From positions 199,702,001 through 199,766,000 of the forward strand of contig OZ024741.1 of NCBI GenBank assembly GCA_964016885.1: a stretch of 64,000 bases of DNA, written 5' to 3'. Made by a program: the position numbers and the translations under genes. Below, in pieces: positions 1 to 64,000 of the stretch. The DNA comes from Eledone cirrhosa (taxonomy: Eukaryota). Below the pieces are notes generated by a model that saw only the letters and a program-made list of their open reading frames with translations, was not told the origin of the DNA and did no database searches. Within the stretch, counting starts at the first letter, position 1. Each line of letters starts with the position of its first letter.

Positions 1-237
1 AGGAAAGAGTTATAATGCAGTTGAAATAAACATATTTTGTGTGGGGTATTAAATCATGTTATAATTGTTATAAATGTTTAAGATAGTGTGCAATTTGTTA
101 GAGAGGCATGTGGTGATAATGCAGGTATTTGTTATGTAAGGTGTAATGCGATAGAGTTGTGATAAACACTTGAATGAAAATCACATATCCAACTCTATCA
201 CATACTTTGCATGACACCTTACATAACAAATACCTGC

Positions 238-610
238 CTACAGTCAGTAGGCACCTCTTAATCAAATATACACCCCCATCCCACTACCCTAACTCCCCCA
301 CCCCCATCAACACCACCCCTTTCAATGTAAAGTTATGTTGGTACCACAACATCCAGTCCTAAATAAATGAGGTCATGTAGGTGTCACGACAAAAAAACAC
401 AGTTCACGCTGTAATTTGGCTGTGTAGGTAATACGGTAAAAACCTCCCAGTCCACACTGTAAACGTGGTTGGTGTTAGGAAGGGCATCCAGCCGTAGAAA
501 ATCTGCCAGACAGTCCTATACGACCGAGATGACCAATCTTGCCTCAAGTGGGACAATTCCCGTCTAAACCCATGCTAGCGTGGAAGATAGACATTAAACG
601 ATGATGATGA
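238..610 (+). mobile_element. RTE LINE 3' UTR fragment (family A), 5'-truncated
   Basis: Homologous to 23570-23941. Ends in a stem-loop plus (GAT)n. Confidence 0.85.
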
Positions 611-621
611 TATATATATAT

Positions 622-1550
622 ATATACGATGCCTGCATACGAACAGCAATGCTGCATGGCAGTGAGACCTGGGCATTGTGTGCAGAGGATATACGCAAAC
701 TAGAGAGGAACGAAGCTTGCATCCTCCGCTGGATGTGCAATAGTAATATACGTGAACGGCTAAGCATAAACGAACTAAGGAAAAAATTAGAAATAAGAGG
801 GATCAGATGTTGTTTACTCGAGAGAAGGCTACGTTGGTATGGTCATGTGATGCGCATGAAAGACGACAGCTGTATAACAAAGTGCAGGGCAATAAAGATA
901 GACGGTAGCCACGGAGTAGGCAGACCCAGAAAAACCTGGGACGAGCTGATAAATTCCGACCTCACACGCTTACACCTCTCCAAGACAATGTCACTGGACC
1001 GAGACCTTTGGCGGTACTCAGTAATAGAGAAGACCCGCCTTACCTAAATACATAGTAAAACCTACTACAGTCAGTAGGCATCTCTAACAAAATACTCCCC
1101 GTCCCACCACCCCCACCCCATCCACACCGCCCCTTTCAATGTAAAGTTATGTTGGTGCCACAACATCCAAGCCGAAACAAATGAGATCGTGTAGGTGTCA
1201 CGACAAAAAAACACACAGTCCACGCTGTAATGTGGCCGTGTAGGCAACACGGTAAAAACCTCCCAGTCCCACACTGTAAATGTGGTTGGTGTTAGGAAGG
1301 GCATCCAGCCGTAGAAAACCCGCCAGACAGTCCACGCTGTAATGTGGCCGTGTAGGCAACACAGTAAAAACCTCCCAGCCCCACACTGTAAATGTGGTTG
1401 GTGTTAGGAAGGGCATCCAGCCGTAGAAAACCCGCCAGACAGTCCTATGCGAGCAAGACAACCACTCTTGCCTCAAGTGGGAAACCCCCGTCCAAACCCA
1501 TGCAAGCGTGGAACACGGACGTTAAACGTTGATGATGATGATGATGATGA
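622..1550 (+). mobile_element. 5'-truncated RTE LINE (family A): ORF C-terminus plus 3' UTR with an internal duplication of about 113 bp
   Basis: YDACIRTAMLHGSETW...RRLRWYGHVMRM...GRPRKTW. Near-identical to 23135-23941, with a (GAT)n tail. Confidence 0.93.
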
Positions 1551-3589
1551 CAAGTCAGCAGCAACGTAGTAAGTAAGGCAATCAAAGATATGAAGATGAG
1601 GAAGGCAACCGGTCCATCGGGTATAGCTGCCGAGATGCTGAAGGCATCTGGGTCTGTAGGTCACACTATAACCACACGTATTGTTAACAGGTAATACTAG
1701 AAGGTGTCATACCAAAAGATTGGTGCAGTAGCATCATTGTCAACTGCTACAAAGGTAAAGGCGATGCACTAGATAGAGGAAACTATAGAGGTATAAAGTT
1801 GATGGACCAGGTCATGAAAGTAACAGAAAGAGTTATAGCACAGTTGATTAGGGACCGGGTGAAAATAGACGAGATGCAATTTGGGTTTGTACCAGGAAGA
1901 GGCACCACTGATGCCCTCTTCCTTGTGAGGCAGTTACAGGAAAAGTACCTAGCTAAAAGTAAGCCACTCTACTTGGCATTTGTCGACCTTGAGAAAGCCT
2001 TTGACAGAGTTCCACATGCTGTAATCTGGTGGGCTCTTAGAAAACTAGGAGTAGATGAATGGCTTGTGAAAGCGGTACAAGCCATGTATAGGGGAGCAGT
2101 CAGCAAAGTTAGGATTAGCAATGAATATAGCGAGGAATTTAGCGTACAGGTTGGGGTCCAGCAGGGCTCTGTTCTTAGCCCCCTCCTGTTCATCATAGTC
2201 CTGCAGGCAATAACGGAGGAGTTTAAGACCGGATGCCCATGGGAACTCCTGTATGCTGATGACCTCGCACTCATAGCTGAATCTATGGTAGAACTAGAGA
2301 ATAAATTCCAAACTTGGAAGCAGGGACTAGAAAGAAAGGGTCTCAAAGTCAACATGACAAAGACTAAGGTCCTTGTAATCATCATCATCATCATCATCAT
2401 ACGTCCGCTTTTCCCTGCTTGCAAGGGTGGGACGGGTCTTATTCAGCAAGTAGACGAGAAAAGAGAACCCTGATCCCCTCAGGGAAATGGCTTTGCTCAG
2501 TATGTAGGAAAGGTGTAGGTAGGAACTCCATTCTCTGCCCCAAATGCAAACAATGGGTACACAAGAGATGTAGCGGGATCTCAGGAAGCTTAATTAAGAA
2601 TGTAGGCTTCACATGCAGCAGCTGTGCTGGGACAGCAAGCAGCAAACAGCCACAGGAAACAAGCACCACCAATCTCTGGGAGGGCTCTGTAGAAACAGTA
2701 GACAGCTTCTGCTACCTAGGTGACCGAATTAGCAGCGGAGATGGGTGTTCAGAAAGTACAATAACTAGGGTAAGAACGGGATGGAAGAAGTTTAAGGAAC
2801 TACTACCACTGCTAGCTGCAAAAGGCTTCTCCCTCAGAATGAAAGGCAGACTGTATGATGCGTGTATCCGAACAGCAATGTTGCATGGTAGTGAGACCTG
2901 GGCGCTGAAGGTGGAAGACTTAAGTAAATTAGAGAGAAACGAAGCCTGCATGCTCCGATGGATGTGTAACAGTAATATACGTGAACGACAAAGCATAAAT
3001 GAATTGAGAGAGAGACTGAGCATAAGAGGAATCAAATGCTGTGTGCAGGAGAGGCGGTTGCGCTGGTATGGACATGTGATGCGTATGAAGGATGACAGCT
3101 GCATAAAAAGGTGCAGAACACTAGAAGTCGATGGAAACCGCGGAGTGGGGAGACCCAAGATGACCTGGGATGAGGTGATAAAAGCCGACCTTACCCAATT
3201 ACACCTCTCAAAGGCGATGACACACGACCGTGACCACTGGCGTCACGCAGTAATACAGAGTACCCGACCTCCCATGGGTACAAGCTGAAGCATATAGACA
3301 ATATGCCCCCACACACCCCACTGCAAGGTGGTCGTGGAGGTGCCACGGCAAAAAAGCACCCAGCCCACACTGTAAAGTGGACATGTAGGCGCCACGAAAA
3401 AGCACCCAGCACTCACTGTAAATGAGGTTGGTGTTAGGAAGGGCATCCAGCTGTAGAAATCAAGCCAAATCAGTTCCTGTATGAGCAAGGCATGGTCAGC
3501 CGACCAGACACTGCCCACAACAGGACAACTCGTCTAACCCATGCTAGCGTGGAAGAACGGACGTAAAACGGTGATGATGATGATGATGA

Positions 3590-3590
<1 letters not shown>
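1551..3590 (+). mobile_element. 5'-truncated RTE LINE (family B): RT domain, PHD-like finger, C-terminus and 3' UTR
   Basis: ORFs 1799-2473 and 2419-3288 contain QFGF..GRGTTDA, FVDLEKAFD, GV.QGSVLSP, YADD and CSVC...CPKC...H..C...CSSC. (GAT)n tail. Split by a 71-bp insert. Confidence 0.95.
2378..2448 (-). mobile_element. 71-bp retroposon 3'-tail insertion (stem-loop plus (GAT)n) that disrupts the RTE ORF
   Basis: Removing it restores VLV|SRREKR in a single frame. The same tail occurs at about 7706-7760, 49049-49086 and 51011-51050. Confidence 0.85.
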
Positions 3591-3789
<199 letters not shown>

Positions 3790-3797
<8 letters not shown>

Positions 3798-5908
3798 AAA
3801 TAAATAAGTCAAATGTTTAAAATTCGGCTTCGTTTATTACTGCTATATATATTTCGGTGACAGCCATCTTTGGCTGTGACCTCTTCAGGCAGTCCGAATT
3901 AGTGTGGTAGAGACGAGTACACATGTTGTTGAGGTGTTTAACTTTGTCAATACTCTGATATGCCCAGTTCCTGGTTGGGTTGTTGTTTCACTGAGGAACT
4001 GGAATCATATGAATTTAAACAAACGAATTTCAGTGTCAGAGGACATCTTCTCTCATTGGTCAGTTGTGAGAACATTCCTCAGTCAAAAGGCAATCTGTGG
4101 TGGTTGTTCTTGTTATTGTTAAGTACATCTGACCTCTACTCTTGGTAGTGGTGTTAGAGTCAGCTCAAAAAAATGATAAAGTGGTAGAAAGAATAAGGTG
4201 GTAAAGGAACAAAATAAAATAATCAAATAAAATGTGTGTGTGTTATACCCCAAAAATAATCAAATAAAATGTGTGTGTTATAAAAATTTGTAAGGTCATC
4301 AGTTTTGAGAGCATTCCTCAGTCAAAAGTCTATAAAAATTCTTTCTGGGGTGAGGTTCCCTGTAGTGTTTGTTTTTGCTATTGTTAAGTACATCTGACCT
4401 CTACCCTTATTTTGGTAGTGTTGTTGGTGTTGTGGTCAGCCTATGTCTTGCTGCTGCTGACATTTAGAAGTATCTGTGTGTGTTTCTTCATCCATCCTGC
4501 CACCATCTCTCGTGGTGGTGGTGGTCTTCCATGTATATGAAGAAATAGAAGGCAATAAAATGAAGAAAACAGAAAATAAATAATAAATAAAAAATAAATG
4601 AAAAATTATTGAAAAATTAATGGAAATTGGAAAATGAAAAATGAAGAATGAAAATGAAAAGTGGAAAATAGAAGCGAAGATTCAAATAAAATAAAATGTG
4701 TGTGTGCTATAACCAATCTCAAGGTCAGAAAGATGTTGGATAAAGTGGTAGGAGGAACAAGATGGTAAAAGAATAAAACGAAATAAGATAATCAAATAAA
4801 ATGTGTGTGTGTTATAAAGATGTTGGCCAAATTAGAAAGGCTGTGTCAGAATCAATCTCTAGGCTATCATGGTGTCAGCTCAGCCTGGGTGGGTCCTTAT
4901 GGCTTGAGGGGAGTTCCCAACCTATGGTGTTGTTACTGCCCATATAGCTTGAGAGAGATCTGGCTGAGAGGTGTCTACATGTTCTGGAGAAGTCCCTATA
5001 GCTTGAGGGGAGTTCACATTTCAGTGTGTTGTTACTATCCATATAGCTTGAGGAAGGTCCCGGCCCTGAGGTGTTGCATGTCCCGAAGAAGTCGGTTCTG
5101 AGGTTTATCAGGCGGTTTCCACCTCTTAATATCTCTCGAGGGTCTCGTTCAGACATAGTTTGCATATTCCAGATCCCCCTTTATTGGGTGGTACCTTCCT
5201 GATCATGGACCAGGCCAGAGAGTACGGGGTCCTGTCCAACTTAAGCTTCCAGATTAGGTCAGAAAGAGCCGTACTTTTCCTTTTGGCCTCCTTATTGATG
5301 GAATGGCGATGGTTATACCAACGGTCTTTAAAGCTCGTTGGTGTGGCTCCTATGTAGAGATGTTCCGAGTTGGGGGTTTTAACCCTACATCCGTATATTA
5401 GGTTCTTAAAGCATTCATTACTAAGGGGGCATGTTTCGGGGTTTCTGCAGTTGCAGAGGGTGGTCGACCTCTGCGTGCCTAGTGTGGGATTCCCGTTATG
5501 TGTTACATGGTGGTCTTCCCCCGGGCACGGTGGGGAGTCCCCGGGTCTGTTTGAGTTTTTTGGGTGGGCACTGGGTCCCCCCTTCCCTCCTACATGGTTC
5601 TGCTGGTTGCTTATATTGCCATCTTCTGGTTGTGTGTGTTTTTTAAGCCTACTCCTGTTGATGCTAGCTATGTGTTGGGCCAGATTTCTTGTGGTGGAAT
5701 ACGAGAGCTTCACAGTGTGTCTGTTGAAGATCTTGTGGTATCTATGGTCCCTCGGGAAGCATTTATCAAGTGCTCCAAAGAATGATCGGGCCAAGCTGTT
5801 CTTTAGGGCCGCTGAGTAGGGTGGGTTGTACCACGTGATTTTTCTGCGTCTACTCCTATATGGGTGGGTTGGGAGCGTCGTGAGTTGTTGGAGAGTTGTT
5901 GGGTTGCT
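3790..5908 (-). mobile_element. Penelope-like element (Naiad-type), left arm: linker, GIY-YIG endonuclease and 3' pLTR region
   Basis: Minus-strand ORF reads RKITWYNPPYS...KIFNRHTVKLSYS...CNCR..CPL...C..IY...YIG...FKDRWYNH..S...STALS.LIW.LK...C.LCLNE. A hammerhead lies at the distal end. Clade assignment is from recalled motifs, not from a search. Confidence 0.9.
3839..3893 (-). ncRNA. Minimal type-I hammerhead ribozyme (PLE-associated, family 1)
   Basis: Minus strand reads ACTGC-CTGAAGA-GGTcACAGCCAaagaTGGCTGTcACC-GAAA-TATATATA-GCAGT. Confidence 0.85.
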
Positions 5909-7500
5909 GGCTCTTTCTGATCTGATCTGATCTGGAAGCTCAAGCTGGACAGGACCCCATACTCTCTGGCCTGGTCCATTATCAGGAAGGTACCACCCGA
6001 TAAAGGGGGATCTGGCATATGCAAACAATGTCTGAACGAGACCTTCGAGATACTAAGAGGTGGAAACCGCCTGATAAACCTCAGAACCGACTTCTTCGGG
6101 ACATGCAAACACCTCAGGGCCGGGACCTTCCTCAAGCTATATGGACAGTAGCAACACACTGAGATGTGAACTCCCCTCAAGCTATAGGGACTTCGCCAGA
6201 ACATGTAGACACCTGTCGGCCAGATCTCCCTCAAGCTATATGGGCAGTAACAACACCATAGGTTGGGAACTCCCCTCAAGCCATAGGAACCCACCCAGGC
6301 TGAGCAGACACCATGATAGCCTAGTGATTGATTCTGACACAGCCTTTCTAATTTGGCCAACATCTTTATAACACACACATTTTATTTGATTATCTTATTT
6401 CGTTTTATTCTTTTACCATCTTGTTCCTCCTACCACTTTATCCAACATCTTTCTGACCTTGAGATTGGTTATAGCACACACACATTTTATTTTATTTGAA
6501 TCTTCACTTCTATTTTCCACTTTTCATTTTCATTTTTCATTTTTAATTTTTCAATTTCCATTTTTCATTAATTTTTCATTAATTTTTCATTTATTTCTAT
6601 TTATTATTTATTTTCTGTTTTCTTCATTTTATTGCCTTCTATTTCTTCATATACATGGAAGACCACCACCACCACGAGAGATGGTGGCAGGATGGATGAA
6701 GAAACACACACAAATACTTCTAAATGTCAGCAGCAGCAAGACATAGACTGACCACATCATCAACAACACTACCAAAATACGGGTAGAGGTCAGATGTACT
6801 TAACAATAGCAAAAACAAACACTACAGGGAACCTCACCCCAGAAAGAATTTTTATTGACTTTTGACTGAGCAATGCTCTCAAAACTGACCAATGGGAGGA
6901 GTGACCTTACAGATTTTTATAACATTGAGATTGGGTATAACACATTATTTGATTATTTTATTTTGTTCCTTTACCACCTTATTCCTTCTACCACTTTATC
7001 ATTTTTTTGAGCTGACTCTAACACCAACACCACTACCACCATAAGAGTAGAGGTCAGATGTACTTAACAATAACAAGAACAACCACCACAGATTGCCTTT
7101 TGACTGAGGAATGTTCTCACAACTGACCAATGAGAGGAGAAGATGTCCTCTGACACTGAAATTTGTTTGTTTAAACTCATATGATTCCAGTTCCTCAGTG
7201 AAATAACAACGCAACCTGGAACTGGGCATATCAGAGTATTGACAAAGTTAAACACCTCAACAACATGTGTACTCGTCTCTACCACACTAATTCGGACTGC
7301 CTGAAGAGGTCACAGCCAAAGATGGCTGTCACCGAAATATATATATAGCAGTAATAAATGAAGCCAAATTTTAAACATTTGACTTATTTATTTTATTTTA
7401 TTTTACATTACTCTGGAGTAACCAAACCAACCTGCGCACTTCGTCGAGTGCTCCAATCTGCATACTGAGGTGTTGGTATACAACCAACATATACTCAAAA
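5909..7500 (+). mobile_element. Penelope-like element, right arm (inverted copy of 3790-5270) with an extra 3' tail of about 100 bp
   Basis: Reverse complement of the left arm. Encodes the endonuclease C-terminus IWKLK...CKQCLNE...LINLRTDFFGTCKH. Ends in (TA)n. Confidence 0.9.
7296..7352 (+). ncRNA. Minimal type-I hammerhead ribozyme (PLE-associated, family 1)
   Basis: Stem I ACTGC/GCAGT, core CTGAAGA (7301-7307), 10-bp stem II, GAAA (7334-7337), palindromic (TA)n stem III. Predicted AUA cleavage between 7347 and 7348. Confidence 0.88.
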
Positions 7501-7705
7501 TATATATATATACACGTATATGCATATGCAGCTTAAAAGGTGGACATGTGTTTTCTCAGCTCCCTGAGAATCTTAAAAAACATGAATCTTAAACAGTGTT
7601 TCATTTTTTTGATTTCCACATTTTGGATAAATTGTAATAGATAAGCATAAATTATATATGTATTGTTTTTTGTTTTTATTTATTAGTATTATTATTAAAT
7701 ATACA

Positions 7706-7870
7706 ATCATCATTTCATTTTACGTCCGCTTTTCCCTGCTTGCAAGGGTGGGACGGGAACTGATTCTGTCTTGATTTCTACAACTGGATGCCTTTCCTAA
7801 CACCAACCTCATTTACAGTGAGTGCTGGGTGCTTTTTTGCCGTGGCACCTCCACGACCACTTTGCAGTGG
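7706..7870 (-). mobile_element. RTE/SINE 3' tail fragment
   Basis: Contains the reverse of the recurrent GGTTGGTGTTAGGAAGGGCATCCAG motif and the terminal stem-loop. Confidence 0.7.
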
Positions 7871-7894
7871 AATGATATGGACCCCAGTCCCTAT

Positions 7895-8031
7895 CATCTC
7901 ATTTCTACAGCTGAGTAAACTGGAGCAATGTGAAATAAAGTGTCTTGCTCAAGGAAACAACACATCACCCGGTCTGAGAATTGAACTCACAACCTTTCGA
8001 TTGCAAGGCCAATGCTCTAACCACTAAGCCA
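7895..8031 (-). mobile_element. tRNA-derived SINE head plus core (related copies at about 13240-13360 and 18990-19130, both minus strand)
   Basis: A-box TGGCTTAGTGG and B-box GAGTTCAATTC, followed by a GTG..GT.TCCTTGAGCAAGACAC core. Confidence 0.8.
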
Positions 8032-8658
8032 TATATTATTTTATTTGATTAGCATATTATTTTATCCTAAAGCATCTATTGTGAAGGTAGCCCTATCATT
8101 TTCCTTTAGTCAGGAAGGGCAGACAATTTTCATCTACTAGTGGTTGTGTGTGTGTGTGGGGGAGGGGGCATAGTGAAAGAGGTAGTTTGTTGGACAGGCT
8201 TGAAAGGGTTGTAGACATGGACTTTCCTGTTCAGTGAAGCACTGATTAACTTTTTCAAGCTTCATTTGAAGGGAAAATCGGGGTGGAGAGGGAAGTGCTG
8301 CCTTCCAGCCAGTTTGTTCAAAGGTGGATTAGAGTGGCAAGCATGGTGTGAGTGAACTGGCCTATTCTGAATATGCACCTGTAGATAGCAGGGAAACAAC
8401 TGGGAGTGGGCACTTGCTCTAGTCCTCAAGGTGGCCATGGCTTTTTGTGACCTTTCTCCATGGTGACATTCCAATGTATCCTCCCTATTGTGGAATTTTC
8501 TTTGTTTGAATTTTTTTACTTTTGTTGTGTTTTTGTTATCACATTTTACATAAAAATCTCACATTATACTGTCCTGTGCCATCTTCAATGTTTTCTTGAT
8601 GTAAGCCCAGTGTGGTTAATAAAGAAATCCTTATTATTATTATTATTATTATTATTAT

Positions 8659-8845
8659 AAAGGTGGTGGATTGCCAGTATCGGTAGAGCATCGGAAAACA
8701 TACTTTGTGGCATATAGTTATCTCTTTACATTCTGAGTTCAAATCCAGCCGGGGTCGATAAAATAATGTACCAGTAATGCACTGGGTTCAATTTAATCGA
8801 CTTTCTCCTCCTCAAAATGTTGACCTTGTGCCTAAATCAGAAACT
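8659..8845 (+). mobile_element. Cephalopod-type (OK/Ceph-like) SINE; related copies at about 13665-13810(+), 33420-33525(-), 37330-37725(-, two), 40325-40510(-) and 52950-53160(+)
   Basis: GGCAG.ATCGGTAGA head, GAGTTCAAATCC B-box, GATAAAATAAAGTACCAGT...ACTGGGG core and GGCCTTGTGCCTAAA end recur across the copies. Confidence 0.75.
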
Positions 8846-8849
8846 ACTG

Positions 8850-9450
8850 CTTGAACGGTGAACAGGTGTGGTCACCGTTTGTGAGACTGGCCTTTCTGCA
8901 GTTCGTCACTTTGACTGAGCTGCTGTCCTGCGTGAAGAAGAGACTGAGACTGGGTGCCTGGCATCTGGAATGTTGCCAGGTGCTCACTGCCGTCTACCAG
9001 GTGGGCAATGTGGTCTTTGGAGCTTCTCCTCTAGCGTTCTGTAGAGGGTTAGAGGTCGGCAAGTGCGACGATGCTCTCGGAGAATCTCTGGACGTCAATG
9101 AAATTGAACTAACCAGTCTGTTCCGCAGGATGTTTGAGCTATGGACTATGAATAACCTCCATAAATCCCTCGCCTGACAGAGATAAACTCTACTGGCATG
9201 GAAGTATGGTCAGACAGACCTGCCCGAAATGCACGCAGAATGCCGAAACCATTCTGCACACTCTCGTCCAGTGTCCATGCATTATTGATTTGTGGAGTTA
9301 TGTTGAACAGCTGTTATTGCATGTGGGACGGATCTGGCTATCGACCAAGTCTATAGTGAAGATCACCCCACCGCCTTCTTTTGGTTGGGAAGGGCAGGCA
9401 ATTTTCCTCTGTCTCGTGGCTGTAGTGAAAGTGGTTGTGTGGCGGATGAT
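8850..9450 (+). mobile_element. Decayed L1/Tx1-like LINE fragment (C-terminal CCHC zinc knuckle)
   Basis: CPKC....ETILHTLVQCP....LW motif in ORF 9206-9490. Confidence 0.7.
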
Positions 9451-9550
9451 CCCCAAAGTCCCCATCTATTGTATTGTCCCCTATATGTAGACCCTTGTGG
9501 CCAATAAAGAAACCATAATTATTATTATTATTGTTATATATTTTTTACAG

Positions 9551-9689
9551 AATGGAATTCATGAACCTTTATTTGATCCAAAGTTACTTGATAATATCGA
9601 CTCTTCTAATTTTGTTGGAAAAATAACAGGAGAAAGTATAGCTAGTCATTTAAAAGTGAGGCCCTTGTATTTATCTGATTATGAAAAAG
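9551..9689 (+). CDS. GNPNAT1: Glucosamine-6-phosphate N-acetyltransferase, first visible coding exon (NGIHEPLFDPKLL...VRPLYLSDYEKG)
   Basis: ttttttacAG acceptor at 9549-9550 and GTAAGT donor at 9690. The peptide resembles the GNPNAT1 N-terminus (P.FDP.LL...RPL...D...G). 139 nt, phase 0 to 1. No in-frame ATG, so the start lies in an upstream exon that was not located. Confidence 0.92.
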
Positions 9690-10584
9690 GTAAGTTTTGG
9701 TAATTTTATTTCCCATTGAAATAGACATATTTTAGCTGTGTCAAAGACATGATAGCTTCTTTAATGCTGGTGCCACAATAAAATGCACTCGGAGTGCAGG
9801 AGTGTATGTAAGCATGATGTGCTTGAAGAAAATAGAACTTGCAGATAAAAGAGAGACCAAAGAAGACATGGGGCGAAGTTGTAAAGAATGGCCTCAAGAA
9901 ACTGAATCTCATGAAGGTAATGACATAGGATCATGATGATTGGCAACTCATCATCCTAGAAAAGACCTGCCAACCTGTAAAAGCAAAGGTGATGCTAAAT
10001 GTAAATGTAATGAGGGATTGAAGAAAGCCTGAATTAGAGAGGTCCCCATTAATCCTGCTGTGAATGAGACTGACTGACAACCATAGTTGACATAGGAGCG
10101 AGAGGACCTTTGGTCTTGTCAAAAACCTGACAACTTTTCTAGTGTTGGTGCCACAATAAAATGCACCCAGTACACTCTGTAAAGTTGCTGATGATCCAAC
10201 AATGTAGAGTAGGGAGGACTCTTCAGTCTGGCCAAGCACAACAAACTATCTATTGTTGGTGCAATGATATAATGCAAAAATTACGTTCTGTAATGTGGTT
10301 GGTATTAGGAAATGCATTCAACCATAGAAACCATACTAAAATATATAACATTTGAGCAACATGTTTATCTGACATATCTTGTCTTGGATGGTTATGACCC
10401 ATCCAACCCATGGCGGCATGGAAAACAGATGAAAAATGAGAATGGTGGAGGGAAGTGGTGGTGGTGTTCATGGTGATGAGGATGTCTTTATATAAATCGT
10501 TTTAAGATTTTGATTTCTTAGTTAATACTTTAGAGATCATTGACTTTTTGATAAAGAAGTACCAAACATATGTTTCCCTTAAAC

Positions 10585-10748
10585 CAAGCATGGGCAACCT
10601 TTTTTTAGCAGTGAGCTGCATAGGATGTGGCTCATCATAAGGTGGACCACACTACTAAAAAATTTGAGGCAATTTTGAAATTAAGCATTCCATTCAGAAA
10701 GCTAAATGGGCTGCACATGGCTCTCAGGCCACAATTTGCCTGTAACTG
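10585..10748. mobile_element. Degenerate hAT-type MITE
   Basis: CAAGCATGGGCAACC terminus shared with the 38030-38325 element. Confidence 0.6.
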
Positions 10749-13700
10749 ATATAAACACATAAGACAGTGCCTACTGTTTCAATTGGGGAGGGGGTGTTTC
10801 ATAGAAAACTATAGTTATATAAAATCCAGCAGTACTAGTATAAGGTATTACTATTAACAAAGTTGCTATTTTGTATTCTTATTTAGAGTGTATTTCATTA
10901 GATCATGGATATTAAGAATATTCATAGATTTCTATTTTAGAATCGACACTATGCTCTCTCCATCTCTTTCTCAATCTCTCTCTATGGGACTGATGATATT
11001 TTCTGTCACAGACTGTGTGAATTTATGCCTGGGCCCTGTTTGCGTTTTTCTGAACAAGATCAAAAATATTTATGTTGCTTGATTTCTGAGGTCTAGTGCC
11101 TGTTTCTACAATTTTATAGAATGCCATTCTTACACAGGTTACATTCTCAAATGATATAGTATGTATTTATTACATCCTATCTATGAAAAAAATTATTTGT
11201 AGCAGAAGAAAGTTTATTTTTTTTATAGTCTTAGCTATATGATCTCACCATGTATGTTCTACATTATTCATCATCATCGTTTAATATCTGCTGTCCTTGC
11301 TAATAACGGTTGGACGAATCTACATAGATCAAGTCAGTATTAAAGCAGGGCTACTGACCTTATGTATGTTCTTACATTCTACCGAGTACACAGAGGAAGT
11401 TGTCATATCATTGACACATATAAATCATTACATTGAGAATATAGGTGCCTGTGCATATTATATCCAATAAAATAATAAGACAGCAACTTATAGAATTACT
11501 TCATTACATTCATTATGTATTTAGGTTATTATAAACAATTTTTTATTAACAATTTAAAAGTAAAGTTGTTTCTTGTCATTGTTCTTTGCATTATTTCACA
11601 CACTGAGGCATACAGATAAATAATGAATGGGACATTTTTACATAACCTGTTTTGGGTTTTTTTTCCAATTGACATACTAAAAATGGTTCTATTTTCCCTT
11701 ACTTGATTTTCAAGTCTAACATTAAATAATGTTGATGCAGAAGAGGAGGATGTTTGTTGCTACAGATAACTTGAAAACCTCTTATTTTCTTTACTACTTG
11801 TAATTTATCACACGTCTTTGTTATGACTATGCAAATGTTGATACATACATATTTACTTACATACGTATTACATAGATTGATACCTGTGTCTATGTGTAAT
11901 GAATAAAAACAAAAACAAAAACCAACTATTCATTCATACACACACACACACAGCAGTAAGGAAGAGGAGATGAAGATCTACAGCAAAAAGGAAAATTTGT
12001 AATTTCTATGAGACAATCTGCTAAAAGCCACAGACTAGATCCACAGCTGGAGCCAGGTCCCAGCAAGATGGAAATTACATGGTGGTAGAATGATAGGGTA
12101 TAGCCATAAAACCAACAAAATAAAAGCTTGGAAGGGCTAGAGAAATGGGGGAAACAGAATGCATTATCAAATAACTAGAAGAGAGGCAGGGATACTTAAT
12201 GAGGGGAAAAGCAGAAAAGAAGTCTGTACATGCTCTACAAGTGGCTCTTAGTTCACACAAATATTTCTCACTATAAAATTTAATGTGTAGGTATATTTTG
12301 CATCCATATTTTTCTTTTTCTTTTCCCTTTTTTTACCATCCACCCCAGCCAGGGGAGGTCAGGATATAGATGTTTTGGAGCCATATACAGATGGTGAACT
12401 TTCTGTTACAGCAGTTGGAGTATAAACTTGCATCTGTGACAATGAAATACCATCAGGTTTGTAGGCTTGTCACTGTTATGCTGCTATCATTGTCAATACT
12501 GCTGTATCCTAAAGCTGGAGTGCTGTCAGTGCCTAGGAAGAGGGGTTTTGGTTTTGTCATGTCATTTTCATCTTGAGGAGCCATGATGGGAAACACTGCA
12601 TCTTTAAAGGGAAGGGGGAAAAGGCACAAAAGGTAGTTATATATTTGATAAGTGAGTCAACAACATCGTGTGTGTGTATGAATAAGTGATTGCATATTTT
12701 TTTTATTGCTTTCAGTCATTCGGTTACAGACATACTGGGATACTGACTGCAAGTTGATTTTACCCAGTACTTCTGGTTTTAATTTTAATGATCTTTAGTT
12801 ATTGATTGAGAAGGCAGTAAATTGGTAAATCCTGCTGTGCTCAATTTCATCTTTCTTCCTTTTCAGGTCAATAAATAAAATGCCAATCCAATACTGTGGT
12901 TAAATATTCTTCTTCATGAAAGAAATCAGCTGTGTTCTGATCTGGAAAGAGATAGGCTTGGCCAGATTTAAGATGCCCAAGAAATGACTCCAACAAGGGT
13001 TATTGACTGGATATAAGTTCACAAAAGAAACATAATTTGGTTAACTGTGAGCTATTTTTATTCAACACACTGATTTATTGACCATAGCCTAATATACACA
13101 TTTTTTTTTAAGGCAATCGAAAAGATCCCAGACCTCATTCACTTACCAAGTGGGGTGGAACTCGTCAAATCAGACCAAGGAAACAAGGTTTCCATTAGTC
13201 TTTCCATTGCTGATACTATTTACCGGTTGCAGCTCCTGACAGAAAGAGCAACGTTAAATAAAATGTCTTGCTCAAAGATATAGCGCATCACCCAGTCCGG
13301 GAATCGAACTTGCAACCTCACGATTGTGAATCCAATTCTCTAACCACTAAGCCACATGCCTTCACATATACATGTACGTAGATGGTGGATTTCTGTCTAC
13401 CAAATTTCACTCAAGTCATTCAAGCATGCTGATGTTACATATCCCACAATGCATGCTTGCCTCATTTCTTTCCAGTCTTTGAAATTGTTCACACTTGATG
13501 CCCATGCAATATCATACTTTGTACACAAGCGTCATACAATCTACCCTTCACTTGAAAAGAGAGAAGGATGGGAAGAAACTCATTATCTACTGAGTTAATA
13601 GTTCCCTGGACTTGTTCAGTCTATCTTTATTCTCGATACTATGCTCTCATTAAGGTATCAAATTGGCAGTCATTAGAGTGTGGATTAAAAATGCCTCTGT

Positions 13701-13806
13701 ATTTGTTCTGACTTAGTGTGTTCTAAGTTCAAATCCTGCTGGGCTTAACTTGAACTTTCAATTCTTTCAAAATCAATAAATGTACCAGTCAAGTACTAGG
13801 ACCAAT

Positions 13807-13808
<2 letters not shown>

Positions 13809-13901
<93 letters not shown>
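13809..13901. repeat. (CT)n microsatellite
   Basis: Direct observation. Confidence 0.95.
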
Positions 13902-13902
<1 letters not shown>

Positions 13903-14039
13903 GAAGAAGAAGAAGAAATTGGCTGAGTTTAGACCTGGAGAAGAGATGGGCTTCACCAAGTTTAAAATGTCTAAGACATGCTGTATGTCCATCAAGAGTT
14001 TCAGTTTCACACTTACATGCTTTCATTACACCACCCAGT

Positions 14040-16100
14040 TGCTTATTAGGTAGAAGTTATCAACTACTTTTTGCAAGACTTCTAGTCAATTGAAAGATTT
14101 TGTTTCTTCAGCCTATCTGAGATCCCTCACCACTTTTTATGCAGCCATTGAGTACTCAGTATAGAATTTGCATTAGATATACAATGTAGATTGCATTGAG
14201 TACACATATTTAGTTCCTACCTACACCTTTTCTGTATATCGAGCATTACCATTTCCCAGATGGCAATAAAGTTGTTTTCTAACCCGCTAACTAAAACTTT
14301 TATTTTTGCTAAGTTGGAGTACTTCTATGTCTGAAACTTTTTCCTCTAATTCTCTGACTAATTTGACTATGAGAACCAGGGTGTTGACATTCAGGTATGG
14401 GAATAAAAGCCCTAGTCTTGAACTCTATTATGGCTTCAACATAATAAATGGAGCTGAGAACAGAGCTTTGATAGACACCAACCTACATGCTAAATTCTTC
14501 ACTGAACTTGTTTACACATATTTTCTTGATATTATTGACATTTCCCTCGTGAGCCATTCATCTCCAATTTTCTTAACTCTCAGAATACAGAGTACCTTGT
14601 CAAAGGCCTTCTTCGGGTCAACAAGTGTAGTGATTTTCTTTTAGCTAAGAATTTCCTTTCTTGTTGTCTCACTAAAAATAGGGCATCTGTGTTTTCATGT
14701 TCTCACATAAACCAAAACTGTACACATCTGAGTAAATTCTCTTCCAGATTTGCTATAAATTTCTCAGCCTTTTTCATGACTTTGTCCATCAGTTTTATGC
14801 CTTACTTATTGCTCCTTTCTAAATCATTTCTCTTGCCATTGTAGCTGTTTACAATTCTGTTATTATGTCAGCTATTGATGATAACACCTCCCATGCACTG
14901 GTATTCTCTGTGATTACTCAATCTGCTAACAATACCTGCCAAATTTCTCTCAATTACACTCTACCATCTTATTAGGAAAAACTTACACATTGGATAATAT
15001 AATCCTGGATATACTATGTTTGAATAATGGTTTGGTAATGGTTGAAATAACTTTGATCATAGGTCTGTTCAAACATGGCTGACCTGAGGCTAAGCAATAA
15101 TAACAATATGATTGATGATGTAAGTAATGAAGATTTGTTCCCCAATTTCAAGCATATAAAAGTAACCTTGATATCTTGTTCTACTGTTAGATCTACCTGT
15201 GCTAATCCCTCTCTTGTCCATGCATTCTCATTTTTTAATTACTTTTAATATTATTTCTTTGTTTCTTATCAGTGTTATTGAGGCCAAGTGTGTTACTCAA
15301 TTCATATGAAGTTTTCACTGATGACCTTCTGATCTATACTGACACATTGCCTCATAATTTGGAATACCCAGTGGCATAGAATTTTGGCAAACCTCTTGTT
15401 TGGTTATTCTTTTTGCTAAATAACCTGATGTCTAGTTTCTCTAGTATTGTTCTTTGTTCCCCACTATCTTTAATTCCTTCCAGGTCTGCTTCTTAGCCTT
15501 TATGGCTCTGTCTACTATATTATTCCACTAATCTTTCACCTGCTTGGTTGGGAGTTTCCATCCATAGGTCTGAGCTTTAGTGCACAGTAGGTTGTCTCAA
15601 TGTAACACACAGTTGTGTTCTGCCATAGATTTCTATTTCCTTCACCCTTTTGTCATAGGCTTCTTATGTACTTTTTGTAAATCATTTCTATATTGAGTGG
15701 TATTTTCTTTATTGGAGAATACATTAGGATTCATAACCAGCTGTCTATCTCATTTTCTTGTGAGAGTGATGCCTATCTGCCTCACTTATTTAGCTGAGAG
15801 GTAGGTGATGAGGTAGTTAACTGACTTTCTGGAATTTGTTTTGCAGATGGTTAGATTATTTGTGTCTTAGAACTCCAAGAGCCTTGATTTCTTTTCATTT
15901 CTTGTTCTATAGCCGTAGCCTACATATCCATTGGAGTAACCATTCTTCTGATACCCAACATATCCATTTAAGTGCTGTGATATGAGGTCACTGTTGTTCC
16001 TGTTATCCTCTAGCAATATGCCCACTTCACCCACTCAGAAAAATATGTACTTCTGTTCCTGGTCTCTGAGAAGTCTGGCTGATGCTCACAGCTTGTGCTC
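14040..16100 (-). mobile_element. Heavily decayed RTE LINE
   Basis: Remnants on the minus strand such as VD.KKAFDKV at about 14600, APE-like segments at about 15800-16050, and similarity to 20560-22700. Confidence 0.6.
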
Positions 16101-17154
16101 AGAACATATCTACTTGCCTTTACCCTATCATCCCTTTAGATTTACCTGTAACCCTGCCAACATTAACTGTGGCAGCCCTAAATTTCTGTGTCTGAATAAA
16201 GAAGGGGTTTTCACTGATAGTGGTGGGGAGTTGTTTGATCCCCATCTACTCATAAAAGGAATAGAGTTAGTAGGGTCTGTTCATGAATAGGTGATTCACA
16301 CATTTGCTCACACTTGGCAATTTCACTAACACGCACAGCTTTAACATGATAAATGTTAGTCCAGTTGGTGGTTTTCTCATTTTATATCATGTTTCTTTTA
16401 AACTGAATGGCCTTTATATTGCCAGTCACCATACAGCATAAAAGTTGTTTGCCAGGACTTATGTATCATAATACAGTTTTTATCCATTTAGCAGTAACAA
16501 TGTCCTGAATATATTGTTTTATCAGAAATGCTGACTAAAGAGACAGCTTTAATCAACCAACCACAGTGTGAATTGGTGTGGACTCTATTAACCTTCAGCT
16601 AAGTCTGTCCCCAAAACAAAACAGCTATTTTTCATGTGCCTGATATTAAGAAATTTGTAATTACTTTTGAACAGCTAAAAAGACTATAATTAACTGTTAG
16701 TAGACAATTTACTTAGTAACCCAGTATCCTGAATCACAAAATTCCTATTCAGAAAACTATTGCTTTCCTCTTGTAGTAAATAGTTATGTTCTCTCTCCCT
16801 CCCCTTCTTGCTCTCTTAAAAAAGATTGGATCAGGTATTATAGTTTTTTTGTTTTTTTTACTGTAGTTAATCTTATAGCAGGGGTTCAAAGAAATTCAAT
16901 GTTTCAATGGTTAATACCTAGAATCATTTGTTCTAGGTCATTCAGGTAAAATTCAATATAAATTTTAGTGTGAGTCATCAACTACAAAATACTTATCTCT
17001 CTCTTCATACACATTCTTTCTTTTCTTTTGATATTTTCAGTATTTGCTCATTTTTTCTTTTCTCTTCTTTCAATCCTTATCACATTGTGTGCCACTCCCC
17101 ATTTTTATTCTAAATATTAGGAAACTTTTCATATTTTCTTTTCTTTTCAACCAG

Positions 17155-17217
17155 GTTACTTGAAGTTGTTGTCTGAATTAACTAAAGTTGGAAATATTTC
17201 ATATGAACAATTCCAAG
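17155..17217 (+). CDS. GNPNAT1: GNPNAT1 coding exon (GYLKLLSELTKVGNISYEQFQ)
   Basis: Polypyrimidine tract plus cAG acceptor and GTAAGA donor. 63 nt, phase 1 to 1, continuing the frame of the previous exon. Matches the GF..VL.QLT..G.VS.EQF motif. Confidence 0.93.
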
Positions 17218-17559
17218 GTAAGATTAATGTTTTGCAATCATACTTGTTTTACAATATCCTTTAGTATTAATATCGCAGCATCCTATTCTGAAATAGCTTG
17301 TGCTATGGAGCATGTGATAAACTGTCTGAACAGAATCTGAGATGATGCTTCAATTTCTAGTTGAAAACATTTCACTTACTTATAATGCTAAGGCCTTTGG
17401 GGAAGTATAAATGTTGGTAACTAGTTATAATAATAATAATGAAAATCTCCAAACTTTCAACAAACAGATTTTCATGGAGGCTTCTACAGATATAATGATG
17501 TTTTGTCAAGTAGTGGCTTTACCAAGAAGATAGAATACATAGAGGAACCATAAAACCAG

Positions 17560-18130
17560 GCCAACAGAAGAATGAGGAATCGGAAGCATTGCCAAATTCC
17601 ATCTACTTCCCAACCTCACAGTGTCCATTCTAGTTGCAGTACACTGCAACATAGATATTATCAAATAGTTAACAAATGCTCAACTACTCTGAACTTTATA
17701 ACCTTCGTAAACTTCAAGCTAATACACAAGCAATTACTAACAACTGCAATAACCCAAGCACATGTTCACTGAATTCAAAATGTCTAAAAAATATGCAGTT
17801 ACAGATATTCTGTGCAAATACACCAATCTTCTAAATCATACATAAATTTCCCCACCAATCCATTCAAACAACTCTACTACCAGCAAAATCATGCATTTAG
17901 AAACCTTAGCAGGAAACATGGCATGGCTCTGCCAACCCTTATCTGGAACTTGAAAAACAAGGAATATCAAAGACAACCTAAAGTGAGACATACTAACTAT
18001 TGCATACCCTTATATAAGTAATCACAAACTGTGTAACATCTGTGTGGCTGAAAGCATACAAATACACTAGCTAAATACCTATACTCAATAAGCATTTGGA
18101 GAGAACCACATCATACTTACATAAGACTTT
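17560..18130 (+). mobile_element. Decayed Penelope-like GIY-YIG fragment
   Basis: NHAFRNLSRKHGMALPTLIWNLKNK and C.IC..E remnants parallel NHRHS...STALSDLIWKLK...CKLCLNE of the 5.1-5.9 kb ORF. Confidence 0.6.
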
Positions 18131-19139
18131 AGAATCTTACTGACCCTTAGAGGTTACTCTTCTAACATAGACCAAGACAATTGCTTCAATACATATTAGG
18201 AAACATTGGAATGTATAATGTACACACACACACATGTCTGTATGATTGTAAGTTGTTGGTATATAAGGAAATGCATAACTCTGTCCCTATATTCAGAACT
18301 TTATATGCATGTGTGTAATTTTGTGTGTGTCTGTGTTAGGTTATACATAAACATTTGTGTTAATACACACGCACACGCACACACACATATCATAATAAAA
18401 CATAAATCATGTGACAATCACATTTCTCTGGTGATTTGAACATGTATATGCTGTGATATTTCCCTCAATAGTTATCTCTGTCAGTGTTGACATGGTGAAC
18501 AACAGTAGTACAACTATCTACAGCTATCTATGTATTTATATTACCAATGTATCTATGTTTGGACAAGAACAACAATGACAACAAAAAACATGAATCCCAG
18601 TGGCAGTTGTAAGATATATGGATAGATACATAGGTAGAACAATGTCATTGTCATTTAGTTTGATAATGATTAATGAAAATATGGAAGAAATTTAATTAAA
18701 TATATAAAGAAATATGGTGATGGCCAGAATGATAAGAGAATGAGGTCAACATAGAATATTATAATCAAGGAATTATTAAATTAAATATTTTTTTATATGT
18801 TATATACATATGTATAAAGAGTAAGAGATATGCACCTCGAAAGTTTCTCTTCTGAAGTACAAGTCTGGGCAAAGTGTTTTGTGAAAGTCCAGCAGTCACT
18901 CATGCATACCTGTTTCCCCTCTCCACGTTACTGATGTTGTCCAAGAGAAAAGCAAAGGCTGATACAGCTTGACATCAGTGATGTCCCTACTTATTTCTAC
19001 AGCTAAGTAAACTGGAATAACGTGAAATGAAGTGTCTTGCTCAAGAACATCATCACCCTGTCTGGGAATTGAATTCAAAGCCTTACAATTGTGAAGCGCA
19101 CACATTAACCACTAAGCTACAAGCCTTCACACACACGTC

Positions 19140-19700
19140 AACATCATCATACATTCATTGTTCCACCCATGTATGAGCTGAACAGGTCCTTCTTAGAACA
19201 ACAGCTCTTCACTTGCCACGTTCCTTTGTCATCTCCTCCATGAGCTTTAGCAACCTGAGATCAGCTCTCGCCACTCCCATCCAGGTCTTCCTTTACTGTG
19301 GCTTCCTTCCACTGAGATTATTAGTTCTTCTTCACTCAGCAATTATCATCCATGCGTATCACATGTCCGTACCAGTGCAGTCTCCTCTCTTGCACTCTAC
19401 TTCTGATTCCTCTTATACCCAGTTTCTCCCTCAGTTCATCCTGTTGTTCTCGCACATTAACATTGCACATCCATCAAAGTATGCTTGCCTCATTTTTATC
19501 CAGCCTCTGCATATCCTCTCAGGGAGAACCCTTTTGTTGTTAGCAGGGTAGCAGTTCCCTAAACTTCTTCCATCTTGTCCTTATTCTAGCTATTATGCTC
19601 TCCGAGCATCCTCCTTCACTGCTAATGATATCACCTAAGTAGCAGAAAGTATCAGCCACTTCTATGGACCCTTTCTGGGATTGGAAAAGGTTTATATTAT
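19140..19700 (-). mobile_element. Old RTE LINE, 3' part (continues from 23950-25450)
   Basis: GSIEVADTFCYLGDIISSEGGCSESIIARIRTRWKKFRELLP. Confidence 0.8.
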
Positions 19701-19701
19701 T

Positions 19702-22700
19702 TCTTGTCTTCCCACCCTTCGGTTCATTCATCCATATATCTGTATAATCGCCCAGAATCCAAATCCTACTTCTTAATGCTATTCTATAATTCTGTCTGAC
19801 TGTTCTAAATAATCTTCTCCTCGCTGTTTATTGCTCTATTATTGCTGTTTATTGCTCTATTTAAAACCTTCTCGCTCACTACCATTTTGGCCAAAATTTT
19901 TCCAGGATTCATAAAAATGGCTTCTCTCAGCCCTCTAAATCGCTATCACCCCCCCCCCCCTCTCTATCATATACGTGCCTGTTGGTCCCTCTCTCTCTCT
20001 CGCTCACTCCCTACTCGCACCAAATATAAATAAACCTGTTACGAGGTACGAATGTCAGAATTTGTCAACTCTTATTAATGGTCAGTCCACTTCTACGAAA
20101 TGTAATGTAAAAATACCATTTTCTTCTTGTCTCCCCACCCTTCGGTTCATTCATCCATATATCTGTATAATCGCCCAGAATCCAAATCCTATTTCTTAAT
20201 GCTGTTCTATAATTCTGTCTGACTGTTCTAAATAATCTTCTCCTCGCTAACTACCCCATACCCCTCCCACCCGCCCCCACTCTCCACCATTATTATTTGG
20301 ACCAATCATAAGTCAACGGCCTATGCTATCACTTCTCCTGGTTGCTTTTCGATATGATGGATGAACTAAGGAATTTCTGGAGAGTCTGAAGAATCTGGAC
20401 ACTTGGAGACAATGCCAAAGATAACAACAAATTCACCTCATGCTGCCGGACGAAAGGGCAAGGACTCCTCTTTGTTTCGGCCGCGGATGGCCAACATAAC
20501 CCCAACCCCATCCCCCCTCCCTGCGCCCCACCCACCAAACGCAATCCAAAACTTCAGAGTTGGTACCATGAATGTAGGCACCTTAAAAGGCCGCTCTAAC
20601 GAGGTTGTAGAAATGCTTGAATGTAAGGAGGTTGATGTTTGCTGTATCCAAGAGACCAGGTGGAGAGGCAGGTCTGCTAGATTCATTGTGGGTAAAAAAC
20701 GATGCTATAAGCTTTTCTGGGTCGGAAATGACAATGGGCTGGGTGGGGTAGGAATCATGTTAGCAGAAATATGGGTGGATAAGATAATAGACGTAAATAG
20801 AGTGAATGACAGAATAATTAAAATAAGACTTGTTCTAAATAGAACTACTGTGACAGTAATATCTGCATACGCACCCCAATCCGGACTGCCTGGCGCTATA
20901 AAAGACAGATTCTATGAGACACTGATGCTCACTACCTCCCAAATAACCGACAGTGACTATATAATTATTGCTGGCGACCTAAATGGTCACGTTGGACAAC
21001 ATTGTGATGGCTATGACGGAATCCACGGAGGCTATGGGTTTGGTTCTAGAAATGAGGAAGGCTCCAGAATCCTGGAATTCTGTGACGCAAATAACCTAAC
21101 TATCTGTAACACTAACTTCAAAAAACGAGACAATCACTTGATCATCTACAGATCAGGAGAACATACCAACCAGGTAGATTATATCCTTACCAGAAGACGT
21201 GACAGAGTGTCTGTTGTAAACACTACATCCCTCCCCAATGAAGACTGATAATTAGCGACCTCATAGTCAGGATGAGACGTACTCGACAACAGAAGAGGAC
21301 TATCCTCAGGAGAAAAATATGGAAGCTAAAGGACCCCACAGCCAGTAATAAATTTAAAAGCATATTACTTGATGCTTTCGACAGTAAGGAAGAGCATTTA
21401 GAGTCGTACAATATAGAGGAACAGTGGGAATTCCTGAAAGCAAACCTGCTGATGGCGGCAGACGAAGTCTGTGGCTGGAGCAGGCCTATAGGCAGGAGGA
21501 GAGTAACGTGGTGGTGGAACAGTAAGGTGGAGGAGTCAATTAAGGCCAAAAAGCAGGCTTGGAAAGTATGGCGGGATGGGGGAAGTAGAGAAGACTATCA
21601 AGTGGCCAGGAGGGAAGCTAGGAGACAAGTGTACTTCGCAAGAAGGGAAGCAGAGGAAAGAAAGTTCAAGCATGTTCTACAACGCGAGGACCAAAAACGT
21701 GAGGTGTTCAGGATTGCTAGGCAATGTGTGAAGGAAAACCGTGATATTGTCGGGGAGAAGTGTGTCCTTAATGATGATGACATACTTGCCATCACTGACG
21801 CTGATAAGAAGGTAGCTTGGAAGTGTCACTACGAAAGGCTACTAAATGAGGAGAATAAATGGGAGAAAGACAGTCTCCCCCACATCGATCCAATAGAGGG
21901 ACCAGCAGTGTTAGTCAAAGGTAGTATAATAAGTAAGGCAATCAAAGATATGAAGACTGTTAAGGCGGCTGGGCCTTCGGAAATAGTTGCTGAAATGCTG
22001 AAAGCTTCTGGAACGGTGGGACACACCATGGTAAACCAAGTCATACAGAATGGGGTTGTTCCGAAGGACTGGCGTAGCAGCATCATCATTAACTGCTACA
22101 AGGGTAAAGGAGATGCCCTAGATAGGAGTAACTATAGAGGCATTAAATTAATCGACCAGGTCATGAAGGTCACAGAAAAAGTAATAGCGTAACTAATCAG
22201 AGAGAGAATTGATCTAGATGAAATGCAGTTCGGGTTTGTGTCAGGTAAAAGTACCACAGACGCTCTTTTCATTGAACGACAACTACAGGAGAAGTACCTA
22301 GCTAAAAGTAAACCCCTATAGTTAGCTTTTGTCGACTTGGAGAAAGCCTTCGACAGAGTCCCCCGTTCCATTATCTGGTGGGCTCTTAGAAAACTAGGTG
22401 TTGATGAATGGCTTGTGAGAGCTATACAAGCCATTTATAAAGAAACAGTCAGCAAGGTTAGAATTAACAACGAATATAGTGAAGAGTTTAGCGTAAAAGT
22501 TGGTGTTCATCAGGGCTCCGTTCTTAGCCCCCTACTATTTATTATTGCCCTTCAGGCTATAACAGTGGAGTTCTAGACCGGCTGCCCATTGGAACTCCTA
22601 TACGCAGATGATCTAACGCTCATAGCTGAATCAATGGCTGAACTAGAGAAGAAATTCCAAACATGGAAGCATGGCCTAGAATCAAAAGGCCTTAAAATTA

Positions 22701-23941
22701 ACCTGTCTAAGACTAAAGTTCTAGTTTGTAGGAAGGAAAATAGGGCACCGGTCCCATCCGGGAAATGGCCATGCTCAGTGTGTAGGAAAGAAGTAGGTAG
22801 AAACTCCATTTTATGTCCCAAATGTAAAGTATGGGTGCATAAAAGATGTAGTGGGATCACAGGTAAGCTAACTAAGAACATAGATTTTATATGTGGCCGG
22901 TGCTCTGGTGCAATAAGTAGCAGCAAGTGCCCACAGAATACTAGCTCATTCCATTGCACAGATGGTTCTATAGAAATAGTGGACACCTTCCATTACTTGG
23001 GTGACAAAATCAGCAGTGGTGGAGGGTGCTCTGAAAGTACAGTAGCTAGAGTCAGAACTGGATGGAAAAAGTTCAGAGAGCTTATACCACTATTAGCCGC
23101 TAAAGGGTTCTCTCTAAAAATGAAAGGCAGGCTGTATGATGCCTGCATACGAACAGCAATGTTACATGGCAGTGAGACCTGTGTGCAGAGGATATACGCA
23201 GAGGAACTGGAGAGGAACGAAGCTTGCATGCTCCGCTGGATGTGTAATAGTAATATACGTGAACGGCAAAGCATAAACGAACTAAGGGAAAAATTAGAAA
23301 TAAGAGGGATCATATGTTGTTTACTCGAGAGAAGACTACGTTGGTATGGTCACGTGATGCGCATGAAAAACGACAGCTGTATAAAAAAGTGCAGGGCAAT
23401 AAAAATAGACGGTAGCCACGGAGTAGGCAGACCCAGAAATACCTGGGACGACTTGATAAATTCTGACGTCACACACTTACACCTCTCCAAGACAATGTCA
23501 CTGGACCGAGATCTTTGGCGCTACACAGTAATAGAGAAGACCCGCCTTACCTAAGTACAAAGTGAAACCTACTACAGTCAGTAGGCACCTCTAACAAAAT
23601 ACACCCCCGTCCCACTACCCCCACCCCATCCACACCACCCCTTTCAATGTAAAGTTATGTTGGTACCACAACATCCAGGCCGAAACAAATGAGATCGTGT
23701 AGGTGTCACGACAAAAAAACACACAGTCCACGCTGTAATGTGGCCGTGTAGGTAACACGGTAAAAACCTCCCAGTCCACACTGTAAATGTGGTTGGTGTT
23801 AGGAAGGGCATCCAGCCGTAGAAAACCCGCCAGACAGTCCTATGCGAGCAAGACAACCACTCTTGCCTCAAGTGGGAAAACTCCCGTCCAAACCCATACA
23901 AGCGTGGAAGATGGACGTTAAACGATGATGATGATGATGAT
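19702..23941 (+). mobile_element. Near-full-length RTE LINE (family A), inactivated: 5' UTR, APE endonuclease, RT, PHD-like finger, 3' UTR and (GAT)n
   Basis: APE motifs GTMNVGTL, QETRW, SAYAPQ, AGDLNGH and VDYIL. RT motifs DLEKAFD, QGSVLSP and YADD. Frameshifting deletion at about 21243 and stops at 22190 and about 22574. Candidate TSD TATTATT. Confidence 0.96.
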
Positions 23942-23949
23942 TGTATTAT

Positions 23950-25450
23950 TATTATTGGCACTAATACTATAAATTGACACTGAATATCTACTGCATTCAA
24001 AGTCTTACTTTCCTGTTAGTCTGCCTGTTATCCCACTACAGTTCTTGTGTAACCCAGATTTGCATTATGTACATCATATAGAATTTATGCCCACTTTTTT
24101 TCTACATATCGAACAGGGCCACTTCCCTGATGAGATTGGTGCCCTATCTTCTTATTAACATTTTGCTTTTTGCTAAATTTACTCTAAGCCCTTTTAATTC
24201 TAAGTTCAGTTTACAATGCAGGAATTTATTCTCTAGTTCTTCCACAGATCATCAGCATATAGAAATTCCCATGGGCAATCAGTCTTAACCACTCTGATAT
24301 GAGAAGGACTAGGATAAACAGGAGAGCGGTAAGAACTGAACCCTGATGCACGCCTACCTGTATCCTGAACTCCTTGCTAAACTCACTTCCTCCTCTCACT
24401 TTACTTACAGCTCCTCTATACATGGCTTGCACTGCTTTTGCAACTCACTCTTCTACACCTAATTTCCTTAAGGACAGATCAAGGTTCAGTGTCAAAGGCC
24501 TTCACTAGATAAACAAAAGCTAGATATAGTGGCTTACTCTTAGCTAGCAATTTCTCTTGCAGTTGTATTAGTAAAAAGAGGGCACCTGCGGTGCTCTTCC
24601 CTGGTATGAAACTGAATTGTATCTCATCTAATTTGACTCTTTCCCTAATTAGTTGTGCTAGAATTCTTTCTGTCACTTACAAAACTTGATTCATTAGTTT
24701 TATTCTCCTGTAGTTGCTCCTTTCTAGAGCATCACCTTTACCATTGTAGCAATTAATGATTATGCTGCTGTACAATTATTGTGTATGGCCCTGCCCTGTA
24801 TTATCTGATTGGCCATGCGGGTGACTAGTTCAACTTCTACTTACCCAGTTGCTTTCAGCATTTCAGTGTTTGCCTGACTAGTAGGTGATCAACTGGCTGG
24901 CTGGCTGTTTTCCTGAAGTTAGTGTTGTAAATTGTTATATCATTTGCAACAGAGAATTCCAGGAACCTAATTCCCTCTTCATTTTTTGAGCCATAACCAT
25001 AGCCACCATGTACACCAGTTTAGCCATCCTTCTGCTGTCCAACATATCCATTAAAGTCAACTGCTAGGATGATAAACTCTCTGCCATCAGTAACTGAGGT
25101 TGTCTGTTGAAGTTGTTCATAAAAATGGTCCTTTTGTTCCTTACTTAATCCTGCTTGTGGTGCATAGCTAGAGGTAATTGTTGCCTGTGACTATTCTACG
25201 CTTGATACATCTGTTGCTTACTCTACTTCGATGACCTTATCTACCCTCTTCTCAGCTAGTAGGATGTCTACTCCACCTACCCTGTTGTCATTACCTACCC
25301 AGAACAGCTTGTATCTATGTTGCTTGCCTGTGAGAAGTCTTGCAGAGGTGCCTCTCCAGCCCACCCCTGAACACAGCATACCTCCACTTGTCACCTCTTA
25401 AGCAACTCCACAATTCCACCTGTTCTACCATTGAGTGTGCCCACATTAAG
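23950..25450 (-). mobile_element. Old RTE LINE, 5'/central part with an internal deletion
   Basis: ORFs 24226-24432 and 24479-24676 carry RT motifs, and APE remnants lie at about 24950-25430. Confidence 0.85.
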
Positions 25451-25774
25451 TGTAGCAGATGAGTTACCTGGTAATGGTGATTTGGTCCTTTTGTAGTACT
25501 TTGTACCTGGAAGGGAATGAGGTTGTGTGGTTGCTTGATGGTGGTTGAGGGGTTCTCATACTTTGCTAAGTTAGCCACCCCACTACCATGTGCAGCACTA
25601 ACATGACTATTGTTAGTCCTGCAATCACAGTTAGTCAGAGATTTATGTGTTGTACTTTGCTTAGTTTTCGCAAGGTTTTACTGGCTGGATGCCCAGCATG
25701 GACTGGTGCATTATTTGTTCTACCAGCATTAGGGAAGTCATCTTACTGGACTAAAGAGTCCTCTCTACCCTGAA

Positions 25775-26150
25775 TCAGTTTTCATTCAGTCACAGCCTTC
25801 CTAGAAAGGCTGCCTTCTCCATGGCTTACGGAGCCCACATATGCCCCATGCAGTTTTATTTTATTCAGTGTCACAGCCTTCCTCGAAAGGCTGCATTCTC
25901 CATGGCTTACGGAACCCACATCTGCCCCATGCAGTCTTATTTTATTTTGAGTCATTGCCTTCCTAGACGGGCTGCCTTCTGCATGGCTTATGGCACCTAT
26001 GTCTACCCCATACTGATTTATTTTATTGCATTTTGAGTCACAGGCCTTCTAGCCTAGCTGACTTCTCCTGACTTATGGAACACATATCTATTCAGTGCAG
26101 TCTTGTTTTGTTTTATTTGCAGTAATTGCTCTCCTGCATAGATTGTATTC
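25775..26150. repeat. Degenerate tandem repeat of about 82-86 bp, 4-5 copies
   Basis: Unit CACAGCCTTCCTAGAAAGGCTGCCTTCTCCATGGCTTACGG..CCACAT.TGCCCCATGCAGT.TTATTTTATT. Confidence 0.85.
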
Positions 26151-26464
26151 TCTGAATTAAGATACTGTGGATAAAAAGTTGTCCGAGTTCACATAACCCA
26201 AGTTCCGCCCAGAATAACCATTCCCTGACTGATGGCAGCTGTTCTCGCTGATGTCGAGGAAAACCATTCAATCTTAGAGATCACCAAGATAAAACAAGAA
26301 GACTGGATAGAATCGAGGAGGGAGCTCCTAATCCAAATGGACTAAAAAATCATAAGAGGCCATCCCCGATCTTATTGACCTTGAGGAAAACACCCACCTA
26401 CCCATGGCCGTCAAGTGTAGAAAGCCAAGATGTCTTGTGTGGGAACAATACCAACCTAAAGACC

Positions 26465-26580
26465 TTGGTGATGGAGGCGGAGTGCTACGAAAAGCCGATA
26501 ACTACCACTGAAATACGGGAGGCAATGACTGGCTGCGCGAGGGGTAAATCATCTGGTTTGGATGGTTTGCCCTATGAGCA
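26465..26580 (+). mobile_element. L1/Tx1-like RT-upstream fragment
   Basis: EKPITTTEIREAM......KSSGLDGLPYE. Confidence 0.6.
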
Positions 26581-26589
26581 TCTTCAATT

Positions 26590-27170
26590 GTCTCAGTCAC
26601 CCCAGTCTGTTGCATACATGTGCATTGTTGTCATGTGTCCATATGTTACACCAAGGATCAGTCTCTGGCATTTCATTTCGAACACCATGGTAGCACACAT
26701 CTCTTCGTCTCTTGTAGTCTCTGAGCCATATATGGCTATCGACAGGACTAGTGCCATGTAGAGCCAGACTTGTATTCTCAAAACATTTTGAGACAACCAT
26801 GCTGCAGTTCTAAGGTGACCAAATGCTTGCGATACCAAATATATTCAGTGCAGGATGTTTGATTCACAGACTGGCATAATACTCTCTAGGAACTTGAACT
26901 CTGTGACTTTGGGAATATTTTTGTTGTCTATTTCTATTTCTTTATTAGGATCTAACATCATTATTGCGCATTTCTGGGTATTAATTTTCAACCTCCATTT
27001 TTGACATCCTATTTCGAATTCAGCTGTAGAAAGTTTGAGTTTTTGAAAATATACTTACAAGTGTGGTGTCATTGGCATATCTGATATCTAGTGCCATATC
27101 TTCTTTCAGTCTCTCTTTGGGTATTTCAAGCTGTAGTCATGTCACAACTACCTCAGTAACCTTGTGAGAA
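26590..27170 (-). mobile_element. Decayed RTE fragment of a different (BovB-like) family
   Basis: LY.ALVLSIAIYGSET...FEMKC.R.ILG. Confidence 0.65.
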
Positions 27171-27409
27171 CATTAAATACTAATATTTCAAGATCTTCAT
27201 CCATCTTCAGTGTGGTTTACTCACATGGTACCATAACCACCTGTCCAATTCATACCAGCATGAAGGGCTGCTGTAGAAAAATGTTAATGTGTAATGGTGG
27301 GGATGTTGAATACTGACAGATCAAAAGCCATCCCTTATTATACTACTGTATAATAGTACAGAGAATAGGATAGGGGTAATAAATAGGATACTAGGTAGAA
27401 AGTAATGAC

Positions 27410-28150
27410 TGTTTTGCCTTGATTGCACTGGATGTCGATCTTATGCAGCACCTTGTGTCACCAGTTGTCACAATCCTTTGTCATCTTCTTTATGTGGTTC
27501 AGCTTCTTGAGGTCAGTCCTTACCACTTCATCTACTTTTTTAATCTCCCTCTTCCACAGGTTCCATCCTTGTCTTCTTTATACAATTGACGTCCTCTATA
27601 CACATCCCATGCCCATATTAGTACAGTCTACTCTCTTGTGCATTACATCAGATTCCTTTTATATCCAGCTTTTTTCTCAGATCATTTATGTTTTATCATT
27701 CATGCACACTAACATTACAGATTCTCTGAAGTATACTTGCCTCATTTCTTTCCAACTATATAGGTTTTGCAGTCAACATCCACATCTCATTACCATGTAA
27801 CATTGCACTTTGTTCACAGGCATTGTACAATCTTTCTTTCACCCTGAGAGAAAAACCCTTCTTTGCTACTATGCTTTTGATACAGTTACCTACACTGCTA
27901 AATAGGCCACCTCGATGACAAAAGATGTCAACTACTTCTAGTGAATCTTATGAGCATTTAAGAGAATTTATTTTGCTCATATTATTACTGCTAACTACTC
28001 TATGCATCCATTGTTAACTCTGGGTAATTTCTATCTACTTGTATTTTTAAATCCTAAACAAAACTATTTCTCTGATGGTAGCAGAGTCTTGTCTTCTTCC
28101 CTACTTACTAAAACTTTTGTCTTTGTTAAGTTTATTTCAATACCTTTTGA
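27410..28150 (-). mobile_element. Decayed RTE 3' fragment
   Basis: Minus-strand remnants of KGFSLRVK.RLYNAC and ERNEAS.LR-like segments. Confidence 0.55.
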
Positions 28151-30479
28151 TCCTAGATTCATCTTCTATGTCTGACACAGATTCAGCTATAAGAACTAGA
28201 GGAGTTGCCACAGAATGCTGGTTCCAAAGTTCTCAGGCTGGTAGGAAAACATGGCAGATATCCATGAGAAGTAGTCTTGGTGAAAGGGAACGATGGTTGG
28301 CAGTAGCATATAGAGATGGTGATGGTAGGATAGATGTGGTGTATCTTTCACATAGAATCACTGCGATTGGGGAGAGAAGTTTATGATCATAGCAAAACAA
28401 GATGTAGTGTTTAGTTTGACTATCATTTAACAAAGTTAAATTCTACAGAAGTAGCAAGTACATATTGGTCAATGGAAAAAAGTGAGTAAAGATGCATGAG
28501 TTGCTCTCTGAAGTAGCAGTAGCAGCAGTAGTGGCATAAGAAAAATATATTCCCTATAATCACACATAGGCCAATTTCAAAGATTCCATCTCCATCTTCA
28601 GGATAGTGTTACAGAACCATTAAATAAAATATGAATATTCAAAGAATCACAAGATTAAATAAGAGAGATATTTATTCCACCATTGTTCCAGGCGTACATA
28701 AAAATGTGTTTGTATATATTTTGTGCTCATTATCACCTTCAGCACAATTGACACTTTAGGAAGATGGAGAGGTATAAGAAGTGTTCATTCGTTCTAAAAG
28801 TTTAGATCAGAAGGTGTAGTTTTTTTATACAAAAATAACTTATTCCTCTGATTGTTTGGAACACGTTATAAAATGTATGCAGCAAGAGTTTTTTCTGTGT
28901 AGGTGCCAGCGAAATAAATGTTTTCTTTTTAGTTGGTAAAAAAATGCTGTGAGACAGGCTCTATTTTATCCTTACCTATTGTCAGGGATTGGAATATTTG
29001 ATAAAACAAAGACGGACGGATAAATGGTAAATCCCTGAAAAGCCATCTAAAGGACTGCTCTCGACGTTAGAGAGGAAATTCAAAAACTGGGAAAGCTAGT
29101 TAAGATCTGTTACACTTCTAGCGTTCAACGTGCAACTGGTTAGTTTTGCAAAAGGCGCGTTCTACTGCTGGTCGGATATAGTCGTTGGTATTCATATGTC
29201 ACCAACCTTACAGGGCTGGCAACTGACCAAGCATGACCAAATTATGCCACAGCGATAAAATAGTTCTATCCTGTCTTGCTACATATATATATTAAGAGAG
29301 AGTCAGGGCTCGACACACTAATGACTAGACCATGCACCTTCACACACATATATTGAAGAAAAAAGTGGCAGTACTTTGAAATTTCAATGAATGATTGGAA
29401 ATAAAAGTGCATATGGACACATTCACAGCATGTTTATATGTAACAAACAAACATATAGTCTTGTTGAGAGTATTTTAAGCCATGATATAATCACAGCTTA
29501 GACAACATTCATATAAAATTGTTTACATACATATTTCCAAAGTCATTACTTCTTTGTCAATAGATGCTTACTTATTAAGGAATGTTCAAGTAACAGGTGT
29601 ATAAAGCTACACATCTGGGTTGCTAAGAAATAAGCTATTTTTGATGATAGATAATTTACAAAGAGAGTTGGCTTAACTGTCATTAATAATAGCTTATTTA
29701 AGAAACTTCTATAAATAGCCTTACACTCCTGTTATCTAAGTATCACACAGTAAATAAGCCTCTACTAATGAAGAAGTAATGAATTCTGAAATGCATGCAT
29801 TTTTTTTGTTGGTGATTTACATGATAAATGCACCCAGTACATGCTGTAAAGTGGTTGGTGATAGGATGGGCATCCAGCCTTAGGAAGCCTGCCAAACAAG
29901 GGTTGGGAGGACACTTTAGTTGTGTCAAGGACATGATGGCTTCCCTAGTGTTGGTGATATACATAAATGCACTCAGTACATGCTGTAATGTAGTTGGTGA
30001 GAGGATGGGCATCCAGATGTAAAACGCTTCCAAACAAAGGGTTGGGAGAACCCTTCAGTTATGTCAAAGACATGACAACCCTTGCTAGCAGGGAAAGCAG
30101 ATGTTAAATGATGATGACAATATAAATGATCTTAAATAGATACTGAGATAGCTGTAATGTGATCACAGCTTAAAATATTTTCAACAAGACAATATGAATA
30201 CATAAACATAGTGTGAATGCATCTAAATATGCCTTTACTTTGAACCATGCCCTCATAGACTCATTGCTAATTAATACTAGTCTGTCAAGCCAGCACTATA
30301 TATAAATGAGTTATGAGTAAAATTAGCTTATTTATGAAACCTATATAAGTAGCTTTATGCTTCTTTCACTTTAGCATCCTGTAGTAATTAAGCATCTATT
30401 AATGAAAAAATAATGAGTGAGAACTCACTATTTGCTGATAAGATGCAGAAAGTGTACAAACCACTAACCCAGTTATCTC

Positions 30480-33350
30480 AATATCAGGTTCAAAACCTCC
30501 AAGCTGCAACTATCAGTATTAATACAATGAAAGGTAAGTCTGGAGAAATTGTTGAAATACTTGAGAGGAGATGTATAGATGTGTGATGTGTGCAAGTGGT
30601 AAGTTGGAAAGGACCCTCAGCCAGACTTCTCATAAGCAAGAAACTCAGATACAAGTTCTGGGTGGGTAACAGCAATGACGTGGGTTGATAATTAAGCTTA
30701 GATTAGTCATGGGCAATACTAGTGTGACTATTATCTTTGCATATATACCACAAGCATATGACTGAATGGAAGAATCATTTTTACAAGGTCTTCTTTCGAC
30801 TACCTTAGTGTGACCTCATTATCGTAGATGGTGACTTCCATGGACATGTGGGGTAGCATCGGGATGGGCACCTTAGGGTGCATTCAGGCTAAGCTCTTGG
30901 TGTGCAAAATGAAGAAGGTTCAAGGTTACTTGAATGTTGTGACATGAATTATCTGACAATTTGCAACACCAACTTCAGGAAACCAACCAGCTACTTGATT
31001 AAGTTGACACACAAATCAGATAAACTTTATTGTCACCAAGAAATTAGAAAGACAGGTGATTGTATATGCTAAGTCCTACCAAATTTTAGAATGCATCACC
31101 CAGCATAGACTAGTAACTAGAGTAAAGAGCCAGACACAAGGATATACCAAATACAGCCTAGAAAAGAAGGATATGGAAACTTTTAAAAAAACACCAAATA
31201 GTAATAGGTGGTTTAGAGATAAACAAATTGAAGGCATTGACAAGGAAGATGAGGAATTAGAGACCTGTAACATAAAGAACAACTGAAACTCCTTCAAGAC
31301 AACCTGATGAAAGCCACAGATAAGATCTGTGGTTGGGGTAAGATACTATTCAGATAGATGTGGTGGTGGAACAATAGTGTCAACAAAGTCATAAGAGCTA
31401 AGAAACAGTCTTGGAAAGTAGCTAGAAGAGAAATAAACATTAGGTTTATCTAACAAGTGGAAGCAGCAAACAAGAGACAATATTCTGCAGCATGAGGATG
31501 AGAGGTGTAAAGTGTTCTGGGCTGCAAGACTGCGTACCAGGGAGAACCAAGATGTGTGTGCAGAATGACAGCAGCTCACTTTTACTGACACTGAAAGGAA
31601 GATTCATTTAAGTGTTATGAAGAATGACTCTTGAAGGAGAAGAATGAATGCTGAGGGTCTGCCCCAAGTAGACCCAACTGAGGGGCCTGCAGTATGGTGG
31701 ATAAAGAGATTAAGGATATGAAATTAGAGAAAGCATCTGGCCAATTAGGGATTGTTACTGAGATGATTAAACTTTCTTGTGGAGTAGGACACAGGCTAGT
31801 CACTTGTATAGTTAATCAGGTAATGCAGAAAGTGTGATACCTAGTGACTCATGTAGCAGCAACATTAACAACTCTACATAGGCAAAGGAGATGCATCAGG
31901 GAAAGAAAATTACAAATACATCAAAGTTTTGAATCAGGTTATGAAGGTCACGGAATGTGTAATTGACAATTGGTCGGGGTCAGAATTAATTTTGATGAGA
32001 TTCAATTTAGCTTTGTGCCCAGTGGAAACACTATTGATAAAACCTTCCAAGTGAGACAGCTGCAGGAGAAGTACTTAGCTAAGAGTAAGCCCCTATATTT
32101 AGCATTTGTTGACCTGGAAAAGTTTATTAACAGAATCTTACACTCTGTAATTTGGTGGTTGCCTGGGACTCTAGATATAGTGGAGTGGCATCTGATGGCT
32201 GATAGGCTGTGTACTGAAGTACAGTCAGCAAAGTGAAAGGGGCAATGAATTTAGGAGTCCACCAAGGCTTGGTTAAGGGTCCTCCTGTTTATTATTGTCC
32301 CTCAGACCATAACAAAGGGATATTCAAGGCTGGTTTTCTGTGGGAACTCTTGTATGCTGACAATCTAACCCTCATAGCACAAATAGAACTAGAGAAAAAT
32401 CTGGAATCAAAGGGCCTTAAAGTAAATCTGACAAAGACCAAGTTTTAGTAAAAGGACAAAACTCTGCTACCACCAGGGAAGTGGTTGTGCTCAATATGCA
32501 TAAAAAGTATAGGTAGGAGTTCCATATAGTGTTTACAATGGATCTGGCAAAGAAGGTCGACTTTGCATGTGTTAAATGCTGAAAAGTATTAATGTTATCC
32601 ATGAAGGCTCACTAGAAGTAGTAGATAGAGTTTGTTATCTAGCAGGAATGGTGTAGCATAAACAAGCTGAAAGAAAAACTTGGCATATCAAGAATTGGAT
32701 GTAGTGTGCAAGACTGTGCTGGTATGAACATGTAATGCATATGGAAAATGACTGTGGTATAAAGAAGTTCAGAGAATCTCAGGATGGAACTTGTGGAAGA
32801 GGTCAACTCAAGAAGACATGGGCTAAGGTTATGAGAATAGAGATGACAAAGGGCTGAGGGGTTTGACAATATGGCATGCTAGTATAGATCTAGCTCCCAT
32901 TATCACCCTTTAGTAGCTATCCACAGTATCACTGCATGTCCACAGTTTTATGCCTCCCAACAAACCACCACCACTGCCCCCATAGTTTCCAATTTTTGCA
33001 CTACTGTACACCCCACCCTACTCTATCCAGAAACCCTTCTACCCTTCCTAAATCCTAACACCCACACTCTCTAGACTCACCACCCTCTCTGCAGTAATCA
33101 TGACACACCAGTCATAGCTATCATGACTACAATACCGCCCACACTGTCAGCAATCACCCCACTCCTTCCACTAACCTCCCTTCATACTTGGCACACACCC
33201 ATGATAATCCCCCTGCCTCCTTACGTAAGGTAGAAAGGGCTTTTCAGTTAAATCAATGACCAACAACCTCTCTGGTACTATGAAAAATATACCCAATTCA
33301 CCCTGTAAGGTGGTTGGTGATAAAAAGGTACCTAGCTGTAGAAACCATCC
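30480..33350 (+). mobile_element. Decayed, originally full-length RTE LINE
   Basis: APE remnants at about 30500-31100, and RT remnants QLQEKYLAKSKPLYLAFVDLEK and WELLYADN at 31970-32450. C-rich 3' UTR. Confidence 0.8.
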
Positions 33351-34604
33351 CAGTAGGGGGGTCAAGGGGATTTTTAGCAGCATAGTGTATATTCGTTATT
33401 GAGTCACGAGTAACATAATAATGATGTCAACAGCGGGATTTGAACTCAGATCGTAAAGGGACGTAACTATGCTGGAAAGCATGGCATCCGACCGTCTACC
33501 GATACTGCCAATTCACTGCCCTAATAATGTTTGTTAACTTGTATGGTTGAAGTTACACATAAAATGAGGTTACAAAAGGGAATGTGCCATTGTGCCAGGC
33601 CCAAGGAAAGCCGGCAGGCCAGCCAAAGTGCAAAATATCACCGTCACATGTACGTGTTGCTGGTTCGAAGTTCCGGGTGCGAGAGAGAGATTCTTCAAAT
33701 CTTCGCGGGGAATTTCTCCCTCAGGGCGCGTAGGGATTCATCCTCTTCTACTGGCGTTGATTGGCTGAGCTGAGCCAAATCACGCACAGAGAATGTATGT
33801 GAGCCCGCGGAATGTAGGTCACTACAGATTCTTTAGCTGTGATAGAGGCACAGCAACCTCTCTAGTTTTTGTGACCTACACAATAAAGGCATCCAGTATA
33901 CTTTATAAGGTAGTTGGTAATAGGAAAGGCATTCAGTTGTGTCAAAAATATAACAACTTTTCTAGTCCTGGTGCCTTGATAAAATGCACTTGCCAGAGTG
34001 TGGGATTCCATGTTGAACCCAAACCTGTCAGAATAATCGATAGTGTATAGGAACACTATCTATCTGAGAGATCGGTGGCTTTGCTTGAGTATTGACTGAC
34101 CTATGATGACACATCAAGCCCTTGCTAGCAAGGAAAACAAATGTTAAGCAATGATGATGATGTCATCATCTGATCATTGAATGTCTGCTTGCCCATCTGT
34201 TACATATTTTGACATGGTTTCTCTGGCAATACCAACCATTTTGCTGTGTGTACAGGGTGTATTTCATTGTGTCACCACCACTACGAATTTACAGAATGTA
34301 GTGGGTGCATTTTATTATAGCTCTAGCACCACCACTTTACAGAGTGTAGTGAGTGTATTTTATTGTAGCAACAGTATTAATGCTTTAAAAATTGAATATG
34401 AAAAGTGGAGAAAAATCTCCAATCAAATGACTATCCTTGCAATTTCAGGACCAAAGCAATTTAAGTCAATGTAGTTGAAGTGAAAGGTGAAAGCAAAAAG
34501 CATGTTCCAATCTTGTTAGATCTCCTCATCAAAGTATATTTACTAAGAATGGTTAGATAGATATACAAAAAAGATGTTGATTATGTGTCAACAAAGAGTA
34601 AGTT

Positions 34605-36775
34605 GAAAATGTATAAAGGGAACACTACATAAAATATATAAAGGGAACACTGTACATAAAATGTATAAAGGGAGGACTGTACATAAAATATATAAAGGGG
34701 GCACTGTACATAAAATATATAAAGGGGGCACTGTACATAAAATATATAAAGGGAACACTGTACATAAAATGTATAAAGGGAGCACTGTACATAAAATATA
34801 TAAAGGGGGCACTGTACATAAAATGTATAAAGGGAACACTGTACATAAAATGTATAAAGGGAGGACTGTACATAAATATATAAAGGGAACACTGTACATA
34901 AAATGTATAAAGGGAGGACTGTTCATAAAATGTATAAAGGGAACACTGTACATAAAATGTATAAAGGGAGGACTACATAAAATATATAAAGGGAACACTG
35001 TACATAAAATGTATAAAGGGAGGACTGTACATAAAATATATAAAGGGGGCACTGTACATAAAATATATAAAGGGAACACTGTACATAAAATGTATAAAGG
35101 GAGCACTGTACATAAAATATATAAAGGGGGCACTGTACATAAAATGTATAAAGGGAACACTGTACATAAAATGTATAAAGGGAGGACTGTACATAAATAT
35201 ATAAAGGGAACACTGTACATAAAATGTATAAAGGGAGGACTGTTCATAAAATGTATAAAGGGAACACTGTACATAAAATGTATAAAGGGAGGACTACATA
35301 AAATATATAAAGGGAACACTGTACATAAAATGTATAAAGGGAGGACTGTACATAAAATATATAAAGGGGGCACTGTACATAAAATATATAAAGGGAACAC
35401 TGTACATAAAATGTATAAAGGGAGCACTGTACATAAAATATATAAAGGGGGCACTGTACATAAAATGTATAAAGGGAACACTGTACATAAAATGTATAAA
35501 GGGAGGACTGTACATAAATATATAAAGGGAACACTACATAAAATGTATAAAGGGAGGACTACATAAAATGTATAAAGGGAACACTGTACATAAAATGTAT
35601 AAAGGGTGGACTACATAAAATATATAAAGGGGGCACTGTATATTAAATGTATAAAGGGAGCACTGTATATAAAATGTCTAAAGGGAACACTGTACATAAA
35701 ATGTATAAAGGGAGAACTGTACATAAAATATATAAAGGGAACACTGTACATAAAATATATAAAGGGAACACTGTACATAAAATGTATAAAGGGAGGACTG
35801 TACATAAAATATATAAAGGGAGGACTGTACATAAAATGTCAAAAGGGAACACTCTACATAAAATGTATAAAGGGGGGACTGTACATAAAATATATAAAGG
35901 GAACACTGTACATAAAATGTATAAAGGGAGAACTGTACATAAAATATATAAAGGGAGCACTGTACATAAAATGTATAAAGGGAACACTGTACATAAAGTG
36001 TATAAAGGGAGGACTGTACATCAAATATATAAAGGGAGGACTACATAAAATGTATAAAGGGAACACTGTACATAAAGTGTCTAAAGGGAACACTGTACAT
36101 AAAATGTATAAAGGGAGGACTACATAAAATATATAAAGGGAGCACTGTACATAAAATGTCAAAAAGGAACACTCTACATAAAATGTATAAAGGGGGGACT
36201 GTACATAAAATATATAAAGGGAACACTGTACATAAAATGTATAAAGGGAGGACTGTACATAAAATATATAAAGGGAGCACTGTGCATAAAATGTATAAAG
36301 AGAACACTGTACATAAAGTGTCTAAAGGGAACACTGTACATAAAATATATAAAGGGAGCACTACATAAAATATATAAAGGAAACTGTACATAAAATATAT
36401 AAAGGGAACACTGTACATAAAATGTCTAAGGGAGCACTGTATATAAAATATATAAAGGGAGCACTGTACATAAAATATATAAAGGGAACACTGTACATAA
36501 AATATATAAAGGGAACACTGTACATAAAATATATAAAGCGAGCACTACATAAAATGTCTAAAGGGAGCACTGTACATAAAATGTATAAAGGGAGCACTGT
36601 ACAAAAAATGTATAAAGGGAACACTGTACGTAAAATGTATAAAGGGAACACTACGTAAAATGTATAAAGGGAACACTGTATATAAAATGTATAAAGGGAG
36701 GATTGTACATAAAATATATAAAGGGAGCACTGTACATAAAATATATAAAGGGAGCACTGTACATTAAATGTCTAC
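34605..36775. repeat. 27-bp minisatellite, about 80 units, consensus AAAATRTATAAAGGGRRSACTGTACAT
   Basis: Direct observation. All ORFs in this region are repeat artefacts. Confidence 0.98.
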
Positions 36776-38029
36776 AAACAAATAGTGTCTCACTGTTTTA
36801 ATATGGTGAGTGGGAAAAAACTTCAATCAACTGAGACTATACTTACAGTTTCAATATGAAAACTCCTCTTAGGAGTGTTCGGGTGATGGAAAGCAAACCA
36901 GAGAGACAAAGAACTCTTATATTCATGGCTGAATCAAGTCATTTGGAACTATTTAAGACAATGTGGCAGTAGTGGACCTTGTCTATAAGCCAACTTGGTT
37001 AAAGCAATGGACATGTTTTGATCTTAGATCTCAGCAAAACATATTCACTTTGTTGATTAGAATAAGAATGGCAAGATAGATATAGGAAAAGTGAAAGAAA
37101 TAATGTATTAATTACTTCTGTCAACAAAAGAAAGATGAAAATATGAGGGTGAGCACTCTGTATAAAGTGCATACACACAAAGGTAGTCTGAATATGGCAA
37201 GTAGGAAAAAAAATCTAATCATAGACAATCCTTGCAATTCCAAAACTATAATTTCTTTTACAAGCATTAAACTGATGAAAAACATACGAGGGAGAGAATT
37301 CGCCACTGTACACATTCTACTTCCATAATAATTCTAATTTAGGCACATAGCCTTTGGTGAGTTGATTTAAATTGACCCCAGTTCTTGACTGGTACTTTCT
37401 TTTATCGACCCTAGAAGGATGAAGGGTAAAGTTGATCTCAAAACAAATAGCTGGAACAAATACTGCAAAGCATTTGTCTGATGCATAAACAATTCTGCCA
37501 ATCCTTCCTACTTCTGTAATAATAATTGTTTCTACTTTTGGTACAAGGCCAGCAATTACCCCAGTGCATTACTGGTGCTTTATTTTATCGAGCCATAAGG
37601 ATGACAGGCAAAGTTAACCTTGGCAAGATTTGAACCCAAACCGTAAAAGGATGTAACTCTATGCTGCAAAGCATTGCATCCGACCATCTACCGATACTGC
37701 CAATCCACCGTCCTACTTTTGCAATAATAATATGCTTGCCACTGTATACACATTCTATGTCTATAAAAATAAATTTGAATTTCTGTTTATGTGTCCACAT
37801 GATTTTCTGGCTTTGGCAAATATAAGTGTTGCATTTAAATATTGAAATTAAAAAAATGCAAAAACCAAATATGTCATTACAAGTTTATATCGTTCTCCTG
37901 TCATGAGAGAAATTTTGACTTTTAATTGTAAGTGATTCACTACACTGCACTCTTTTAGAACAGAGGCTATGGAATATCCAAGAGTCAATAAATCGTAAGG
38001 TTTTATCAAAAATTTGGTATGGGTTAGAA

Positions 38030-38325
38030 CAGTCATGGGCAACCTGCGGTCCGCAAAGCTTTCTGAATGGTTCGCCTAAGTCACCTAAGTGAAATCTTTC
38101 TGATTTTTTTTACCCTAACTTTCCAGTTCAGTCGTAATTTATCTTTCTATCATTTTTACATTCAAGAAAAACAATGTGTACGAATTCTGAAGAAACATCA
38201 AAACAACCTGAGTTACCACCCATTTTTTTTAATGTGGGCATGAATGTAAATTAGCGCTTGTGGCCCGCCTGATGATGTGCCATATCTCATGCGGCCCGCT
38301 TCTCGAAAAAGGTTGCCCATGCCTG
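38030..38325. mobile_element. hAT-family MITE
   Basis: TIRs CAG(T/G)CATGGGCAACCT...AGGTTGCCCATGCCTG with a perfect 8-bp TSD GGTTAGAA. Confidence 0.92.
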
Positions 38326-39109
38326 GGTTAGAATCTCATCAAAGGTGTTGTGTTGGGTTGTTTCAATCAGGCTTCTACTTATTATTGGTTTATATCCCGT
38401 GTTTGGCTAATTGTGTGTTGGTGGGGTCACCATTTTTTAGAGAATAAACATCATCACATCATAATCATCAGCGTTTAACATTTATTTTTCATTCTAGAAT
38501 GGGCTAGACAAGTTGTCCCACTGTAAGTTATGTCAGCTCAGGTGACCATGTTTTGTTCATACAAAACTGATTCTGGCTTGGTTTCTACAGCTGGATGCCC
38601 TTCCTAACACCAACCACACTTACAGCGCGGATTTAGGTGATTTTTATTGTGGCACCAAAATGACTAACTGGTTGGACTAAGTACTTTTCATTGTGTCACC
38701 AGCATAACCACCTTACATGCTAGACTAGGTGCTTTTTGTTGTGTCTCCAACACGACCACTTTATTGGGTGGACTGAGTGTTTTTTGTCATGTCACCAGCA
38801 TGACCAACTGACAGGTTGGACTGGGTACTTTTTTCTGCATGACAGAATAAACATTATATTAAATAAACCACAGAACAAAATATATCAATGTGAGTTCATA
38901 TCATTTGCTAGCCAAAAATGTAGTTTTCCATTTTCATACACTTGTATACACACAAACATACTTGCAGTAGCAGAAAACCAGCCAAAGAGCAGTATTTCTG
39001 CTAGTTAAAGAATATAAAATGCCACAATTAGGAACAGGACATAAAATGTTTTTATATCTTACTGATGAATATTTTAAATTAATATTTTTGCCCTTTCAAT
39101 TAATTCTAG

Positions 39110-39240
39110 CTCGATTTAATGCGATGAAGTCTTCTACTGACACATATTACATATTTGTAATAGAAGATACTACAAGGAGTTTAGTAATTGGCTGTGCTAC
39201 TCTTGTGATTGAACAGAAATTTATACACAGCGCTTCAAGT
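39110..39240 (+). CDS. GNPNAT1: GNPNAT1 coding exon (ARFNAMKSSTDTYYIFVIED...ATLVIEQKFIHSASS)
   Basis: ctAG acceptor and GTAAGT donor. 131 nt, phase 1 to 0. Contains the diagnostic ATL.IE.KFIH motif. Confidence 0.96.
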
Positions 39241-39443
39241 GTAAGTATAATCAATTCCAATTTTTCTTGGAAAATACAGCTTGTAGTTTTCAGTAATATT
39301 ACTGCACATTTATTTATTTACCTCTTGATAACTTACTACTTAACATACTCTACTTAATATATTCTACTTAACAATTCACTCTAATTAAAAAATAATTACT
39401 AAAAATAATCAATAATATTAGTGATATTTTAATAAACCCAACT

Positions 39444-39710
39444 CAGTGGTTCCCAACGTTTTGTGCACCACTCCCCACCTCAACATCTCAAAAATTGTTA
39501 TACCCCACACCCATATGAAAACAACAATGACCAACTGCAAAGTGTAAACAAATTGCCAGATGCACAATAACATGAGTGGGGGAGGTGTGAAAGGAGTTTC
39601 TGACAGTAATGTGTACCAAATTTGCTTTGGTGTAAAAGTAATAAGGTAAAACATGAAGTCTATTCTCATTAACTTTATTTTCAAATTATACCCCCCGTTG
39701 GGAATCACTG
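39444..39710. mobile_element. hAT-family MITE
   Basis: TIRs CAGTGGTTCCCAACG...CGTTGGGAATCACTG with an 8-bp TSD ACCCAACT/ACCTAACT. Confidence 0.88.
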
Positions 39711-41059
39711 ACCTAACTATATAGTAAATGATCACTTAACACATGCTTATACAATCATCAGTCAATTTGAGATGTGAACTATAACTTACTATTAAACATA
39801 GTTGACTTAACAATTCACTTTTATTTTTATTTCTAAATAATGGTCACAAATGGGAAAAAAATAATGAACAATAAACAATAATAGTAGTAATATTTTAGTA
39901 AACTAAATTATAAATGATCATTTAATACATGTTTGTAAAATCTTTTGTCAATTTATGATTTTTTGTAGTCTAGAATATAACTCACTACTTACCACACCCT
40001 TCATTCACTTCATTCTTACTTATACTTACAAATAAAAATAATTATTATTTTAATAAACCTAACTATAGATGATTACTTAATACATGTTTGTATATTTATT
40101 CATCAGTTTGTGATTTTTGCGGGGATCTAAAATATCCTATTTGATATTATTGGCCCTACTGACCTGAAGAGAAAAATTAAGAGTGGTGATCTTCTTATTT
40201 TTCCCCTATGTCATTAGTCATGTAAGTGTAGTGAAATTACTGCATCAAAATTAAAGCTTAGTTATATATTTGTTTTGTTAATAGTTTATCTTCTACTGTC
40301 TGGCATATAAGCTACCTGTAGAAAATAATTGTTTCTACTTTAGGCACAAGGCCAGCAATTACCCAGTGCATTACTGGTACTTTATTTTATTGACCCCGTA
40401 AGGATGAAAGTCAACCTTGGCGGGATTTGAACTCAGATCGTAAAGGGACATAACTATGCTGGAAAGAATGGCGTCCGACCCTCTACCGATACTGCCAATC
40501 CACTGCCCTACCTGTAGAAATAATAGTCCCTCGATATCAGTATTTTCAATAATTACAAAAATATTGTTTGATAGGCAAAAGAAAGAAAATAAACTTTTAG
40601 AATATCAAACAAAATAAAAATTGACACCCTTACTATAATCTTCATCATCATGATTATCATCATTTAATATCTATTTTCTATGCGTGCATGGGTTAGACAG
40701 GTTGTAATGTGGGAATAGAATGGTCAGGTGACCATCTCTTGCCTGTGCACTCCGTTTTTTGCTTGGTTTCTATGACTGAATGCCCTTTCTAATGCCAACC
40801 ACTTTACAGTATATACTGGGAGCATTTTATCATGACTCTAGCACTACCACCTTACAGTGTGGACTGGCACCAGCACTGTCATCTTTTTATGATGGCACCA
40901 ATACTTCCACTTTACAGAATAGGCTGGGTGCTTTTTTACCATGGCACCAGTACTTCCACTTTCAGAGTGGGCTAGGTGCATTTTTATTGTGGGACCTGCA
41001 CCTCTACTTTATAGAGTGGATTGAGTGCATTTTTGTCATGGCACCAGCATTAATTAATA

Positions 41060-41522
41060 CTAGCAGAAAAACCACCGTTCGGGTGGTTTTCTGCTAGCAT
41101 GTGTAGTGTGTATATTGATATTATACGCAGGTATATATACATGTAGATATGATACATCAAATAAAATCATAATTGACAATATATAATACATAGAAATTGA
41201 ACGAAGACTTATGTAATCAGTAACGTAATCCATGATACATTAAAAAAGACGATATTATATATAAACTGCATTAGGAGAAAATTAGTGACAGAAAATTAGT
41301 ATGTTTATTTAAGCGGTCGCCACCGGATGTGTTGACATTTCAGAAATTTTAAAGAAGTGAATCTTTAAATAAACAAAATATATTTAATGAACAGCCATGG
41401 AATTTAGTAGATAAATTATGTAATATTCATTCATTATTCAGTAATCCAACTTATTTTACAAACGGGATTAAAAAAAAAATAAACTACGCAATCGCGCAGA
41501 CCTTCCTTTATTATAGTTTAGA
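41060..41522 (-). mobile_element. Non-autonomous Helitron
   Basis: The minus strand starts A|TC and ends with a strong hairpin plus CTAG|T (41060-41097). No TSD. Confidence 0.65.
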
Positions 41523-41907
41523 TATATATTTCAACAACCTGTGTCATCTCTCAGATATAATGTATTCATTTTAGTAGATAAGATTCTGAATTCTTTTATG
41601 GTTTCAGTCTTATTATCTTCATAATTAGAATATCTTTTTATCTAATGATTTACCATTTCTTACTTCTTAGTTCTTTTAGTTTTCAACTTTCTGGTATATT
41701 GAAACATTCATAAAAGTCTCTCTCAGTTTCCAAATTTAATCTACACTTTGCATGATTCTCATGAGTGGGAGTGTTTAACTCTATTTAAAATACAAATTTA
41801 TCCTTCATCAGTTTCAATAATGAGGGTTTCAGTTGTTCCATTGGCACTATCTACTTATTGGATTATAGTGTAATCCACTGAGTAATCCACAATCACTTGT
41901 ACCTTAA

Positions 41908-42122
41908 CCCAGTTGTCACCATAGTTCTAATGAAATACATTGTATTTGAATAAGTTATTGAAGAATTTGGGAGGATTTACTAGAATCATTCATTGTTTCA
42001 TTAAGGTGGCATTTGTAGCATAACTTAACAAAGGTAAAATTATATTGAAAGGGTTATTTAAATAAGAACACTTTTAAATGGATAGTTTTGTTTCTATAAA
42101 CTAGAAGCAGCTTTTGGCAGGG
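41908..42122. mobile_element. piggyBac-type MITE with its 3' ~70 bp duplicated in tandem (to about 42200)
   Basis: TTAA|CCC...GGG|TTAA boundaries. Confidence 0.6.
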
Positions 42123-42421
42123 TTAACAAAATAGGAACACTTTTAGATGGATGGTTTTGTTTCTATAAACTAGAGGCAGTTTTTGGCAGGATTAACAAAA
42201 TTCTCAAGCAGGATTGGTGTGACAATGTGTAACGAGGCTGGTCATTTGAATTACAAGTACAGTCTATCCAACGAAATTCCACACAGTTTCTTTCTGTCAA
42301 TCAAATTTCAACCACATGCTTAGGGTTGACCAAAGGCTATAGTAAAAGATATTTACCTAAGATGGCTTAGAAGAATTTTGAGTAAGCTGGAGAGATCAGT
42401 TGAAACATTGAGTAATCAATG

Positions 42422-43099
42422 TGTAATGGAATATTATGTGTGGTTGTAACGATGTGGATGGATGAATGTAACTGTTGGTATGGTGGTTTCGATGTAAAGA
42501 AAAATACCAGGATTGTGTTGTTACAAAGTTTATTTTATTATAACAATATTCAATTTGAATATTGAATGATAAAATCAATAACACAAAATATTCATACAAT
42601 AATTTGGTGGCTCTTCGAGTCACGTAAATTCAAGAATCACAGAATACGATTATAATATAATTTGTACTGTATCAGAAAGGTACAATATGTGTAAACAGAA
42701 ATGAATGGTGAGTTCAGTATATTTACTTATTTGTATTGCAGGAGTCAGCGATCAGCCAGGAAGGTGAGAATAAGTGGCAGACTGGTTTTTCGTGACGAGA
42801 GCTTGTAAATGCGACTTTCTGTCGGGCGTGAACAACCCCTGTATTTATAAGAGGTGAAGTTAGAAGGATAGATATATCCTCTGAACTTTGGTTAGTCTCC
42901 CAAGGGATTAGTTTGCCAAGCGTAAACAAATCAGAAAGATGAATATATCCTCTGACCTATTTTCTGTCAGGCGTAAACACCTCTGACCTGTGTTTAGCCT
43001 CTCCCAAGGGGTTAGTCTCTTGAGCGTAAACTAGTTACCACGGCTTGTCCCAGAGGCGGGAAAGCCCAGATTCGGTTTCAAATCTTTGCCGCCGTTATA
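42422..43099 (-). repeat. Gypsy 3' LTR
   Basis: Direct repeat of 46148-46826, with about 11 differences by eye. Confidence 0.96.
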
Positions 43100-46000
43100 G
43101 TACCCCCCTTCCAGTGAGAAAACTAAGATTGAACGATCTAGGTGCATGTGATATGAAGATAGTTATGACTAGGTGTGTTGTTGAAGAAAATCAGTAAAAA
43201 TAAAAAACACATGAAAGTCATTTACAAACAGGAGGAATGAAAGAAAACATGCAAAGCAAAAGAAATTTACATGCAGGAAAATGTACTGTGATGTTACATA
43301 AAATTGAAAATGTTCGTACGAAAAGTTTGTTGATTAAAAGTTCGTTCATTTCATAGAAACGGAAAAATGTTCTTTTGTCTGTTCTTTTGATGTGGGTGAT
43401 GCACAGAGTTAATTGATTTGTGTGTAGTAATAGTTCATGACCACAGAAATTGGCCGATTCGTTGAAATGTACAAATTAGCCGAAATGTCGACCAGATGCA
43501 TAATTTGTACCTACCTGATAAACTTGTACGTATCGCGTGGGCCATCGGACTGTTCTTCCAGATTTGGTGTGTCGGGGTTGTGCAGAATTTGTCGTGTTTG
43601 TGTCGGGCAAAGTTGTTGGTGAGTCTGCTGGAGAAACGGTGGGTACTGGTGGCAATTCCTGTTCTATGAACGCTTTTTTTAAACGATCAATGGAGATGGT
43701 ATTTCGTTTCCCGTTCAAGTCGAGGACGAAATACTTAGGGCGTTCCTGTATCACCTTATAGGGCCTGGAATACGGCGGACGAAGTTGCGATGGAATACCG
43801 TCATTTCTAACGAAAACATGCGTCCATGTATCGATGTCTTTTGGTATGTGTGAAGTAACGTGCTGTTGTTTAGGGGCTGAAGGAGACAGATGCGACATCG
43901 ATGACCGTAAACGGTGCACATATTTTGTTGGGTCTGGAAGTTCTTGTGGCGAAACAGGAGCGATCATTTGTCCGGGTAGAGTGAGTACGGTGCCATACAA
44001 CATTTCAGCTGGAGAATGTCCGACTCCCTCCTTAACAGTGGAACGAATACCAAGAAGAATGAGTGGGAGGTATTCGAACCAGTTAGTGGAGTCTTCGTAA
44101 GCCTTGATAGATGCTTTTAGCTGGCGGTGGAAACGTTCTACCATGTCGTTAGCGGCAGGGTGATACGCTGTTGTACGGATGTGTTTGCACCCGAGCAGAC
44201 GAGTCAGCTCGGTAAAGAGGTGCGAATCGAACTGACGTCCTCTATCCGTAGTGATGGTCGTGGGTGTGCCGAAACGCGAAACCCAGTGAAACACTAGCGT
44301 TTTGGCGACAGTTTCCGCAGTAATATCCGTCAGAGGAAAAGCTTCTGGCCAGCGAGAAAATCGGTCGACACAGGTGAGAAGATGAGTGTAGTTGTGAGAA
44401 GGAGGCAAAGGTCCAACGATGTCTATATGCACATGTTGGACCCATGCATCAGGTGTTGCGAAAGAACCGCTTTGATGTGCCGGTGAATTTTCGCCTTCTG
44501 GCACGCGATACAGTTCCTAGCCCATTCGCGGGTGTCCTTGTTGATGTTGGGCCACACAAAGCGGGCAACCATCAGTTTCTGCGTGGCGCAGACGCCAGGA
44601 TGTGCCAGAGAATGCAGTGCCGAGAAAACATCGCGTCGATGTTTCCGGGGCACGTATGGGCGCTGGTGGCCTGTGGAGATGTCGCACCAAATATAACCCG
44701 AAGAAGAGGGCAGCGGGCATTCCTGCAATTTCAAGGATGATTTCCGGAGTTGCAGCAGTTCCTCGTCATTCTGTTGATCCGCTGCAATCCTCTGGAGGTC
44801 GATAGTGGCAGTGGTGTGGATTGCGTTAAGCTCCATGTGCGACAGGGCATCAGCTGCTGAGTTGGTGGCACCCTTAATGTACCGAATATCAGTAGTGTAC
44901 TGAGAAATGAAGTCCAGATGTCGGACCTCCCTGGGTGAGTGTCGGTCAGGCCTGGCATTGAACGCGTACACTAGTGGTTTGTGGTCGGTGTATATAGAGA
45001 ACACACGACCTTCTAGCATGTGTCGAAAATGCTTGACAGCAAGGTATGCTGCCAATAATTCACGACTGAATGTGCTGTACTTAATTTCGGTGGGTTTTAA
45101 TCACTTAGAGAAAAAAGATACAGGTCGCCAAATATCGCCAGAGAGTTGTTGAAGCACACCTCCAACTCCGAAATCGGATGCATCAGTCAATAAATACATT
45201 GGGGCGTCAGATTTGGGGTAACTCAGTATTGTAGCCTCGGACAACATTTTCTTCAACTCAGCGAAAGCGGTACATTCTTTTTCGCTGAGATTGATGTTTG
45301 CGTTTTTGGTTGTACGCTGCCGCAGCAAATCTGTGAGTGGTTGGGCTGTCTCTGCACAGTGGGGTATAAATCTTCTGTAGAAGTTTACCAGGCCAAGAAA
45401 TTCTCGCAGTTTGCGGAAAGATGTAGGTTGTGGAAAATCAATGATGGATTTGACTTTCTCCTTAAGTGGGCGAATACCATCTTTGTCAATAATGTGTCCC
45501 AGAAAATGAAGGGACACAACTCCAAACTCACATTTGCTGGGGTTGATAACAATTCCGTATTCACGCAAACGTGTGAATAGGAGATCCAGGTGTTTCTCAT
45601 GGTCTTCATCGGAGCTGCTGGCCACCAGTAAGTCGTCAATGTATGCGTATACAAAAGGTAGACCTCTGGTGACTATCGATGAATCGATGGAATGTCTGCG
45701 CTGCATTTCGCAAACCAAAAGGCATACGCAGAAATTCGAACATTCCAAAGGGTGTTGTGACTGCGGTCTTTGGAATATCTGCAGGCTCAACGGGTATCTG
45801 ATTGTAAGCTCGCACAAGATCGATCTTCGAAAATATGCGAACCCCGTGCAGCGAGCTAGAGAAGTCCTGTAGATGAGGCACTGGATAAGAATCAGTGCAC
45901 GGTAGTCGCCACAGATTCGCCAGTCGTTCGACGACTGCTTGGGTACACAGCGTATGGGTGAGGACCAGTTGCTGCTGGACAGACGTATAATGCCGAGATC

Positions 46001-46147
46001 CAGCATGTGCTGAAATTCTTGTTTGACGGACTTCAGCCGGTCTGGTGGCCCCTTATAACAAAATACTGGTGTGTATGAATATAACAAGAGACGTGGTTTG
46101 TGGTGAATGATCAGAAGGTTGTGTGTCTGTTTTACGGGGTCACCAGT

Positions 46148-46826
46148 TGTAACGGAATATTATGTGTGGTTGTAACGATGTGGATGGATGAATGTAACTC
46201 TTGGTATGGTGGTTTCGATGTAAAGAAAAATACCAGGATTGTGTTGTTACAAAGTTTATTTTATTATAACAATATTCAATTTGAATATTGAATGATAAAA
46301 TCAATAACACAAAATATTCATACAATAATTTGGTGGCTCTTCGAGTCACGTAAATTCAAGAATCACAGAATACGATTATAATATAATTTGTACTGTATCA
46401 GAAAGGTACAATATGTGTAAACAGAAATGAATGGTGAGTTCAGTATATTTACTTATTTGTATTGCAGGAGTCAGCAATCAGCCAGGAAGGTGAGAATAAG
46501 TGGCAGACTGGTTTTTCGTGACGAGAGCTTGTAAATGCGACTTTCTGTCGGGGCGTGAACAACCCCTGTATTTATAAGAGTTGAAGTTAGAAGGATAGAT
46601 ATATCCTCTGAACTTTGGTTAGTCTCCCAAGGGGTTAGTTTGCCAAGCGTAAACAAATCAGAAAGATGGATATATCCTCTGACCTATTTTCTGTCAGGCG
46701 TAAACACCTCTGACCTGTGTTTAGCTTCTCCCAAGGGGTTAGTCTCTTGAGCGTAAACTAGTTACCACGGCTTGTCCCAGAGGCGGGAAAGCTCAGATTC
46801 GGTTTCGAATCTTCGCCGCCGTTATA
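46148..46826 (-). repeat. Gypsy 5' LTR
   Basis: Followed on the minus strand by a PBS complementary to the 3' end of tRNA-Trp. Confidence 0.96.
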
Positions 46827-46924
46827 AATGTTTGGATTATTACAAAATCACATTCCAAAGAACATGCTACCTAACAGTTACCTATTTAGATACTAAGTAC
46901 TAATCAAGGTCACTCATTCCTGAG

Positions 46925-47160
46925 AGGGGCATGAGGGTAATTTCCTTAGATACGCCATCCCGAGAGTATGTATAAATATTTGAGGGGTGTGAGGTTAAAG
47001 TCCTCAGACATGCCTTCCAGAAAGTACGTTTAGATATTTCAAGGGCGTGAGGGTAAAGTCCCCAAATACACCTTCCTAAGAGTATGTATAGATATTTCAA
47101 AGGCATGAGGGAAAAATACTCAAATACATCATCCTAAAAGTAAGTATGGATATTTCTAAT
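46925..47160. repeat. Degenerate tandem repeat of about 58 bp, 4 copies
   Basis: GGGC.TGAGGGTAAA...ATAC.CC.TCC..AGAGTATGTATAGATATTTC recurs at about 46927, 46984, 47043 and 47101. Confidence 0.8.
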
Positions 47161-47903
47161 AAACTTACCAAAATATTGCATGTCAGTATTATTGCAAACA
47201 ATATTTTATATATTATGTATAGGTATTTCTTGAAACACAAAGTCTATTAATGTATTGTTTCTGTGATGTTGTATCATAAATAAATTAGTTATATATATAT
47301 ATTTTTTTTTTTTCTATAAATTATTGTTGGCTGTTTCGAGTTTGAGGAAAATGTTTATTTATCAACATTTAATTTAAACTATGTCTCATCATCTTAAATT
47401 GATGTGAATGCTGGAGGGAGATGAAGCAGTCCTGATCCATTGAATATATAACATTAACTTCTGAGAGCATATGGGAGCTGAGAGAGCTGTTAGTTCTTAA
47501 TTGCATTGGTATATGCGTTCCTATTATGGGATTGATACTGAATAGTTGGGTGTAAAAATACTGTGTAATGTAAGTAGGGAGTACTCTTGGTAGAAGACGA
47601 AGGAAAACATGAAACATGGTGAAGTTTAAAGACAATGACAATTGGCAAAAAGTTGTATGGCAAATTCTACAGTGCATGCCTTCATTGAAAAACAGAAGTT
47701 AAAACAAGATTGCCATCAAATGATTTACAATATACACTACTTTGAAGTAATCAACTATTGATGTAAGTTTATGTGTATTGAAAATTATGTTGTAGAAACA
47801 TAATTTATTTTAGGTAGCCTAATCTCACCCATTATCCAACCTCTTTTACAATAGTTTTTAAAATGTTATATCTATTATAAACAATTTTCTTGTTTGGTTT
47901 TAG

Positions 47904-47965
47904 CGTGGAAGAATAGAAGATGTAGTTGTTAGTAATGAATATCGGGGACAAAAACTAGGTAAATT
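47904..47965 (+). CDS. GNPNAT1: GNPNAT1 coding exon (RGRIEDVVVSNEYRGQKLGK), acetyl-CoA-binding motif A
   Basis: ttttAG acceptor and GTAAGT donor. 62 nt, phase 0 to 2. Contains the GNAT RG..LGK motif. Confidence 0.96.
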
Positions 47966-48097
47966 GTAAGTATGATCAATGAAATTTCTTTGTGCTTTTT
48001 ATTTCTTTAACTTTGTAAAAGAATAGTTACATCATGTTTTTCATTAAATCATTATGATGTTACATTCTACTGTTGAAAAATCCAGAAAACTTCACCT

Positions 48098-48156
<59 letters not shown>

Positions 48157-48191
48157 CTATATCTATATCTCTCTCTCTCTATATATATATA

Positions 48192-48234
<43 letters not shown>

Positions 48235-48260
48235 GATATTAAATAAATGGAAACTATATT

Positions 48261-48326
48261 TATTTCATTATATATATTTCAGGGATATCATATTAAAAAT
48301 ATGTTATGCCTTCTTCAGACAAAATA
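48261..48326 (-). ncRNA. Minimal type-I hammerhead ribozyme (family 2)
   Basis: Exact reverse complement of 48534-48599. Confidence 0.75.
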
Positions 48327-48533
48327 CAATATAAACAGTCTTATAAATAGATAGATTCGACATACCTTTCAACTTCGACTTCTATTTGAAAAGTTGATTT
48401 GGTAGTGAAAAAATATTAGGGACAGTTATATTTTTTCACTACCAAATTTTTTCACTACCAAATCAACTTTTCAAATAGAAGTCGAAGTTGAAAGGTATGT
48501 CGAATCTATCTATTTATAAGACTGTTTATATTG

Positions 48534-48599
48534 TATTTTGTCTGAAGAAGGCATAACATATTTTTAATATGATATCCCTGAAATATATATAATGAAATA
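48534..48599 (+). ncRNA. Minimal type-I hammerhead ribozyme (family 2)
   Basis: TATTTTGT-CTGAAGA-AGGcATAaCATATTtttAATATGaTATcCCT-GAAA-TATATATA-ATGAAATA. Stem I pairs with two G-U. Predicted cleavage between 48591 and 48592. Confidence 0.78.
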
Positions 48600-48744
48600 A
48601 ATATGGTTTTATAAATATAGTTTCCATTTATTTAATATCGTAAATATACTCCAAATACTTGTTGAGTGCTTTTATATCAGTTATAAATATTTACTCGTTG
48701 TTAACCCAACAATTTAAATAAAACTTTGCATATATATATATATA

Positions 48745-48994
48745 TTCAAAAACAAATGACATATATATAAAAAATATATCAAACATTAATAGGAGATAAT
48801 TTGCAAAATTTAACAAAAATATTAACACATATACCTGACATTCAATAATTATTGAATGTCAGGTATTTATGTTTAATATGTTTGTTAAATTTAAATATAC
48901 CACCTTTTTGTAATTATATGTTATTACATTCTTTGCAAATTATCTACTGTTAAATGTTTGATATATTTTTATATATATGTCATTCGTTTTTGAA
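48745..48994. repeat. AT-rich fold-back element or MITE (imperfect palindrome)
   Basis: Centre TACCTGACATTCAATA-AT-TATTGAATGTCAGGTA. Ends TTCAAAAAC.AATGACATATAT / ATATATGTCATT.GTTTTTGAA. Confidence 0.8.
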
Positions 48995-49084
48995 TTTACA
49001 ATAAGAGCTCGGAATTATTTCTTTGGGCTTCCTTTACAGGTGATATGGCATCATCATCATTTTACGTCTGCTTTTCCCTGCTTG

Positions 49085-49085
<1 letters not shown>

Positions 49086-49115
<30 letters not shown>

Positions 49116-50070
49116 GTTTAACGTCCATCTTCCACGCTTGCATGGGTTTGGACAGGAATTTTCCCACTTGAGGCAAGATTGCTTGTCTTGCTCGTATAGG
49201 ACTGTCTGGCGGGTTTTCTACAGCTGGATGCCCTTCCTAATACCAACCACGTTTACAGTGTGGACTGGGAGGTTTTTACCGTGTTACCTACACAGTGACA
49301 TTACAGCGTGGACTGTGCGTTTTTTTGTTGTGACTGTGTGTTTTTTTGTTGGACTGGATGTTGTGGTACCAACATAACTTTATATCGAAAGGGGTGGTGT
49401 GGATGGGGGGTGTATTTTTGTTAAGAGGTGCCTACTGACTGTAGGTTTCGCTTTGTACTTAGGCAAGGCAGGTCTTCTGTATTACTGTGTAGCGCCAAAG
49501 ATCTCGGTCCAGTGACATTGTCTTGGGGAGGTGTAAGTGTATGAGGTCGGAATTTATCAAGTCGTCCCATTTTTTTCTGGGTCTGCCTACTCCGTGGCTA
49601 CCGTCTATTTTCATCGCCCTGCACTTTTTTATACAGCTGTCGTCTTTCATGCGCATCACGTGACCATACCAACGTAGTCTTCTCTCGAGTAAACAACATC
49701 TCATTCCTCTTATTCCTAATTTCTCCCTTAGTTCATTTATGTTTTGCCATTCACGTATATTACTATTACACATCCAACGGAGCATGCAAGCTTCGTTCCT
49801 CTCCAGTCTGCGTATATCCTCTGCACACAATGCCCAAGTCTCACTGCCATGTAACATTGCTGTTCGTATGCAGGCATCATACAGCCTGCCTTTCATTTTT
49901 AGAGAGAACCCTTTAGTGGCCAATAGTGGTATAAGCTCTCTGAACTTTTTCCATCCCGTTCTGACTCTAGCTACTGTACTTTCAGAGCATCCTCCACCAC
50001 TGCTGATTTTGTCACCCAGGTGTCCACTATTTCTATAGAACCATCTGTGCAATGGAATGAGCTAGTATTC
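49086..50070 (-). mobile_element. 5'-truncated RTE LINE (family A), antisense in GNPNAT1 intron 4
   Basis: ORF 49459-50052 is nearly identical to the 3' part of 22589-23554. (CAT)n tail. Confidence 0.95.
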
Positions 50071-50223
50071 TAGTATTGCATGTATTTGTAATTGTCTCAG
50101 ACACATCTTTATTCATTTTAGTAATATATATATATAAAATTTTCTATACATTTTAATGAACATCAATTTAAGTAAAAATAGAGTTGTGAATATTTGAACT
50201 TTAAATATAAAATGCAGAAAAGA

Positions 50224-50417
50224 CATTTCTGCTGACGAATGTTTTAGTTGATTCAATCAACAGAACTGCCTGCTCATAAAATTAACATGTCACACTGAAT
50301 TTCCCTGAAAACTTTAAGGGTGCATGTGTCTTTAATATACTCAGCCACTTACACATTAATTTCATGAGCATGCAGTTCTGTTGATTGAATCAAATGGAAC
50401 ATTTGTCATTGGAAATG
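50224..50417. mobile_element. MITE with long terminal inverted repeats
   Basis: TTGATTCAATCAACAGAACTGC.TGCTCAT.AAATTAA / TTAATTTCATGAGCATGCAGTTCTGTTGATTGAATCAA. Confidence 0.75.
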
Positions 50418-51402
50418 ATAACTACAACTCTAATATAGATACTTTATTTTGTAAATTCTAACAGTGCCTTTTCTGCATTTTAGATTTCCAGATTCAAATC
50501 CAGGGCCTACTTACTCCTGTTGGAGGAACCCCTCTCTGGTTAACCTCCACTGCTCCTATCTCTTGCCACCATACTGAGCCATGTGGAGCCAAAGTACGGG
50601 GTTAGATTGTCATGCCATCTTACCTTTGGCTGCCCACTAGTTCTTCTCCACTGCTTTGGTGTCCACTCTGTCACTCACTCTAATAGTTTACTTGTCTCTG
50701 AGACAAGAGATGTAGAAAACCTATCTATGTTTTCCCTTCTTAAATAGATATTCTTTAAAATGTATAGAACATTTTTTTCCAATTTTTAATTTTTTTTTTT
50801 TTGTTTATTTGCTGAAGAGAAAAAAGGTTTTCTTCAAGAATAATTCCAGAAAGAAAATGATGTCCCAACGTTATCTGTTGTTTATCTACCTTCAATTATC
50901 TAAATAGATTTCTTCTTAGACTGTAATTAGCTAATTCATTTTAGATTCATTGGCATATGTTCAACAACTGCTTTAGTCATTTTATAATTTTGTTGAATAT
51001 ATTTACAATATGCAAGCAGGGAAAAGCGGACGTAAAATGATGATGATAATGAATACCTTGTGATATTTGGAATTATTATTCCTCATTGTTTTTTACATTG
51101 ATTTTTATATGCTGGCATGGGTTGGATGGGACTTTTTGGAGCAATGTTTTGCAGTTGTTCTGCCCTTCCTGACACCAACCCTTTTAGTCACTTCTTATGA
51201 CATGCAGGGATATGGTGTACCTATTCTAAACCAGATATAGTTCAAGGACAAATGTTTCCATTTGTAGATTGTTAAAACACCTCCATTAGTTGTTCTAAAA
51301 CACTATCAGACCTGACAGGAAAAATACACATAAAACCAATCACTTAGGATTCCTGACTGGTTCAATCAACTGCATACCATTAGGAACACCAAACTCTGAT
51401 AT

Positions 51403-52565
51403 ATGAGGTTTGTCTCAAAAGTAAGAGTAGTGATGTTGAAATTTCAAGTTATCTCCTTCAAAACCTTTTTTCCATTGGTCAAAGGGGTACCAAAAGTTAT
51501 TTTCTGTGAGTTTCCTTAACTCATTGGTTACAATTTTTTTTTCCAGTCCCAAAATGATGACCTCTCAACTTCGATTTTAACTTAGGGAAACGGTAGAAAT
51601 CACACAGAGCTAGATCTAGGCTGTAGGGAGGATGTAAAAGAGTAAGAATGTTTTTCTTCACCAGAAATTCTCTAATTGAAAGTATTGTGTGAACAGGCAC
51701 CTTATCATGGGGCAGTACCCAATCTTCTGGAATGTCCTTTCAGACTTGTTGGACTTGTTTTTGAAGTTGTTCCAAGATGACTTTATAGAAGGTGTGATTA
51801 ACTGTCAGTCTTGGAGGTAAAAATTCTTTGTGAACAATACCATAGCTATCAAAAAACTGATAATCATCGTTTTCACTCGAGAGCTGCTCATGTGTGCATT
51901 CTTCGGACAAGGAGAATTTTTTGTGTGCCACTCTTCACTTTGCTGTTTTGTCTCTGGATCATAATCAAACACTCTTGATTCATCTGTTATTACTTTATAC
52001 AAGAAATTTGGCTCAGTTTCAAGTCTTTGTGGCAAATCCTGACAAATTTCCAACTGGTTCACATTTTGCTCCACAGACAAGTGTTTGGGCACTGGTTTTG
52101 CACAAATTTTTCACATGTGCAAAGGATCTATTAAAATTCTGTGGACTGCATTTTTATCCAAGCCTGTTTCTTCTGCAAACAACCTAACACTCAATCAGCG
52201 ATCTTTTGCTATCACCGCATACATCAGTTTCACATTTTGTTCATTTGTTCATGAGATTGGCCTTCCAGAACAATAGAGTGGCATCTCCATTAGCTTGTGT
52301 TAATGAATTAAATGTTCAGTGGTAGATCTGTTGAGTTTCACACAAAATTTGATTGCGTACCATCATTCAATATTTTCCTGCATCGTAAACATAACAGGAG
52401 TTATAAACACATCTGAATATAAATAGTGGTAATTCACAAATGACTCAATTGATCATGTTGAAACAAGTATGTATGTGCAGCCAAGGTCATAAGCAATACA
52501 GCTATATATCATTGAGGACAAACTTCATAAGTTATCTTATACTCTTAATTTGGACAATGTCAGTT
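51403..52565 (-). mobile_element. Decayed mariner (Tc1/mariner) DNA transposon
   Basis: VITDES.VFDYDPETKQQS.EW and FFD..GIVHKEFLP...TVN..FY transposase motifs, with degenerate TIRs. Confidence 0.88.
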
Positions 52566-53269
52566 AGGTCTTTCTACATCTATTTCTTGGGTGTAACAGA
52601 TTGTCTTTGAGATTTGTATATCCCTATAATGTACCTATCCTCATTTCCCCCTAATAGGAACCAGTAGGTCACTTTTGTAATACATGTCTTTCATTCTCAG
52701 GACATACCACATTCACATGCACTGCTACTTTTTGATCTGCTATATCTTATATAACCCCAACTTTGTTGACAAGAATCCAATATCTAATCCTCTTAAGTTA
52801 CTTCATATAAAAAAGATTTAATTCCTTAGTGTTTCACCTTTCAGTGACCATAGAGCAAATTAATAATTAAAAAAAGATTAAACATTTGTCTTGTCAGTGA
52901 GAACATATTACTGAAAACTTGCTGCAAATAGTATCTGTTGAATCTTGGGCAGTGGATTAGCAGAATCTTCAGAGCATTAGGTAAAATAGTTTGCAATATT
53001 TACTTCCAGCTCTTATAAATTCAAACCTTGCTGAGGTCAACTTTGCCTTTCATCCTTCCAAAATTGATAAAATAAAGTACCATTCAAGAACTGGGGTTGA
53101 TGTAATCAACTTTTTCCTTCCAGCATGTTGTTGGCTTTGTACCAAAAGTAGAAATCATTATCTGTCTAATCTTTATTTCATATTAGTCAAACGCAAAAGT
53201 ATATTCAATAATAAACATAGCTAATTGATTAATAATTCCGGCTACCCATTTTCTTCTTTTCCTCAACAG

Positions 53270-53420
53270 GCTGCTTGATATCGTAATTGAAAGGTGTAAA
53301 AATTTTGGTTGCTACAAGATCTCCTTAGAATGTAAGACTAATCTGATACCTTTCTACAATTTGTTTGGTCTTGAAAAAGAAGAGGACAATAACTATCTTG
53401 TATGTCGGTTCAAAGACTAA
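53270..53420 (+). CDS. GNPNAT1: GNPNAT1 last coding exon (LLLDIVIERCKNFGCYKISLECK...FY..FG...NYLVCRFKD*)
   Basis: Polypyrimidine tract plus cAG acceptor. Phase 2 completes TT|G (Leu). CYKI.LEC motif, TAA stop at 53418-53420. Confidence 0.95.
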
Positions 53421-55696
53421 TTTATTAAATTAAAAAAATATATCAAAACTGAATCTCAATATATACAGAAAACTGAGGAATCTCTTGCAAGGGGTTGCAA
53501 GAAATCAGTTCAATATTCTGTGAACTTTTTTACCTGGTGTCTTCAATTGCCAAATGGTCAACAACAAAAACAGGGTATAAATTATACATATTGAACGGTT
53601 TTATCTTTTTGGTGAAAATATATTTATTACTGACAACAGATTTTATAATTATATCAATACTAACAACTATATTAACCGTACCTACCATTTATTCATTTGC
53701 AGTATTTAATTATTTAGATTTAGAAAATAAGGGTTTCTAAATCTATTGTATATCTTTTTGTTATCTGGGATTTTATTAAGTAACATAAAACATTTCTTAA
53801 AACAAGATCTGAATGTTTTCATTGTTAAAAATACATATCACAAGATTTGATTATATTGCTTGGCTTGTGCTTTTACTATTCTTGGATTTCACTTTTAGTA
53901 CATTTTCCATGTCATAAAACTGTATTGCTTCTAGCAACTGGTGCTTTACATTTTACTTTGTAAATTGCTACATTTTTAAATACATTTACCAAGCCATTAG
54001 CTTTCTGTAACCTTCTGAAAAGCCATGCATACCATTCTTTGAACTCTTAAAAAAACACCAAATGTAGGTAAAAATGAATTCACCAGGTTACTGTTGTTGC
54101 ATGCCATGTCCCAAGGGACGATTGTGGTATCATCTGGTTTGAGTTGCAATAGAAAGCCACACTTAATGATCTCTTTCAGTGTGGCATGTGGGGGGGGGGG
54201 GGGGGGGGAGCAGATGAAAGTATCTACCAATGGATCTGCAATGGCATTTATGTTGCTTGTAAAGATCCTCAGGGAAACACTATGGAGACAGTCACTGTCC
54301 AGCTGAGTACCAGTCGACCTCGAGGGTACGGCTTATAGTCAGGCACTGCTATGGAGTTGGGAGGTGGGGCAGAATCATGCCAGATGGTGCCAGTCCAGCA
54401 GGAGTGTAAGGCTGCCTGAAGCTTTGTTGCACAGGATTGCACGTTCACCATATTTGACATTTACAGTGGGGTATTGCATCCTAGAACCAGGGGTGGTTTG
54501 GTACGAAAAGGGTTAATGGAATTAAACTGACAAAATTGAAATGGTTGAGAATTATCATCTAAAGTGATTATTTAAAAGAATACTGATTCCATATTTCTTG
54601 TGCCTGTTGCTGACAGTATATCTTTAATCTTTTCCAACATGATAGGAATTAAAAGACATGACAACAAACCTACTTGCCATTGATCTTTTTCAGCTATTTG
54701 AAAGTTGACCAAAGACCAGCATTAGTCTGATCTATGTATATAAATTGAACTGAAAACTGCACACACAGTTAAATTCTGAAAAAATCAACAAAAGAAAACA
54801 TTCTAATACAAATATATATTTTGTTAAAAATAGTAATATTTTATTCCATGGCTCAGTTGTTTGATACAGTTAGATAACCTTGAACAACAGTCAAGGCGAG
54901 AAAGCATTTATTTTCAGTAGGTGGGTAGAGATATTTAATAATTACAGGTAAACAAAGTGATGCTGAAACAAATGTGACCATTGAGCAATATGATACTATT
55001 AAAAATCATTTCATTTCATTTCAGTTTTCATCAAAGGAAAAATTATAACCTTATTAAATAATTAAAGTACTGATTTATATATTTCCATGTTAAGCTATGG
55101 GTTATTTATAGATACGTTAGTTTTTTTGTTTTTTTGAAAAGGATTACAACATTCAGTAGTAGAAAAACAGTAGCAAACAGCCTCTTGGAAGATTGAGCAA
55201 AGTTATGAAAATATTATCTTTGGATTAATAAATCTTATTTCTGAATATTTTTCATAAGCATAAAAAAAAGATTTATAAGTATTTTCTTTGGTAATTAAAG
55301 AGAAATTCATTTTATTAAATTTAGATTACAAACTAATCAATTTGAAATAAAGAAAAAAAATTATTAATAATTTACTAAAAATAATTCTATTAAAATAGGT
55401 TTCAAATGTCCCTCAAAGTTATATTTAAACATCCTTTCTTTTCAGTCCTTTTTATCCCTTTCCAAGTCTTATATATATATACTCTTCAGGTCTTGAATAA
55501 TCACCACTCCTCTGCTTATTAAATTTTACAAATCTATCTCCAGCAAAATTTTATTGTAAATTATTCATATTGATACAGCAGTTGGAGAATCTAATAATAA
55601 TTTTATTTTACATTACAAGAAATCCCATATTTATGAATGTACACTATACAATTACCGATTCCCCCCTATTATTTGGGACCTGAGAGTATATATAAA

Positions 55697-55731
<35 letters not shown>

Positions 55732-58700
55732 CAACAACAATTAACTCCCTTGCTTTTAATATTTGTCCGGCTTTTTTTTTTATTGAAGCTGATTTGAAAG
55801 ATTCAAAAGATTTATTGTATTCTCAACTTTGTCAAACTGAAAGAAAATTGGAATCATTGTAAAATAATTCACTAGTCAGGCAAAAAAGGGGAAAAGAATA
55901 GTTTAAATAAAAACAAACTTGATACCTAAAATAATATTGCACAGAATTCTTTTCACGCAATCCGGAAAAATTATTAAGTAAATGCCGGAGTATAACATGA
56001 AGAATCAGTATTACATTGAGATGCCTAATATCCTGTCAGTTATCAATAGGCTATGCTATTTATCAAGATGTCACATAATACAATAAAAATGCACCTCCAA
56101 GAATTTTACTCATGGTACAAAAGTGATTAAACATTCTTCAGATCACAGAGCAAAAAAAATCATTATGGCTGCATGATTCATATACCAAAATTTGCAAGGA
56201 TTAAAGAAAATTAGTCAACAGTATCATTGTGACGAGATGAAACTAACAAGGAGAGATGGAATATGCAGAGAGGGAGACATCTAGACATAATTTAATGGAT
56301 TTTATCAGGAACCTCTGTTGCATAAAGTTGATGTCACTGCTGTTTGATGTAATTCAGACAATTTCAGGCTCTTCAGTTAAAAGTGAAAGTATCATGCTGA
56401 AAATAAAATTAAAATGTTATATAATGTTATTTTCTATAGTTTCTACATTTCTTTAATGAATAATAAATATTTTAACAGTGAAAAATCAAAATTTCTGAAT
56501 TGTGTAACCATTAAATTAATTTCCTAATGACAACAATAGACTGAGCTCTGACAGTTGAAAGGTTTGGAAACTAACAAATGTGAGAGAAAATACTAGCAAG
56601 CTAAAAAAGAACACAAAACTGGATGACACAAATTCAAGTGAGGAACCATCAACCATAATAATATACCACATGTGTTTGTATCATCATTATAAATATCTCC
56701 ATGTTTAAACTTTACACACACAAACATATACATAATGTATTTCCTATATCAGTCTGTTACAGTAAGTTCACTTTCCAATCACAAGGTCCTGGTTTCTAAT
56801 CTTATATTTGTCCCTGTAAATAGTTATTTCATCAAAGTAACTCATACATTTAATCCTATGTCATTTGTACATACATGCTGAACATTTATGTAATTATATC
56901 ATCCTAGAAATATATTATTAATCACTTCCCTATCATTTCAATGTAAACTATATGGCTTCTCTTATGCAAACCATAAATTTATCAAATCCCAGATTGATGA
57001 TTGTTCATATATTCAGTTATCCTGGTATAGAATGGCATTCCAATCTTGGACACAAAAAATATAATACATTCAATGATATTAATGACACTGGACCACTAGT
57101 TTATAGTAAAATACTTACAGAACATGCTCTTTGATACAACAAAGAAAATAGAATTTATTCATCAACTAACTAGTGTCTGTCATGCTTGACTTTCAGAATA
57201 AGGTAAATAGTTACTAGCAAGTAGATGGATATAAGCTTAGCAGAAGAATGCAAATTGTAGTGATTGCGTAATTGTGGTAGTAAATGTTATTACTTTAATA
57301 AGCCTTGTTACTAATTGGTATTACAAGTTCAATACCTTTATATCAAAATCAATACATACATTAGCAATTCTAATTGCAACATTGGCAACAAGGATGAAAT
57401 GGAAAACATTTTGAATAATTGAAAATGGATACTCCAGTGGAAGACCATCATTTAATCCCCATTTTCCCTGCTAGCAAGGGTTGGATGGGATTTGTCAGAC
57501 TAAGTCAGCACTCAAGTGGAGCTACTGATGAACTCTTCCTGCACTCAACTGAGTGCATTTTATCATGGCACCAGCATCAGGGGCATCATGTTATTGACAC
57601 AATTGAAGAATCCTCCCAACCTTTTGTTTAGCAGGTTTTCTATGGTTGAATGCTCTTCCGATCTCCAATACTAGAGATACTTTAGAATATTTTGAATGTT
57701 TTTGTGATTTAAAATCTGACATGATAAAAGTGGCAGAATGTGCTCCAGATACTTTCATCCATAAGTAAAGAGGTTTCCTTGCCAAATCTAAGGCATTTCC
57801 ACAGCACTCTGCTAAGTGGTTCAATGTGCAAAATTTAATTCTTTTTTTAGCAATAACAACCAGCTAATTTGAGATTTCATTGTTGAGTTGCAAAAACAAA
57901 TGATGAAATGTTCTTTCAGGGATCAGTTGGAAATTACTTTTCCTATTGCTGGAACCATGATAAAGAATTACAATAGAGACTTCTCATGTGAGAGAAAGGT
58001 ACATTCCAGGTTGAATGAGATGAGAAGTCTGAATAAAAACATCTATGCCAATATTGAACTATTTTGATGCTTTTATAAAAATAATGATTACAATCATCAT
58101 CACTATAGAATTGGTCAGTTGAGTAATATATCAATCCGCATGGTGAATGCCATCTTGATGACTTTAACAAAAAAACTGAATGTCACAGGCCATCATATGT
58201 AGTTTGTAATGAGAACCAGCATCCAGATACAATGATAAACAAATCAAGAGAATTATAACATTTGGAAGATTCAGCTAATGAAGTTGCTTCTACAATGGTG
58301 AATGGGTCTTCGGCTGAATCAATTGGAGACAGTTGCTTTTGACAGAACTGGCTAAAAATCCTGCTTGAGGATGGCTCCTCTGACCCTCTTAGGAATAAGT
58401 GGGTGAAGAAGGAGGAGGATTCAGCTAATGAAGCACAATGATAATACAGCTCTCTTGCTTCTACAATGGTGAATGAGTCTTCTCCCTCATAGACAGTCAG
58501 ATTCATATCTCAAGAATATAAGTCATCATCATCACCATTGTTGTTTAACATCCACTTTCCCAGCTAGCAAAAGTTGGATGGGTCTACATAGACAAAGTCA
58601 GTAATGAAGTGGAGCTACTGACCTCCAAGACGGGGTTCGGGGGGGGGGGGGGGGGGGTTGCATCTTGCCTACGTATGGTTTTATGTTCTATCAAGTGTAA

Positions 58701-59799
58701 AGGGGAGGTTGTCATGTCTTTGATACAACTGTTTGATATTCTTTATGTGGCAAGCTTTCTACGGTTGGATGTCCTTAACACCAACCACTTTAAGCATGTA
58801 CTGGATGCTTTTATCATGTAGATCACCAAGACTAGGAAAGTCACCATGTCCTTGATACAACTGAAGGGTCTTCTAAACCCTTTCTTTTTCAGGATTTCTA
58901 TGGTTGGATTCCCTTCCTATCACCATAATAACTAGAATAAGAACAGGCAGGAAGAAGTTTATAGAGCTATTAAATATAACAACAAAGGGCTTCTACCTCA
59001 GAGTGAAGGGTAGACTGCAATGTTACATGGAAGTGAAACAATTTAAACATAAGAAAAAGATACTTACTGATATAGGAAAACAAAGAAGAAAACTAAATGA
59101 AACACTAATTTTATAAGACATTCTCTCATGCAGTTCTTAAGTTGTTGTCTGTTGTGAATTTCAGCTGGATCATACATTCCAATATTTCCAGTAGGTATAT
59201 TAACAAATCTGAAATTGAAAAAAATATTTTTGGTGAATATCAATCATTAAGAATCTCGAGTTCAACTCTAGCATTATGGGTTAATAACAATGGCAAGAAA
59301 ACTAACTCATTTTTAGAGGTTAGTTCATCAAAACATTGAAATGAGACTAATTTGTGAGAGTTGAGGATAAGTAAATAAATAAGGGACATCAGAATAGAAC
59401 TAATGATTTTTAATGTAGATATGAAAAACATGTAAAATAATTATGTAAATTTAACATGATTGATCTTACTTTTACTCGGTTAAGAATACAAAAATCTTAG
59501 TATAGTTAATATAACTGGAAGATCAAATTGTAATCAAGGCAGCCGTTGGAGCATAAAAGAACACTTGGTTCAATTATTATGTAGTTCATCACAATCAGTT
59601 ACAATGTTTTCAAGAAATTTAAAAGATTTTAAAAGAGATTCTTTTATGGTGTTATATTTCTTGTCTGAAAAAAAGGACAATACTAATGAACAACCCTCAA
59701 AGTCTCCATGTCCATTATTAAACTGCTACCACTTAATATAAAAATCTCATAGATTTAATATTATTTATTTTGAGAACAATACCTTAACCCTTTAGTATT

Positions 59800-61592
59800 A
59801 ATGTGAGTGAGTTATAAAGAGAGAGAGTGAAAGAACTAGACAGACTAAAAGAGGGGGATAGCGGGAGAGAGAGACACTGGAAGAGGGGAAGGAAAGCTAT
59901 AAGTAATTAACACGTGTGCGTGTGTGTGTGGTAGCGCAGGGTTCCATTATAAGTTAAATCTATTAACGTGTGTGTGTTTCTGCGTTTGTGTGCTTCAGTG
60001 TGTGTGTGTACTTGCGTGTGGCGTTTCATTTACGCTTTTTTTGTCACTGACAACATATTCACTAACTTACACTCATTCCAACCGCTGCTCTTACTGTTAC
60101 CCCTCTCCCTATCCATACCCCGTTCGGAAATCACATGCATCGGTTTTTAATTCACTGACGAGTTTACTCCTTACTCTACCAGTGAGTTTCAGTGTACTTC
60201 GTACTGCTTTTAGGTCATGCCTCGAAGGAAGAGATACTCCATTGGCCGAAAAACTACGAAAGCAGCAACAACACGAACAGGGCGGGCAAACGAATCGTCA
60301 GTGGAATCTGCTATTCGACGGTCGCAAGATGCTAAACGTGCTGCCACCAGAAGAGCACTTGAAACAGACAATCAACGAACCATTCGCCGAACCGTTAATG
60401 CTGCATCAATTTCTGTTGCACGAGCTGCCGAGACGACCAGCGTAAAAGACGTCGGAGTACGGATGCTACGCGAGGTGCCGAGACGTACGACCAGCGTAAA
60501 AGACGTCAGAGTACGGATGCTACGCGAGCTGCCGGGACGTACGACCAGCGTAAAAGACGTCGGAGTACGGATGCTACGCGAGCTGCCGAGACGTACGACC
60601 AGCGTAAAAGACGTCGGAGTACGGATTCTGCGAATACTGCTGCTGTGCGAGCTACACAGACCTCGCAAGAACGAGACATTCGACTACAATGTAATGCTCA
60701 ACGAAGGGCCTTTGGACAGGGTATTTCAAGGCCGTGTAGCTCACGATGGTCCTTGAAAGCATTTGAGTACAACCCTGACTTTGATTACAGTGGCCATCCA
60801 AACATGCGAATTGGGAGTATGTCAAAGACGTGCTCTTTCTGCAAAAAAGTGGCCCGGAGAAACACCTGGCTTGTGTTGCGCAAATGGAAAAGTAAAATTA
60901 CGTCCCCTGGAGGATCCACCAGAACCGTTGAAGCTCCTATATTCAGGTAGGAGTCACGGCATTTCCTGACTTACATCCGGAGGTATAACTGTGCTTTCCA
61001 AATGACATCTTTCGGGGCAAACATTGTCAAGGAAGGCGGATTTATGCCCACATTTAAGGTTCAAGGTCAGGTGTACCATAGAATCGGATCCCTCCAACCT
61101 GCCGCCAATCAAGAACCTCAATTTCTTCAGCTGTACTTTGTTGGGAATGTCAACGAGCAGGCAGCCATGAGGAACTCCATTTCACCCGGTACCAATGTCG
61201 AGCTTATAAGGAAATTGCAAGACATTCTGCACACAAAAAACAGCTATGTCATTAGCTTCATGTATGCCTTGGAAGCAGATACCACAGCCAATTTTAATGT
61301 GGTAATTGATGCCTCGAAAATGCTATCTGGGGAGCATCCGAGTCGGTATAATTATCCTGCATGCAATGAAATCGCTGTACTTATGCATGGGGGTCAGCAT
61401 AATCCACAAGACATTGTCCTCAAGTGTCAAGATAGCACTCTTCAGCGAATCAACGAAACACATAGGTCTTACGATGCGCTCCAGTATCCACTTCTCTTTG
61501 TAAAAAAAATATTTCAAATTTTCAATGACCTATGGACCGCATTAGGCAATTTAGCGATCTCTCTCTATAATTCTTAATCTTTCTTTTTAGAT
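59800..61592 (+). mobile_element. Helitron fragment: N-terminal RepHel coding region (frameshifted, truncated)
   Basis: MPR start, 60-bp coiled-coil repeats, AF.Y.P..DY...IG.M...C.FC..K.PGE..G.CC.NGKV, YN.AFQMTSFGA, TFKVQGQVYHRIGSL and HRSYDALQYPLLF. Confidence 0.92.
60420..60640 (+). repeat. 60-bp coding tandem repeat (about 3.5 copies) within the Helitron ORF
   Basis: CGAGCTGCCGAGACGTACGACCAGCGTAAAAGACGTCGGAGTACGGATGCTACG units. Confidence 0.9.
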
Positions 61593-61809
61593 AGATACAT
61601 AGATATAACGTTGCGCCCTTATAATATCTGTCTGTATGTCTTACTGTCTGCATTACGACATTATGACGTCACTATATGTGTGTGTGTGTGTATATATATA
61701 GTGTGTAACGCTTTTCGAAATATTTACTTCTGCGTTCACAGATTGATTTTTTTAGTTTCAGAAGATCCCGTTAAGGGTGAAAGCAGCAATTCTTTGCTTA
61801 AACTTTAAT

Positions 61810-61846
<37 letters not shown>

Positions 61847-61850
<4 letters not shown>

Positions 61851-62141
61851 AAAAAGAAAGATTAAGAATTATAGAGAGAGATCGCTAAATTGCCTAATGC
61901 GGTCCATAGGTCATTGAAAATTTGAAATATTTTTTTTACAAAGAGAAGTGGATACTGGAGCGCATCGTAAGACCTATGTGTTTCGTTGATTCGCTGAAGA
62001 GTGCTATCTTGACGCTTGAGGACAATGTCTTGTGGATTATGCTGACCCCCATGCATAAGTACAGCGATTTCATTGCATGCAGGATAATTATACCGACTCG
62101 GATGCTCCCCAGATAGCATTTTCGAGGCATCAATTACCACA
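61847..62141 (-). mobile_element. Inverted duplicate of Helitron segment 61298-61592
   Basis: Mirror ORFs 61306/61936 and 61323/61922 translate identically. One visible substitution. Confidence 0.93.
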
Positions 62142-62144
62142 TCA

Positions 62145-64000
62145 ATCACCCCCTCACTCTCACTATCATATTCACTGCTCTCACACTCCCCCTCACTCCT
62201 TGCCAACCAAATATAAATAAGTCTTGTTACGGGGGACTAAACTCAGAATTTGTCAATTATTATTGATGGTCGCTTGTTTAGTTTTCTTCTACGAAATGTA
62301 ACGTACATATTTCATTTTCTTCTCAACTCTCCACATTCGGTTCATTCATCTATATATCTTACAATCCCCCAGAATCAAAAAATCGTATTCATAATTGGCT
62401 TTCTATAATTCTGTTCTGTCTCACCGTTGTTCTAAAAATAATTCTGCTCCTCGCAAACTACCCCATACCCCTCCCCCCCCGCCCCCACTCTCCACCTTAT
62501 TATTTGGACCAATCACAAGTAAACGACCTATGCTAGCACTTCTGGTTGCTTTTTTGATATGATGGATGAACTAGGGAATTTCTGGAGAGTCAGAAGAATC
62601 TGGACATCCGAAGACAATGCAAAAGATAACGACAAATTCACCTCTTGCTGCCGGACGAAAGGGCAAAGCCCCACCCTCTTTGTTGTGGTCGCGGATGGCC
62701 AACATAACCCCAACCCCATCAACCTCACCCCTCCCTGCACCCCACCCACCAAACGCAATCCAAAACTTCAGAGTTGGTACCATGAATGTAGGGACCTTAA
62801 AAGGCCGCTTAAACAAGGTTGTAGAAATGCTTGAACGTAAGGAGGTTGATGTCTGCTGTATCCAAGAGACCAGGTGGAGGGGCGGGTCTGCTAGATTCAT
62901 TGTGGGTAAAAAACGATGCTATAAGCTTTTCTGGGTCGGAAATGACAATGGGCTGGGTGGGGTAGGAATCATGTTAGCAGAAAAATGGGTGGATAAGATA
63001 ATAGACGTAAATAGAGTAAACGACAGAATAATTAAAATAAGACTTGTTCTAAATAGAACAACTGTGACTATAATATCTGTGTACGCGCCCCAATCCGGAC
63101 TGTCTGGCGCTATAAAAGACACTTTCTATGAGACACTGATGCTCACTACCTCCCAAATAACCGACAGTGACTATATAATTATTGCTGGCGACCTAAATGG
63201 TCACGTTGGACAACATTGTGACGGCTATGATGGAATCCATGGAGGCTATGGGTTTGGTACTAGAAATGAGGAAGGCTCCAGAATCCTGGAATTCTGTGAC
63301 GCAAATAACCTAACAATCTGTAACACTAACTTCAAAATATGAGACAATCACTTGATCACCTACAGATCAGGGGAACATACCAGCCAGGTAGATTATATCC
63401 TTACCAGAAGACGTGACAGAGTGACTGTTGTAAACACTAAATCCCTCCCCCATGAAGAATGCACCTCCCAACATAGACTGATAATTAGCGACCTCATAGT
63501 CAGGACGAGACGTACTCGACAGCAGAAGAGGACTATCCTCAGGAGAAAAATATGGAAGCTAAAGGACCCCACAGCCAGAAATAAATTTCAAAGCATATTA
63601 CTTGATGCTTTCGACAGTAAGGAAGAGCATTTAGAGTCGTACAATATAGAGGAACAGTGGGAATTCCTGAAAGCAAACCTGCTGATGGCGGCAGACGAAG
63701 TCTGTGGCCGGAGCAGGCCTATAGGCAGGAGGAGAGTAACATGGTGGTGGAACAGTAAGGTGGAGGAGTCGATTAAGGCCAAAAAGCAGGCTTGGAAAGT
63801 ATGGCGGGATGGGGGAAGTAGAGAAGACTATCAAGTGGCCAGGGGAACATACCAGCCAGGTAGATTATATCCTTACCAGAAGACGTGACAGAGTGACTGT
63901 TGTAAACACTAAATCCCTCCCCCATGAAGAATGCACCTCCCAACATAGACTGATAATTAGCGACCTCATAGTCAGGACGAGACGTACTCGACAGCAGAAG
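62145..64000 (+). mobile_element. RTE LINE (family A) 5' half, running off the window
   Basis: 5' UTR homologous to 19945-20410. APE ORF 62617-63342 with a stop at 63340. Internal tandem duplication from about 63845. Confidence 0.95.

What the first reader, a model, noticed from the sequence alone, without database searches (positions are those of the whole stretch)
48232..48730. Non-coding palindromic double-hammerhead element inside GNPNAT1 intron 4
Seen: a near-perfect inverted repeat of about 180 bp with a hammerhead core (CTGAAGA / stem II / GAAA / TATATATA / stem I) in each arm. There is a 16-bp direct duplication (TTTTTTCACTACCAAA) at the axis, (TA)n flanks, a PLE-like tail and no ORF. 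It copies the architecture of the 3.8-7.5 kb PLE in miniature but has unrelated sequence. The + strand ribozyme is sense to the pre-mRNA, about 570 nt after exon 4, and is preceded by its own exact antisense. Inference: a non-autonomous, retrozyme-like PLE derivative whose ribozyme is self-masked by duplex formation. A-to-I editing or unwinding could in principle unmask it and cut the host intron.
Basis: partly seen in the sequence, partly recalled or inferred. Interest (0 to 1): 0.75.

Follow-up and report, generated by a model that had tools for sequence, protein, structure and literature searches.

The report
Mirror-image stub of Penelope retrotransposon
This 500-base mirror-image DNA in a gene's intron is made of two short end-pieces of a young, protein-coding Penelope-like jumping gene joined back to back, one of many such likely dead-end insertions in this genome, and its self-cutting RNA motif is predicted to stay silent rather than regulate the host gene.

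Summary
In detail: arms 48232-48429 and 48446-48648, a 16-nt duplication at the axis, one minimal type I hammerhead per arm, TA flanks, last intron of a GNPNAT1 gene. It is not a separate retrozyme-like family. The right arm (285 nt) is 100% identical to 18 other genomic copies and 99.6% identical to the pLTR in front of an intact 742-aa ORF with Hydra-clade Penelope motifs. Short head-to-head forms recur (41 of 100 sampled insertions), but they fall into 40 junction classes, and this junction is unique in the genome. The commonest shared junction occurs in both orientations (13 vs 14), so each stub is likely made anew. One arm ends at element position 203, the other at 285, which gives an 82-nt tail. 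Both arms stop far more often at a TCA motif than elsewhere, and not at the ribozyme cut, which suggests run-off at an uncut RNA's 5' end; a second family does the same. Masking is predicted (83 kcal/mol) but follows automatically from the layout, and unmasking by editing fails in simulation. Close opposite-strand hammerhead pairs from truncated Penelope elements were reported in 2014. This scan noted the same reading on other DNA.

The parts
48101..48231 (.). (TA)n/(TC)n microsatellite, left flank and likely target
48232..48429 (-). Inverted arm: element positions 203 back to -15 (position 1 = 48446), with a private 14-nt deletion between short direct repeats
   Evidence: deletion seen only in this copy, against 306 full-form matches in the fetched loci, overlapping fetches included
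48261..48326 (-). Minimal type I hammerhead of the inverted arm (antisense to the host pre-mRNA)
   Evidence: core at - 48318; limits by symmetry with the + copy
48430..48445 (+). 16-nt extra copy of element positions 1-16 at the junction; likely templated insertion made during end joining
   Evidence: junction unique in genome; 11 of 41 short copies carry 5 or more inserted letters
48446..48730 (+). Direct arm: 3' end (pLTR plus tail) of a young Hydra-type PLE, positions 1-285
   Evidence: 100% identical over 285 nt to 18 other places; 99.6% to the pLTR before the intact ORF in L039
48452..48460 (+). TCA motif and family-wide stop hot spot (A at 48454); candidate 5' end of the element's RNA
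   Evidence: second family stops at its own TCA
48534..48599 (+). Minimal type I hammerhead, sense to the pre-mRNA; 2-bp palindromic stem III; predicted cut 48591/48592
48649..48730 (+). 82-nt one-sided tail between the two fixed element ends (203 and 285)
   Evidence: 2469 exact matches for the 203 end, 886 for this subfamily's 285 end, 38 reading on into the ORF
48731..48746 (.). (TA)n right flank
47904..47965 (+). Host GNPNAT1 exon before the element
53270..53420 (+). Host GNPNAT1 last coding exon

Best explanation
It is a head-to-head pair of 5'-truncated 3' ends of a young, ORF-bearing Penelope-like retrotransposon with Hydra-clade motifs, likely made in one insertion event into a TA microsatellite and likely a dead end. 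Shown: identity to the pLTR of coding copies; fixed ends at positions 203 and 285; a unique junction; family-wide variable truncation with a sharp stop at a TCA motif and none at the ribozyme cut. Inferred mechanism: the element's RT-endonuclease cuts both strands of the TA repeat, and each DNA end primes reverse transcription at one of two internal sites of uncut element RNA (203 and 285). The two cDNAs stop early, often by running off a defined RNA 5' end about 90 nt upstream of the hammerhead core. Their free ends are then joined by microhomology or snap-back repair, which here left the 16-nt duplication. This copy's left arm ran 23 nt past the usual stop, so its template began further upstream. 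In the host pre-mRNA the element would fold into a long duplex that silences the single sense hammerhead. That is a by-product of the layout, not a switch.
For:: 40 of 1303 candidates scored; 19 places (this one included) are 100% identical over all 285 nt; the same pLTR precedes an intact ORF of 742 aa from the first Met, with DKT, CxCx5C, CxxC, YRDD and no CCHH; unit length 3847 nt; of the first 100 position-ordered 203-ended arms, 69 have a head-to-head 285-ended partner; 41 of those are 600 nt or less and 28 longer, a continuum up to multi-kb; of 30 arms anchored at 285, 17 pair with a 203 end, 0 with a 285 end, 1 other, 7 none, 5 cut by the fetch. (91 anchors, 9 of a diverged subfamily dropped): stop rate at unit positions 9-16 is 21 in 485 nt at risk (4.3%/nt) for left arms and 11 in 216 (5.1%) for right arms. 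Other zones give 0.02-0.6% (left) and 0.05-1.4% (right), and the ribozyme cut gives 1 in 1167 and 2 in 704; 9 of 30 arms of the window's other PLE family stop within 7177-7184, at its own TCA; junctions are private; the commonest shared junction (41 hits) has the 203 arm on one side in 13 and the 285 arm in 14 of 30 loci (3 unresolved), which one founder copy cannot give; 2 of 100 insertions join this family's arm to the other family's arms. Literature: PMC11167929 (two internal RT start sites define the tail; both strands cut and extended; unprocessed RNA is the substrate), PMC8557442 (inverted 5'-truncated copies, tail, TA targeting in Hydra), PMC4209133 (opposite-strand pairs 100-700 bp apart, ascribed to truncated PLEs), PMC2377424 (Penelope promoter and start site lie in the pLTR).
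Against: No RNA 5'-end data: the only likely RNA run was held as contigs. The test for a cap-derived extra C was inconclusive (family A 3 of 11; second family 5 of 9). This copy does not stop at the hot spot (left arm -15, right arm +1, though the right stop is blurred by the templated 16 nt). Left and right stops are correlated (Spearman 0.43, 16 of 62 within 10 nt against 5.8 by permutation), and arms within a locus are closer (1.2%) than between loci (2.8%, 22 loci); both fit one RNA or a fold-back as well as two RNAs. In vitro, PAc showed no strand preference for the two start sites (PMC11167929), whereas here nearly every insertion has one of each. Some upstream 'stops' may be alignment breaks in the microsatellite-rich UTR. 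Clade membership rests on motifs, not on a tree with reference Hydra proteins.
Confidence: 0.85

Rival explanations
1. A non-autonomous, retrozyme-like family: the palindrome is itself transcribed and re-inserted as a unit by PLE proteins.
For: The short form is abundant (41 of 100); 103 places carry a near-symmetric junction at the hot spot and 41 share one exact junction.
Against: This junction occurs once; 40 classes among 41 short copies; the shared junction lies in both orientations, 13 vs 14; arms are identical to coding copies; retrozymes are tandem, not inverted (10.64898/2026.07.22.740005).
Confidence: 0.05
2. Fold-back model: one cDNA primed at 285 snaps back at its 3' end and copies itself to position 203, so the inverted arm is a DNA copy, and the hot spot reflects the hairpin at positions 9-53, not an RNA start.
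For: Hairpin at positions 9-53 in the arm's fold; arms share variants within a locus; perfect palindromic axes such as TTATAA and GGTACC.
Against: 28 of 69 insertions are longer than 600 nt, and many have an inverted arm far longer than the direct arm (e.g. stops -1074 and 59), which self-copying cannot give. Two-family chimeras exist. The second family stops at TCA with unrelated sequence. It may still explain the short templated inserts and the stop itself.
Confidence: 0.07
3. Exapted regulatory ribozyme: editing or unwinding unmasks the sense hammerhead and cuts the GNPNAT1 intron.
For: Intact core, sense orientation, 569 nt after an exon; exon 4 is covered in the likely RNA run X4.
Against: The insertion is very young (100% identity to 18 copies). 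The layout is automatic. This family alone has one exact 203 end per 1.2 Mb, so intronic copies are expected by chance. The forced active fold costs 83 kcal/mol, and still 33-51 with half of the other A's edited, when only 3% of molecules would keep the five core A's. The monomer fold is 4.8 kcal/mol above its own minimum, and such motifs showed no monomer cleavage (PMC4209133) or needed the PLE protein (PMC11167929).
Confidence: 0.03

Closest known systems
Hydra clade of C-terminal EN+ Penelope-like elements, incl. Hydra-1_Obim (Craig et al. 2021, PMC8557442; section 11, passages and supplementary rows read)
   Same: Parent ORF has DKT, CxCx5C linker, CxxC, no CCHH, C-terminal GIY-YIG-type region; TA targeting; hammerhead in pLTR; inverted 5'-truncated copy and one-sided tail.
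   Different: RWR and CRY in place of RWK and CxH in the copy read; unit 3.85 kb against 'generally <3 kb'; tail 82 nt against 30-40 nt; Hydra-1_Obim is listed without pLTR (2507 bp). No direct sequence comparison was made.
Opposite-strand dual minimal hammerheads of truncated PLEs (Cervera and De la Pena 2014, PMC4209133; parts 1-2 of 4 read)
   Same: Two minimal type I hammerheads about 100-700 bp apart on opposite strands, palindromic short stem III, long stem II, no ORF.
   Different: That paper gives no census of junctions or stops; here A-U closes stem II in place of the usual G-C with a bulge.
PAc Poseidon element in vitro (Frangieh et al. 2024, PMC11167929; parts 1-2 of 4 read)
   Same: Two internal RT start sites bounding the tail; both strands extended; AT-rich target; uncut RNA as template.
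   Different: PAc sites lie inside the ORF and showed no strand preference; here both lie upstream of the ATG and pair one of each per insertion.
Non-LTR retrozymes (10.64898/2026.07.22.740005; part 1 of 5 and passages read)
   Same: Non-coding, type I hammerhead, PLE pLTR origin.
   Different: Retrozymes are head-to-tail tandems with two hammerheads on one strand; this is head-to-head with one per strand and no sign of own spread.

Membership tests
Hydra-clade PLE (parent element) | Single ORF with RT and C-terminal GIY-YIG-type endonuclease | tested here: met
   742-aa open ORF with GSSD/YRDD RT motifs. Pfam does not hit this copy; 1 of 15 aligned homologues hits RVT_1 (9e-6) and 1 of 15 hits GIY-YIG weakly. 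The sister family in the window hits GIY-YIG at the cut-off.
Hydra-clade PLE (parent element) | DKT in place of DKG | tested here: met
   DKT at residue 126, conserved in 15 of 15 aligned proteins
Hydra-clade PLE (parent element) | CxCx5C linker; no CCHH; CxxC before the conserved E | tested here: met
   CNCRDRSKC at 609, CDLC at 707, no CCHH-type match
Hydra-clade PLE (parent element) | RWK motif and CxH motif | tested here: inconclusive
   This copy reads RWR and CRY; most homologues read RWK and CxH
Hydra-clade PLE (parent element) | Insertion into (TA)n | tested here: met
   30 of 41 short copies have TA after the 285 end; 2469 exact TA-joined 203 ends (the pattern itself asked for TA)
Hydra-clade PLE (parent element) | Placement in the Hydra clade on an RT tree | not tested
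   Reference Hydra proteins were not available as stored sequences
PLE insertion structure | Inverted 5'-truncated copy next to a direct copy, tail on one end only | tested here: met
   69 of 100; 17 of 30 from the other end
Minimal type I hammerhead | CUGANGA, stem II, GAAA, short palindromic stem III, UH, stem I | tested here: met
   core CUGANGA intact in 87 of 93 arms, with variation concentrated at N7
Minimal type I hammerhead | Self-cleavage | not testable with these tools
   No raw RNA reads; bench test needed
Non-LTR retrozyme | Head-to-tail tandem units with two hammerheads on one strand | tested here: not met
   Inverted layout, one hammerhead per strand
Non-LTR retrozyme | Own family spreading as a unit, distinct from the coding element | tested here: not met
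   Unique junction, private junctions, identity to coding copies
Non-LTR retrozyme | Circular RNA intermediate | not testable with these tools
   Contigs only; see the back-joint under Noticed in passing

The most novel reading that the evidence does not exclude
The stubs are a genomic record of the Penelope insertion step. Two reverse transcriptases, one on each end of a cut TA repeat, start at two different internal sites in strict one-of-each fashion, copy the uncut 5' end of the element's mRNA, run off at its transcription start, and can do so on RNAs of two different families. Junction censuses would then map PLE transcription starts and priming sites without RNA data.
Probability: 0.5. 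Interest if true: 0.5.

Novelty: new member of a known kind. Interest (0 to 1): 0.3.

Why it matters
For the host gene it probably does not matter: it is one young insertion among an estimated thousand similar stubs (41 of 100 scaled to 2469 exact matches; extrapolated). Its value is mechanistic. How PLEs form inverted and tandem insertions is named as an open task in PMC8557442. The census gives testable coordinates: two priming sites, a candidate RNA start at TCA in two families, no stop at the ribozyme cut, and two-family chimeras. I did not find the run-off hot spot described in five paper searches, but that library lacks most subscription papers, and this scan already noted the idea on another genome.

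Tried and rejected
Rfam scan: no hammerhead family hit; miRNA hits are hairpin noise below gathering score. Pfam and PDB gave no hit for the parent ORF itself. Laying public runs: no empty-site allele, editing or RNA ends could be read, because the runs are contigs or reduced-representation DNA and reads from many copies pile on the element. X4 looks like RNA (exon 4 covered, the next intron bins not) but its type is not on record. A contig start at position 10 in X4 is also seen in DNA-type run X5, so it is no evidence for a start site. Cap-derived extra C at the stop: inconclusive. Genomic source of the X4 back-joint: first probe at chance level and wrongly designed, second probe 0 matches. 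Earlier-finding search by sequence: nothing. That cuts in introns often leave splicing intact is recalled only; one search showed just a reference title, so I did not use it as evidence. The organism group (cephalopod) is recalled from repeat patterns and named in earlier AI notes; I did not test it. No formal covariation test of the hammerhead stems and no RT tree were run. The bioRxiv preprint's supplements were not seen.

Full report
Observation. The element is as described. The arms pair over 164 nt at 99% without gaps and on to 48232/48648. They are identical except for a 14-nt deletion and 15 extra upstream letters in the left arm. The 16-nt duplication is exact. A script scan finds a hammerhead core on each strand (48542 +, 48318 -) and the matching pair in the 3.8-7.5 kb element. 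Rfam does not recognise them. The flanking exons translate to GNPNAT1, and stem I begins 569 nt after the exon that ends at 47965.

What it belongs to. The right arm finds 1303 candidates in the genome. Of 40 scored, 19 places are 100% identical over all 285 nt. Upstream of most lies a shared UTR, and in four of 30 loci the same sequence reads on into an ORF. In L039 a 99.6% identical pLTR precedes an open frame of 742 aa from the first Met. It has DKT, CxCx5C, CxxC and no CCHH, the diagnostic list for the Hydra clade in PMC8557442, though RWR and CRY stand for RWK and CxH. The unit is 3847 nt. The window's 3.8-7.5 kb element is a sister family, 38% identical in protein and unrelated in DNA. 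So the finding is two 3' ends of a coding retrotransposon.

Architecture across the genome. Inverted arms end at element position 203 and direct arms at 285. Exact probes count 2469 ends at 203, 886 at 285 for this subfamily, and 38 read-throughs into the ORF. I took the first 100 of the 2469 by position. Of these, 69 have a head-to-head partner ending at 285: 41 total 600 nt or less and 28 are longer. In 28 of the 100 the insertion is short and has a full hammerhead in both arms. From the other end, 17 of 30 arms ending at 285 pair with a 203 end and none with another 285 end.

It does not spread as a unit. The window's junction occurs once. The 12 most similar palindromes each have their own junction. 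The 41 short copies fall into 40 classes. One junction recurs 41 times, but among 30 of these loci the 203 arm lies on its left in 13 and the 285 arm in 14, with 3 unresolved. A founder copy would fix the orientation.

Where the arms stop. With 9 anchors of a diverged subfamily dropped, the stop rate at unit positions 9-16 is 4.3% per nt for left arms and 5.1% for right arms. Most other zones give about 0.1-0.2%, the 16 nt just downstream give 0.6% and 1.4%, and the ribozyme cut shows no excess. The hot spot lies at a TCA motif (A at window 48454). The sister family stops at its own TCA in 9 of 30 arms (apparent duplicates among the 30 not removed). TCA as an initiator motif is recalled. PMC2377424 places the Penelope promoter and start in the pLTR (passages). 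The simplest reading is run-off at the 5' end of an uncut RNA; a hairpin at positions 9-53 is the rival cause. A test for a cap-derived extra base was inconclusive. This copy's left arm passes the hot spot by 23 nt, so it is one of the few near misses (4 of 91 left arms stop in the next 59 nt).

Mechanism. PMC11167929 showed that a PLE protein cuts and extends both strands of an AT-rich target, starts at two internal RNA sites that bound the tail, and uses uncut RNA. Applied here, the two DNA ends prime at 203 and 285 and the two cDNAs are joined head to head. Unequal arms and two insertions of 100 that join arms of both families argue for two synthesis events. Correlated stops and closer within-locus arms show that they often share a template. 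Junction inserts of 5 or more letters occur in 11 of 41 short copies, so the 16-nt duplication is ordinary repair debris (inference).

The ribozyme in the host transcript. Forcing the active fold costs 82.8 kcal/mol in the whole element and 6.8 in the right arm alone. In any head-to-head insertion the antisense arm comes first whichever way it lies, so the masking is automatic. Only one hammerhead is present per transcript. Its 2-bp stem III marks the type that showed no monomer cleavage and weak dimer cleavage (PMC4209133). In a best-case model (edited A's unpairable, ribozyme untouched, 12 runs per level), editing 50% of the other A's left a mean penalty of 51 and a minimum of 33 kcal/mol. 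Public runs could not show editing, ends or an empty allele.

Against the known. PMC4209133 already reports minimal hammerhead pairs 100-700 bp apart on opposite strands and ascribes such motifs to truncated PLEs. PMC8557442 shows the inverted-copy-plus-tail layout. Retrozymes are tandem, and this element fails that test. The family itself may be uncatalogued, since the nearest proteins found are at most 38% identical, which makes it a new member of a known kind. The run-off hot spot and one-of-each priming were not found. Earlier AI notes of this scan reach the same reading on other DNA; I saw them after my own census was noted, and they are not independent support.

Verdict. Real feature, ordinary origin, function as a host regulator unlikely. 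Interest 0.3, carried by the insertion-mechanism census rather than by this copy.

Noticed in passing
L147 (G000:C1:94380200-94385200) and L189 (G000:C1:165669200-165674200): Chimeric insertions: a 203-ended arm of this family continues into inverted and direct pieces of the window's other PLE family, ending in that family's tail; suggests template switching between RNAs of two families.
   Followed up: partly
window 3790-7500: Second Hydra-type PLE family, head-to-head, arms about 1.5 kb, broken ORF; 105 exact matches to its inverted-arm end; 9 of 30 arms stop at 7177-7184.
   Followed up: partly
L031 7960 to 7554 (run X4): A contig at depth 240 joins early ORF back to the pLTR, a unit of about 420 nt that contains the hammerhead; depth drops to about 35 beyond it. 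Not found in the assembly. Could be a circular RNA or a tandem derivative in another individual, which would be a true retrozyme-like form.
   Followed up: partly
window 48741-48998: An older, degenerate palindrome of about 260 nt directly after the element's right TA flank; no match in the other fetched loci; reads from other places lie on parts of it. Possibly a MITE.
   Followed up: partly
window 50252-50390: Hairpin with about 35-nt inverted ends in the same intron, MITE-like.
   Followed up: no
window 42422-46826: LTR retrotransposon on the minus strand in the preceding intron, LTRs 679 nt at 98.4%, broken RT/integrase frames.
   Followed up: no
window 49049-50070: LINE-like fragment with (CAT)n end on the minus strand, with relatives at 22.9-23.9 kb and 0.2-3.6 kb.
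   Followed up: no
window 34606-36774: Tandem array of about 27-nt units, 2.2 kb.
   Followed up: no
L195-L197 (G000:C1:133985673-133986143): The shared palindromic junction repeated three times at 223-nt spacing: local tandem amplification of part of a stub.
   Followed up: no
L075, L143, L154, L155, L168, L169, L175, L177, L184: A diverged subfamily with a different sequence upstream of position 67 and its own stem II variant; L143 appears to pair arms of two subfamilies.
   Followed up: no
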